Shown: positions 1-64,000, numbered from the stretch's first letter. The stretch is DNA of 64,000 bases from Mobula hypostoma (GCF_963921235.1 NC_086108.1:22692001-22756000), one strand, 5' to 3'. Notes: a model not told the origin generated them from the sequence alone. Numbers and translations: made by a program.

Positions 1-210
1 TTGCAGCAGCATCACAGGCACATAGCATCATAAAAGCAGCGTTCACAGAAAAACCATAAATTATACACCTTTTTTAACAAAAGGGAACACAATTAGAACA
101 AAAAAGTCCATTTTAGTACAAAGTGATCAAAATGGTCACGGCGTTACTTAATTTTTCGTCATTAGGTTGCACCAGTTAGCTCAAGTACTAAATGGTTGAA
201 GAGAAGTAGC
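1..210 (-). mobile_element. Rex/Babar-type LINE 3' end fragment
   Basis: Resembles the Rex-type 3' UTR segments at ~39160-39350 and 39726-39800. Confidence 0.5.
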
Positions 211-629
211 TGTCATCATCTGTCAGTTTTGTTATCTTCTCTGGTTTATCTTTAACCAGCATTCCTGCTTGTCCACTTAACAGTTTCACCAGCCATGCAA
301 GCATTTCCATGCCTCCCAAGAAACACCAACTCCTTCGCTATCCCCCATGGGGCTACTCTGATCACTCATCATTCCTGACCAAGCCCACTTTCTGGGTTCC
401 ATTCCTACACCTACACGTTGTTTCTCCTCAACTTTGCTTTCTCCAGAGCTTTACTCCCATGGGAGGCAGCCAAATCTGTGAATCAGTTTTGTTTGAAATG
501 GGGATTCTGGGGTAAACTCCACGGTACTTATTAATGCAATGGTCCTGCCTATCCTACCACCAAACAGAATTTCCCTCCCAGTAAATTTCAGAGCATACTC
601 TTTGGGTTATCTCATTTTTCTATTTGTTC

Positions 630-1100
630 AAGGATCTGGGCTTCACATGCTAAGCCAATATTTAATTGCCCATCCCTAATTACCCTTGAGAAGGTGATGG
701 TGAGCTGCCTTCTTGAACTGCTGCATCCTGGATATGTGGATATACCAACTATGCTCTTTGAGGGGAGTGGGGGGGGGGGTGGTGTGGTGAGAGTATGGGA
801 AGACCCAGGATTTTGATCCAGTTGTCACTGTCCAGTTGTGAAGAAACAGCAATATGATGTGTGATTTGGAGGACAACTTTCAGGTAGTGGAGTTGTGGAG
901 TTCCTGTGCTTTTTGCTGCCCTTGTCTTTCCAGCTGACAGAGGTCATGGGTTTTGGTAGGTGTTGTCAAAGACGTCTTGGTGAATAGTTGTAGACAGTGC
1001 AAACTGCTGTTATTGTGTTTTGGTGTTGGAGTGAGTGAGTGGTTGTGGATGGGTTGCCTATCAAGCAGGCTTCTATCTCCTGTATGGTGCTGAGCTTGGA
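630..1100 (-). mobile_element. Degenerate CR1/L2-clade LINE 3' fragment
   Basis: Minus strand encodes QQFKKAAHHHLLKGN*, followed by a short 3' UTR. Related sequence at ~5890-6060 and 63330-63850. Confidence 0.6.
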
Positions 1101-2061
1101 GGTGCTATGAAGCAAACCTTTTCTGAGCACTTGTGTTTGTGTGTACTCTCAGTGTGCTAGCAACTATAAAATGCAATCATTTGTATTATTTGTGCTCTTT
1201 ATTTCCTCCCCTTTGAATATCCAGATCCCCTAATGATCCATGTTTAGAACTTGAAGTCTTTGCATATTATTTTCCAGGTGGCTTGATAACAGAGAGGTCA
1301 GGTTTGGATGTCTTTTGATGGCGTTTTACATAAAATTTTCATACATTTTTACTTCAAATTTCAGAGAGAGAGGCTCCTTCAGACTTGTTACTCTTGCTTC
1401 ACTTGCTTGCATTTCAACATTAAAGTGATGATTTGCTTCCTGAACTCTGTTAACTGTGTTATTGAGTAAGGAAAACAAATATTCAGATCAAAATCATTGC
1501 AGGTTTCTCACTTTCAATATTTCATATTTCTCTGAAACTGTGAAGAAGACGTTTCAGCTCATTGAAGTTGTCATATTGGAGAGTAATCCCATTCCTTGCT
1601 AATTTTCCCTTCACCTATTCTTTCCACATTTCTAATAGGGACTGAGGTTAAAGCCATAAGACCTTTTATGTCAATCACTCTTCTGTGACATGCAATTGTA
1701 GCTCAAATCCTCCTTTGTACTTCTAAATTCTATGAGACCCATTACCTCGCAAGGTGGTCTGCCCTCCTCACACAGTAGAAAACTGTTTCTTTGCAAGATC
1801 AGATGAATCATTCTGTTTTGAATTTGGTGCTTGTTTTAATTTATAATGATTTATAACTTGTTTATAAATCACAGTGGGGGATGAGTTTTAGACGAAGAGA
1901 GAAGGCACTGATCACAACTTGAGATCAGACTACGCAGGCTGGAAATTTGTGATTCAGATCAGCAGCTTGTAGAATTCGTCTTTCTTCCCAGAAAAAATAG
2001 TATTTCTCTGGAAAATGGGGATTTCATATGCCAAGTTGCTGTTTATAGTTAAATGTTGCAG

Positions 2062-3203
2062 ATCAACATTTAACACCATCACTCTCCAGAAACTGGTGGG
2101 GAAACTGCCCTCGCTGGATCTCAGCATCCTCCTCTGTAACTGGATCCTTAATAGAAAGCCCACAGTTAGTCCATGTGGGCAGCAATGCCTCTAGTCCTAT
2201 TACACTGAGTGCTGGAGCTGCCCGGGGCTGTGTGCTCAGCCCACTGCTGTTCACGCTGCTGACACATGACTGTGTCACAGGACTCAGCTCAAACCGTGTC
2301 ATCAGTTTGTGGGTGACACATCAGTGGTTGGCCTTATCAACAATGATGATGGGACAGAGTACAGAGAGGAAGTGGAGTGACTGGTGGACTGGTGTGAGAA
2401 GAACAACCTAAGTCTGAATGTGGAGAAGCCCAAGGAGATGGCTGGACTTTAGGAACATGCAGATGAACCATTCTCCCTCCCCTCCTGTGCATACATGACT
2501 CCTCTGTAGAGAGAGTTAAGTGCACCAAATTCCTGGGAGTTCACATCATGGATGACATCACCTGGTCCCTCAATGTCACCTCCCTGAATAAGAAGCCACA
2601 GCAGCGCCTCCACTTCCTGAGGAGATTGATGGAAGTGAGGCTCCTCCCTCCCCACACATCTTAACTGAATTTTACAGGAGCACCATTGAGAGCATCCTGA
2701 CAAGTTGCATCTCCATCTGGTACGGGAGCAGTAGAGCATCAGATTGGAAGTCCCAACAAAGGACTGTGAGAATGGCTGAGAGGATCGTAGGGGTCTCCCT
2801 ACCATCCATCGGAGACATTTATCAGGAGCATTGTGTGGGCAGGGCCCTTAGCATTATCAAGGATCCCACCCATTCATCAGGCATCCTCTGACTTTCTACC
2901 ATCAGACAGAATACTCTAATGCATAAAAACAAGAACGGTCAGGATGGGAATCAGCTTCTTCCTTCAGACCATTAAGCTCTGTGCCGCATCACATTCGATG
3001 TGTCACTGGTTAATTTGTACTGTACCTTACAATACTTAATTTATGTACTTTACTTTGTTTACCTATGTGGAATTCATTTGTAGATTTTAACCTTACTTTC
3101 CTAAGTTATTGTGTGTTATATGTCCCACTGCCCTACAACCTGGACAGGAGAAACATTTGATGGTATGCATGTATATAGTGAAATGACAATAAACTTGACT
3201 TGA
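2062..3203 (+). mobile_element. 5'-truncated Rex1/Babar-type LINE (RT remnant)
   Basis: GAARGCVLSPLLFTLLTHDC RT motif with stops and frameshifts; ends aataaacttgacttga. Confidence 0.85.
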
Positions 3204-6066
3204 TTAACACAATAGAGCAAAGTGTTGGCATGCACACAGTGGGTCTAGTAGCTTAATAATGAATATTTCTGCAGCCCTGCTTTCCCAAATACTAAGATAG
3301 ATCCTTTTCTACTAAACCAGTTACCTGGTTTGAACCTTGGTAAGAAGTGAAAGCATTGAATTCAGTTTTAAAGATGCTGGTGACTCATAAAGATGCCCAA
3401 AGAATGAAATTTTAATGTCCACAGTCCATAGCAGCTGCTCGACAACTTCAAGCCATATTATTTTATTTAAATAACTACAATTTACCTTTGAAATCGAGTC
3501 AACAGGGTATATCTAGCCCTTTTCAGTACAAACTAAGGAAACATGCATGGCCATGGTGACGTTTGGAACTCTCAGCCTGAGTCCCTGTACATTAGAGTCT
3601 GTAAAGAATATATCATTCACAAGAATATTTCACCCACGTTCTTGTATCTCGTTGATCCACGTGGTTTGGTTCATTCATTTCCAATTTACTCTTTCGTCTT
3701 CTCATTTACAAGCTCAGCCTAGTAACAGGTAGTTAGTTGGAGAGTCCTGACACAGTTCTGCCCTCTAACCAAGCACTTGTCTGGGATGCTTGGTCTTGCT
3801 CAGTTTTTCCCTCCAACCTTCCTCTTGATCTGTGGTGTTTGGGGAAGACATACTCTTGGCTTGACATGCTGGTTCAGGGCAAAGTTGACAAGATGTTGAT
3901 GGGAATGAAGGGTAGGTGGGTGGCAGGCAGGAGAGGTGTTCCATGGTACAGGATGTGTGAGAAATATTGAGTGTCAGCTGACTAAGCTATAAGCTGCCTC
4001 TATGCAACAATCTCTGGTACCTCTGTTGGCTTCATTGCATGACTGAAAGCCATTTTGTCCTCTCCTGTTGTTTTTGGATGCTAGACACTTCACAGGAAGG
4101 AATCGGACCCCTTTACCATCAGCATGGATGACTCTTCACAGACTATTTCTTCCATCACCAAGATTTTGAAGAAAAAAATGGAGACCACAGCATTTGCTTA
4201 AATACAGTGCTCATGAATTTTCTGCAGGATTGCTGAAGGCGGCACTGTGTGTATTTAAAATCATCCTCCTCGAGATCAGGCCAGTCTGGAGGGTTGCCAG
4301 TTCCAGTTAAACCAGTCACTTCTTTCAGTCTCAAGGGAAACATAATTGAGCTATCAAACACTTTGTAAAGCTGCAAAATACAGGGTAGCACCTGGTTACT
4401 GTGCGGATTATAAATCCACTTAGCAAATTCCATCAGTTGCAGCCCTTTGTCGCCTCTACCCGTCGTGTCCCAACTCCTGTCATTATTTCAGTGATCTCAT
4501 CCTCCAAGTGCCCAGCATTGCCACTCACCTGGAATTACCTATTAATTGCCAGCTTTTGCATGATCCCTTCATTTCACCTCTTTATACTGGCTCTTTCCAC
4601 TCTAGTTTTTCAGTTCCGATGATAGGTCTTGACCCAAAATGTCTCTGACCATTTCCCTCACAAATGCTGTCTAACCCCTGAGTTGCTCCTAATTCTCTCA
4701 TCAGCAGTCTCTTTGTCTCCACTTCTTACCCTGGGGAAAGCACAATCTCTCATAGTTGGCTCAACAGAGCTGGTTATACTACAGAGTCAATAGAATGCAG
4801 AAACACGACCTTCTACCCACTATTTCCATACTGACCATCAAATACCATCTTTAGTAATGTCTTTTACCAGCACTTGCATGCCTTGATGATTCAAGTGCTC
4901 ACTGAAGTTCTTATTAAATGTGAGTGTCTCTGCCTCCATCATTATCTTCGACACCGTGTTCCAGATTCCAACCACACTCCAGGTGAAGCAGTAGATCATC
5001 TACATCTCTTACTCCTCACTCTAAACCTGCCAAATCTGCTGCAGGGATAGTCAAAAGCTGAGGTGAGTATGGGGAGTGGGTGTGTGCTAATTACTCTGTG
5101 TGGATTGGGGGACAACGATGGGCATCTTGTCATAGTGTCCGAGTGTGAGGTGTGCTTGGATGCACCTGACCTCCAGGGTCTTGTTACTGTGCCCCACCAC
5201 TGGCCTTCTAAGGCATACAATCTCACCACAGATTGGGAAAAGATGAGGATCAAAGTCAGAGTTGGGTTGATCGTCATCTGCACAGGTGCAATGAAAAACT
5301 TGCTTGCTACAGCATTGCATTATCAGACAATTTTCATTCAGGCCCCTTTTCCAATGTGGCATGATTGTAGCTCATAAGCAAAACTGTTAGAGAAAGAATA
5401 AAGTAAACTCACATTGTTTTACTCATGTTCTGATAATTTTTCTCTGCTGTCTGTATGGAGAGTGTCCTGGGGCCATCCTTCAGGACCACCCATGCAGCAG
5501 AGTGGCTGTCCGTGATTAGGGAAGGAGGATGGAGGTGTCTGGACCCACCTCTTCAAAATGTTGGCTGATATTGGTGTGATTTCCAACCTACCCCACCCCC
5601 ATATTACCTATTAGCTGGTAAACTACCTCATAAACTCAGCTAACCTTAGTCTAAGTGGGTGGTAGATTCTGGGCTAAATTGTTGGGAATGCAGGGAGAAT
5701 AAAATAGAATTGGTGTTAGTGGATGCTTGATGATGGGTATGGACGATGGGCTGAAAGCCCACTTTCCATTCTGTATGTTTTACTGGATTTGGCATCACCA
5801 AAACTAAATTAGGACCAAAACACAATAGTAGTTCAAGAGGCTGCAAGGAGTTATAGTGCTTTATATCTTTGTTAAACACAACTCATTCTTGGGGTAAGGT
5901 GTCAGTGGAAGAAAGTCATCTATTGTCTATCCCTTGCCGACCTTTGTAGTGGTGAGCCAATGCAGTGTGGACATGTCCACCACCTTAAAGCACTGCAGTG
6001 GATGTGGTTAATGTCCTTCTTTTATATGGCGAGTGTCAACATTTTGACCCAGTGATGGTGAAGGAA

Positions 6067-6350
6067 CACACACAGAAAGCTGGAGGAACTCAGAAGGTCA
6101 CACAACATATATCGAGGGGAATAAACAGTTGATGTTTTGTGCTGAGACCCTTCATCAGGTCCTCATTCTGTCCTGAAGAAGAGTCTCAATCCAAAATGTT
6201 GACTGTTTATTCCCAGTCCTGATTAAGGGCCTCAGTCAGAAATCTCCACTGTTTATTCCCCTCCAAAGATGCTGCTTGATTTGCTGAGTTCCTCCAGAAT
6301 TTTGTGTGTATTCCTTAAGATTTCCAACATCTGCAGAATCTCTTGTGTCA
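6067..6350. mobile_element. Penelope-type pseudo-LTR element in inverted arrangement with degenerate hammerhead motifs
   Basis: Left and right arms are inverted copies. 12-bp TSD ATGGTGAAGGAA at 6055-6066 and 6351-6362. Confidence 0.75.
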
Positions 6351-6500
6351 ATGGTGAAGGAATGCTGTCAGTTCTCCAGATCTGAGTGGTGTATGACTTG
6401 AAAGGATACTTAAAATTTACAGGACTCGTGCTGGTCCTGCCCTCCCAAAGCCAATAGCCATCAATGCTTTGTCACATGCCTTATTGGATTGATTACTTTT

Positions 6501-7350
6501 ACCACCCTCCCCGCATCACCATCAGTGAGATAGAGCTGAAGACAGTCCACCAGTTCAACTACCTGGGGTGCACCATCTCGGCAGATGCCAAGGTCGACAA
6601 AGAGATTGACAACAGACTGGCAAAGGCAAACAGCGCATTCGGCAGGCTGTACAAAAGAGTCTGGAACAACAAGCATTTGAAGAAAGGCACAAAGATCACC
6701 GTGTACAGAGCCGTTGTACTGACCACCCTCCTGTACGGCTCCGAGTCGTGGGTCACCTACCGTCACTACCTATGACTCCTTGGGCGTTTCTACCAGTGCT
6801 TCCTCTGCACCATCCTCAGCATCCACTGGAGTGACTTCGTCACCAACATCAAAGTCCTCGAACAGGCGGAGGTCACCAGCATCGAGGCCATGCTGTTGAA
6901 GATGCAGCTGTGCTGGGCAGGGCACATCTCCAGGATGGAGGATCATCGCCTGCCCAAGATTGTGCTGTATGGCGAACTCCCCGCTTGCCACCGTGACAGA
7001 GGGGCACCGAAGAAGCGGTACAAGGACTCTCTGAAGAGATCCCTTGGTGCCTGTCACATTGACCATCGCCAGTGGTCTAATCTAGCGTCTGACCGCGAGG
7101 CCTGGTGACACACCATTTACCAGTCTGTCTCCTCCTTCGAGAACGCACACAGGGCTGGCATTGAGGACAAAAGGAGAAAGAGGAAGAACCGTGACACAGC
7201 AGCACCAAACCCAGAACAGAATTTCCCTTGCAGCCGCAGTGATCGGACCTGCCTGTCCCGTATTGGCCTCGTCAGCCACCAGCGAGCCTGCAGCAGACGT
7301 GGGCAGCCCCTTTCTAAATCTTCATTCGTGATGCCAAGCCATGATGATGA
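6501..7350 (+). mobile_element. 5'-truncated RTE-clade LINE
   Basis: FNYLGCTIS, VYRAVVLTTLLYGSESW, WAGHISRMEDHRLPKIVLYGEL, a C-terminal zinc-finger-like remnant (CLSRIGLVSHQRAC) and a (GAT)n tail at 7341-7350. Confidence 0.92.
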
Positions 7351-7407
7351 CTTTGGACATCAAATGGTTCCAACTGAATTCATTAAATGCTTCTGGTTAA
7401 TAAAATG

Positions 7408-8170
7408 TAATCAGAATCAGGTTTGATATCACTGGCATATGGCATAAAATTTGTTGTTTTGGGGCACCAGTGCATTGCAATACATAATAATATAAAAAAC
7501 CTAAAAATTACAATAAAATATATAAAAAATTAAATTAAATAGTGCAAAAAGAGAGCAAAAAAAGCAGTGAGGTAGTGTTCATGGGTTCGTTGTCCATTCA
7601 GAAATATGATGGCAGAGAGGAAGAAGCTGTCCTGAAACTGAGTGTGTATTTTCAGGCTCCTGTACCTCCTCCTCAATGGTGGCAAAGAGAAGAGGTGATG
7701 GGAGTCCTTAATGATGGATGCTACTTTCTTGCGGTTTCACTTTTTGAAGATGTCTTTGATGCTGGGAAAGTTGGTGCCCATGATGGAGCTGGCTGAATAT
7801 ACAACTTTCTGTAACTTTTTTTCTGACTGTTCAGTGGCCTCTCCATACCTAAAGGTGATGCAGCCATCTCTAATGCTGTCCACGGTACACCTGTAGAAAT
7901 TTATGAGTGTCTTTGGTGACATACCAATTCTCAAACTCCTGATGAAATATAGCACCTCTCATGCCTTCTTTGTAATTGCATCAATGTGTTGGACCCAAGG
8001 ATAGATCTTCAGAGATGTTGACACCCAGAAACTTGAAACTTCCCATGCTTTCCACTGTTGATCCCTTGGTGAGGACTGGTGTGTATTCCTTTGACTTCCC
8101 CTTCCTGAATTCCATAATCAATTCCTTGGTCTTTCTGACATTGAGTGCAAGTTTGTTATGTCACCACTCA
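7408..8170 (-). mobile_element. Rex/Babar-type LINE 3' part
   Basis: LINFYRCTVDSIRDGCIT...KKLQKVV on the minus strand; ctgattctgatt-type tail. Confidence 0.85.
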
Positions 8171-9344
8171 CCAATTGATCTATCTCTCACTCCTAGCCTC
8201 CTCATCACCATATATAATATACCATAAATATATGAAATTTGCATTTAGAAACTTGACAGGCTATTGACATGTGATTTATAATCAAGGAGGTTTAGTATTG
8301 CAAAGGACACCTTGCTTCATTGCAGTTGCCACACAGATTTGCTATGATTGTATTCCTGAAATCCTGTTCATTTATCGTTTTGAAAACTGGTGAATACTGA
8401 CCTACTTCTCCCTCTCTACAAAGCTCAGATGTTGCTGTTTTTATATGTTCAGTGAGGAAGAACTGGAAGGGAAAGTCATCACGGAGCGTAGACTAGTCCA
8501 GTTGTCCAGGAGAAAGTGGCTGATGAGAGGGAGAATCAGAGCAGGTCAGTGATTCAGTTCATGGAACAGATGAGAATTTGGTGGAACAGAGGGAGAAAGA
8601 AGAGAAATTTGCTTGGGGATGGAATAAAAGTAAAGAGAAAGAAGGGGAAGAAGCTGGTGAAATGAACTATAGCAAGAGGAAGATGGTTGGTAGTCAGATA
8701 GTGCAATCATTGCATTCCTTTTCTGGTGATTTACCTGGCAGTGGACTCAGATGCCATTGGGCCTTATCAGAGGTGAGATGATCTGAGGCAAATTGGTAGT
8801 ATCTGCTTTGACCACAAAGGCCAGCTTTGCTTTCCTCAGCTAGAGCCAACGCACATGTTGAGGCTTTTGAAGCAGCAACTGCTCACTATAATAAATTCCA
8901 CTTTGAAAGAGACTTTGGGGTCTCATCCTTGATATGTTAAAATCTCTTCAAAGACAAGAGAGAATTTGACTACCAGATGGAAGCATTCCAAATCCATTGC
9001 ATGAACCTTGTCAGGTGATAAAACTGATCCAGGTGATGTGCTGAAGAACAGAACATTGTAAGTGGGCATTGGGAATAATGTAATAAGAAGCCACCCTCAT
9101 CCCGTCACAGGGAGCATTCTGTTAACTTACCATGACCAGTAATTAATTGTAACTTCAATCCTTGCATAGTTTGAAACCCATTGATAATGCAAGAGTGTTT
9201 TACTAAATTATCACTTCACTCATGTGGCAAAAGCTTACACAGCTTGTGTTGAAGTCTAGATACTTCTGAAAGAGTAAAGATATTGCCTAATCTTTGTCAA
9301 TGTAACAGACAGATCAGATCACAGTGAGGTTGTTGAGGACGCAA

Positions 9345-9440
9345 GCACTCTGAAGGGTCTCGGCCTGAAACGTCAACTGCGCCTCTTCCTATAGATGCTG
9401 CTTGGCCTGCTGCGTTCACCAGCAACTTTGATGTATGTTG
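9345..9440 (+). mobile_element. Penelope-type pseudo-LTR fragment (truncated hammerhead core)
   Basis: tgaagggtctcggcctgaaacgtcaactg...gatgctgcttggcctgctgcgttcaccagcaac; closely matches 35431-35568 in the opposite orientation. Confidence 0.7.
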
Positions 9441-10436
9441 TTGTCCACTCTTTAAGTGCTAAGTATCACAGATTCCTTTCCTCACCACCAATACCTTTAA
9501 CCCCACAGGATCTCTAACCCAGCAATGTAACTTCTTCAATTTTTATATGTCCATCTCTAATTTTTGGCTAGTTGCAGGAAAGGCCTGGATGGCATTCCAC
9601 CAGCCTGCTTCTGTTTAGGAACATATTCAATACCAAACAGAGATGTTCATGCTGTTAGTCAAGACAAGGTAAAATCCTGGGCCAAGAGTAAGTCCATATA
9701 CCAATTCATTATGCCTTTCTGTTATCTGCTCCAACCCAGCACAGTAGTTGATTCCATTATTCAAATGTTCATTCATAGCCAGTCATAGGTTCAGGGAGGA
9801 CAGATGGAGTTGACATAGCTTTTAAATCAAAAGGAGGAGGTGTTTTTAGAAGTTAGTTATTGAATAAAGTTCTTCGAGATACCAGTATTGTGTATTGCCC
9901 CCATCGTCCAGAACTGCCATCAGTTTTGCAGGTTAAATCTGTTGCTTATTTTATAACTTCCAAGACAGCAAAGGCACCTCACATTCATTGTTAAAAAGTA
10001 CCATGCACACAAGTATTTTTGCTTTGGGAGTTACTGACATCAGAAAGGGGTGGAATTTAAGCAAATGGCACACTGGTGGGAAGGCAAGTGTAGTGATTAG
10101 CAGGAGGTGTGAATTTACATAGATAGGATTATCAGTTTCATGTGAACATACCACCCAGACCCACTAATAGATCAGGCCACACTCAGGTGATTAGACCACG
10201 GAAAAGGAAGAACCTGATAAAAAGAATCCTGTGTATCGTGATCTGAAGGGCATTAATGCTCCCAAGTATTCTGACTTTTAGTATGGGCAATCTCCTTTGT
10301 TGTCTGGGAATAGATTGTGGTGAATACCTTTTATTAACACCTCATATCTGAAGCCCTGCCTTTCTCAAAATTCTTTTCTTTTGTCTTCCCACTGCTGAAT
10401 CCTAAACAACTGTTAGGCTTTAATATTTGTGTTTTG

Positions 10437-11185
10437 GAATCATGGAGCCATACAGCAGAGATACAGACCCCTCAACTGAATCAGTCTCTGTTGACCACAA
10501 TGTCTGCCCAGCTGGCCCTAATTTCATGCATATCTCTCTGAGCCCTACCCCTTCAAGTACTTCTTAAATGATACTATTGTACCTACATCAACCATTTCCT
10601 CTGCCAACTCGTTCCATATGCTCAGCACCCTCTGCGTGGAAAAAGTTGCCCCTTAGATCCCTTTTAAATCTTTCCTCTTTCACACCACACCTATGCCCCC
10701 ATGTGTTAGACTCCTCTAACCTAGGGAAAAGACTGTTACCATTCACCAGATCTAGGCCGCTCATAATTTTAAACATTTCTATAAGCTCACCTGTCATTCT
10801 CCAAGGTTCCAAGGAATAAAGATCTAGTCTGGCCAACCTGGCCTTACAACCAAGCCCTCTGGTCCTGGCAACATCCCGTACATTCTTTCTGCACCCTAGT
10901 TTATTCTATTCTAGTTTAACCACATCTTTCATGTAACAGGGTAACTAAAATGGTACTGTACATGATACTTTATGTGTAGCCTCACCAATGACTTGTACTA
11001 CTGAAACATAATGTCCCAACTCCTATAGTGTCCTGCAGACACAAGGCACCTTTCCTCACAGCTCTGTCTACCTGTGATGCCACTTTAAACTAACTTTCCA
11101 CTTGTACTCCTAGATCCCTCTGTTCCACTACATTCCTAGTGCCTTTGTATTCATAGTGTAAGTCCTATACAGATTTGACTTTCAG
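10437..11185 (-). mobile_element. CR1 LINE 3' fragment
   Basis: RLDLYSLEPWRMTGELIEMFKIMSGLD, the CR1 ORF2 C-terminal motif. Confidence 0.85.
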
Positions 11186-12414
11186 GGCTATTATGACTTC
11201 ATCCGCTTCCTAGATATCTAACAACCCCCCTCAGTTATCCCCTGAATCTCTCCCAGTTGTAAACCCAGGCAGAGTGCCAGCAGTTCAGCTAACAGGAGAC
11301 AGGGAGACAGCAGTCACCACCACCCACCACCTTCCCTGAGAGTGTTTCCTCTCCAGAAATTCCTACACAGGAGGGTGGTTATCCTTCTCACCCACTTGCA
11401 CTCACCATCCATGATCTCAAGTCTTCAAACACATAATGCTAAATGTTTCATCACTTTATGTACTATCACAAACTATCTCAAAATAGCAACTCCTCCCCCT
11501 TCTGAATCTCCTATAGTTCAGTAACCAATTAATAAATTTGTTCAAAACAAGATAAATAAAAATGTTGTTAACATTGTGATTTTCTATCTTGGTTTTTAGA
11601 TGATTAAGTTTTAATTCCTACAGTGGTCAAGGCCATGTTAAATTGTTGGCAAACCTACTCTCTGCAATTAAGATCAGGTCACCTGGCTGAGATCAAATGC
11701 CTCAACACAAATGTGGGAATTAACCCTTGGTCTACAGGATTCAGTGTTGCTTCATGCCAAAGTGTGGGTCAGGTGAGAAGAAAAACAAGGCAAACTGAGT
11801 AAGATTGGAAAGACTACAGAGTTGGTCACTGCGACCGGCATGACGCTGGCTGCTGGCAACGTTCACTGGCTGGGATGAGTGGAATGTATCAATCAGATGA
11901 TCCTAGAAGTGCAGTGTGGTTAACATTGTGAATTACTGCTTGTGTAGATTGGACGCAGAATGTAACCCATACTCCTATGCATTGATTTTAGTGGGCTGAA
12001 TTAACAGGTAAAAAAGTGCCATTTTCTGTTTCAAATGCTTAAATTCCATTCCACTTTGTTAATTCCATTTCCAAACATCATGTCTTTTACCTCTGAAAAA
12101 TCGAGGACTGATTTGCTTTCTCCTTTTGTTGGAAGTTCTTGCACAAAGTTCATGAAAACACATGCAAGATTCCCAAGATTGAAGCAAAGAGTAGTTTGAT
12201 CTCTTGTTATCTCAGAGGAAAGAAACCAGGTGCCCAGATTGCATTCCTGAAGGACAGACGCTCGCCTCTATTCACTGACAATTGGGAAAGGTATAATTCC
12301 TTTATTGCAATCTTTATTTTCCCTTTCCTGGCATTGGAAAAATAGTGCCATCTCCTCTCACTCCCCACCCCCCTATCCCCGCCACCGCCCTACCCCATGC
12401 CCCCAGCCCAGAGT

Positions 12415-12780
12415 TCACACCTCGGTGCTTATCGCCCTGACGCTTGCAAGTGTCTCCCGCACCGTGTTCTGGTGGCTCACCGGGAAACCCTGGAGCGAGG
12501 ACATTTTGAAGGGTGGCCCCGGCTCCTTGTAGCGGGCCGGGATGTAGGAGACGCGTTCGCCTCCGTTGCGCATCTCCTCGGCGGTCCGGATGTAAAAGGG
12601 GGAGCAGTCAGGGCATGAACCCCTCGCGGCCTCCTGGCTCGCCTCCACTGGCGCGGGCAGCTGAGTGAGCAATCCGTCCACGGAGTGTGCGTTGCAGGTG
12701 TTGCAAGCAAAGCGCGGGTGAGAGTACAAATCTGAGACTTCCTCCTCATCGTCTGATTCGTCCTTCTTGCAACAATAATA
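12415..12780 (-). CDS. FAM163A: FAM163A terminal coding exon
   Basis: Strong acceptor (ctctctccttttctttttcttctctccgccag|) in phase 0 with exon 1. Translates YYCCKKDESDDEEEVSDLYSHPRFACNTC...CPDCSPFYIRTAEEMRNGGERVSYIPARYKEPGPP...RAISTEV*. SPFYIRTA, YKExGPP and RAISTxV match FAM163A rather than FAM163B. Confidence 0.94.
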   Translation of the reverse strand, partial: YYCCKKDESDDEEEVSDLYSHPRFACNTCNAHSVDGLLTQLPAPVEASQEAARGSCPDCSPFYIRTAEEMRNGGERVSYIPARYKEPGPPFKMSSLQGFPVSHQNTVRETLASVRAISTEV

Positions 12781-12884
12781 CTGGCGGAGAGAAGAAAAAG
12801 AAAAGGAGAGAGGACTCAGAATCTAGAAGCAAACCAACAGAGTTTGCAAAATCAGGGAGAGTATATGTCAGCACCCTTAGCAGC

Positions 12885-13525
12885 ATTGTTATACAGAGTG
12901 ATCGTGGGGTCCAAATCCACGATTCTTTGAAACTGGCAACATGACTGGGTAGGGTGTGTGGCATGCCCTACTTCATTGGTTTGGGCATTGAGTATAGGAG
13001 TCAGGAAGTCATGTTACATCTGTATAAAACTTCGGTTGTGTGAGTATTGTGTGCAATTCAGGTTGCTCATTCTAGAACGGGCACGGATGATTTGGAAAGG
13101 ATGTACAAGAGGTTTAACAGGACGCTGCCTAGCTGAAAGGGTATGAACTGTAAGGAGAGACTGACAAACTTGGGTTGTTTTCTGTGGAGCTTGGAAGACT
13201 TGATAAAGGCTTATAATATAGGCACCGAAAGAATCTTCCTCCCAGGTAGAAATGCTAGCGGGCACGCATTTAAGGTGAGGGGACCAAAGTTTACAAGAGA
13301 AGTGCAGGGCAAGCTTTTTTTTTCCCCACACAGGGGGTACTGGATGTTTGGATCAGTCCCCACAGGTAATGGAAGCAGATACAATAGTGGCATGTAACAG
13401 GCTGTTAGACACATGAACATGTGAGGAATGGCAGAGTATGGATCAAGTACAGGCAGAAGAGATCAGATTTGGCAGAGACATTATGGTCTGAAGGGCCTGT
13501 TTAATTGTGGTACTCTTCCATGTTC
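12885..13525 (+). mobile_element. CR1 LINE 3' fragment inside the FAM163A coding intron
   Basis: EYCVQF and ERLTNLG..SLE remnants plus a CR1-like 3' UTR. Confidence 0.8.
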
Positions 13526-14774
13526 TAAACAGCCCTCTGACTACATCCCAGCCAATCTCTCACCTTGCACTCCAAATAAGTTTCAACATCCTGGACTCTC
13601 TAATCCAGATCTAAATGAGCACCCAGTAATTAAACATCCTTGTATTTGCTGGACTACATTTACAGCTAGGCTAGCTATATCATCATTTAAGTCAGGGATT
13701 CCCAACCTGGGCTCCAGTAAGGGTTGGAACCCTTCAGCCAATTCAAGTTTATTGTTGGAGCACAAGTATACAAGGTGCAGGGACAATGAATGAATATTTG
13801 CAGCAGCATCTGAAGGCTGCATTCCTTCTCTTCCTTCCATGCTTCTGCTCGTTTCACTTTTTCACTGTGATTGTCCTGCAGCCCTCCCAAGTTCTGTGTT
13901 GTCCTCCAACATTGCCTGTGAGGTCTGATTTTCTTCACTTGCTATCCAGTGTGCCTTGGGAGTTTCTTCCCTGTGCTTCTTCACCAAACTCTCCCTTTGA
14001 TAAGGAGTTGCCTATCATCATTTTGCCCAACTCCTTGGTTTCCCCTGCCTTTAATATTTCCCTATGCCATTCCTAGGGACATTATAACTGGTACTCTCCG
14101 AATTCAAAAGGGCCTGCACATATGGCTGAGGATAAAAAAAAAAGAGTCTGGTAAACCTTGATCCCTTTTTGGGCTCCTGACTTTACCTGCAGAAACAGTC
14201 AAATTTGTATTGGGGCTCCTGGCTACAACAGACAATGTTCAACATGGAGGTGACTATTGAGGCATAAGCCATTGTCCTACTGGCTATAAATGCAGCAGAA
14301 GTCTCACACATCTGAAATCAGCTCCAAAATGACAGTAGGCAAGTATCAGCATTGCTTGTGCTTCTACGTCAGATGTTGTGGGTTCACCTCTGGTGTTTCA
14401 GTGCTCAGTCCAGGCTGCTATTCACTTCCTGTGTAGAAATGCACCAGGACTGGCATCCATTGGACTAGCTGTTAACCTCAATCTGAACTCTCAGTTGGAC
14501 ACATTGAAGGAAATCAATGTTATCTTGAAAAGGAGTCCTGACAACATCTCCAGACCAATATCACTATAAGAGGGGTTATTTGCTGTTTGAGGAAGTATGC
14601 AGAATGGCTGCCTAATTATCTTCCTACAGTAAAACACTGGCTACTGGCACTGCTCAGTTTGTGAAATATACACAAGGAGGGCAGGAATTGGATCACTGCT
14701 AATGCAGTCAATTCAATGCTGGCTCATAGATCAATCCAATTCCCATTAATTTTCCCAATGACCTCTCCTCCTCA

Positions 14775-16137
14775 GCTACCCCCAAAGGTGCCAGAGGTAA
14801 GGACAACAAAGAGATGTTCACAGGAAGCAGAGGAACAGCTATGGGACTGCTTCAAGTTGGTTTTCTGGGTGATTTTCAAGGACTCATCAGATGGCTGCCA
14901 TGAACTTTGTAAAGACTCTAGTGAACGAGTGTGTCTCCACAAAATCATTTAGAATCTTCCCCCTACTAAAAGCAAAACATTCACAATTTGCCGAGGGTAA
15001 GATTGATGGCATTTAGGACAAGCTTTTCAGAAGAGTACAGAGATCCAGGCATGAAACCTGGGGATGCCATCTCATGCGCAGAGTGGTAGTTCAGGACTAA
15101 ACTTGAACCAATGCTCAACTACTGCCTTAATGCCTATCATCCAGCAGCACTTACATCCACTGTGATGAAGTGCCTCAAGAGATTGGCCATGAAGCGTATC
15201 CTCTCCTGCCTGAAGAATGACCTGGAATCCATATTAACTGATTGTTTGGCTGACTACAGCTCCAATGCACTATTTAAGTTTACTGACGAAAGCGCTGTTG
15301 TTGGCCGAATCAAAGGTGGTGACAAATCGCCATATAGGAGGGAGTTTGAATATTTGTTTGAGTGGTGCCACAATAGCCTCTCACTCAACATCAGCAAAAC
15401 CAAAGAACTGATTTTTGAGTACAGGACGAAGATGCTGGAGGTCCGTGAGTCATGAGGAGAGGTCAGTAGTTTCAAATTCTTTGGTATTAACATAGCAGAG
15501 GATCTCTCCTGGGACCAGCAGATAAGTGCCATCAGAAAGTAGGCATGAAGGTGCCTCCACTTCCTTAAAAGTTTGTGTGGATTTGGCATGTCACCAAAAG
15601 CTTTGAGAAACTTCTGTGGATGCATAGTGGAGAATATCACAGCCTTGTATGGAAACACCAAAGTCCAGGAATGGAAAGGCTAGAGAAGGTGGTGGATACA
15701 GCCCAGTCTATCACAGGCAAAGCCCTCCCCAATATTATGTTTGCAGGGAGTGCTACCACAAGAAAGTAGCATCCATCATCAAAGATCTCCACCATCCAGA
15801 ACATGCTCACTTCTCATTATTACCACCAGGCAGGAGGTATAGAAGCCTAAGGTCCCACACCACCAGTTTCAGTAACAGCTATTACTCTGCAACCATCAGG
15901 GTTTTAAACTGGTTTTGACTAACTTTCAAAGACTCTTTACAACTCGTGTTCTCAGTGTTATTTTTATTTATACAATTTCTCTTCTTTTGCCAACTGGCCG
16001 TCTGTTAGTCTTTGCTTATATATAATGTTTCATAAAATTCTATTATATTTCCTTTTTCCCGTAATGCCTGCAAGAAAATGAATCTCAAGGTAGTATATAG
16101 TTACACATACATCTTTTGATATATATGCACTTTGAAT
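14775..16137 (+). mobile_element. Rex/Babar-type LINE, internally deleted
   Basis: ALTSTVMKCLKRL, FKFTDESAVVGRI and LSLNISKTKELI remnants; ends in an actttgaa tail. Confidence 0.85.
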
Positions 16138-16154
16138 TCCACTGCTTATGCTCT

Positions 16155-16340
16155 AGGGGCAATTAATCAACCAATTAACCTACCAGCTTGCATGTTTTTA
16201 GGATGTGGAAGGAATTGAGTGTCCAGGGGCAACCTACATGGTCACTAGGAGAACATGCAAACTCCATAATAGACAACACCAGAAGTCAGGATTTAACCTA
16301 GGTCACTGGAGCCTTGAGGCAACAGCTTGACTAACTGTGC
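16155..16340 (-). mobile_element. tRNA-derived SINE (V-SINE/HE1-like)
   Basis: Minus-strand tRNA-like head plus a central domain shared with the other copies. Confidence 0.65.
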
Positions 16341-16479
16341 CATAGTCCTGTTTCAAACATAAAGATAATCTAGCCAGCAGCCAGAAAGGAATGTGTTACA
16401 AAGCAATGTTCCATAATTCAGAAACTCTTAAATGTATTTGCATTTTGTCTCTCCAGCCCTCAGTTAGTGACACGTACTA

Positions 16480-16593
<114 letters not shown>

Positions 16594-16992
16594 TCAAACC
16601 CTAGAAAAGCAAAGGGAAGACATGGTGAGATTGGAAGGAGTAGACGGGGTGTAGGTATATAATTTGGTAGTGGGGAAGAGGGAAGGCCAACCTCATTCTA
16701 AAGATAGATTTACATATGTCTTCCTTTCAACAGCACCTCCCAAACCCACAAGTTCTACCCCCAAGCAGCTAAAAGGCACATGGGAACCCCAGGATTTCCT
16801 AATCCTGAGATGGAAATATATTGGAATTCCTTCATTAACACAGTATGTGAACACTGGGATGCCCTCCCACACATTGTAGGGATATCTTCACCAGAAGGAC
16901 TGGACTGTTCTGAGATAGCAACTTGGCACAACTTTCTCAAGAGCCACTAGGGACAGGTGACAAAAGCTGGCGATAAGAGTTATAAGATGGAG

Positions 16993-17100
16993 GACACAAG
17001 AGATTCTGTTGATGCTGGAAATCTTGACTAATACACACCAGATGCTGGAGGAACTCCGCAAGTCAGGCAGCATCAATGGTGGGATGAACAGTCATTGTTT
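16993..17100 (-). mobile_element. Penelope-type pseudo-LTR fragment
   Basis: gatgctggaggaactccgcaagtcaggcagcatc; appears to resume at ~17425-17448, after the SINE. Confidence 0.65.
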
Positions 17101-17109
17101 GATTCTTTT

Positions 17110-17397
17110 ATTGATTGAAATATAACGTGGAATAGGGCCTTCCGGCCCTTTGAGCCCCACTGCACAGCAATATCCTGATTTAATCCTAGTCTAATCATGG
17201 CGCAATTTACACTGACCAACTAACCTACCAAATGGTACGTCTTTGGATTGTGGGAGGAAACCAGAGCAATCAAAGAAATCAGAGCAATCAAAGTGGCCAT
17301 GGGAAGAAGGTACCCACTCCTTATGGACAGTGGCGGGAATTGAACCTGGGTCGCTGATGCTGTAAAATGTTGTACTAATGACTATGCTACCATGCCA
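17110..17397 (-). mobile_element. tRNA-derived SINE (V-SINE/HE1-like)
   Basis: Minus strand begins ggcatggtagcatagtc (A box) ... GGTTCAATTCC (B box); CR1-like 3' tail. Confidence 0.85.
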
Positions 17398-17460
17398 CTG
17401 AGATTTTTGCCACTGGGGTGATGAGTTTTGGACCGGGACTCTCCGTCAAACACTTGCAGT

Positions 17461-17990
17461 CAAGATGGCGCTGACCTGCAATGTTTGTCAACGTCATGGC
17501 TCAGACTTAGCTGTCTTTTATAGGTCCATAACGATGGTTTTTGGGACAGTGCAGGGAATTAGGGGTCAGGTTAGGGTTTAGGGACAGTGATGAGGGAGAG
17601 TTAGAGGTCAGGGGCTGTAAATAAATAGTTAGGGCCAGGAGCTGGAAGTTGGAATCCAGGTCAGAGTGCTCTGGGGTCAAAGGCTAGTGATCTCTAAGAA
17701 TGGAGGTTGGGTACGCAGGTACTGAAGATGAAGACCTGTGATCCTTTAGGTCAAGGACTGTGGTTGACTGGCTCATAGGACAAGAGCCAGTGATCTTTGG
17801 TGCTGTTTGGAGGGGCTAAGGAGGTTTTTGTTTTGCTGTTGTTGTGTCTATCCAGTATGCTGGCTGTGTGTTGTTTGCTGACTATTTTGGGCATGCTATG
17901 TTGGCGCCACTTGCGGGCTGCCCTCAGCACATCCGTAGACTGCGGGGTGGGTTGTTAACACAAACAATACATTTCATTGCACGTTCAGTG
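17461..17990 (+). repeat. Unclassified interspersed repeat beginning CAAGATGGCG
   Basis: Collinear similarity with 32896-33685. Confidence 0.6.
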
Positions 17991-18044
17991 TCACTCTTGG
18001 GACTGTCACTCTTGGGTAGGTGGGACTGTAAATTTAGTCATTTC

Positions 18045-18440
18045 CATCATGGATACTAGCCTCCATAGTATCCAAGACATCTTCAAGGAGCGATGCCTCA
18101 AAAAGGCAGTGTCCATCATTAATGACCTCCATTACCCAGGTCATGCCTTGCTCTCTTTGCTACTGTCAGGAAGGAGGTACAGAAGCCTGAAGGCACACAC
18201 TCAATGATTCAGGAACAGCTTCTTCCCCTCGGCCATCCGATTTCTGAATGGACACTGAAGCCAACAACACCACCTCACAACTTTTTTTTATTTCTATTTT
18301 TTCTCTACTTATTTAATTTAACTATTTAATATATATACTTAATGTAATTCACAGATTTTTCTATTATTATGTATTGCATTGTTGCAAAGGCAACAAATTT
18401 CATGACATATGCCAGTGATATTAAAGCTGTTGCTAATTCT
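18045..18440 (+). mobile_element. Rex/Babar-type LINE 3' end
   Basis: SIQDIFKERCLKKAVSII..HPGHALLSLLLSGRRYRSL-type C-terminus. Confidence 0.85.
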
Positions 18441-18849
18441 GATGGGATCGAGGATCAGTCAAGATCATATTGAATGGTGGAGCAACTCTAGGGGCCAAAT
18501 AGCTTTTTTCAATATTTCTCTCCCTACTTCAATGCACAAAGGACTCCTCCTCGGTATCCCTCAATCTATGACCGTGGAACTGATTATCAGATATTGCCAC
18601 ATTAATGTTTCTGGATCTGACAATTCAGGAAGTGTTGCTGCAATTTAAATGACTTAATTGGCTCTGAAGAGCTTCAGTTCATCTTGAGATTGTAAAAGTG
18701 CTACAAAAATGCAATTTTATTAACACCAAGTTTTCTTCTCTGCTATTCTTATGTTAAATAAAACCATCCACTAATTTTATTTAATACCAAGTATCCTTCA
18801 CTAATGGATGTGGGCACGGTTGAAGAATTATTTATTCCTTCTTTCCTAA

Positions 18850-19140
18850 TTTATACACTGCTGGCCACCATGTTACAGGAGAGATGTGGATGCACTGGAG
18901 GGAGTACAGAGGACATTGACAAGGATGTGGCCGGAATTGGAGAATTGTAGTTGTGAGGAGAGATAGTATAAGCTGGGGTTAAAAAGAACAGGAAGACTGA
19001 GGGCTGACCTAATGAAAATGTATGAAAGCAATGATGAGCCTGGATAATGCAAGTCCCGAAGGAAAGGGGTGACAGGGGAAATGGGAAATATAAAGTGATT
19101 GGTAGAAGAGTCAGAGAGGCGATGTTTTCACCCAGAAGAG
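18850..19140 (+). mobile_element. Old CR1 fragment
   Basis: Degenerate ALEGVQRTLTRM / RRLRADL segment. Confidence 0.65.
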
Positions 19141-19147
19141 GGAAGGA

Positions 19148-21295
19148 ATAAGACCATAAGACATAGGAGCAGAATTAGGCCATTCAGCCCATTGAGCCTG
19201 CTCCACCATTCCATCATGGCTGATCCCAGATCCCACTCAACCCCATACACCTGCTTTCTCGCCATATCGTTTGATACCCTGACCAATCAGGAAACAATCA
19301 AATTCCACCTTAAATATAGGCATGGAATTGGCCTCCACCACAGTCTGTGGCAGAGCATTCCACAGTTTTACTACCTTCTGGCTAAAAAAAAATTCCTTCT
19401 TACCTCTATTCTAAAGGGTCGCCCCTCAATTTTGAGGCTGTTCCCTCTAACTCTGGATACCTCTGCCATAGGAAACATCCTCTCCACACCCACCCTATCT
19501 AGTCCTTTCAACATTTGGTGGGTTTCAATGAGATCCCTACGCAACCTCCTCTGGATTCCCTTCAATGACAACACATCCTTTTTGAGATATGGGGCCCAAA
19601 ACTATTGACAGTACTCTAAGTGTAGCCTGACCAGTGTCTTATAAAGGCTTAGAATTATCTCCTTGCTTTTATATTCCATTCCCCTTAAAATAAATGGCAA
19701 CATTGCATTTGCCTTCTTTACCATAGACACAACCTATAAATTAACCTTCTGGGAGTCTTGCATGAGGACTGCTAAGTCCCTCTGCACCTCTGAAATTTGA
19801 ACCTCCTCCCCATTTAGATGATAGTCCACACTATTATTCCTTTTACCAAAATGCATTATCATACAATTTCCAACACTGTATTCCATCTGCCACATTTTTG
19901 TCCATACTTCTAATTTGTCTAAATCCTGCTGCAATCGCATTGCTTCCTCAGCACTATCTACCCCTCCACCTATCTCTGTATCATCCGCAAACTTTGCCAT
20001 AAAGCCATCAATTCCATTATCGAAATCATTGACAAACAATGTGAGAAGAAGCGGTCCCAATATTGACCCCTGCAGAACACTACTAGTCACTGGCAGCCAA
20101 TCAGAAAAGGCTCCTTTTATTCCCACTCGCTACCTCCTGCCTGACAGCCTTTCCACTATCCATGCCAGTATCCTTCCTGTAATGCCATGGGACTTTATCT
20201 TGTTAAGCAGCCTCATGTATGGTACCTTATCAAATGTCTTTTGAAAACCCAGGTAAATGACATACACTGCCTCTCCTTTGTCCACCCTACTTGTTACTTC
20301 CTCGAAGAACTCTAACAGATTTGTCAGGCAAGATTTCCCTTTACAGAAACCATGCTGACTTCGACTTATTTTATCTGTAGTTTCCAATTACCTCGAAACC
20401 TCATCTTAATAATAGACTCTGACACTTTCCCAGCCTCTGAGGTTAGGGTAACTGGTCTATAATTTCCTTTCTTTTGCCTTTCTCCCCTCTTAAAGAGTGG
20501 AGATACATTTTCAATCTTTCATCTCTCTGGTACTATGGCAGAGTCAGGTGATTCTTAAAAGATCATGATCAAATCATCCATTATCCCTTTAGCAACCTCT
20601 CTCAGGACTCTGGGATGTAGTCCATCTGGCCCAGGTGACTTATCCACCTTCAACCTTTGAGTTCGCCTAGAACTTTTCATTTGTAATAGCAATGTCACTC
20701 ACTCCTGCTCCCTGACACTCACAGACCTCTGGCACACTGCTTGTGTCTTCTACAGTGAAAACTGATGCAAAGTACTCATTAAGTTCATCTGCCATTTCGT
20801 TGTTCCCCATTTACTACCTCACCAGCATAATTTTCCAGTAGTCCAATATCAACTCTCACCTTTCTTTCACTCTTTATATAACTATAAAAATTCTTAGAAA
20901 TGCTTTATATTACTGGCTAGTTTGCCCTCATATTTCATCTTTTTCCTTCTTATAGATTTTAAAAGCTTCCCAATCATCCAACTCCCAGTCACTTTTGCTA
21001 CCTTATATTCCCTTTCCTTGGCTTTTATGCAGTCCTTAACTTCCTTTGTCAGCCACAGTTGCCTACCCATGACACTTGAGAACTTCTTCCTCTGTGAGAC
21101 CTATCTATTCTGCGCCTTGTGAACTATTCCCAGAAACTTCAGCCATTCTCTGCTCTGCCGTCATCCCCGCCAGTATCCTCTGCCAATCCACCTGGGCAAG
21201 CTCCTCTCTCGTGCCTCTGTAATTCCCTTTATTCCATTGTGATACTTTACTCCATGTGACTTATGTTTCTCCCTCTCATCTGGACCTGGAACTCA
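19148..21295 (-). mobile_element. CR1 LINE, 5'-truncated (~2.1 kb)
   Basis: SQHGFCKGKSCLTNLLEFFEEVT, KFADDT and RRLRRDLIE on the minus strand; (tcttatgg)-type tail near 19150. Confidence 0.93.
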
Positions 21296-21381
21296 ATGGC
21301 TGGAAGGATGGTGGTGGCAGCAACCCTTCTCAATTTTAGCTGTACTTGGATATGAATTGGAAGCGGCATTAAGCTGAACAA

Positions 21382-21536
21382 CACACAACATCTTTGGAAA
21401 AGAGAACAGTCGATGTTTTGGGCCGAGACCCTTTGGCAGTCCATAGATGCTGCCTGGCCTGCTGAATTCCTCCTGCATGTTGTGTGTGTTGCTTGGATTT
21501 CCAGCATCTGCAGATTTTCCCTTGTTTTTGTTTCAG
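21382..21536. mobile_element. Short inverted Penelope-type pseudo-LTR element
   Basis: Same family as 6067-6350. 9-bp TSD GCTGAACAA at 21373-21381 and 21537-21545. Confidence 0.7.
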
Positions 21537-22371
21537 GCTGAACAATTGTTTCTGGACCAGCATATACCACGATGGGCTGAATGACATCATTCACTGTTGT
21601 AATTTATTTTATAAATCTATGATTTTACACTGCCATAATTTTGGAGAGTGAAGAAAAGGATGATTTCAATTGTTTGGTTGGGAACTCAGTGTCTGCCAAT
21701 TGATGTGCTGTTGTCAATTCTGTTCGCTGAACTCCGCAGTACCACAGAGTACCTCATGGTGGCGGTATAGGTGGCAGTTTGAGAGCCAGGCCTTACAAAG
21801 CCTCTGTTCATGTGTAGGATCTCTTCTGATTAAAAACGCAACATCGTCAGAAATTTGAAATCTTGGATTGCTCTCCAGAAATTCAAAATACAAACAAAAA
21901 AATCACTTCACTTCTGCGGTAATGCAAGAACAGTTGAAATTATGTAACACTAATGCATAAATAATATTAAACTCATGCTTTGGCCGTTTGTGGTATGCAT
22001 TGACGCAGCTAGTCGCCTTTTACCAAGTACCCATCCAACTTTCTATGGTGACTGAATCTGCCAGAAGAATGATTTTTACCTTCTCCGTCAAAATCTCTCA
22101 TTTTTACAGCCTCTCTAATGTCACCTCATAAACTACGACTTGAAGAAAACAGGCTTAACCTTCATCTGTTCACCTCATTCCAGGTAAAATCCTCCACACT
22201 TTTAGAGGCATTTAAATTTTATGTGAAATTGTTACCCAGACTTGTCCTCGATATTCCAGCTCAGGGCCAGCTAGCTATTTCTAAAATTCTAACACCATCT
22301 CTTTGGTTGGTGGTCTGTTCTGTTTATAAACCAGAGTAACTCAGATACTACTGCTTCATAAATTTGAAGTA

Positions 22372-22875
22372 CCGTACTGTGCAAAATTCTTAGGCGCAAA
22401 TTTATAGCTAGGTTGCCTAAGACTTTTGCACAGGGCTGTAGAAAATGTTAATGTATTGCACCATACTACTGCTCCTGCAAAAAAACCCCGAATTTCATGA
22501 CATATGTGAGTGATGATAAACCTGATTCTGATGTGGGTCTCTGTTGTAGACTGAGAGTGGGAAGGGGGGCAGGGAGAAGAAATCATGGGTGGGGAAAAGG
22601 GATAGGGATAAGGAGCGGTAGGGAAGAACGACAAGCATCAAGACACATTATATAATGATCAATAAACCAATTGTTTAGAATCAAATGACCTTGCCTGGTG
22701 TCTCAAAGCTGGGCATGTCTGCACTCATGACTCTCCCCCCACCCCCACCGCCCTGGCACTCCTTCTCTGTCACCCTCCCGCGATGCTCCACCTTCGCCAT
22801 TCCCAACATCCTTTGCTCCCACCAGATTTAGAAACTTGCTCTCTGCTCCACATTGACAAAAGTCCAGAATACCTT
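22372..22875 (-). mobile_element. Composite non-autonomous element with Tc1-like hairpin end (copy 1)
   Basis: TA-flanked palindrome 22372-22438; the body is the reverse complement of 27330-27740. Confidence 0.7.
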
Positions 22876-24224
22876 GCAACAAATCAGTCTGCAAACTAGC
22901 CTATCACATGAAAACTGTGAGTCAGAGTAAAAAAAACCTTTCACTGGTCCGGTATTTTTCAACCTTCAGATCCTTCCCCTGCTGCCTCTTAAGTAACTGA
23001 TGTTCTAGTTGACATGGAGGGTTTAGTGTCTCACTGTTTTCTCCTGTCACTTCTAATACAAAGGCTTTCTCAAATGTGCCTGTTTTTCTGCTATCTTTCA
23101 ACAATCTGAAACATCACAGCCTGATTTATCTCGCTTAGAACTTAATATGATTCTGGTTTACTGAAATATAGTTAAAGCTATGCCTCTTCACTCCTCTCTG
23201 ATCATTTGTGGATGTTTTCTAGCCTACTTAGAACATTGTTATTTTTCTTAAAGAGCAAAGTCTTTTGAATTCTTCCACTGCCTCAGTGAATTGCTCCCAT
23301 TTATGAAAATCCTGTTTCTCTTGTTCTTTGGAAAACCATTACCTTAACCATAATGATAATCCCTTACATCACCACTTGCATTTATTTATGTTCTTGGATT
23401 CACACAGTCTCTTTTGACCTCAATGCAAAATGTGTTTTGTCATAGAGGGATCCTCACAGAGTGTATTTCTAATTGATGTTTCCTCTGTGATATTTCCCTT
23501 CTCCAAATTATTGTTTCTGCCTGTGATCTGACAGATCCGACACGCAACTGAGCAGGATATATCTAATGGTCATTTTCTCTTTCACCTCCTCTGCTGTTTT
23601 TCTCCATGCATTTGTTACATATTTAACCTGCACACCTTCCTAAACTGCACGTATGCCATGTTAGGTGCTCTTGCTGCCGGGTTGCAATGCAAACACATCG
23701 AACAAGATCTCAAAGAGTAGTTCGTAGTCTTTCTCCCAACTCTAGATGCTCCCACTCTCAAAATCTAAACTCAGCCTCACCTAATCACAAACCCTTGTTC
23801 AACTTGGTGCTCCCATTAACTCTACCTTTTCTGAACGTGATATCTTTCTTCCTTATTTCTCAAGAGAAAGCAAGGTAGGAGCAAATTAGATACTGGAACT
23901 TTCAGTTGATTTGTTCAATCTTACAATGCATATGGGAACGTTGAGTGCTTTTTAATTTAAAATGCTATCCTAGGTAATGCATGGAGATCCATATATGATA
24001 TACCCTTAGTATTCAAAATCACTGAAATAGTGTTAACATGTAGAGTCATGGAATCATATAGCACATTCAAGAAACTTCATCCCATTCATTACCATCACTC
24101 ACTTACTCCAGTCCTACACTAATCCCATTTTATTCTCTCAACACTCCTGTCAGCAGGTCTGGGATTCTGCATTGACCAGCAACTCTATACTAGCACTAGT
24201 GAGCCATAGAGAGATATAGCTCTC

Positions 24225-24520
24225 AAGGTGGCCCTTTGGCCCACCAACTCTGTGTTGACCAACAGCCACCCATTTTCATTATTCTTACAATAATCCTATT
24301 TATTCTTGCTACATCTACATCAGCTCTCTCCATATTCCACCACTTACCTATGCACAAGGGTGGGGATTTACAACAGCCCACTAACCTACCAATCTGCAAA
24401 TCTTTTGGATGTGTAAGGGAACAGGAACACCCAGGAGAAAACCATGCAGCCACAGAAAGAACGTGCAGCCTCCACACAGACAGCACCAAAGGTCAGGTTT
24501 CAACCCTAACACTTCGCTGC
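24225..24520 (-). mobile_element. SINE (V-SINE/HE1-like)
   Basis: Shared central domain taacctacc..tctttggatgtg..ggaacaggaacaccc. Confidence 0.65.
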
Positions 24521-25619
24521 TGTGCCTACATGATCATTGAAAACGAGAACTGTAGATAGATTTGTCCCCATGTCAATACTTGCTGATGCAGTGCTGCAGC
24601 AAGGGGGCCACCATCATTTGCAGGATGTGGTAAACTAAGACCCTTACAATCTGCTCAGCTGCAGATGAAAGATCCCTCAACACTATTTCAGTGAAGAGTA
24701 GGGAAGTTCGCTCCTGTAGCACACCAAATAGTCATTCCCCAACCTAAAGCACTAAAACAGGTGATCCCTCTATTATCCTGTTATTGGGATCCTGCCATAC
24801 CCAACAAACAGAAGTTCTGACACAATTACCATCCAATTCATTGAAATATCGACCCTTGAGCTGCTTCCACAGATGCTGCCTGACCTACTGAGTTCCTCCA
24901 GCAGTTTGCTTTCTGGCCCACGTTCTAGCAGCTGCAAACTTTTGTGTCTACAACAGATTGGACTTTGTTGTAACTGCAGTCAGCTGGCTCTAAAGTACAT
25001 TGGATGTTCTAGGGTCATGGAAGATGCTAAACAAATGCAAGTATTTCCATCTTCTTTCTATTGTTTACACTCTATCTTTAATAATGCCTGCAGGGCAGAG
25101 ACTTTGAGGCTTTACATGAATATTTTATTTATATTTATGTATTATGATTCATTTGATCCTCTCAACTTGAGAACCAGTGACTCATGCAAGTGTAACTAAT
25201 TGTTTATTTTATGATTGTCTAGTAATACTATTCACCCTGTATTCAACAAAATCAAGGTGCTTCTCTTAAAGTCAATCTCCATTGCCCCAAGGCCTTTAAT
25301 TCATTAAGAATTCATATGAGCACTTCTCACTGTACAACGAATAGTTCCATTTTACAGCATCACTTCAGTTCCCTTTCTGAAGTACCTGAGAAAATCTTAA
25401 TTCAGTGCAATTCCCGGGAAGGCAGAGCCTAAGGTGTATTACTAACCAACTCTGCTGAACACTCGTAGGCATCCAGACCACTGTGTGCCACCTGTTCCTT
25501 AACTACCATCCATAATATCCATAGGCTCCAGATTAGAAGCTTAATATGAAATCAATTGGTGCGGAATTTATTTGCTTTCAGTTTTTGTTTTTCACTTGAA
25601 GTAGACATTATGGTTCAAC

Positions 25620-25845
25620 GAACAACGGGCTGGAAGAATTCAGTGAGTTAAAAGGTGTCAGTCCGGGGGAAGGAACCGTGGATTTCTTGGGTCAAGATCC
25701 TGTATTAGGACTGAGAGTGGAGAGGGGAGACAGCAAATATAAGGAGGAGAGAAGGTGTGGTGAGACATGGGTTGGTAGGTGATAGGTGGACTGCAGAGGA
25801 GTGAGTGATGAGGAGATGGAGCTAGGTGGATGGAGGGGAGTTCAA
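25620..25845 (-). mobile_element. Degenerate Penelope-type pseudo-LTR
   Basis: gctggaagaattcag head followed by a purine-rich body like 51105-51400. Confidence 0.5.
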
Positions 25846-25847
25846 TA

Positions 25848-26175
25848 TAGAACATAGAACAGTACAGCACAGTAACAGGCTCTTCAGCCCACAAAGTTCT
25901 GCTGAACCAACTAAAAAGTAAATTTTAAAAAACCAAAAAGCTAATTCCTCCTACCTACACAATCTCCATATCCCATGTTCCTCACATTCATGTGACTATC
26001 CAAACGTCTCTTAAGAGCTTCTAATTATTTTCCTCCACCACCATACCAGGCAGCGCATTCCAGGCATCAACCACTCTCTGAGTAAAGAATATACCCTCCA
26101 CATCCCCTTTTAACCTACCCCCTCTCAAGTTCAATGCATTCCCAGGTTTCTACCCTGGGAAAAATATACTCTGTC
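25848..26175 (-). mobile_element. CR1 3' end
   Basis: (atagaac)n tail and CR1 3' UTR. Confidence 0.8.
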
Positions 26176-26390
26176 TGGAGATGTCGAGAGAGCTGCTGTT
26201 TCTTCTGGTGAGTTGGAAGGTTCATGATAATTTGGCTACTGCAGAGCAAATGGAGGTTAATTGACAGGAATTCTTTCACTGCTGAATCTAAGGATTAGGG
26301 TAAGGTTGCCTGGAGGACTTGGAGGAGGAACGTGAAGGGAAGCTGGGAGAAGCTGGGAGGGTTGTGTCAACTTCTTGAGGTAATCAAAAC

Positions 26391-26705
26391 TATAGGCTTT
26401 TTCCCAGGGCTGAAATGGCTAACACGAGAGGGCACAGTTTAAGCTGCTTGGAAGTAGGTACAGAGGAGATGTCAGGGGTAAATTTTTTATGCAGAGAGTG
26501 TTGAATGTGTGGAAAGGGCTGCCAGCGACAGTGGTGGTGACGAATACAATAAGGCCTTTTAAGAGACTCTTGGATAGGTACATGGAGCTTAGAAAAATAG
26601 AGGGGTATGGGTAACCCAAGGTAATTTCTGAAGTAAGTACATGTTCGGCACAGCATTGTGGGCCGAAGGGCCTGTATTGTGCTGTAGATTTTCTATGTTT
26701 CTATT
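26391..26705 (+). mobile_element. CR1 3' end
   Basis: Closely matches 54130-54423; ttctatgtttctat tail. Confidence 0.85.
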
Positions 26706-26999
26706 AATGAAAGCAGGGTTTAGATATTGTCTACATGCCCATTAGTAAGACATTTGACAAAGTTCCATATTGCAGGCTTGTTCAGAAGTATAGGGCACAT
26801 TGGATCCAAAATTGGTTTGGTGATTGGAAGCATAATGATGGTGGAAGGTTGCTTTTCTGATTGAAAGTCAGTGTCCCTTGTGCACAGTGGTGTTTGATGT
26901 TGGGACGTTGTGCTTGACATATATGCTAATGACTTAGATGTGAATATAAGATGTACGATTATTCAGTTTGCATATGACATGAAAATTGGTGGTGCTGTT

Positions 27000-27197
27000 C
27001 TCAAAGTCCAACCCTACGTCCCCGTCATGAAAGGTGGAAATGGGCAAGGTCGGCATAGGCCAATCCCCTGTACAGTGCCTGCAAAGAATTGCAGAAGCAT
27101 TGATGAACTCCAGCCATACCATCGACTTCAGAGGACGATAGAGATGGGAGGTCAGTGACGGCCTATGTTCCACTGGGAGCTAAGGGTCTAAGAAAGT
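27000..27197 (+). mobile_element. RTE-like 3' end fragment
   Basis: Ends ...gacggcctatgttccactgggagctaaggg, an RTE-like terminus; interrupts the CR1. Confidence 0.45.
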
Positions 27198-27289
27198 GTG
27201 TAACTTCATACTGAGGAAGTTTATCTAAGGCAATAGATCTGGTGGAATATGATCCCAATAAATGTGAGGAGATGCATTTTTGGAATGTA

Positions 27290-27809
27290 TATAGCTAGGG
27301 TGCTATATAGACTTTTGCACAGTACAGTACTGTATTTGTCAATGTGGAGTGGCGAGCGAGTTTGGAAATCTGGTGGGAGCATAGGATGTTGAGAAAAGTG
27401 AGGGTGGAGTGCTGCAGGAGGGGTGTGGGACAGGTGCAGAGAAGGAATGTTGAGGGTGGGTGGTGGCACAAGTGCAGACACACCCATCCTGAGACACCAG
27501 GCAACGTCATTTGATTCCTAACAAATGGTTTATTGCTCATTTCAGAATGTCTCTCTGGTGCTTCCCGCTCCCTCCCCTCTCCCTTCTCCTTTTCCCAACC
27601 ATGAATTCCCTCTCCCTGCCCCCTTCCCACTCTCAGTCCACAATAGAGACCCATATCAGAATCAGGTTTATCATCACTCACATATATCATGAAATTTGTT
27701 TGTATTTGTGGCAGCAGTATAGAGCAATACACAAAATTATTACAGTACTGTGCAAAAGTCTTAGGCTCCCTTGCTGTATATATGTGTCTAAGACTTTTGC
27801 TTAGTACTG
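27290..27809 (+). mobile_element. Composite non-autonomous element with Tc1-like hairpin ends (copy 2)
   Basis: Right palindrome CAGTACTGTGCAAAAGTCTTAG...CTAAGACTTTTGCTTAGTACTG at 27743-27809 flanked by TA; partial hairpin at the left end. Confidence 0.75.
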
Positions 27810-28149
27810 TACATAGTAAATAGTATGTTGCCTGGACTGGAGGACTTTAATTATGGGAAGAGATTGGATTGGCTCTGTTTTTTTTTTCCTGGAGTGAAGG
27901 AGGCTAAGAGATGACCTATAGAGATATATAAATTTATAAGAGGTACAAATAGGTTAGATAGTCTGAGCCTTCTTCCCAAGGTAGAAGTATCACAAGCAAA
28001 TGGGCTTATGTTTAAGGTGAGAGAAAAGTGTTTTGATAGGATCCGAGGAAAAATGACTTTTTACATGGAGTGCTTTGTATCTAGAACATGCTGCTAGAGG
28101 ATCATAAGACATAGGAGGAGAATTAGGCCATCTGGCCCATCAGTCATCC

Positions 28150-28625
28150 ATTTGGTGAGTAGTCTTGGGACACATAGCTGAGAAAGGATGTGCTGGTATT
28201 GGAGAGAGTCCAGAGGAAGTGTATAGGAATGAAAGGGTTAATGTATGAGAAATCTTTGACTCTGGGCCTGTACTTGCTGGAGTTTAGTGGAATGAGAGGG
28301 GGATCTCATTGAAACATATGAACATTGCAAGTCCTAGATAGAGTGGAAGTGGAGAGGATGCTTCCAATAGCGGAAGTGTCTAAGCCCCGCAGGCGCAGCG
28401 TCAGAGTAGAAGGATGGACGTCCCTTTAGAACAGAGATGAGGAGGAATTTCTTTGGCCAGACGGTGGTGAATTTGTGAGATTCATTGTTACAGATGCTGT
28501 GAAGGTCAAGTCATTGGGTATATTTAAAATGAAGGCTGAAAGGTTCTTGATCCTTGATTAGTAATGGCATCAAAAGTTATGAGAAGAAGGCAGGAGAACA
28601 GGGTTGAGAGGGATAATCGATCAAC
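28150..28625 (+). mobile_element. CR1 3' fragment
   Basis: LRKDVLVLERVQR and GDLIETY remnants. Confidence 0.8.
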
Positions 28626-28889
28626 CATAAGGCACGATGAAATTAGATATAATGACTCTATTGAGAGATTATTAGGCAGGTGTTGTAGTTGAGTAGACCT
28701 AGAGTAGGGTTTCTGTGCATGGGCAGAAAGTTGGTATGTACATGATACACTGAAGGGCCGGATGGTGTGCTGTACGGCGCTACAAACCTATCAACACTTG
28801 AGACATTCTCTAGTCTGCATGGCAATGGCAAGCGGGGACAGGGAAAATAGGGGAGCCCCCTCCACTTTCGGTCAGGCATTGGGACAGAA

Positions 28890-29190
28890 CTAGACACTAG
28901 ACACTAGAATACTACAGCACAGTACAGGCCCTTCGGCCCTCAATGTTGTGCCGACCCATATATTCCTTTAAAAAAAACGTACTAAACCCACACTAACCCG
29001 TAACCCTCTATTTTTCTTTCATCTATGTGCCTGTCCAAGAGGCTCTTAAATATCCCTAATGTTTTAGCCTCCACCACCATCCCTGGAAAGTCATTCCAGG
29101 TACCCACAACCCTCTGGGTAAAAAACTTACCCCTGATGTCTCCCCTAAACTTCCCTCCCTTAACTTTGTACATATGCCCTCTGGTGTTTG
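28890..29190 (-). mobile_element. CR1 3' end
   Basis: TRGHMYKVKGGKFRGDIRGKFFTQRVVGTWN; (tagtgtc)n tail. Confidence 0.88.
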
Positions 29191-29494
29191 CTAGGTGCGA
29201 TGAAACTCGGTGCACATCTCTGTGCTTTCCTCTGTCAAAACAAGCACAGCACACGAGCAGATGGTACAGCTTCCATTTGCAGGGAATCCATTCAGTACCT
29301 TCACACTGTAATGTACCCTGCCACTGCAATTAGAGCTCTTCCAGGAGCATGAGGGAACAGACTGGCATCCTCTGCAAGAAGACTGATGTACACTGCTGAG
29401 AAATGACAACTGGGAGAACACTGAGCCAGCAGCTATATCTACCTGATTTATTGTTGGTGCTGGTTTGGATTGAAAGGTTAACTTCAGTTATGCA

Positions 29495-30055
29495 CCCTGA
29501 TCTAATGCTTGGCCTGAGATAAATAGGGGTGGGCATGATGGGATCTAATGCTTGGCCAGAGGTCGGTGAATTTGTGGAATTTGTTGCCACATGCAGCTGT
29601 GCAGGCCAGGTGGCTGCTTGTACTTAAGGCAGAGATTGATAGGTTCTTCATTGGACATGGCATTAAAGGTTATGGGGAGAAGGCTGGAAACTGGGGTTGA
29701 GGAGGAGAAAAAAAGGATCAGCCATGATTGAGTGGCGGAGCAGACTCGATGGGCCAGATGGCCTAATTCTGCTCCTATGTCATATGGTCTTATGGTCTAA
29801 ATAGGGATGGACACAATGGGAACTAATGTCTGTCCAGGAGAAGATAGGGATGGAGAGAATGGGATCTAATGTCTAGCTAGGATTAAATAACGATGGACAC
29901 AATGGGATCCAGTGCCTGCCCTGGAATAAAGAGGGATGAACAAAATGTGATCTGTTGCCTGGCAAGAATAAATAGCTGCAAACACAATGGGATCTATTGT
30001 CTGGTAGGAATAACTAGGGATAGTCACAATGGGATCTGATGCTTGACAGGGGTGA
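29495..30055. repeat. ~43-bp minisatellite interrupted by a CR1 3' end (~29558-29798, +)
   Basis: Repeated aaatagggatggacacaatgggatctaatg units on both sides of a CR1 tail ending tatggtcttatggtct. Confidence 0.8.
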
Positions 30056-31679
30056 ATGGAACTGATGCAAGGCTTTGTCTGTGACGCCAACATTCAAATA
30101 TCAGTAAACAAGAAGACTCACATTCGAGCAGTGATTTTGTTTCTTGTCAAGTTCTTGAGTTGTTGCTCTTGATTGCAGAAAGACTTTTTAAATCTCTTTT
30201 TCTTTCTCTCTTTCTTCAGTCCCTGAAAGATAAAGTTTTAGAGTCAGTTCTGAGACATCCTTCATTGTGACCTGTATATAGCAATATGCATTTTAGACAT
30301 ATTCATCTAAAGGAAAACATTCAGGCTTGAGTTTCCCTCAGTATGGTCAATCTGTGAGAGAGAGATAAATAGTGGAAATGCATTGCTCGTTGCAAAAACC
30401 AGTTCCTGTCTGCACACATGCCAGTATCCTTATTTGACATTTGGTCTTTAAAGACATGACAACAATCATTTGTATTCACTCCGCAAGATGAGGCACAACA
30501 GAAAGTTAGCAACAGCAGGGATTCTCACAGCAAGTGAAGTCTCGCTCAGGTTGATTGAGCACCTATCCCAGTTAAGATCAGCCTCAGACCACTGAAGGTC
30601 ACTGTCCGGTCGGTGAATATGCCTCATTTTGCGCTCTTGTGTTAGGTCAATCAGTATAATTGGGCTGGCCATGATAATCTGCAGTGTAGGACCCTGGTGG
30701 TTATATCTGCAACCTGCCTGTACACTCAGGCCATGACCTGTTCCCCAATGCACACCCGCCGGGTGTGAGTTGGTGAGAAGGTGGGTGAATAGGTTACAGA
30801 AACAATTAGTGGAGCAGTGTGAGCTACCACAGACTCAAGGAGCCGAGTGGCTGGCTTCTGTGTCATAAGGAAGTTTAGAAGTAAACAGGAGCAAAGAGGG
30901 AATATGGATAAAGTTCAGCTGTGCCTTCATTGGAACTAAGTTCTTAACTCTGCTGAAAACGTCATCACCCTGAGTCACAAGAGTGAAAATATTACTTAGA
31001 TTGTAAAGTCCTTTAGTACATCCTGGGTTTGCAAAAGTTACTTTATTAATGACAAGTTGTTACTTTTTTGAGTTTGAGTATTGATGGCATGATTGGATGC
31101 TTGGAGCAACAATGTAAGGGGACTTTAGACACTGCGGATTAAGAAATGTGCCGCTTTTTCAGACTGGCTGTCAACTGTCTTTGACCTGGAGTCCCTGGAG
31201 GTCTGAACACATGCCTCTCACCAGTCAGCTGATGACTTTGATTGCATGACATTACCTGCGCTCTTCAAATGTATCACAATTATGTCTCAACAGCACTGGG
31301 TCCTGAAATGCAAGTCCTGAATAAAATAGTTGACTTTTGAGTTCAGAGAGATGACTAATATTATTTGCATCAATGATCATAATGAATAGGAAAAATAATT
31401 TGAATTAAAATCTATTTGTGTGTTTGGTTTTCTCCTGTAACAGCTGCAGTAAAATTTTCATCAGAAATCAGTGGAACAGCTACTAACTTTACATACAGTC
31501 TCATGGTGTTTTACAGGACTGAGTGAAATCTACTGTATTTTGATCCAGTGTACTGATTTTCACACTGTTCTGTATAAAACACTATCATAGCACCACCCAA
31601 TCGATACCACACTCAGAACACTCCTCCCTTCTTTCCCAAGTATTTTCTTATTGTGTTGCATTCTGTCCAGATTGTCACA

Positions 31680-32040
31680 TTCCCTCTCCCCATTCCCCCT
31701 ACCCCTCCACCCTCCTCACCCCTTCCCCCATCTCTCCCCAACCCTCTCTGTCCTCTCCCCCTCTATCAGCACTTCTCCTCCTCCTTCCCTCAACCTCTCC
31801 CTCTCCCCGTCTTTCCCCCTCCCCTCTCTTCCACCCCTCTCTCCTCCCCCTCCTCTCCCCTCTTTCTCCCTTCTCCCCTGTCCTCTCCCCAATTCCCCCT
31901 CTCCTCTTCTCCTCTTCCCCCTCTCCTCTCCTTGTCCATTCCCCCCTCTCTCCCCCTCCCCCCTCTCACCAGTCTCTTTTCACCCCCTCTCCTCTCCCCC
32001 TCTCACTTCCTTACCCCCATCTCCCATCCCCATACCCCTG
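31680..32040. repeat. Polypyrimidine (C/T) low-complexity tract
   Basis: About 360 bp almost entirely C/T; it produces the spurious Pro/Ser/Leu ORFs. Confidence 0.95.
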
Positions 32041-32257
32041 TGATTAGGTTAGGGTTAATCAGAGTTTGTCAGGGTTTGCTGGTGTAGTGTGGCTTGAAGG
32101 GGGAAAGGGCCTATTCGTTGCTGTATCACTAAGTAAATAAATAAATGTCATAAATAGAGCAATAAGCGAACTGCCAGAGGAACTCACATCAAGCAGCATC
32201 TGTGGGGGGGGCGGGGGTGGGAGGGGTGGTGAGGAATGAATATATTGACAATTCACT

Positions 32258-32532
32258 AGGGCACTACAGCAGTGTAGCAGTTAGCTCGATGCTGTTATCA
32301 CTTGGGGCATCAGACTTCAGTTCTGGCGTCCCATGTAAGCAATTTTGTACGTCCCTTGTGTGTGCATGTGGGCTGCTTCCAGGTGCTCTGGTTTGCTCCC
32401 ACAGTCCAAAGACATGCCAGTTGGTAGGTTAATTGGTCATGCAAGTTGTCCTATGATTAAATCAGGAGGTTGCTGGGCAGCGTAGCTCAGTGGGTCAGAA
32501 AGGCCTGTTCCACGCTGTATCTCAAAATAAAA
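32258..32532 (+). mobile_element. tRNA-derived SINE (V-SINE/HE1-like)
   Basis: Reverse-complement match to 17110-17397; ends ctgtatctcaaaataaaa. Confidence 0.75.
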
Positions 32533-32895
32533 TGTAATTCCTTCCCCCTCGATGTGTTGTTCCTGCAGTCTCCTGTGTATCAGTAGACCATGATCTCTGT
32601 TCCTCATTGCTTTCCTTGGTTTGGTTTCATCCCAGAGTTTTGTGACAGACAACGTGAGATGTCTGGGCTTCCCTCATGCTGGGTCAAAGCAAGGAAAAAT
32701 CAGTCCAGGTTATAAATCCTGCTCTGCATCTGAACAGTGGAATTACTAGGAGAGAGATTATAAAGTGTATACTACACATGGAAGTGGTTTTCTTGTTTTT
32801 GAGTGTGAGTACTCACACAGATGGTTCCATTTTAAACCTAAATACCCACCCATGTTTCCAATTGAAATTATGTGATTAAACTGTCGACTTTTTTC

Positions 32896-33685
32896 CAAGA
32901 TGGTGCCAGCCTACATTCTCCATGGAGGTTACAGCTCAGATTTAGATTTTTTTTTAGTTGTTTATTAGGTTCATAGGGATGGTTTTAGGACAGAGAGGGG
33001 ATTTAAGGGTCAGGATACAGTTTAGGGACAGGAATGTGGGGGGAATAGAGGTCAGGCCAGAGTCTAAGCCTTTGCTCCAAGTTCAAAGGTCAGGGCTGGC
33101 AGACCAGCACAGATGAAGGCCGGTGTCACAACCCGCACCCCACCCCCACCCCCGGGTCAGCGAGTTATCAGAAAATTCTGGAGTTGGAATTCCATGTGGG
33201 AAGGGGGGACAAAGTCCAATGATCCCATGGTGAGACTGGAGTTCAAGGCTTAGTGTTTTGGGCCCTGTCATTGGCAAGTTGGAGTTCAAAGCCTAGTATT
33301 TGGTCACTGGCGGGCCAGGATTTGATGCCAAGGATTGAGGCCTGAGGGTTGAATTGGAAACCCATTGCTTGGAGGCTGAGTCTGTGAATTTTCGCACATC
33401 TGCTGGGGAAGATGAAGGCCCAGTATCTGCATGTCGGAGCCTGAGTCCGCTAATGGCTGATGACAGCCTGTTCTGGGATTGGAGGACGTGCATGGGAAGA
33501 CCGGGCTCATTTTCCTATTGTGTTGTTCTGCGTGTGGGCATGTTACATTGCGCCAGAATGTGTGGCGACACTTGCAAGCTGCCCCAGCACACCTTCAGAT
33601 GTGTTGGTTGTTAACAGAAATAATGCATTTCATTGTATGTTTCAACACACACGTGATAAATAAGTTTGAATAGTGAATCTTAAAT
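32896..33685 (+). repeat. Unclassified interspersed repeat beginning CAAGATGG
   Basis: Collinear with 17461-17990 at both the 5' and 3' ends. Confidence 0.6.
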
Positions 33686-35430
33686 CTTGTCCAGACCCAA
33701 TCTCCAGCCACTGTTTGAAATACAGTGACATCGTCTCAATGTCCTGCTGGCATAATCAATTGGGACCCTCTTCCAATGAGATCCCTCTGCTGAGTTAGTT
33801 AGTTGGGAGATTATGAACCAGGAAAGGGAAACAAAAAACTTGAGGGCATGAGTTTAAGATGAGAAGAGAGAGACTTGAAAGGGATCTGAAAGGCAACTTC
33901 ACGCAGGGGGTGGTGCATATATGAAATGAGCTGCCTGTGAAAGAAGTTGAGGCTGGTTTAATAAAGAGAGCTAGGAGACGTTAATTGAGTATGTCTGCCA
34001 GAAATGGATAGTACATGGTGACGTATATGACTGGAGGCAAGGGTTGAGCTGATTTCACTCGCTCTGCTGTGAATGTTCATTCCTTTCTCGGTGGCACTGA
34101 GGCTATGAACTGATCCGGCTGCTGTGTGTTTTTGCCTCGCTGGTGTGATGAACTGGGACCGAGGCTTGGGCCTACTCTGGCTACCCCGGGAGCAGATCTG
34201 GGGGCTCAGTCTGGTTCAGAATGCTGTTGGCTTGCTTCTATTGTTTGTGTGATTCGTGTTTTTCTTTCCTCTCTTTCTCTGTGCAGTGGTTTTTGGTCTT
34301 TTTTAAAAATTGGATTGTTCGGGTTTCTTGCTTTCTGGCTGGCTGTAAGCAGACAAATCTCAAGGTGTATAATCTATAAATTTTTGATAATAAATGTGCT
34401 TTAAATCTTGAATCTTTGATAATAAATTTACTTTGAACTTTGAACATTTGGGTAGTGTATGGATAGGAAAGGTAAGTGTATGGATAGAGGGATATGGGCA
34501 AGTAGGATTAGCTTAGTTGGGCACCTGGGTTGGCATGGACGAGTTGGGTTGAATGGCCTGTTTCTGTGTTGTATTACTCTGACTATGACTTGGTCTGAGA
34601 ATCTCACAGGGATAAATGCTGCTTTTTGTGAATGGCACCTTTGTTTTGATTTTTCAGCTGCAGCTACAATATATATTTTTCTTTCTCTAACACTAAAATA
34701 AACCTCCCACAGATGCAAGCACAATAACTTCCTCCTGCAATCTCTACTATCATCTCTATTTTTCACCGCTGTGTGGAAAATGCAAAGACTTGAGTCTCAT
34801 TGTAACGTGATCCTTGCTGAGTTCAACTAAATCCTGTTCCTGTTCCCTGTTAATGTACAGAATTTGTCATTTGATTTATTTTTGTCACACGCACCGAGGT
34901 ACAATGAAAAACAGATTTATATCCCATCTATACAGATTACTTCAAAACGTAAGTACTTTGAGGTAACACCAAGGGAAAAGCTATATCAGAATGCAGAGTT
35001 CAATCTTATAATTACAGAGAAGGTGCCATGCAGACAGACATAAAGGAACAAGGCCATGACGAGGTAGATTCTGAGGTCAAGGGTTCATTTTATCATACAG
35101 TAATCTTATAACAATGGGATAGAAGCCATCCTTGAGTGTAGTGATACGCAGTTTCGGACTTTTGTATCTTCTGCCTAATAGATTAGATTTATTTATCACA
35201 TGTACATTGAAACATCGAAAAATACGGTGAAATGTGTCTTTTCCATCAATGACCAACACAGTCCGAGAATGTGCTTGGGGCTGCCTTGCTTCTGGCACCA
35301 ACATAGCATACTCAAAGCTGACTAACCTTACTAACTCAAATGTCTTCGGAGTGTGGTAGGAAACCAAAGTACTCAGAGGAAACCCACACAGTCATGAGGA
35401 GAATACAGAATACAGAACCCCATACAGACA

Positions 35431-35568
35431 CGAGGAGTTCTGCAGATGCTAGAAATTCAAGCAACACACATCAAAGTTGCTGGTGAACGCAGCAGGCCAG
35501 GCAGAATCTCTAGGAAGAGGTACAGTGGACGTTTCGGGCCGAGACCCTTCGTCAGAACTAACTGAAGG
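35431..35568 (-). mobile_element. Penelope-type pseudo-LTR inserted in a SINE
   Basis: 14-bp TSD ACCCCATACAGACA at 35417-35430 and 35569-35582; host SINE spans ~35320-35660 (-). Confidence 0.85.
35523..35560 (-). ncRNA. Minimal type I hammerhead ribozyme motif (Penelope-type)
   Basis: Minus strand reads tagtt-CTGACGA-a-gggt(ctcg)gccc-GAAA-cg-TC-cactg: intact catalytic core, 4-bp helix II, palindromic ACGT helix III, imperfect helix I. Confidence 0.65.
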
Positions 35569-37814
35569 ACCCCATACAGACAGTAGCTGAACTTGAATCT
35601 CAGTCGTTGATTTCTGGTGCTGTAAAGCATTGTGCTAACCATTAGATTACTACACCACCCTACTGTACCATACCATATCAGGAGTGGGGATGGGGGAGGT
35701 GTAGAAGTAGTTGATTAATTTGGTTGCTTTTCTGAGGCAGTTCTGGTTTATGTAATGTGCTATGATCTATGTCCATAACTCTGCGATTTCTTGAGTTACA
35801 GCCGAGCAGTTCCCGTACCATGCTGTGATGCTTTTTGTGATACATCTATAAACATGGTGAGGGTCAGTAGGGACGGGTTGATTTTCTTTAATCTCCTGAG
35901 GAGGTAAAGGTGCTCGTCCTCTTTCTTGGCCATGCTCTCCCCATAGTTGGATCAGGACTGGCTGTTGGTGATATTCACACCTGGGAACTTTGAACTCTGA
36001 ACTGCCTTAACCTCAGAACCACTGATGTAAACAGGAACACGTGTGCGCTCCACTTCTTGAAGTCAGTGACTCCTCTCTGAATATTCTTGTTTAGATGGTG
36101 CGCAAACTGAACACTGACCCTAACCTGCAGTCATAAACCCTCTGAGCCTGAGAAACCTTATGTTTTCAACCTCTGCCTCCTCAGCTGACTAGTCAGCCTC
36201 AGCTGTCGTCTGCATTGCTGGGAACTGGCATGGACGTGGCGGACTCTTTCTGTGCAGCAGGCAGTTAGTGGGTCTAAATCTAGCAGGCCAGACAGAGGGC
36301 AGTTATCACCCCCATGAGCTCATTCAGTTTCATATTCATTCATTTTGTTCAGCGTGTGATGCAGGCCACTCTGACTCCATTTGGATTTTTGGCCCTCAAA
36401 TATCAGTTGTACATCAGGAGGGAAACAAAGGGAAAAATCACAATAGCAAAGCATTCCGTGGTTTGAAGATTTAGTTCTGCTTATTGAAACAATACTTTCC
36501 TGAATCTCCTTTCAGACTTCTTTCTCTGCACTCAAATGCAAACAATGAACGTTAAACAGACCCTTGTCTGCAGGTCAGTTTTTCTTCCTTTCATTATCCT
36601 GTGCAATATCATTTTACTCAAGATCTGCAGATTTTATGACAACGACAGACATGCCATGCAAAGTGCTGTGCATCACAGGCTAAAAATAGCCAATGAGCAG
36701 TACAACCTTCTCAATGTGAGACTAATATTAGAGCATCTTTTTACTTGCAAATGAAGTTCTGCAACATCCCCCCCACCTTTGATCCCATTTGACTTCTTTC
36801 TAAAGTGCCAATGGCTTTGGTAAATGATAATTGTGACTCAGTAGATGCAAGGGGTGATGGTGGGGAGTGGTATCCCACTTGTGGACCAATTTGTAAGTCA
36901 GATGCTGGGGCAGTTTGTGTGATGGGATGCCTGCCCGGGACTTGCCCGTAATGTGGGGCTATGGCCCCTATGGGCCTGTTGAGCTCCTGAACACAGGCCC
37001 ACTGCCCCACGACACCATTCACAGTTTATCATAACAAGTCAGCTGCCCTGTCTTGCACTGATGATGTTATTTTTTTTTGTTTTGCCAGTGGTTGACACAG
37101 AATGCTCGATAATGTGCTATTTTGGAGTTGGGTACATATTTAACCCCCTCCCACCTCAAGAATTGCAAAACATCACTAGCAATACTGAACAAAAACTGTG
37201 GCCAGTGTCTCTCTTTACTTAATTGTATGAGAAATGCCATCTCCAATTGCAACCTAAAATCCAGAGGATGACTGCTAGATTCACTTATTTCAGTGCAGAA
37301 GGCCATTTGGCCCATCAGATCAATGCTGATTCTCAACAGAGTAGTCACACCAGCTCCATTCCCCATTTCTCTCTGAGATACCATCAATGTCCCTTTGATA
37401 CTTTCATCCCTTAGCTACATTGAGGGGTAATTAGCAGTGACCAATTGGCTTTGGAATGTGGGAGGAAACTGGAGCACTTGGAGGAATCCCATGTAGTTAG
37501 AGGAAGAATGTGCAAACTCTAAATGTGTTGGTGGCCAGGCCTCTACCATCATTCACCCCATCCCCCTTCCTATCTGAACTTAAGCCAGGAATTTTGGTCA
37601 CTCACTGGCTAGCTGCCAAGTTGCAAAGGATCTCAGTGGAATTAGGTCACGAATATCAAGGGAAGTCCACTGATGCAAAACCCAAGAGATCTCCCCTCCT
37701 GGCTAAGGGCTGGCTTCATCAGCCAGTTGGCAATGGGCTTGGGGGACAGCTTTCTGATTGGTTAGCCAGTTTGCTGTTCTGCCCATTTTGCAAGTGGAAA
37801 CATAGACATACAGG

Positions 37815-37960
37815 CGTGAGAGATTATGCAGATGCTGGAAGTCCAGAATAACACACACAAAACACTGGAGGAACTCAGCAGGTTGGGTAACATCTATGGA
37901 GAGGAACAAATAGTTGATGTTTTGGACCAAGACCTTTCATCAAGATTGATGAGGGGACTG
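37815..37960 (-). mobile_element. Penelope-type pseudo-LTR fragment
   Basis: gcagatgctggaagtccag..ctggaggaactcagcagg..gacctttcatca. Confidence 0.7.
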
Positions 37961-39354
37961 ATGAGGGACATTGTCATGAGTCAGCCAAATGGCCAAGTGG
38001 TGTTCTGTACACTACGTGTGGTCTCACCTGCACCCTGCACCATTGTAATGAAATCCTATTTCTGAACTCCAACACTTTTGCACTAAAAGACCAATAAGTC
38101 ACCCGCCATATTAACTACTTGCTGCACCTGCTTGTTAACATTTTGTGAATCGTGCACGAACACCTATTGTAGATCTCTTAGAATTTCACTCATTTGCAGT
38201 CTCTCTCTATTAACATAATAATCTGTCTTTTGATTCTTTGTACTGAAGTATTTTGGGACCTCACACTTGTCCATATTAAACTCTATTTAGCATGTTTTTG
38301 CCCAGCCTCTCAATCTATCTATATTACAAAATCACTGCTTTCTACCTGTTTTCATGCTTCTGGCAAAGAGTTTGGAATCTGATCCAGCCAGAATTCTGTC
38401 TTGTCTAACTGCACCTTAAAACCTGGAAAACGACTGCTAGATTCACTTGTTACAGAAGGCCATTTGGCCTGTCAGCTATATACTGGCTTTCAACAGAGCA
38501 AATCCACTACTTTTATTACTCCATTACTCACTTTCATACCACTGACACCCCCCACCCTGCTTTGATCCTTTTGCCCCTTCGCTACACTGAGGTATAATGT
38601 ACAGTGGCCATTTCACCTGTTGAACATGCAAACTCCACATGGACAGCACCCAAGGTCAGGAGTCCCCGGGTCTCTGAAGCTGTGTGGTAGGATGCACTGC
38701 CATCTCTCACCCACATCTGTTGGTGGCCCCGAAGTGCATTCTTATACCTGCAGATGTCAAGCTTAGCTTGGTAGGTAGCACTTCCAGCAATGGGTTCGAA
38801 GTGTGTTGGGTCAAGTATCCGATGTTTGGACAGGCTGACTCAGTGCAGTACAGAGGGGGTGCTACAGAGCTGGAGGCGCTGTCTCTCAGTTACCCCACTA
38901 TATATTTAAGATCAAGTTCAGGTCTAGCCATGTTTCCCTAACCTGCTGGGCTGAGTCCACTGCACAGAAAGCAGCCATTGAGGTGGGGTGTTCAAACTTT
39001 TGGCCTCGTTGCTGTTGCTGTATGGAGGGGAGTGCTGAAGTGGATGGGAAAGGAAATGTTAGCACCCGCGACAGATAGAGAACCAGCCTGCTGAGATCCT
39101 ACTTTGCTAACCAGGAACTCTGGGTGTCCATCTAGGCCCAAGTCAAACATTAGACCCAATCTTGAGTTTATTGTCATCTGCACAAGTACATGTCAGCACA
39201 GGTGCAATGAAAAACCTGCTTGCATTGGCATCAGAGGTACATGGTATAATTTTGGCAGGATTCACAAGAAAGTCATAAATATAAGTTATACACAAATTTT
39301 ATAAGTAAGAACACAATCAACAAAGTCCATTTATTGTGAAGTGGTTATGCTGTC

Positions 39355-39725
39355 TTCAAACAGATGAGGCTCGTCAGCCGATGTTGGCAGCTCATTTAGG
39401 AGAAGAAAATCTCTGATCTCAAAACTCCGTTGCCTTGCGACCATACCCACTCATGGGGAAGACTTCAGGAGTAAACCCTAAGGGAAAAGCTCAGAGCCAG
39501 AATCTCTAAGTCTGTCCTCATTGTGCTCAACACTGACTGGTAACTTCTGTGGCGCTGGTGGTGTCAAACTGTGTCAGTCTCTGCCATTCTTTTGGGTTCA
39601 TCTGATGCGTGGAGAGGGGAGCTTGCTGCATGGGCTACAGCTCAATCTCAATATTTTACTACCCAGGCTTGCGCATCTGGACAGTTAGGACGCGACATCC
39701 ATGGCCGACCTTGACCGACGGAGGC
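39355..39725 (+). mobile_element. RTE-derived non-autonomous element inserted in a Rex-type 3' end (39160-39350 and 39726-39925, -)
   Basis: GC-richer block interrupting a continuous Rex-type 3' sequence. The taggagaagaaaatctctga motif resembles RTE leaders (from recall). Confidence 0.45.
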
Positions 39726-40375
39726 TAAACTCCAGTGATTAGGGTTGTGCTAGATGCTTCAAGCACTGAATGATTGAAGGGAAGCAGGTGTTCTTGAACC
39801 TGGTGGTACGGGACTTCACGCTTCTGCATCTCCTGCTCAGTAGAAGCTACGAGAAGATGGCAAAGTGCACATAGTGGAGATGTTTGATGATAGATGCTAC
39901 CTTCTTTAGATAGTGCTTCCTGCAGATGGTGGGGAGGGGTATACTTATGATATATGTATTGACCACACCATAAAATCAGGTCCACCCTGTCCTGGGACAG
40001 TTCTTCTTCCTCTTGTGATGCTAATTCATTGCTTTGCCTTGCTAACTATTCCCATTCAAATTGAAACATTATCTCTGTTTCTCCTCCCACAGATGTTGCC
40101 TGACCTGCCAAATGCTGACAGCATTTTTGTTTTTATTTTAGATTTCCAGCCTCCATTTTGTTTTGATTTTCAATTGAGACAATTCTAATGGCCGTATAGT
40201 TGCTCTCCAAAGATGTAATTTGGGATTGCTTTGGATTGGGAGATGGTGACTCTGGCTAGGTGAACATGGCCCAGGGGGCTAACTAGCCCAGGCCTTGACA
40301 TAATGTCTGATCTTCACCTTTCTCCCTGCACTACTGCATTTAGACTGAGTTACAATCAGAGCTTAGATGATAGAT

Positions 40376-40569
40376 CAGGGGTAGCCAACCTTTTACATTC
40401 CATGCGTCAATATTTTCACGCACGAGTTCAGATGTGATTTTTTTCACGCTCGAGTTCTATATTAACATATTTTTACAAGAATTGAGTGGGGGTACAAGAG
40501 TTGTATGGCGCATCTGAACTCGTGAGTGAAAAAATTGACGCATGGAATGTAAAAGGTTGGCTACCCCTG
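40376..40569. mobile_element. hAT (Charlie/Buster-type) MITE, 194 bp
   Basis: ~60-bp TIRs starting CAGGGGTAGCCAACC; perfect 8-bp TSD TGATAGAT with central TA at 40368-40375 and 40570-40577. Confidence 0.92.
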
Positions 40570-40714
40570 TGATAGATAGAGGTAGGTGGAGAGAGATGGA
40601 GAGAGGAAGAAAAAGTGAAAGCAGGTCAAGTGTGCGTGTGTGTACAAGAAAGAGAGAAAGCTTGTGAGAGAGAGTGAGAAAGAGGGGAGAGATATAGAAG
40701 AACAGACAGAGTGA

Positions 40715-40828
40715 TCATAAGACATAGGAGCAGAATTAGGCCATTCAGCTGATCATCATGGCTGATTCATTTCCCTTTAAAACCCATTCCCTTGATTTCT
40801 CCCAGTAACCATTCATGGGAGTGACTAA
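40715..40828 (-). mobile_element. CR1 3' end; continues at 48446-48870
   Basis: cataagacataggagcagaattagg tail; the sequence resumes at actaatcaagaatc (48446). Confidence 0.75.
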
Positions 40829-40985
40829 ATTTCAAAGTTCAAAGTAAAATTTATTATCAGGGTACATTCATGTCACCACATACAATCCTGAGATTCTTTT
40901 AATGAAGGCATTATTAGTAAATCAATAGAACAGAAATTGTAAACTGTAAGCTGTAAACATCAAGAACTGTTAACTGTAAACAAAC

Positions 40986-43787
40986 GGAGACATGGCTGCA
41001 GGGGATCAGACCTGGGAATTGAATGTACAAAGGCATACGTGCTATCGAAGGGACAGAAAGGTGGGCAGAGGGGGTGGGGTGGCCCTGTTGGTGAGGAATG
41101 AGATTCAGTCCCTTGCAAGGGGGGACATAGAATCAGGAGAAGTAGAATCAGTGTGGATAGAACTGAGGAACAGTAAGGGCAAAAAGACCCGAATAGGTGT
41201 TATCTACAGGCCCCCAAACAGTAGCATGGATATTGGGTGCAAGTTGAATAGGGAGTTAACAATGGCATGTGGCAAAGGAAATGTCGCAGTAGTTATGGGG
41301 GATTTCAACATGCAGGTGAACTGGGAAAATCAGGTTGGTACTGGACCCCAGGATAGGGAGTTTCTAGAGTGCCTACGGGATGCATTTTTGGAGCAGCTTG
41401 TACGAGAGCCGACCAGGGATAAGGCTATTCTGGATTTAGTGTTGTGCAATGAACAGGATTTGATAAGTGATCTTGAAGTAAAGGAGCCATTAGGAGGTAG
41501 TGACCATAATATGATAAGTTTTTATCTGCAAGTTGAGAGGGATAAGGCAGATCAGAAGTATCAGTATTGCAGTTGAACAAAGGAGACTATGGAGCCATGA
41601 GGGAGGAGCTGGCCAAAGTTGACTGGTCGGATATCCTAGCAGAAAAGACAGTGGAACAGCAATGGCAGGTATTCTTGGGAATAATGCACAAGGTGCAAAA
41701 TCAGTTCATCCCCCGGAGAAGGAAGGATTCAAAGGGGGGAAAGTGGCCACAGTGGTTGACAAAGGAAGTCAGAGATAGCATAGCATTAAAAAAGAAGTAT
41801 AACAGAGCTAAGGTGAGTGGGAAGATGGATGATTGGGAAATTTTTAAGGAGCAACAGGACTTAACTAAAAAGGCAATACGGGGAGAAAAAAATGAGGTAT
41901 GAACGCAAGCTAGCTAGGAATATAAAGGAGGATAGCAAAAGTTTTTTTAGGTATGTGAAGAGAAGGAAGATAGTTAAGAACAATATTGGGCCCTTGAAGA
42001 ATGAACTGGGAGAAATTGTTATGGGAAACAGAGAAATGGCAGAGGAATTTAATAAATACTTTGGATCTGTCTTCACTAGGGAAGACACAAGCAATCTCCC
42101 GGATGTATGGATGGGCCAAGGACATAGGGTAACAGAGGAACTGAAACAGATTGACATTAGGAAGGAAACGGTGATGAGTAGACTGATGGCACTGAAGGCT
42201 AACAAATCCCCAGGTCCAGGTGGTCTGAATCCTAGGGTACTAAAGGAGGTGGCTCTGGAAATTGCGGATGCATTGGTGATCATTTTCCAATGTTCCTTAG
42301 ATTCAGGATCAGTTACTGAGGATTGGCGAATGGTTAATGTTATCCCACTTTTTAAGAAAGGAGGGAGGGAGAAAACAGAACTATCGCCCTGTTGGCCTAA
42401 CATCAGTAGTGGGGAAGATGCTAGAGTCCATTATTAAAGATGAAATAGCGGCATATCTTGATAGCAGTGATAGGATTGGGCCGAGCCAGCATGGATTTAC
42501 CAAGGGCAAATCATGCTTGACTAATCTATTGGAGTTTTTTGAGGATGTAACAAGGTAGATAGACGCGGGAGAGCCAGTGGATGTGGTGTATCTTGACTTC
42601 CAGAAGGCATTCGATAAGGTACCACATAGGAGATTGATAGGTAAAATCAGAGCTCATGGCATTGGGGAGAGGATATTGACATGGATAGAAAACTGGTTGG
42701 CAGATAGAAAGCAAAGGGTAGCAGTGAATGGGTGTTTCTTGGAATGGCAGGTGGTGACCAGTGGGGTGCCACAGGGCTCGGTATTGGGACCACAGCTGTT
42801 TACGATTTACGTCAATGATTTAGAGGAAGGCATTGTGAATAACATCAGTAAGTTTGCTGATGATACTAAACTGGGTGGCAGTGTGACATGTGATGAGGAT
42901 ATTAGGAGAATTCAAGGTGACTTGGATAGGCTGGGTGAGTGGGCAGAAACTTGGCAGATAGCGTTTAATGTGAATAAGTGTGAGGTTATTCACTTTGGGA
43001 GCAAGAACAGGAAGGCAGATTATTATCTGAACGGTGTGGAGTTAGGTAAGGGTGAAATACAAAGAGATCTAGGAGTACTTGTTCATCAGTCTCTGAAGGT
43101 GAATGAGCAAGTGCAGCAGGCAGTGAAGAAGGCTAATGGAATGTTGGCCTTTAGTACAAAGGGAATGGAGTACAACAGCAAGGAAATCCTTTTGCATTTT
43201 TACAGGGCCCTGGTGAGACCACACCTGGAGTATTGTGTGCAGTTTTGGTCTCCAGGGTTAAGGAAGGACATCCTGGCTGTGGAGGAGGTGCAGCGTAGGT
43301 TCACTAGGTTAATTCCTGGGATGTCCGGACTGTCTTACGCAGAGAGGTTAGAGAGACTGGGCTTGTACACGCTGGATTTAAGGAGATTGAGGGGGGATCT
43401 GATTGAGACATATAAGATTATTAAGGGATTGGACAAGATAGAGGCAGGAAATATGTTCCAGGTGCTGGGAGAGTCCAGTACCAGAGGGCATGGTTTAAGA
43501 ATAAGGGGTAGGTCATTTAGGACAGAGTTGAGGAGGAACTTCTTCTCCCAGAGAGTTGTGGAGGTGTGGAATGTGCTGCCTCAGGAGGCAGTGGAGGCCA
43601 ATTCTCTGGATGCTTTCAAGAAGGAGCTAGATAGGTATCTTATGGATAGGGGAATCAAGGGTTATGGGGACAAGGCAGGAACCGGGTATTGATAGTAGAT
43701 GATCAGCCATGATCTCAGAATGGCGGTGCAGGCTCGAAGGGCCGAATGGTCTACTTCTGCACCTATTGTCTATTGTCTTTTGTCTAT
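40986..43787 (+). mobile_element. Young CR1 LINE, nearly complete ORF2 (APE endonuclease + RT), disrupted
   Basis: YRPPN, MGDFN, GSDHN, SQHGFTKGKSCLTNL, GVPQGSVLGP and KFADDT. Frameshifts near 41565, 41890 and 42370 plus a stop at ~42556. (ctattgt)n tail. Confidence 0.97.
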
Positions 43788-44083
43788 TAAATACAGATAT
43801 AAATAAATAGCAATAAATAACAAGCATGAAATAACAATATAACAGAATCCTTAAACAAGTGTAGTTATCCCCTTTTGTTCAAGAGAGCCTGATGGTTGAG
43901 GGGTATTAAATGTTCTTGAACCTGGTGGTGCGAGTCCTTAAGCACCTGTACCTTCTACCTGATGGCAGCAGCAAGAAAAGAAAATGGTCTGGGTGGTGAG
44001 GGTCTTTGATGATGGATGCTGCTTTTCTATGTCAACATTTCATGTAGATGTGCTCAATGGTTGGGAGGGTTTTACCTGTGATA

Positions 44084-47000
44084 TCATCATCAGGTGCCAT
44101 GCCAAGTTTGAGCTTTGACTGCCATGGCCCACACACTCCTGTTTCGGGTCAAGTGGATCAATTCATTGGTATTCATTTCCAGGCCTCTGGCTGCTGTCAC
44201 CATCATCATTTGTCTTTGTCTTCCTCTTGCTTTCTTCCCTTCAATCTTTCCCATAATTAGCATGCATTCTAACTCCTCTTTCCTAATCACACGTCCAATG
44301 AAGTTACGTTGCCTTTTCATGATTTCATAGATTATTTCTCTTTTTGTGTTTGCTTTGTTCATGACATCCTTGTTAGATATTCATTTCGTCCATGATATTC
44401 TTTGCATCCTCCTCAAAAATCATATCTTTGCTGCTTCAATTCGTTTCCTCATGTTACTAGATATTCTCCAATATTCTGATCCATATAACATAACTGGATA
44501 AATGTAACATTTCAGTACTCTGAGGCAGGTTTGTCATGCCTAGTTTAGTATTGATCAGTATATTCTTCATTCTCGTAAAGGTGTCTTTTGCCAGCCTTAT
44601 TCTTCTTTTGATGTCCATGTGGCACCTGTCATCTGATGTCACCCAGCTTCCTAAGTAGCAAAAGTTCTGTACTTGTTTTATGTCTTCCCCATTTATTCTC
44701 AGCCTGCAGATAGGATTCTTCTTCTTTTTGGATATCACCATACATTCTGTCTTTTTGCAATTGATAGATAGACCCATTTTTGCACTTTCTTCAACAATTA
44801 TATCAATTAAGTTTTGTAGTTCTTCCTCCGTACTTGCAATTAACACAATGTCATATGTATATCTGAAATTATTGATGTTTTCACCACCAACTTTGAGTCC
44901 TCTTAGATGTCTCTTATTTTTTGTAATCTTGTTTCACTGTACACATTAAATAAATCAGGGGAGAAAACACACCCTTGTCTAACGCCTCTCTTGATTTTCG
45001 TAAACTGACTCTCTTCTCCATCTATTCTTACAGTGGCAGTTTGTTCCTAGTTCAGATTTCTGATTAGGCAGAGGTCTTTCAAATCTAGATCTAGAGTTTT
45101 CTGTAATATTTCAAATAACTTATTGTGCTTCACTTTATCAAATACTTTTGTGTAGTCGATAAAACAAACAAATCTTTCTGCACTTGAGTAGCTCATTCTG
45201 ATAGTATCCTTAACATCAATATCGCGTTTCTTGTACCTTTGTCTTTCACAAAACCATATTGTTCTTTACCTATTTCAGCTTGTATCTTACTTTTAGCTCT
45301 TGTTATCAAAATTCTTAGAAGTATCTTGGTGATATGACTCATTAACCTTATGGTCCTATGTAATTCACATTCTATTGCTCCAGGTTTCTTAGGAAGAGTG
45401 ATAAATTCTGATTTTTCATCTCTTCTGGTATTATTCCAGTCTCATAAATGTCATTGATTAGATCATTAAGTTTTTCAATTCCATAATCTTCAAGGGCGAT
45501 AATTTGTTCTATTACTAATTCATCAGGACCTGCTGCCTTTCCTTTCTTCATCTTATTTATTGCAACACGAACTTCAGATTTTAAAATACTTGGACCTTCA
45601 ATGTTTTTCTTATTGTTACTGTCATGGGAGATCTAAATGCTAAAGCAGGACAAGGTGCTGATGGAAATACCATAGGAAAATTTGGACTGGGGAAAGAAAT
45701 GAAAGAGGTGAGAAATGGGTAGAATGGTGCAAGATGAATAATGAGGTCATTATGAATACCTACTTTAAAAACCATCCAAGACGCTTGTAGACCTGGAAAA
45801 ATCCAGGTGATAACACTAGGAATCAAATTGACTTTATTACTATAAACCAAAGATTTAGAAACTCAGTGACTCAATGCAAAACATATCCAGGTGCAGACTG
45901 TAATAGTGACCATAACCCAGTAGTATGTCATATAACCATATAACAATTACAGCACGGAAACGGGCCATCTTGGCACTTCTGGTCTGTGCCGATCTCCTAC
46001 TCTCACCTAGTCCCACCGACCTGCACTCAGTCCATAACCCTCCATTCCCTTCCTGTAAAAGTAAAACTTAAAAAACTAAAGAAGCAAAAACCTGAACAAT
46101 CCCTTGACTACTTGCAATTAATTAAAGAAAACTTAAGACAAAAATTTACAATTGAAGTAAGGAATAGATTTCAAAGTCTAGAAATAGAATCTGTTGAAGA
46201 TGATAGCAATCATGTAGAAATGAAATTTAACTCTCTAAAGGATGCCTTGGTAGAATCAGCAAAGTCGGTGATTCCTAAAGAAGAAAAAAAGCACAAAGAA
46301 TAAATGGATGACAGATGAAATCAAAAATCTAATGGAAGAAAGGAGACAGAAGAAAGCAAATCCTATAGAATATAAGTCCTTAGATGAAAAAGTTAAAAGC
46401 TTATGTCAAAAAGCCAGAGAAGAATGGTTAAACCAGGAATGTGAGCAAATAGAAAGAATCCCTATTACTGATCCAAAAAGGTTATATCAACAAATCAAGA
46501 ATATCACTGATAAAAAGCTCCTCTGTTCTACAGGTGGATGTTTGAAAGCAAAGGATGGTACCATTATCATGGAAAAAGATGAGATTATGAACAGATGGAC
46601 TGAGTATATTCCGGAATTGTTTGAAGACGATCGAGGTGAAAAACCAGAAATTAAGAAAAACATTAGTCCTGGGTATGACTCTAAACTGCAACTGATGATG
46701 AGGCTCTTATTGGGGACTTTCAAAGCTTTGGGGAAAGTGGAGTTATTCCTTAGTCATTCATTGCTCCCAGAGCCACTCTAACCCGGAACGGTAGCACCTG
46801 CAAGGGTTCCTGCTCAGGATACGAGCGAGGCCAACGGCAGATCTGGCAGGTTCAGTAACTGAACTTATGATGGAGAAGGCAGATGAGCTAGGACCTCAAA
46901 TGTCAACGGCTATAGTATAGGCGGATGAACATTTGGGAAGAGAAATGGCTATTTCTTTAGTTTGCCCAACGGTAGGCAATAGCAAACCACCGTTGCTAGA

Positions 47001-47551
47001 TACTAAGTTTCCTAAAATCTATTTGCTAAGAAAACCATGGTCAAACTCACAAAATGTATCACACAACAATAGCATCAAGAGGATTTTCAAGACAATTCTG
47101 AAGATGCTTCACTCGGTAGGGTTGATTCCGGTTAGCAGGGGATCCCCGACCATCATCAAGCTACTGCTCATAAAATTCAAGTAACACAAAAGAAAATTAT
47201 TGCCACTTGGAATGTAAGAACCCTATATCAAGCAGGAAGATTGGACAATATGATAAATGAAATGGAAAGACTAAAGATTAACATCATGGGAATTAGTGAA
47301 GTTCGTTGGATAGGTGCTGGAACATGTCAGAATAGAAATAAAACACTAATTTATTCTTGTGGAACATCCCATACTAATGGAGTAGGAATTTTTATGGATG
47401 AAGACATGGCAAAAAGTGTTTTAGGACATGAGGCAATATCAGAAAGTGTGCTCCTTATTAGATTCAGAGGACAACCATTTGGTTTAGCAATTATACACGT
47501 ATATGCACCAACAACAGATGGAACAAATGAGGATATAGATAAATTCTATGA
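44084..47551 (-). mobile_element. Near-full-length RTE LINE with rearranged 5' portion
   Basis: TSD ACCTGTGATA at 44074-44083 and 47552-47561. RT and (GAT)n tail lie on the minus strand (44084-45610). Endonuclease segments lie on the plus strand (ATWNVRTL, GISEVRW, VYAPT, MGDLNAK, SDHNP). Confidence 0.92.
45931..46053 (-). mobile_element. CR1 3' tail inserted in the RTE
   Basis: Interrupts the RTE at VVCH|VKVKL; atataaccatataac tail. Confidence 0.75.
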
Positions 47552-48445
47552 ACCTGTGATATACTGGACTGAATCCACCACCTTTTGGAGGATTTTTTGC
47601 TCAAAGGCATGGGTGTTCCTATTCTCGACCATAATGCAGCCAGTGAGCACACTCTGCATCACACATCTATAATAGTTTGCTAAGGTTTTCGTTGACATGC
47701 CACATCTCCGCAGAATCCTGAAGGAGCAGAGGCTCTGTTATGCTTTCTTCACAATAATATTTATATGATGGGTCCAGGGCAGGTCCTCTGAGATGGTGAC
47801 ACCCAGGAATTTAAAGTTACTGACCTTCTCCACCTCTGATCTTCTGATGATTACTGGCTTATAGACCTCTTGTTTCCCTCTCCTTGGTCTTATTAACATT
47901 GAGCGAGAGGCTGTTGTTATTACACTCTCAGCCAAGTTTCTGATCTCTCTCATGTATACTGATTCATCGCTATCTTTGACACGGCCCACAACAATGGTGT
48001 CATCGGCAAACTTGTATATGGTGTTGGAGCTGTACTTAGCCACACAGTCATAGGTGTAAAGTGAGTAGAGTAGGGGGCTTAGTACACCTTACTGCAGTGC
48101 TCCTGTGCTGATGAAGATTGTAGAGGAGATGTTTTCACTAATCTGAACTGACTGGGGTCTACAAATGAGGAAATCCAGGATCTAATTGCACAAAGGGGTA
48201 TTGAGGCCCAGATCTTGGACTTTACTAATTAGTTTTGAGGGAATGATGATGTTTTGAATTCCGAACTGTAATCTATAAAGAGCATCTTGGCATATGCATC
48301 TTTGCTGTCCAGATGTTCCAGGGTTGTGTGAAGAGCCAACGAGATAGCATCTACTGTAGATCTGTTGCTTCAGTAGGTGAACTGGAGTGGATCCAAGTCT
48401 CATTCAGACAGGAGCTGATATGCTTTGGCACCAGCCTCTCAAAAT

Positions 48446-48870
48446 ACTAATCAAGAATCTATCATACTCCACCTTAAATACATCCAATAACCTGGTCTCC
48501 ACAGCTGCCTGTGACAATGAATTCCACAGATTCACCATCAGTGACCCCTGCAGAACACCACTAGTCACCAGCAGCCAATCAGAAAAGACCTCTTTCTTCC
48601 CACACTTTGCCTCCTGCCAATCAGCCAATCAGCCAATGCTCTAACCATGCTTGTATCTTTCCTGTAACACCATGGGCTCTTAACTTGTTAAGCAGCCTCA
48701 TATGTGGCACCTTGTCAAAGGCCTCCTGGAAACCCAAGTACACAACATCAAGTGATTCTCCTTTGTCCATCCTGCCTGTTATTTCTCAAAGAATTGCAAC
48801 AGATTTGTCAGGTAAGACTTTCCCTTTAGGAAACCATGCTGACTTTGGCTTATTTTGTCATGAGTGATTG
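48446..48870 (-). mobile_element. CR1 fragment (outermost host of the nested stack)
   Basis: FSDWLLVTSGVLQGS and LWNSLSQAAVET remnants. Confidence 0.85.
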
Positions 48871-49712
48871 AGAAAAAATTGAAAGAGTGGGATGAAGTGA
48901 GCAGTTGATCAGCCATTTGGCTCATTTTTTTACCTTAATCATCTCTGACAGTTCAAGCTATAGCCCAGGAACATCCAAATACTTCCAACTGCTATTCCAG
49001 ATTTGACAATAACTCAGAGTGAATGGGACTTTATTTTCCTCATTTGTCTGCTATTTGATGGAGATAATTTATCAAGAAAGTGTAATGATTGTCTAGGCTG
49101 ACATTACTACTGGAGAAGAAGCGTTTTCCACTCAGTCATTTGTAATGTGTTGGGCAAGATTTTATTTGTAGAAACTGGGCTGGTGTCTATGACACAGATG
49201 TTCTGTACAGTATGATGCACTGATATTTTAAACATTGGTAAAATGGCTTATTATTGTCATGTGAATCAAGGTAAAATGAAAAACTTTGTTTTGCATGCCC
49301 TCCATACTGATTATTTCAACACATTAGTACAAGGACAAAGCAGTAACTTTGCAGAATATAGTGTTACGGCTACAGAGAAAATGCAGTGCAGGCAGGCAAT
49401 GAAGTGCAAGGTCATAAAGAGATAGATAATGAGGTGAAGAGTTCATCTTCTTGTACAAGGAGCTGGTTGTTATCTAGCACTCTTCCCTGTGACACTGTTC
49501 TGTGGGCAATAGCAGCCCAGTGGGCCATTGGCAACACCAAGTAATGAGTGTCAAAGGATTGACCTAGGCATCTGAATGGAGGCTGATCCAAGGTCCCAAT
49601 GATTGATGCACATAGTGCACTAAGGGCTTGTAATTAAATGCCCAATTTACACTTTATCCATGCCCTTTCCTCCCAATTTTCTATGAGCTGGCTTTGTGGT
49701 ATCTGCTGAGAT

Positions 49713-49792
49713 TAGGGGTTCCCAAACTGGGGTCCACGGACCCTTTAGTTAATGTAAGGGATCTCTGGCATAAAAATGTTTGGGAACCCCTG
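49713..49792. mobile_element. 80-bp hAT-type MITE
   Basis: TIRs AGGGGTTCCCAAAC / GTTTGGGAACCCCT; TSD GCTGAGAT / GCTTAGAT (7 of 8 match). Confidence 0.8.
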
Positions 49793-50589
49793 GCTTAGAT
49801 TAATTGTACTCCCACATTGTCCTAACCTTAGCCTCTTGCGAAACTGGAAAGGTCAGAAGGACAACTCAGGCGGACTGTTTCGTTTACTGTTTGGGAGCTG
49901 GGTCCCAAAGCCAATTACAGAATCCCACATCTACCCCAACAACAATTTTCATTTGCACAGTAGAACCTGTCACAAGGCACTTCGTGGTAATGTAACAAGA
50001 CAAAATCTGAGATGCGACTAAAAATCTGGGCAAAGAAGTAGCTTGCTACAATCATCGTGATTTAGTCGAGGATGTTGTGTTCAACAGAGAATAGTAGAGA
50101 GATTTGAGGAGAAGATATGAGAATTCAGGGCAATTTTCAGCTGTTTATAGTCGTAGAGAGGTACAACGCGGAGACTGGCCCTTTATCCCATTGTATCTGC
50201 ATTGACTATCAGCCAGCCGTTTGTTCAATAGCGTGTTGTATGACATGGGCGATCATGGTTTTCCATGACATTGATTGTTCTTGGCATATTTTTCTACAGC
50301 AGTGGTTTGCCTTCTTCTGACCAATGTCTTTACAAGACGGGTGACCCCAATCATAATCAATACTCTTCAGAGATTGTCTGCCATTCGTCAGTGGTCACAT
50401 AACCAGAATCTGTAATATGCACCAGCTGCTCATAAGACCATCCCCCACATGCTCCCATGGTTCCATGTGCCCCTGATTGGGGGCTGAACAGGTGCTACAC
50501 CTTGCCCGAGGGTGACCTGTAGGCTAGCAGAGGGAAGGGGTGCTTTACACCTCCTTTGGTAGAGATATATCTCCACCCTGCTGCTCACC

Positions 50590-50830
50590 ATTTGTACTAA
50601 TCCCACAATGATCCAATTTTTGTTTCCACACATTCTCGTCAACTTGCCCCAGATTCCACTACTCAACTACACATGGGGGAGGGGGGAATTAGGCTACTAA
50701 CCACCCGCACATCTTTGGGATGTGGGAGGAAACCAGAGCACCTGGAGGAAATGTATGTCACCATAGGGAGAACATACAAGTTTTGTACAGACAGTTCCCA
50801 GGGTCAGGATTGCATGAGGCTCACCAGTAT
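50590..50830 (-). mobile_element. SINE (V-SINE/HE1-like)
   Basis: Central domain tctttgggatgtgggaggaaaccagagcacc. Confidence 0.7.
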
Positions 50831-51104
50831 GCCATCATCATTATGTGAAATAAATTTGAAGGGAACTGCATGTGGGGTTTACAGGAGATGGTGGTGGTGT
50901 GGGTGTGAAGGTTTGGAATGTAAGGAATACTGCTCTTACATTCCTGGCACAAAATAGCTTGGTTTCTGACCCTACTTTGTTGTTTTTTAAGAAGGTAGAA
51001 TGAAACAGATGCTCCAATCTAAAAATATTTTTTATCAGAAGTTTTGATGTTACTTAAGGTGTCTGACAACAGACATGCACAAACTTTTCAGAAAAACCTC
51101 TGCA

Positions 51105-51400
51105 ACACAAACAAAATGGTGGAGGAACTCAGCAGGTCGGACAACATCTATGGAGTTGATGTTTCAGGCTCAGACCTTCCTCAGGACTGGAAAGGGAAGA
51201 AGCCAGAATAAGAAAGGGGGAAGGGAGGAGTACAAGCTGGCAGGTGACAGGTGAAGCCAGGTGAAAGGGAAGGTGGGTGGGTGGGGGAGGGAGTGATGAA
51301 GTAAGAAGGTGGGAGGCAATAGGTGGAAATGGTAAAGGGCTGAAGAAGAAGGAATCTGATAAGAGAGGACAGTGGACCATAGGAGAAAGGGAAGGAGCAG
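51105..51400 (-). mobile_element. Penelope-type pseudo-LTR with adjoining purine-rich body
   Basis: Minus strand cagtcCTGAGGAaggtctgagcctGAAAcatc, a hammerhead-like core. Confidence 0.7.
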
Positions 51401-52019
51401 AAAGTGTTGAAAAAACTTCATAGCTTTTACGGTACACAATTGGCTTGCTTGCGCTTGCCTCCTACTTTGTAAACTTTTTTGCTTACAGACATCATTACTG
51501 GTTTTAAAATCAGAATGTGATATGTATTAGAATCTTTAGTCCTGACACATAGCACATCCACTGCTGTAGTGATAACTGTAGCCATATTCAGCAAAGAAAC
51601 ATTTCAACCCATACCTACAGTACATTAATGAGTTCTGACAAAGGGTCCCGAGCCTGAAATATTAACAGTTTCTCTTTCCATAACAGCTGCCTGATCTGCT
51701 GAGTGTTTCCAGCAATTTCTGCATTTAATGGAGCTGGGTTTGTGTGCATTAGAATCAGTTAGTGCCAAATATCCAAAAACTGACCAAAATTCAATACTCC
51801 AGCAGACCATGAGAGAATCAAATGTTTTGCAAATGTACAAGGATTTTATCAATGCCTTTATCGCGTCTTTTCTTTGCTGACCCCATTTGGTTATTGATCA
51901 TCTATAAAAATTATAAATTCATAAATCTGATGTTATATAAATACCTGGTTTTCCTCAAATGCTAAATGATCAGAAGAGGTTGAATCATAAAAACAATGAA
52001 AGAACACTTTTGGAGCAGC

Positions 52020-52230
52020 CAGTCGACCTGTTGTCTTGCTGCGCCAGAGACATAGGTTCAGTCCTGACCTTTGGTACTGTCTGCTTGGCATTTGCATGTC
52101 ACCACTGTGACTGCGTGTGGGTGCTTTGGATTTCTCCAACATCCCAAAGACATCTAGGTTAGTAGATTTGTTGATAAGTTACTCCAGTTGGTAGGTGTGA
52201 GGTAGAATCTGGAAGGAGCTGATGAGAGTA
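52020..52230 (+). mobile_element. SINE (V-SINE/HE1-like)
   Basis: ggttcagtcc B-box remnant and the shared central domain. Confidence 0.6.
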
Positions 52231-52429
52231 AAAATACTAAAAACACTTCTAGTATTCATGTAGGAGATTTGCAAGAGTCTCTGGTGACATGACAAACAGA
52301 CTCTGGGGTGTTTGGAGGATGGTTGGGTACTTCGTCAAGTAATAATGTTCTGTGACTTTGTCCCCATCACAAAAGTAGGTTTGCAGCTGGTGACTTGGGA
52401 GGTGGGGGTGGAAGGAGGAAACACCTGTC

Positions 52430-54423
52430 CTATACAAGGCATTTGATAAGGTACCCCATGCAAGGTTTATTGAGAAAGTAAGGAGGCATGCGATCCAAGG
52501 GGACATTGCTTTGTGGATCCAGAACTGGCTTGCCCACAGAAGGCAAAGAGTGGTTGTAGACAGGTCATATTCTGCATGGAGGTCGGTCACCAGTGGCGTG
52601 CCTCAGGGATCTGTTCTGGGACCCCTACTCTTTTGTGATTTTTATAAATGACCTGGATGAGGAGGTGGAGGGATGGGTTAGTAAATTTACTGATGACACA
52701 AAGGTTGGGGATGTTGTGGGTAGTGTGGAGGGCTGTCAGAGGTTGATAGGATGCAAAACTGGGCTGAGAAGTGGCAGATGGAGTTCAACCCAGATAAGTG
52801 TGAGGTGGTTCATTTTGGTAGGTCAAATATGATGGCAGAATATAGCATTAATGGTAAGACTCTTGGCAGTGTGGAGGATCAGAGGGCTCTTGGGGTCCGA
52901 GTCCATAGGACGCTCAAAGCTGCTATGCAGGTTGACTCTGTGGTTAAGAAGGCATACAGTGCATTGGCCTTCATCAATTGTGGGATTGAGTTTAAGAGCT
53001 GAGAGGTTATGTTGCAGCTATATAGGACCCTGGGCAGATCCCACTTGGAGTACTGTGCTCAATTCTGGTTCTCTCACTAAAGGAAGGATGTGGAAACCAT
53101 AGAAAGGGTGCAGAGGAAATTTACAAGGATGTTGCCTGGATTGGGGAGTATGCCTTATGAGAATTGGTTGAGTGAACTCGATTTTTTCTCCTTTGAGCGA
53201 CGGAAGATGAGAGGTGGCCTGTGTTACGAGAATACACATAAAATTAAGATGTTTGCTGGCCTGGGCTAGCATCAGTGGCATCAGCAGTTGGTCTGCCACC
53301 TGCCCTCAGGGGAAGGAGAGATAAGGAACAATGGAGCAGCGTCTGGAGATGTGTAATGAAGGGACGTGGGAGAGAGAGCTGTCTGGAGCGGCTCCCCCTT
53401 TGAACCCTGAACTGTTTGAAGTGATGGACAGGCGATACCCCAGCAGGGGGATAAAAAGGGGACAGGTTCGCTAAGACAGGAACACACGCCACCCGAGGTA
53501 ACGAGACCCTGGAAGCGGTGCGCCTCTCACGAGTGGGTGAGAAGTACCAGACAACGACAAGGGTGGAAAGGTACGATCAGCGGGAACCCGGTGTGTGTCC
53601 GCCCTTGCCTGGGTGCCGGGTTCACTGCAGAGGATCGACCACATCTGGAGGAGGGGTCACAGTCGGTGACCTCAGGTGACATCACCAAGGACCCGCCCAA
53701 AAGTTGCTTGTGAGCAATCTCGCTGGTCTGTGAGTGAAGCAGTGTTCTGAATGATCAGTTGTTCCTGTACTCTCTGTCTCTCTCCCCCCACGTTGTCCAT
53801 CGCCATGGCAACGATTACTGCGAACTGAACTGGACTGAACTTTGAGTCATTTTGAAATTTGGTCATTTACCCCTAGACAACGATAGAGCTTGATTGATGC
53901 TGTTATCTTAATTCTGTGCACATGTGTGTTTATCATCGCTGAACTGTTGCATTTATTATCCTTTCGATTACTGTGTTGCTTGTTTCTTTAATAAAACTTT
54001 CTTAGTTCTAGTACTCCAGACTCCAACTGAGTGATCCATTTCTGCTGGTTTGGCAACCCAGTTACGGGGTACATAACACCTGATAGAGGTATACAAGATA
54101 ATGAGAGGCATTGATCGTGTGGATAGTCAGAGGCTTTTCCCCAGGGCTGAAATGGCTAGCTCGGGAGGGCATAGTTTTATGGTGCTTGTAAGTAGGTACA
54201 GAGGAGAACGCAGAGAATGGTGAGTGCATGGAATGGACTGCCGGTGGCAGTGGTGGAGGTGGAAACGATGGGGTCTTTTAAGAGACTCCTGGATGGCTAC
54301 ATCGAGCTTAGAAAAATAGAGGGCTATGGGTAAAGCCTAGGTAGTTCTAAGGTAGGGACATGTTTGGTACAGCTTTGTGGGCTGAAGGGCCTGTATTGTG
54401 CTGTATGTTTTCTATGTTTCTAT
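52430..54423 (+). mobile_element. CR1 LINE split by a solo LTR
   Basis: KAFDKVPH, SKFTDDTKVG and WQMEFNPDKCEV remnants; resumes at 54079. Confidence 0.92.
53222..54078 (+). mobile_element. Solo LTR (Gypsy- or ERV1-type), 857 bp
   Basis: TGTTA...TAACA termini; 4-bp TSD CCTG at 53218-53221 and 54079-54082; AATAAA at 53990; CpG-rich. Confidence 0.9.
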
Positions 54424-55085
54424 ACAAAGTGGAAGCAGCTCCAGTTCTGTGGGCTTGTGCTCAAAGGGAAATGCATGTTCGGTGCTTTAAATGTCATTGG
54501 TATCCGGGGTGTGGTCCACCGAGAGCAATCTGCTTGCACACTTTCACATAGGACATCTGTAGAATTCAGAAATCACTACTGCAGCTGAGGAATTGGCTGC
54601 ACCATTTTGCATTCAACGTGCACAAACTGTTGATGGCTGAACTTCTAATTCATTTTGTAATATTCACCTGATGCGTTGAAAGTCCTGCTCCTGATTGGAA
54701 TCTCTATAGGTGATTCATTGATGTCAGGAATCTTGAGAGAGCCTCCAGCTTATTCAGTGTTGAACCCTGAGAGACAGCAGAGGGAAAGGACTTCTGTTTT
54801 CTTAACCTGAGTTGAATTCAGGCCTGGGGGTAGGGTGTGGAAGGGAAGTGCATGCTGTTGAAGTAACATAGGAACTGCTAGATGAGAAGGGAACAAGTTC
54901 TAATGGGTTACTGCCATTCTAATTACTTGATGCAATGATATTGGACTGGTTGACTAGTCAAAACAATTGATGTTTATCAATTAACCCACAAAGGGCCCAG
55001 ATAGGACAGTGGCAACATGTATTGATGAAGGGATTTGGGAACTATTAGTCCAAAGTCACCATTTTTTTCTGACCCCTGCTTTGCA

Positions 55086-56480
55086 CATAAGACCATAAGA
55101 CATAGGAGCAGAATTAGGCCATCTGGTCCATCAAGTCTGCTCCGCCACTCAATCATGGCTGATACTTTTTTTTAATCCCCTCCTCAACCCCAGTTCCTGG
55201 TCTTCTCCCTGTAACTTTTGATGCCATGTCCAATCAAGAACCTATTAATCTCTGCCTTAAATACACCCAAAGACCTGGCTTCCACAGCTACATGTGGCAC
55301 CAATTTCCACAAATTCACCACCTTTTGACTAAAGAAATTTCTCCGCATCTCTGTTTTGAAAGGGTTCCCTCTATCCTGAGGCTGTGCCCTCTAGTCCTAG
55401 ACTCTCCCACCATGGGAAACATCCTTACCACATCTACTCTGTCTAGGCTTTTCAACATTCAAAAGGTTTCAGTGAGATTCCCCCCTCACCCTTCTGAAGT
55501 CCAGAGCCATCAAACATTCCTCATATGATAACCCTTTTATTCCTGGAATCATCCTTGTGAATCTCTTCTGGACCCTCTCCAATGCCGGATGTCGTTTCTA
55601 AGATGAGGGGCCCAAAGCTGTTCATAATACTCAAGGTGAGGCCTCACCAGTGCCTTATAAAGCCTCAGCATCAGATCCTTGCTCTTGTATTATAGACCTC
55701 TTGAAATGAATGCTAACATGGCATTTGCCTTCCTCACCACCAACTCAACCTGCGAGTTAATCTTCAGGGTGTTCTGCACAAGGACTTCCAAATCCCTCTG
55801 CATCTCAGATTCCTGGATTTTCTCCCAATTTGGAAAATAGTCTGCACATTTATTTCTACTACCAAAGTGAATGACCATGCATTTTCCAATATTGTATTTC
55901 ATTTGCCACTTTATTGCCCATTCCCCTAATCTGTCTAAGTCCTTCTGCATCCTACCTGTTTCTTCAACAGTACCTGCCCCTCCATCAATCTTTGTATCAT
56001 CTGAAAATTTGGCAACAAAGCCATCTATTCCATCATCTAAATCATTTATGTACAGCATAAAAAAGTGGTACCAACACCGACCCCTGTGGAACACCACTAG
56101 TCACTGGCAGCCAACCAGAAAAGGATCCTTTTATTCCCACTTGCTGCCTCCTACCAATCAGCCAATGCTCTAACCATGTTAGTAATTTTCCTGTAATACC
56201 ATGGGCTCTTAACTTGGTAAGCAGCCTCATGTGTGGCACCTTGTCAAAGGCCTTTTGAAAGTCTAAATATACAACATCCACTGCATCCTCTTTATCAATC
56301 CTACTTGTAGTCTCCTCAAAGAATTCCAACAGGTTTGTCAGGCAGGATTTTCACTGAAGGAAATCATGCTGACTTTGTCCTATCTTGTCCTGTGTCACCA
56401 AGTGCTCCATCCCCTCATTCTTAACAATTGACTGTAACATCTTCCCAACCACTGAGGTCAGGCTAACTGGTCTATAATTT
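55086..56480 (-). mobile_element. CR1 LINE, 5'-truncated
   Basis: DVVYLDFQKAFDKVPH, GVPQGSVL and KFSDDTK on the minus strand. Confidence 0.93.
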
Positions 56481-57439
56481 TTCAGTCCTCTGGGACCATG
56501 GTAACATCTCTGAGGTTACTAATGACTCTGAGTCCCTCTGGAATTTGTCTGTGCAAGTGTTAATTTTTCTGTTGCACCATGGGTTAGGAAGTTTCTTGGA
56601 AAACGTTAGGTGTGCCTTGAATTAATTCAAGCTTGTCCCCTGTAGATGCCATCTGTGCAACTGATATCTCCCAGGTGCATTGTGTAGTTTTTTTTGTCCC
56701 GGTAATGAAGTCTCATTCTTCTGAGTAATAAAATTGGTCTTTATTCAAATGAAGAAGAATCACATCACATCTCCTGGAAGAACATAATAGGGAAATGAAA
56801 TGGAAATACTTGAATTGCGACTTCTAGGCAGAAATGCTCTGGGGATCCCTGTCGAGATACTCATTCCTGCCCTCTGTTTTGGCCCCAAGTGTTTAATCAA
56901 TACTTAACAATTTTCAAACCTTTTGTTTAAATCATTGTCTTCCTCCTCTCCAAATTATGCTTTCTTCCCACCCTAGTCTCTTATAAATCACCCCGTTCCT
57001 CCTTTGTTCAAACACTGTTGACAATGTTATTAGCAATCCATGCTTTGGAACTCGCTTCCTAAACTGTTCTGCCTCCCCAGCTCAATCTCTGAGTTATTTT
57101 TTGCTTGATTTGACATCTGTTAATTGATTGTGTCTCAATGAAGTATATTGGGATAATGCTTCATGTTAAAGGTGATGTATTATTGGGAACGCAATCCTAA
57201 TTGCTTCATCATTAATTTGTACCAATTGCTGTGATCTGTCTGTGGAGTCAAACCTCACTCTTGTTGAGAATTACAGCCTGATTAGAATTATAGAATTGCC
57301 ACATCTCAGCTCTTGTAATTCCGCTCATGTAATAAAAACAGAAACTGTTAGAAACACTTGGCTGATCAGGCAGTATCTGTATAGAAAGAAGCAGATGAAC
57401 TGTCTTCAACTTAATAACACTATGACTGCTCTAGAGTTT

Positions 57440-57725
57440 ACGCAAAAAACAAAAAAAAAGCATTTAGTAAGCAGTAGTTCTGTGGGCAAAAATGTCTTGT
57501 TAGTGAGAGGGGTCAGGAGAATGGCCAGACTGGTTCAAGCTGACAGGAAGGTGACAGTAACGCAACTAACCAGGTGTTACAACAGTGGTGTGCAGAAGAG
57601 CATCTCTGCATGCAAAACACATCGAACCTTGAAGTGGATGGGCCATAACAGCCGAAGATCATGAACGTACACTCAGAAGGCACTTTATTAGGTACTTCCT
57701 GTACCTAATAAAGTGGCTATTGTGG
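57440..57725 (+). mobile_element. Tc1-family transposase fragment with terminal hairpin
   Basis: RRMARLVQADRKVTVTQLTRCYNSGVQKSISACKTHRTLKWMG resembles the Tc1 DNA-binding region; perfect 15-bp stem at 57681-57715. Confidence 0.8.
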
Positions 57726-58969
57726 TACAGTACTCTAGAAAATGCAGCTGAACTCTGGGCAGCTGCCTATTCTCAAATGATCTTTTTTAATTTATATAGT
57801 GATAGTAAATGGGAAAGGCTGACAAACAGTGGATTTAAATAGGTACGTTTTGATGCAGTGCAGACTGATTCTCATGCATTCTATTCCAGGGTTTTTAAGG
57901 TGAAAAATTCCTCACCTCCCTCTGTTCTCCCTACCTTCATTGGGCTTCTAAATCCCAAGTTTGATTATGCCTCATGCCAAATATTTGTTCATATTTTCTT
58001 TTGTAAATGAAAAGTTTATCACTTTTTTCCACACTGCATCTTCACTTATGCTTCTATCACGCAAAAATGCATTAAAGCAGTTCACATATTCAAGTTAGTC
58101 TCAAAAGCTGCCTTTGACCTTGTATAAAAAAGCAAGGAGATTCATACAATCACTGTCAAACTGAGCTTGATAGAACCACATAGAGAGATATCAGAGCAGT
58201 TAGCCAAAAGCTTCGTCAGAGGAAGGAGGAAAGGGACAAACTGAGACATAGGTTAAGTGAATGAGCTCAAGAGCTTAAGGTTCAGGCAGATGAAACCCTG
58301 ATTAGTTAGTCAGTGATGGAGCAACTACAACTAGGTGGGAGCAAGAAGACAAAATTGAAGGAGTGCAGCACTTGAAGAGGTTACAGATTACAGAATTAGG
58401 AAGGGCCATGGCTAAGGTATGTAAAGTAGGGAACCATATTTTGCCTTTGCTCCGAGAAGCCACATCTCATCAAAACTGCTTCTTTCTAACTCCTCTGGAT
58501 ACTCAAGTGAACATTGTTGGAAGACTTTCCACCTATTACAAAAGTGCATTTAGACTCAGTAAGGTGAGCAGTTGGATCTAAACATTACAGTCATTGATGT
58601 ACGAAGATAGAGACCAATATTAGTGACTAATTTGTGGTGTTTCAGGGCTGATTTATGAGCCATTATATATTCCAGTGGTCCATTAAACCTGGTAATTAAT
58701 AAAGCTAGCATTGTAATGAGGGAGAAGGGTACAGTGACGGTGATTAAAGGAAATTGGATGTGGTAGAAACACATGGTGGTTAATGATCTTTGCACAAATA
58801 TATAAGGAAGTTTCCATGATAATATAGCAATTAGACAGAGTTATACGGAAAAAGTGTAGGAAGCTTCAGCTGAGATAAAATGATTTGACCAAATGGTGAT
58901 AGTGTCAACTTCCCAGAAGTCTTAAGGTAAGTAAAGATGTTAAGATAAAACATGCAAAAGAAGGTTGTT

Positions 58970-59395
58970 GTTCAAAGCTCGAAGTAAATTTATTATCAAA
59001 GTAGATATATATATCACCATATACAACCCTGAGACTCATTTTTTTGCAGGCATACTCAACAAGTCTATAATAGAATAGTTACCATAACAGAATTAATGAA
59101 AGACTGAACCAACTTGGATGTTCAATGAGTGTGCAAAAGACAACAAAATGTGCAAGTACAAAAAGAAATAATAATAATAAATAAGCAATAAGTATCGAGA
59201 ACATGGGATGAAGAGTTCTTGAAAGTGAGTCCATAGGTTGTGGAAGCAATTCAGTGATGGGACGAGTGAAGTTTTCCCCTTTGGTTCAAGAGTATGATGG
59301 TTAAGGGGTAATAATTGTTCCTGAACCTGGTGGTGAAAGTCTTGAGGCTCCTGTATCTTCACCCTGATGGCAGCAGTGAGAAGAGAGCATATGAA
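58970..59395 (-). mobile_element. Rex/Babar-type LINE 3' end
   Basis: Matches 40830-40985 plus 43788-43980. Confidence 0.8.
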
Positions 59396-59744
59396 GTTTC
59401 AGAAATCATCAATGTGGGCAATGAAGACCTTCTTACCTCAAAGTCCATGCTGTATATTAACTTGAAGGCATGCTGTATAATTGCTTCAGTGTATTGTGTT
59501 CTGCCTTACATTTCTTTAATGGGACAGATTACTGAGACACAGTACTATGTGTTGCTGTTCCCATGAAACATTACATGCTCCTGCTTAAGGGTGATTTTTT
59601 AGATCACTGACACTGGAAGGACTCGTGGAGCACTAACATGTGAGGCAGCCTGTTTCAGGGGTATGACCAGATGATGGTATCTCCTGCAACATATCTGACT
59701 GAGGCTGCAATGCTATAATAACACAAGAGTCAGTGCCCACTGCC

Positions 59745-60400
59745 TGAAGGTTAATTTGCAAGTTGAATCAGTGGTGAGGATGGCAAATGAAATGTTAGCA
59801 TTCATTTCGAGAGGACTAGAATATAAAAGCAAGGATGTAACGCTGAGGCTTTATAAGGCACTGGTGAAGCCTCACTTAGAGTATTGTGAGCAGTTTGGAC
59901 CCCTTATTTAAGAAAGGGTGTGCTAACATTTGAGAGGGTTCATGAGAATGATTCCAGGAATGAAAGGGTTATCATATGAGAGGTGATTGATGGCTCTGGG
60001 CCCTTACTCACTGGAATTTAGAAGAATGATGGGGAGATCTCATTGAAACGTAACAAATGTTGAAATGTAGATTGGATATGGAAAGGATGTTTCCTGTGGT
60101 GGGGAGTCTGTTCTGAGATTGTGCCCTCTGGTCCTAGAGAGATGTCCATTTAGAATGCAGATAAGGAGGAATTTCTTTAGCCAGAGGTGGTGAAACCTGT
60201 GGAAATCATTACCACAGTTGGCTGTGGAGACCAAGTCATTGGGTGTATTTAAGGCAGAGATTGATAGGTTCTTGATTAGTCAAAGTGTGAAAGGTTACAG
60301 GGAGGAGGCAGAAGAATGGAATTGAGAGGGAAACTATCAGCTATGATGAAATGGTGGATCAGACTCGATGGCCTAATTCTGTTCCCCTATCTTATGGTCT
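59745..60400 (+). mobile_element. CR1 3' fragment
   Basis: RLYKALVKPHLEYCEQF remnant and CR1 3' UTR. Confidence 0.85.
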
Positions 60401-61404
60401 ACTGTTGGTGCCATGTGGCAGTGCGTACAACCTATCTATGGAATATCTTGCACAAACTCAATAACATAACTCTGGCTGTAACCAGAAGAAACATGGTTAC
60501 TCGCTTCAAAATCACACAGCAAATTCCCTTGTACATTGTGCTTGAGTGATGAACATGCTGCATATATAAAGTGTGGTCTTGAGCCAGCAGTTCGGAGCAG
60601 GTTGCATCAGCTAGTTGGCTGAGACTGGGGAAGGCATGGGAAGTACAGAGGGAAAAATTCATCTTGAAACTAAAAAGGAATAAATATTGCATGAGATAAG
60701 CTGTATCCCAGGTTTTTAGAATACTCATGTGATGAATGAATCTTATATTTCAGTAAGATGGAAGTGCATTTGGATGTAGTGGCCTCTTGGGGATCAACCA
60801 AAGGTGCTTTTGTCTTTTCTGTCTTTTTTACGATCACAGGACAATGTTGGACATTAAAGACTCCAGATACTGGAGGTCTATCCCATCTGCAAGCTGCGCG
60901 TTGGCAGAAGAGCTGGACTTGGTGCAGACCATCTTACTGCCTACTACAGGATGTCATTGGAGTTGATGTGCGAAGGTGGTGTGCAGTCTTACAGCAAGTG
61001 ATTGTCTCGGAAGTTTCTCTTGCGATCACAGGACACTGTTGGAGATTGATATGTAAAACGCTGCTAGTCGATTTCCCTTGACTATTGGAAAGGCAAACAG
61101 AGGGGGAGTTGCATGGTATTGGTTGTAAAGAAGTCTAGGCTTCAATCCGTAGGCTTGTCTGTTGTAGCAGTCCAGAAGAGGAGATGCTGGTATTAACGTA
61201 TGGTTAAACTTGAACATCTCACCACGGGAATTGATAGGAGCTTGTAACTTGTGACATGTAGACTGATGTTCAGATGCCCATGTAATTCATGTAGCTGGTA
61301 GCTGTCAAAATTGGAAGCTGAGGTCAAACTGTGTAGGTCCATCAGCTGGCTTTGCCCCAGACTGTGCAATATAATAAGCCGTAAGCACCCTGAATGATGG
61401 CTGG

Positions 61405-61800
61405 TCATTACTTACTCACTGCCCATTACACCGCAATGATGTCCTCTATCTCTGATGTGCAGGACTTCGTTCATTGTGTCAGTATCTTCCTCTTGGTTTT
61501 TACTGCTGTCAGTCATGCAAGTCCCAGGTGCAGACTCAGGAATACCATTGCACTCAGATTTTGAAGGATTCTTCATTGCTGTTTCTGACACGATATTGTT
61601 TTACCAGTCAAGGTTGTTATCCATGAGCTGAACCCCCAAATCTGGAGGATCTGTGGTCTACTCTTTGACCTGTTTGGCATGGGTGACCATACAAGGAGCC
61701 AAAGCATAAAGGCCTGACTGCAGGCAACATAGTTGGCCAGGTCATTGAGACACACAGGCCTCCAACCCATGACAAGATTGTGGTCCTCTTGGAGGGGCTG
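61405..61800 (-). mobile_element. RTE/BovB-leader-derived short element
   Basis: Minus strand cttgtcatgggttggaggcctgtgtgtctcaatgacc resembles BovB-type 5' UTRs (from recall). Confidence 0.45.
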
Positions 61801-62159
61801 GTCATTAGATTAGTGAAATATATATTTTTAGTCATTCACCTCTCTTGCTTCTCTACTAGTGAGATGGTTACATGGGAACATCGGTCCAGCAATGAGTGTG
61901 AGAGTGAGCAATGAGTTGGGGTGCGGACCAGCGGGAAACAGTGATAATGATTGAGGAATGGCTGAGCTTGGGAAGTGTACTGGGTATGAGGTTATATGTA
62001 GGTGGATAGCAATGCTATGGATGTCAGTAGTGTGGATATTGGTGGGTCAGTATAGATTCAGGTGGGATGCTGGATTTATGCTTGGGTCAGTGAGGGTTCG
62101 AGTGAGATAGTGAGAGTTTGGGGAGAACAGCTGTGCTTCAGGTGAGACCATGTGGCTTC

Positions 62160-63180
62160 AGATAGGGCAGTATTGGTTCAGATAGAGTGTTGATTCAGAT
62201 AGGACAATGTTGGTTGAGATAGGACAGTGTTGGTTGAGATAGGACAGTGTTGGTTCAGTTAGGATAGTGTTGGTTCAGATAGGATAGTGTTGGTTCAGAT
62301 AGGACAGTGTTGGTTCAGATAGGATAGTGTTGGTTCAGATAGGACAGTGTTGGTTCAGATAGAACAGTGTTGGTTCAGATAGCACAGTGTTGGTTGAGAT
62401 AGGACAGTGTTGGTTCAGATAGGACAGTGTTGGTTCCGATAGGACATTGTTGGTTCAGATAGGACAGTGTTGGTTTAGATAGGACAGTGTTAGTTCAAAT
62501 AGAACAGTGTTGGTTCGGATAGAACAGTGTTGGTTCAGATAGACCAGTGTTGGTTCAGATAGGATAGTGTTAGTTCAGTTAGAACAGTGTTGTTTCAGAT
62601 ATGACAGTGTTAGTTCAGATAGAACAGTGTTGGTTCAGATAGGACAGTGTTGGTTCAGATAAGACAGTGTTGGTTCAGATAGGACAGTGTTGGTTTAGAT
62701 AGGTTAGTATTAGTTCAGTTAGAGCGGTGTTGGTTCAGCTGGGACAGTGTTGGTTCAGATAGAACAGTGTTGGTTCAGATAGACCAGTGTTGGTTCAGAT
62801 AGGATAGTGTTAGTTCAGTTAGAACAGTGTTGTTTCAGATACGACAGATGTGGCCTGTGTGGCTACGGGGATCAGGGGGTATGGAAGGAAGGCTGGGGCA
62901 GGGTTCTGAGTTGGATGATCAGCCATGATCATAATAAATGGCGGTGCAGGCTCGAAGGGCCGAATGGCCTACTCCTGCACCTATTTTCTATGTTTCTATG
63001 ACAGTGTTAGTTCAGATAGAACAGTGTTGGTTCAGATAAGACAGTGTTGGTTCAGATAGGACGGTGTTGGTTCAGATAGGACAGTGTTGGTTCAGTTAGA
63101 ACAGTGTTGGTTCAGATAGGACAGTGTTGGTTCAGATAGAACAATGTTAGTTTAGGTTGGAACAGGGTTGGTTCAGGCAG
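62160..63180. repeat. 20-bp tandem repeat (GATAGGACAGTGTTGGTTCA)n with a CR1 3' insertion at 62848-62999
   Basis: About 40 monomers visible directly. Confidence 0.97.
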
Positions 63181-63329
63181 TATGGGAGGTGTGTTGGTTC
63201 AGGTGGGAGAGGAAAGAACAAAGAATTCTGCTATTGACTCTTCCTTTGGTGCACAGAAATCCTGTGTGCTCACCTGCCTCTAATCCATATTGCTATGACA
63301 TTTTTATCAAGAAACCATCATTCTCAGGC

Positions 63330-63850
63330 AGGAAAATATACCTCGACAGGTTGTTAAGGGAAAGACTATATGATATTTTTGCTGCCTTCCTGTGAACAGG
63401 GTGCTTTTGATTCCGGTCTGAATAGCCTGGTCCTGTGTTGATGTACAACATGGAGGGGAACCTGGTGTTCCCTAGTGTTTGCTACCTGTGCTTTTTGGTA
63501 GTTGAGGCTGCATGTTTGGGAAGTGCTGTTAGTTGCCCTGGCTATCCAATGCTTTGTCATCCTCTCATCTTTTACCTCAGCGCCACTTTCCTGCACGAAC
63601 TCTGCACCCATTGATTGCCTGAATGCTTCTGGTGATGGATGGGGTGCCAGAAAGATGGAGTGTTTTATGGTGTGCAGAGCTGTAATCTAATCCGTTGGTC
63701 CTGGTCATGGGCTTGCCCAGATCTGTCAGTGCATGTTGTTTAACATTCTTGTTTAATATACTGGAGATTCACCATATTGGTGTTTCATCTCTCAGGGAGT
63801 CTCGTGCTGCTCCTAGTGTGCCTTTCTGTACTGAAACAAGACTGCACTCC
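63330..63850 (-). mobile_element. Degenerate CR1/L2-clade LINE fragment
   Basis: Similar to 630-1100. Confidence 0.45.
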
Positions 63851-64000
63851 TGGCTAATGGTTTAGTGAAGGATAACAGTGATAGGGTGGGCTCAGAGCAA
63901 GTAGTCTATGGTACAATAAACAGGGCCAACTTTCTAAGAAAACAGGAAGCTGTAGCAACTTTTCCCGATAAAAGCAGACCAATTTCTCCAAAAGTCTGCA

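Follow-up and report, generated by a model that had tools for sequence, protein, structure and literature searches.

A three-piece RTE-type LINE copy with a permuted, inverted 5' part in Mobula hypostoma, probably made by twin priming and a template switch

We asked how a LINE copy can come to lie in a genome with its 5' part not only inverted but also out of order. Such a copy is found in a stretch of 64,000 nucleotides from Mobula hypostoma (GCF_963921235.1 NC_086108.1:22692001-22756000), which as a whole is called the window below. On the plus strand, the insertion reads target site duplication (TSD), reverse complement of A, B, C, TSD, where the three blocks are:

44085..45612, minus strand: block A, the non-inverted 3' part (end of the linker, reverse transcriptase (RT), C-terminus, stop codon and about three TGA/ATG repeats)
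45611..46664, plus strand: block B, the C-terminal half of the endonuclease and the linker, inverted relative to A (by protein comparison)
46665..47551, plus strand: block C, the leader and the N-terminal half of the endonuclease, inverted relative to A (by protein comparison)

The order was read from a tblastn comparison of the region with seven RTE-type endonuclease-RT proteins of 973-1043 aa. The N-terminal half of the endonuclease is found on the plus strand up to 47552 (for example, residues 13-273 of P0001 at 46772-47552, with 81-86% identity), the next part begins on the same strand at 45612 (residue 287 of P0001) and ends at about 46652-46664, and the RT half maps to the minus strand, from about 45602 to 44093. 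In the orientation of the element this is rev(C)-rev(B)-A, as the original prediction had it. It differs from rev(C-B)-A, the order left by simple twin priming, a departure that had likewise been pointed out.

What kind of element is it? The proteins map in order onto C, B and A, and Pfam domains are found, while the copy's own frame is broken. Block A in particular is decayed, with stops and frameshifts, and its RVT_1 match (E 2e-6, on one fragment) is below the curated cut-off of Pfam. The nearest named proteins come from Mobula rays, with 81-87% identity. The closest ones are labelled "craniofacial development protein 2-like", a label that we take to be typical of RTE endonucleases. As a side note, the title of one reference ties a Bcnt protein to the RTE-1 endonuclease. 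At the 3' end, the stop codon is followed directly by TGA repeats that run up to the TSD, and the TSD has 11 bp with A as its first base in the orientation of the element, which is compatible with RTE but not exclusive to it. For comparison, full-length RTE elements are described as 3.2-3.9 kb long, with one open reading frame for an APE endonuclease and an RT (about 920-1070 aa) and with a 3' UTR that is very short and made up of tri- to pentanucleotide repeats (PMC1291365); their TSDs are given as 7-15 bp, with a peak at 10-12, and in animals often start with A (PMC6007223). The likeness extends to RTE-1 of C. elegans, SR3/Perere-3 and BovB: a length of about 3.4 kb, one frame of about 1000 aa for endonuclease and RT, a very short trinucleotide 3' end and an 11-bp TSD starting with A. 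Judged by its sequence, the element likely belongs to the RTE clade; its earlier classification as an RTE LINE is thus supported as likely by the single endonuclease-RT frame, by the stop codon with its trinucleotide tail and by the TSD. The copy is dead, and we propose no function for it. None of 602 pattern matches in two metagenome scans could be confirmed as family DNA, and the six metagenome loci given a second look were all similar only around the 19-nt pattern. A 39-aa frame that covers the start of C, used in a profile search, matched two repetitive, unrelated proteins.

The junctions between the blocks can be stated quite precisely. Two further features are needed for this:

45600..45612, minus strand: a 13-nt stretch, doubled as an inverted copy at 46652-46664
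45931..46053, minus strand: a high-copy repeat of 123 nt lying within B (3/3 contig runs have the joint 45930 to 46054)

At the boundary between B and A, contigs of other family copies join 46664/46651 to 45599/45612 with a change of strand and 13 shared letters (3/3 contig runs; one of six rows has 11 shared letters rather than 13). Protein P0021 aligns without a break from B into A, and the last four residues of B occur once in P0021 but twice in the window. From the contig joints and this alignment it follows that the 13-mer is single in the family and doubled here, so that the overlap of B and A that had been predicted is borne out, with a length of 13 nt. The missing stretch that had been suspected between C and B is borne out as well: P0001, P0002 and P0003 indicate about 38 nt (13 codons less one base; P0001 skips from residue 273 to 287). 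One contig DNA record has only 21 letters at this gap, as against about 38 by protein, and may come from a copy bearing a deletion of its own. Two bases, 45611-45612, are common to A and B and form a 2-nt microhomology at what would be the join of two cDNAs; the microhomology on the target side is about 1 nt, both being judged without a family consensus. The nested 123-nt repeat, which was missing from the original prediction and which presumably resembles the 3' end of a CR1-type element, was probably inserted later. It is skipped by other family copies in 3/3 contig runs, and the depth over it is 4 to 43 times that of the adjacent bins of B.

Without the nested repeat, the blocks tile the element almost exactly once: 1528 + 931 + 887 + 38 - 13 = 3371 nt. 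This is within the range of full-length RTE elements if the start of C is assumed to be the 5' end, and the copy is apparently near full-length, its 5' end being taken from this summed length. We wanted to know how often such a tiling would arise by chance. When four breakpoints were drawn independently at random, distances no greater than 38 and 13 nt turned up in 351 of 2,000,000 draws, and therefore a single copying of the RNA, in three pieces, is most likely. One template most likely served for all three, with each enzyme halting where another began. The use of two or more RNAs, in which the second cDNA leaves one RNA at its end and continues on a broken piece of a different one, would explain the 13-nt overlap without strand displacement, and L1 insertions from two transcripts have been described (PMC11702581). 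On the other hand, it leaves both near-coincident breakpoints to chance. Furthermore, no difference in divergence is seen among the blocks: family pieces differ by 9-13% for A, 8-13% for B and 8-14% for C (7, 4 and 10 pieces). This comparison, which gives no sign of differing subfamilies, is a weak one, for it covers 21 of the 24 longest out of about 188,000 pieces, and the identity floor of 85% caps any difference at 15%. We regard two templates as very unlikely and continue with a single RNA.

Was there a single insertion event? The relevant features at the ends of the insertion are:

44074..44084, plus strand: TSD of 11 bp, the copy at the 3' end of the element; its last 2 bases are also compatible with the trinucleotide tail
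47552..47562, plus strand: TSD, the copy at the 5' side of the element, which would have been the primer of the second cDNA; its first base is probably shared with block C
43855..44084, minus strand: 3' flank of the host LINE, an older RT-coding repeat (reading frame across the empty site)
47552..48088, minus strand: 5' flank of the host LINE, RT-coding (RVT_1, E 8e-5)

The TSD is the longest word common to both ends of the insertion (44074-44084 and 47552-47562). A comparison of the ends word by word corrects its length from the predicted 10 bp to 11 bp. The 11-mer occurs twice in the whole 64-kb window, and none of 1000 random pairs of ends shared a word longer than 9. Contigs show a joint from 44073 to 47552 with 11 shared letters; such empty-site joints were not counted as an empty orthologue, as they may come from paralogues of the host LINE. 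If the insertion and one copy of the TSD are removed, the older RT-coding LINE, which we assume to be L2-like, is in frame across the site. Moreover, a paralogue of this host at 15900-15456 is collinear with both flanks across the site. Taken together, these findings show that the TSD is real. Block C abuts it with its 3' end (47551/47552), and one DNA record matches C up to 47552. The surroundings of the insertion are decayed LINEs, and the right flank has a perfect match of 184 nt to one record (X1), which indicates close kinship only. No second copy of the RTE-type element lies within the window.

One TSD encloses all three blocks, which fits the predicted single insertion event. TSDs of their own, which had been named as an observation that would speak against it, are absent from B and C (the longest words shared at their ends have 3 and 4 nt). 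One may object that the copy is old enough to be decayed and to carry a nested repeat, so that genomic inversions long after the insertion had time to occur. However, starting from a normal copy, two inversions would be needed, with one breakpoint in common and with their ends precisely at the TSD; starting from a twin-primed copy, one breakpoint would have to strike the join of the cDNAs within 2 nt. Inverted repeats that might have mediated such an event do not bound B either, as none of any length was found there except the 13-mer. The later inversion that the original prediction had offered as an alternative is thus extremely unlikely, since one of its breakpoints must fall exactly on the cDNA join.

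The junctions of this particular copy are as given by the assembly alone. None of the 24 longest of about 188,000 family pieces bridges them, and in one raw-read run (X21) 18 reads were placed, none of them on the element. The shares of words found in the sequence runs (0.27-0.50 for the holders) are uninformative on the presence of the locus. With so many family copies, an artefact made from collapsed repeats comes to mind, and the lack of a bridging record among these 24 pieces agrees with it. Yet misjoins between paralogues fall at homologous positions, and a permuted, inverted block together with an exact TSD that splits a reading frame is not expected from them; nor is there any N in the window. 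We give an assembly artefact hardly any weight.

The order of the blocks itself suggests how they were made. The original prediction spoke of two separately inverted segments. We find it a better reading that B-C is one flipped cDNA, a circular permutation of the native C-B: in that case one jump of one cDNA suffices, and two inversions are unneeded. The extra template jump that the original prediction called for fits the block order and the near-exact tiling. In summary, we think it probable that the copy arose from one RTE RNA in one retrotransposition event, by twin priming and a template switch of the second reverse transcriptase.

In this reading, which combines what is observed (the TSD, block order, gap, overlap and 2-nt microhomology) with an order of events reconstructed from one fossil copy, the endonuclease would have nicked both strands 11 bp apart inside the older LINE. 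One DNA end would have primed at the 3' tail of the RNA, and A would have been copied until the enzyme halted. The other end would have primed internally, at the end of C, over about 1 nt of microhomology, and its enzyme would have copied C up to the front of the RNA. The second cDNA would then have jumped to the place where the first one ended, and from there B would have been copied until the enzyme met its own starting hybrid, with 38 nt left uncopied. Finally, the two cDNA ends would have been joined over the 2 nt of microhomology seen at the junction, and the short repeat would have been inserted into B later on. As a more specific version we favour that the RNA which the first enzyme had already read was degraded to within about 13 nt of the end of its cDNA. 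Such a removal would leave a free RNA 3' end, onto which the second cDNA could jump end to end as R2 does; the 13-nt duplication would follow from it, and so would the absence of a clean homology at the B/C join. Template jumping between separate templates is a demonstrated activity of the R2 RT (PMC8857657), and U6 chimeras with RTE-like elements, made by a template switch, are described from a lizard (PMC4476161).

Comparison with L1 speaks partly for twin priming and a switch and partly against it. The sizes of gap and overlap, 38 and 13 nt, are of the same order as those at the twin-priming joints of L1, where the medians are given as 14.5 and 22 bp (bioRxiv 2024.08.27.596794). The target-side microhomology of about 1 nt, on the other hand, counts against the twin-priming reading, as 71% of the twin-primed 5' junctions of L1 are listed with at least 2 nt (PMC11702581). 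In addition, assays in human cells gave 5' inversions with L1 and, beyond L1, in a single insert of Nimb-2_DR (PMC4245944), and this near-confinement to human L1 counts against the reading that we favour.

There is also a way to reach exactly the same final sequence with ordinary twin priming. A first cDNA of A and B and a second one of C would leave the 38-nt gap, which would then be a normal twin-priming deletion (bioRxiv 2024.08.27.596794), and B would be flipped at the DNA level during repair, through a staggered cut at the A/B boundary. The 13-nt inverted duplication, being of TSD-like length (7-15 bp in RTE according to the source above), is what one would expect from such a cut. However, an extra double-strand cut in the new copy is required before the cDNA ends join. 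Furthermore, the published cases with the same geometry were interpreted as RT switching, an interpretation that is itself inferred from structure. Altogether we consider the flip of B unlikely.

The permutation of B and C, which is exact save for the 38 nt, raises one more idea, namely that a 5' fragment of the RNA with C and B was ligated into a circle, inside which the second DNA end primed and copied once around. As 5' ribozymes are known from RTE elements (PMC8501958, PMC5786205), a self-cleaving 5' end such as some of these elements have could perhaps provide the end that is ligated. But no ribozyme was found in C, with no meaningful Rfam match and none of three twister motifs in this one decayed copy; an HDV-like fold, looked for by eye inspection only, was not convincing. 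A circle would also demand a second RNA, or a cleavage after the copying, for the 13 nt that are present in both B and A. An RNA circle is therefore highly improbable in our view.

Twin priming with a switch at the end of the RNA makes one wonder whether the first base of C is the true 5' end of the transcript. One structural feature bears on this:

46666..46682, plus strand: 5' arm of a predicted interrupted helix with its partner at 46803-46820

When the first 640 nt of C are divided into 91 overlapping 22-mers, the strongest predicted long-range helix is that of the initial 22 bases, which was noticed post hoc. The predicted helix starts at base 2 of C, and this may be a hint that C begins at the natural 5' boundary of the element. 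The folding z-scores of the leader and of the whole region are not significant. It is plausible that the first base of C is the true 5' end of the RNA and that the jump was made there, a view that is based on the summed length and on this one predicted helix. In addition, the start of C matches the RNA immediately beyond the end of B over 4 nt; this match is offset by 3 bases, is expected at 84 of 3310 positions and is a hint only.

Has such an arrangement been seen before? The original prediction had said that twin priming is mainly described for L1. This can be extended: the three-piece pattern is also published, for L1 ORF2p, and so what we see here is not an undescribed pattern. Among tumour L1 insertions, 20 with an internal inversion at the twin-priming breakpoint are reported as "twin priming and 5' switching", beside 1,836 5'-inverted solo-L1 insertions, and are explained by the internally primed cDNA moving to a still uncopied part of the same RNA (bioRxiv 10.1101/2024.08.27.596794). 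Our copy likewise has, where a twin-primed 5' inversion has its breakpoint, an additional internal block that is inverted. With the geometry taken from the text description alone (Zumalave), the match consists in one TSD around the whole, a tail at one end, an inverted C against the TSD, and a middle block B that is inverted, parallel to C and derived from the stretch bounded by the internal priming site on one side and the end of the first cDNA on the other. Unlike the somatic L1 class in this description, however, our copy is of RTE type, old and from the germline of a cartilaginous fish rather than from a tumour, and it is apparently near full-length with a trinucleotide tail, where those have a 5' deletion and poly(A).

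A second parallel is the tripartite GREM1 retrocopy made by L1 ORF2p, in which the middle one of three adjacent pieces runs in the same direction as the 5' piece and against the tail piece (PMC11702581). Both cases show three adjacent pieces of one RNA within one TSD. In contrast to our copy, which comes from the element's own RNA and has the 13-nt overlap and 38-nt gap, the GREM1 retrocopy was made in trans from a host mRNA in cultured human cells, and its pieces do not overlap. Simple twin-primed 5'-inverted L1 copies, as described in work citing Ostertag and Kazazian 2001, share with our copy the single TSD, the inverted 5' part, a small gap or duplication and, apparently, microhomology at the inversion join. 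They consist, however, of only two blocks, whereas the inverted part is permuted here and one more step is needed. For RTE-clade elements, we found no report of a 5' inversion, simple or in three pieces, in the literature searched, which has most subscription papers outside it. PMC2912911 and PMC12016303 treat 5' inversion for L1 and its passengers, and in PMC5389967 twin priming appears in the reference list only.

What does this mean for RTE-type elements? The copy is a real, dead insertion of a known rare class, in a clade from which we found no report of it. The biochemistry of the RTE clade is little known, and 5' inversion is regarded as largely a mammalian L1 trait. The three-piece copy suggests that the enzyme of an unrelated LINE can, in the germline, nick the second strand at an early stage, start two cDNAs on one RNA and change templates. 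Much more speculatively, and with considerable doubt, one might suppose that the RT of this family routinely twin-primes and then jumps end to end on the same RNA or rounds a ligated RNA circle, that the 13-nt overlap marks the RNA shielded by the first enzyme when it stalled, that permuted, inverted copies are a recurring class in the genome, and that 5' inversion is general to LINE enzymes with long TSDs instead of being a speciality of mammalian L1. A single dead copy changes little, and the stronger result may lie in a family-wide count. If the copy is a member of a genome-wide class, that class would offer naturally occurring data on when the second strand is nicked and on the jumping of reverse transcriptases.

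The host LINE, the older RT-coding repeat split by the RTE insertion, has immediately to its left a CR1-like frame of 377 aa which is still open, and diverged relatives lie within the window near 19590-21246 and 55085-56479.

42559-43790, CR1-like RT frame (RVT_1, E 1e-21)
45931-46053, high-copy repeat of 123 nt, antisense to block B
46666-46682 paired with 46803-46820, predicted long-range helix in the leader of block C
46688-46701 (+) versus 44084-44097 (-), leader match to the element's 3' terminal motif (sequence self-comparison)
62085-63211, tandem array (self-matches within the window)

In the tandem array, most self-match offsets come in multiples of roughly 20 nt. The repeat nested in block B, which we take to resemble a CR1-type 3' end, has no clear TSD around it. 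The element's family frame also makes up the last ~68 residues of P0021, a Mobula birostris protein annotated as a 5-formyltetrahydrofolate cyclo-ligase isoform; this tail apparently reflects either the exonisation of a copy or an error in the gene model.

The predicted helix, which has a putative G-U pair at its base, would close a leader domain of ~155 nt. The search for ribozymes gave no match to any family. Starting 24 nt inside block C, a leader stretch agrees with the RTE element's own 3' terminal motif at 13 of 14 positions, a score reached in none of 151 other windows and in one of 2000 shuffles. Such a repeat of the 3' terminal motif in the leader may be a feature of the RTE family.
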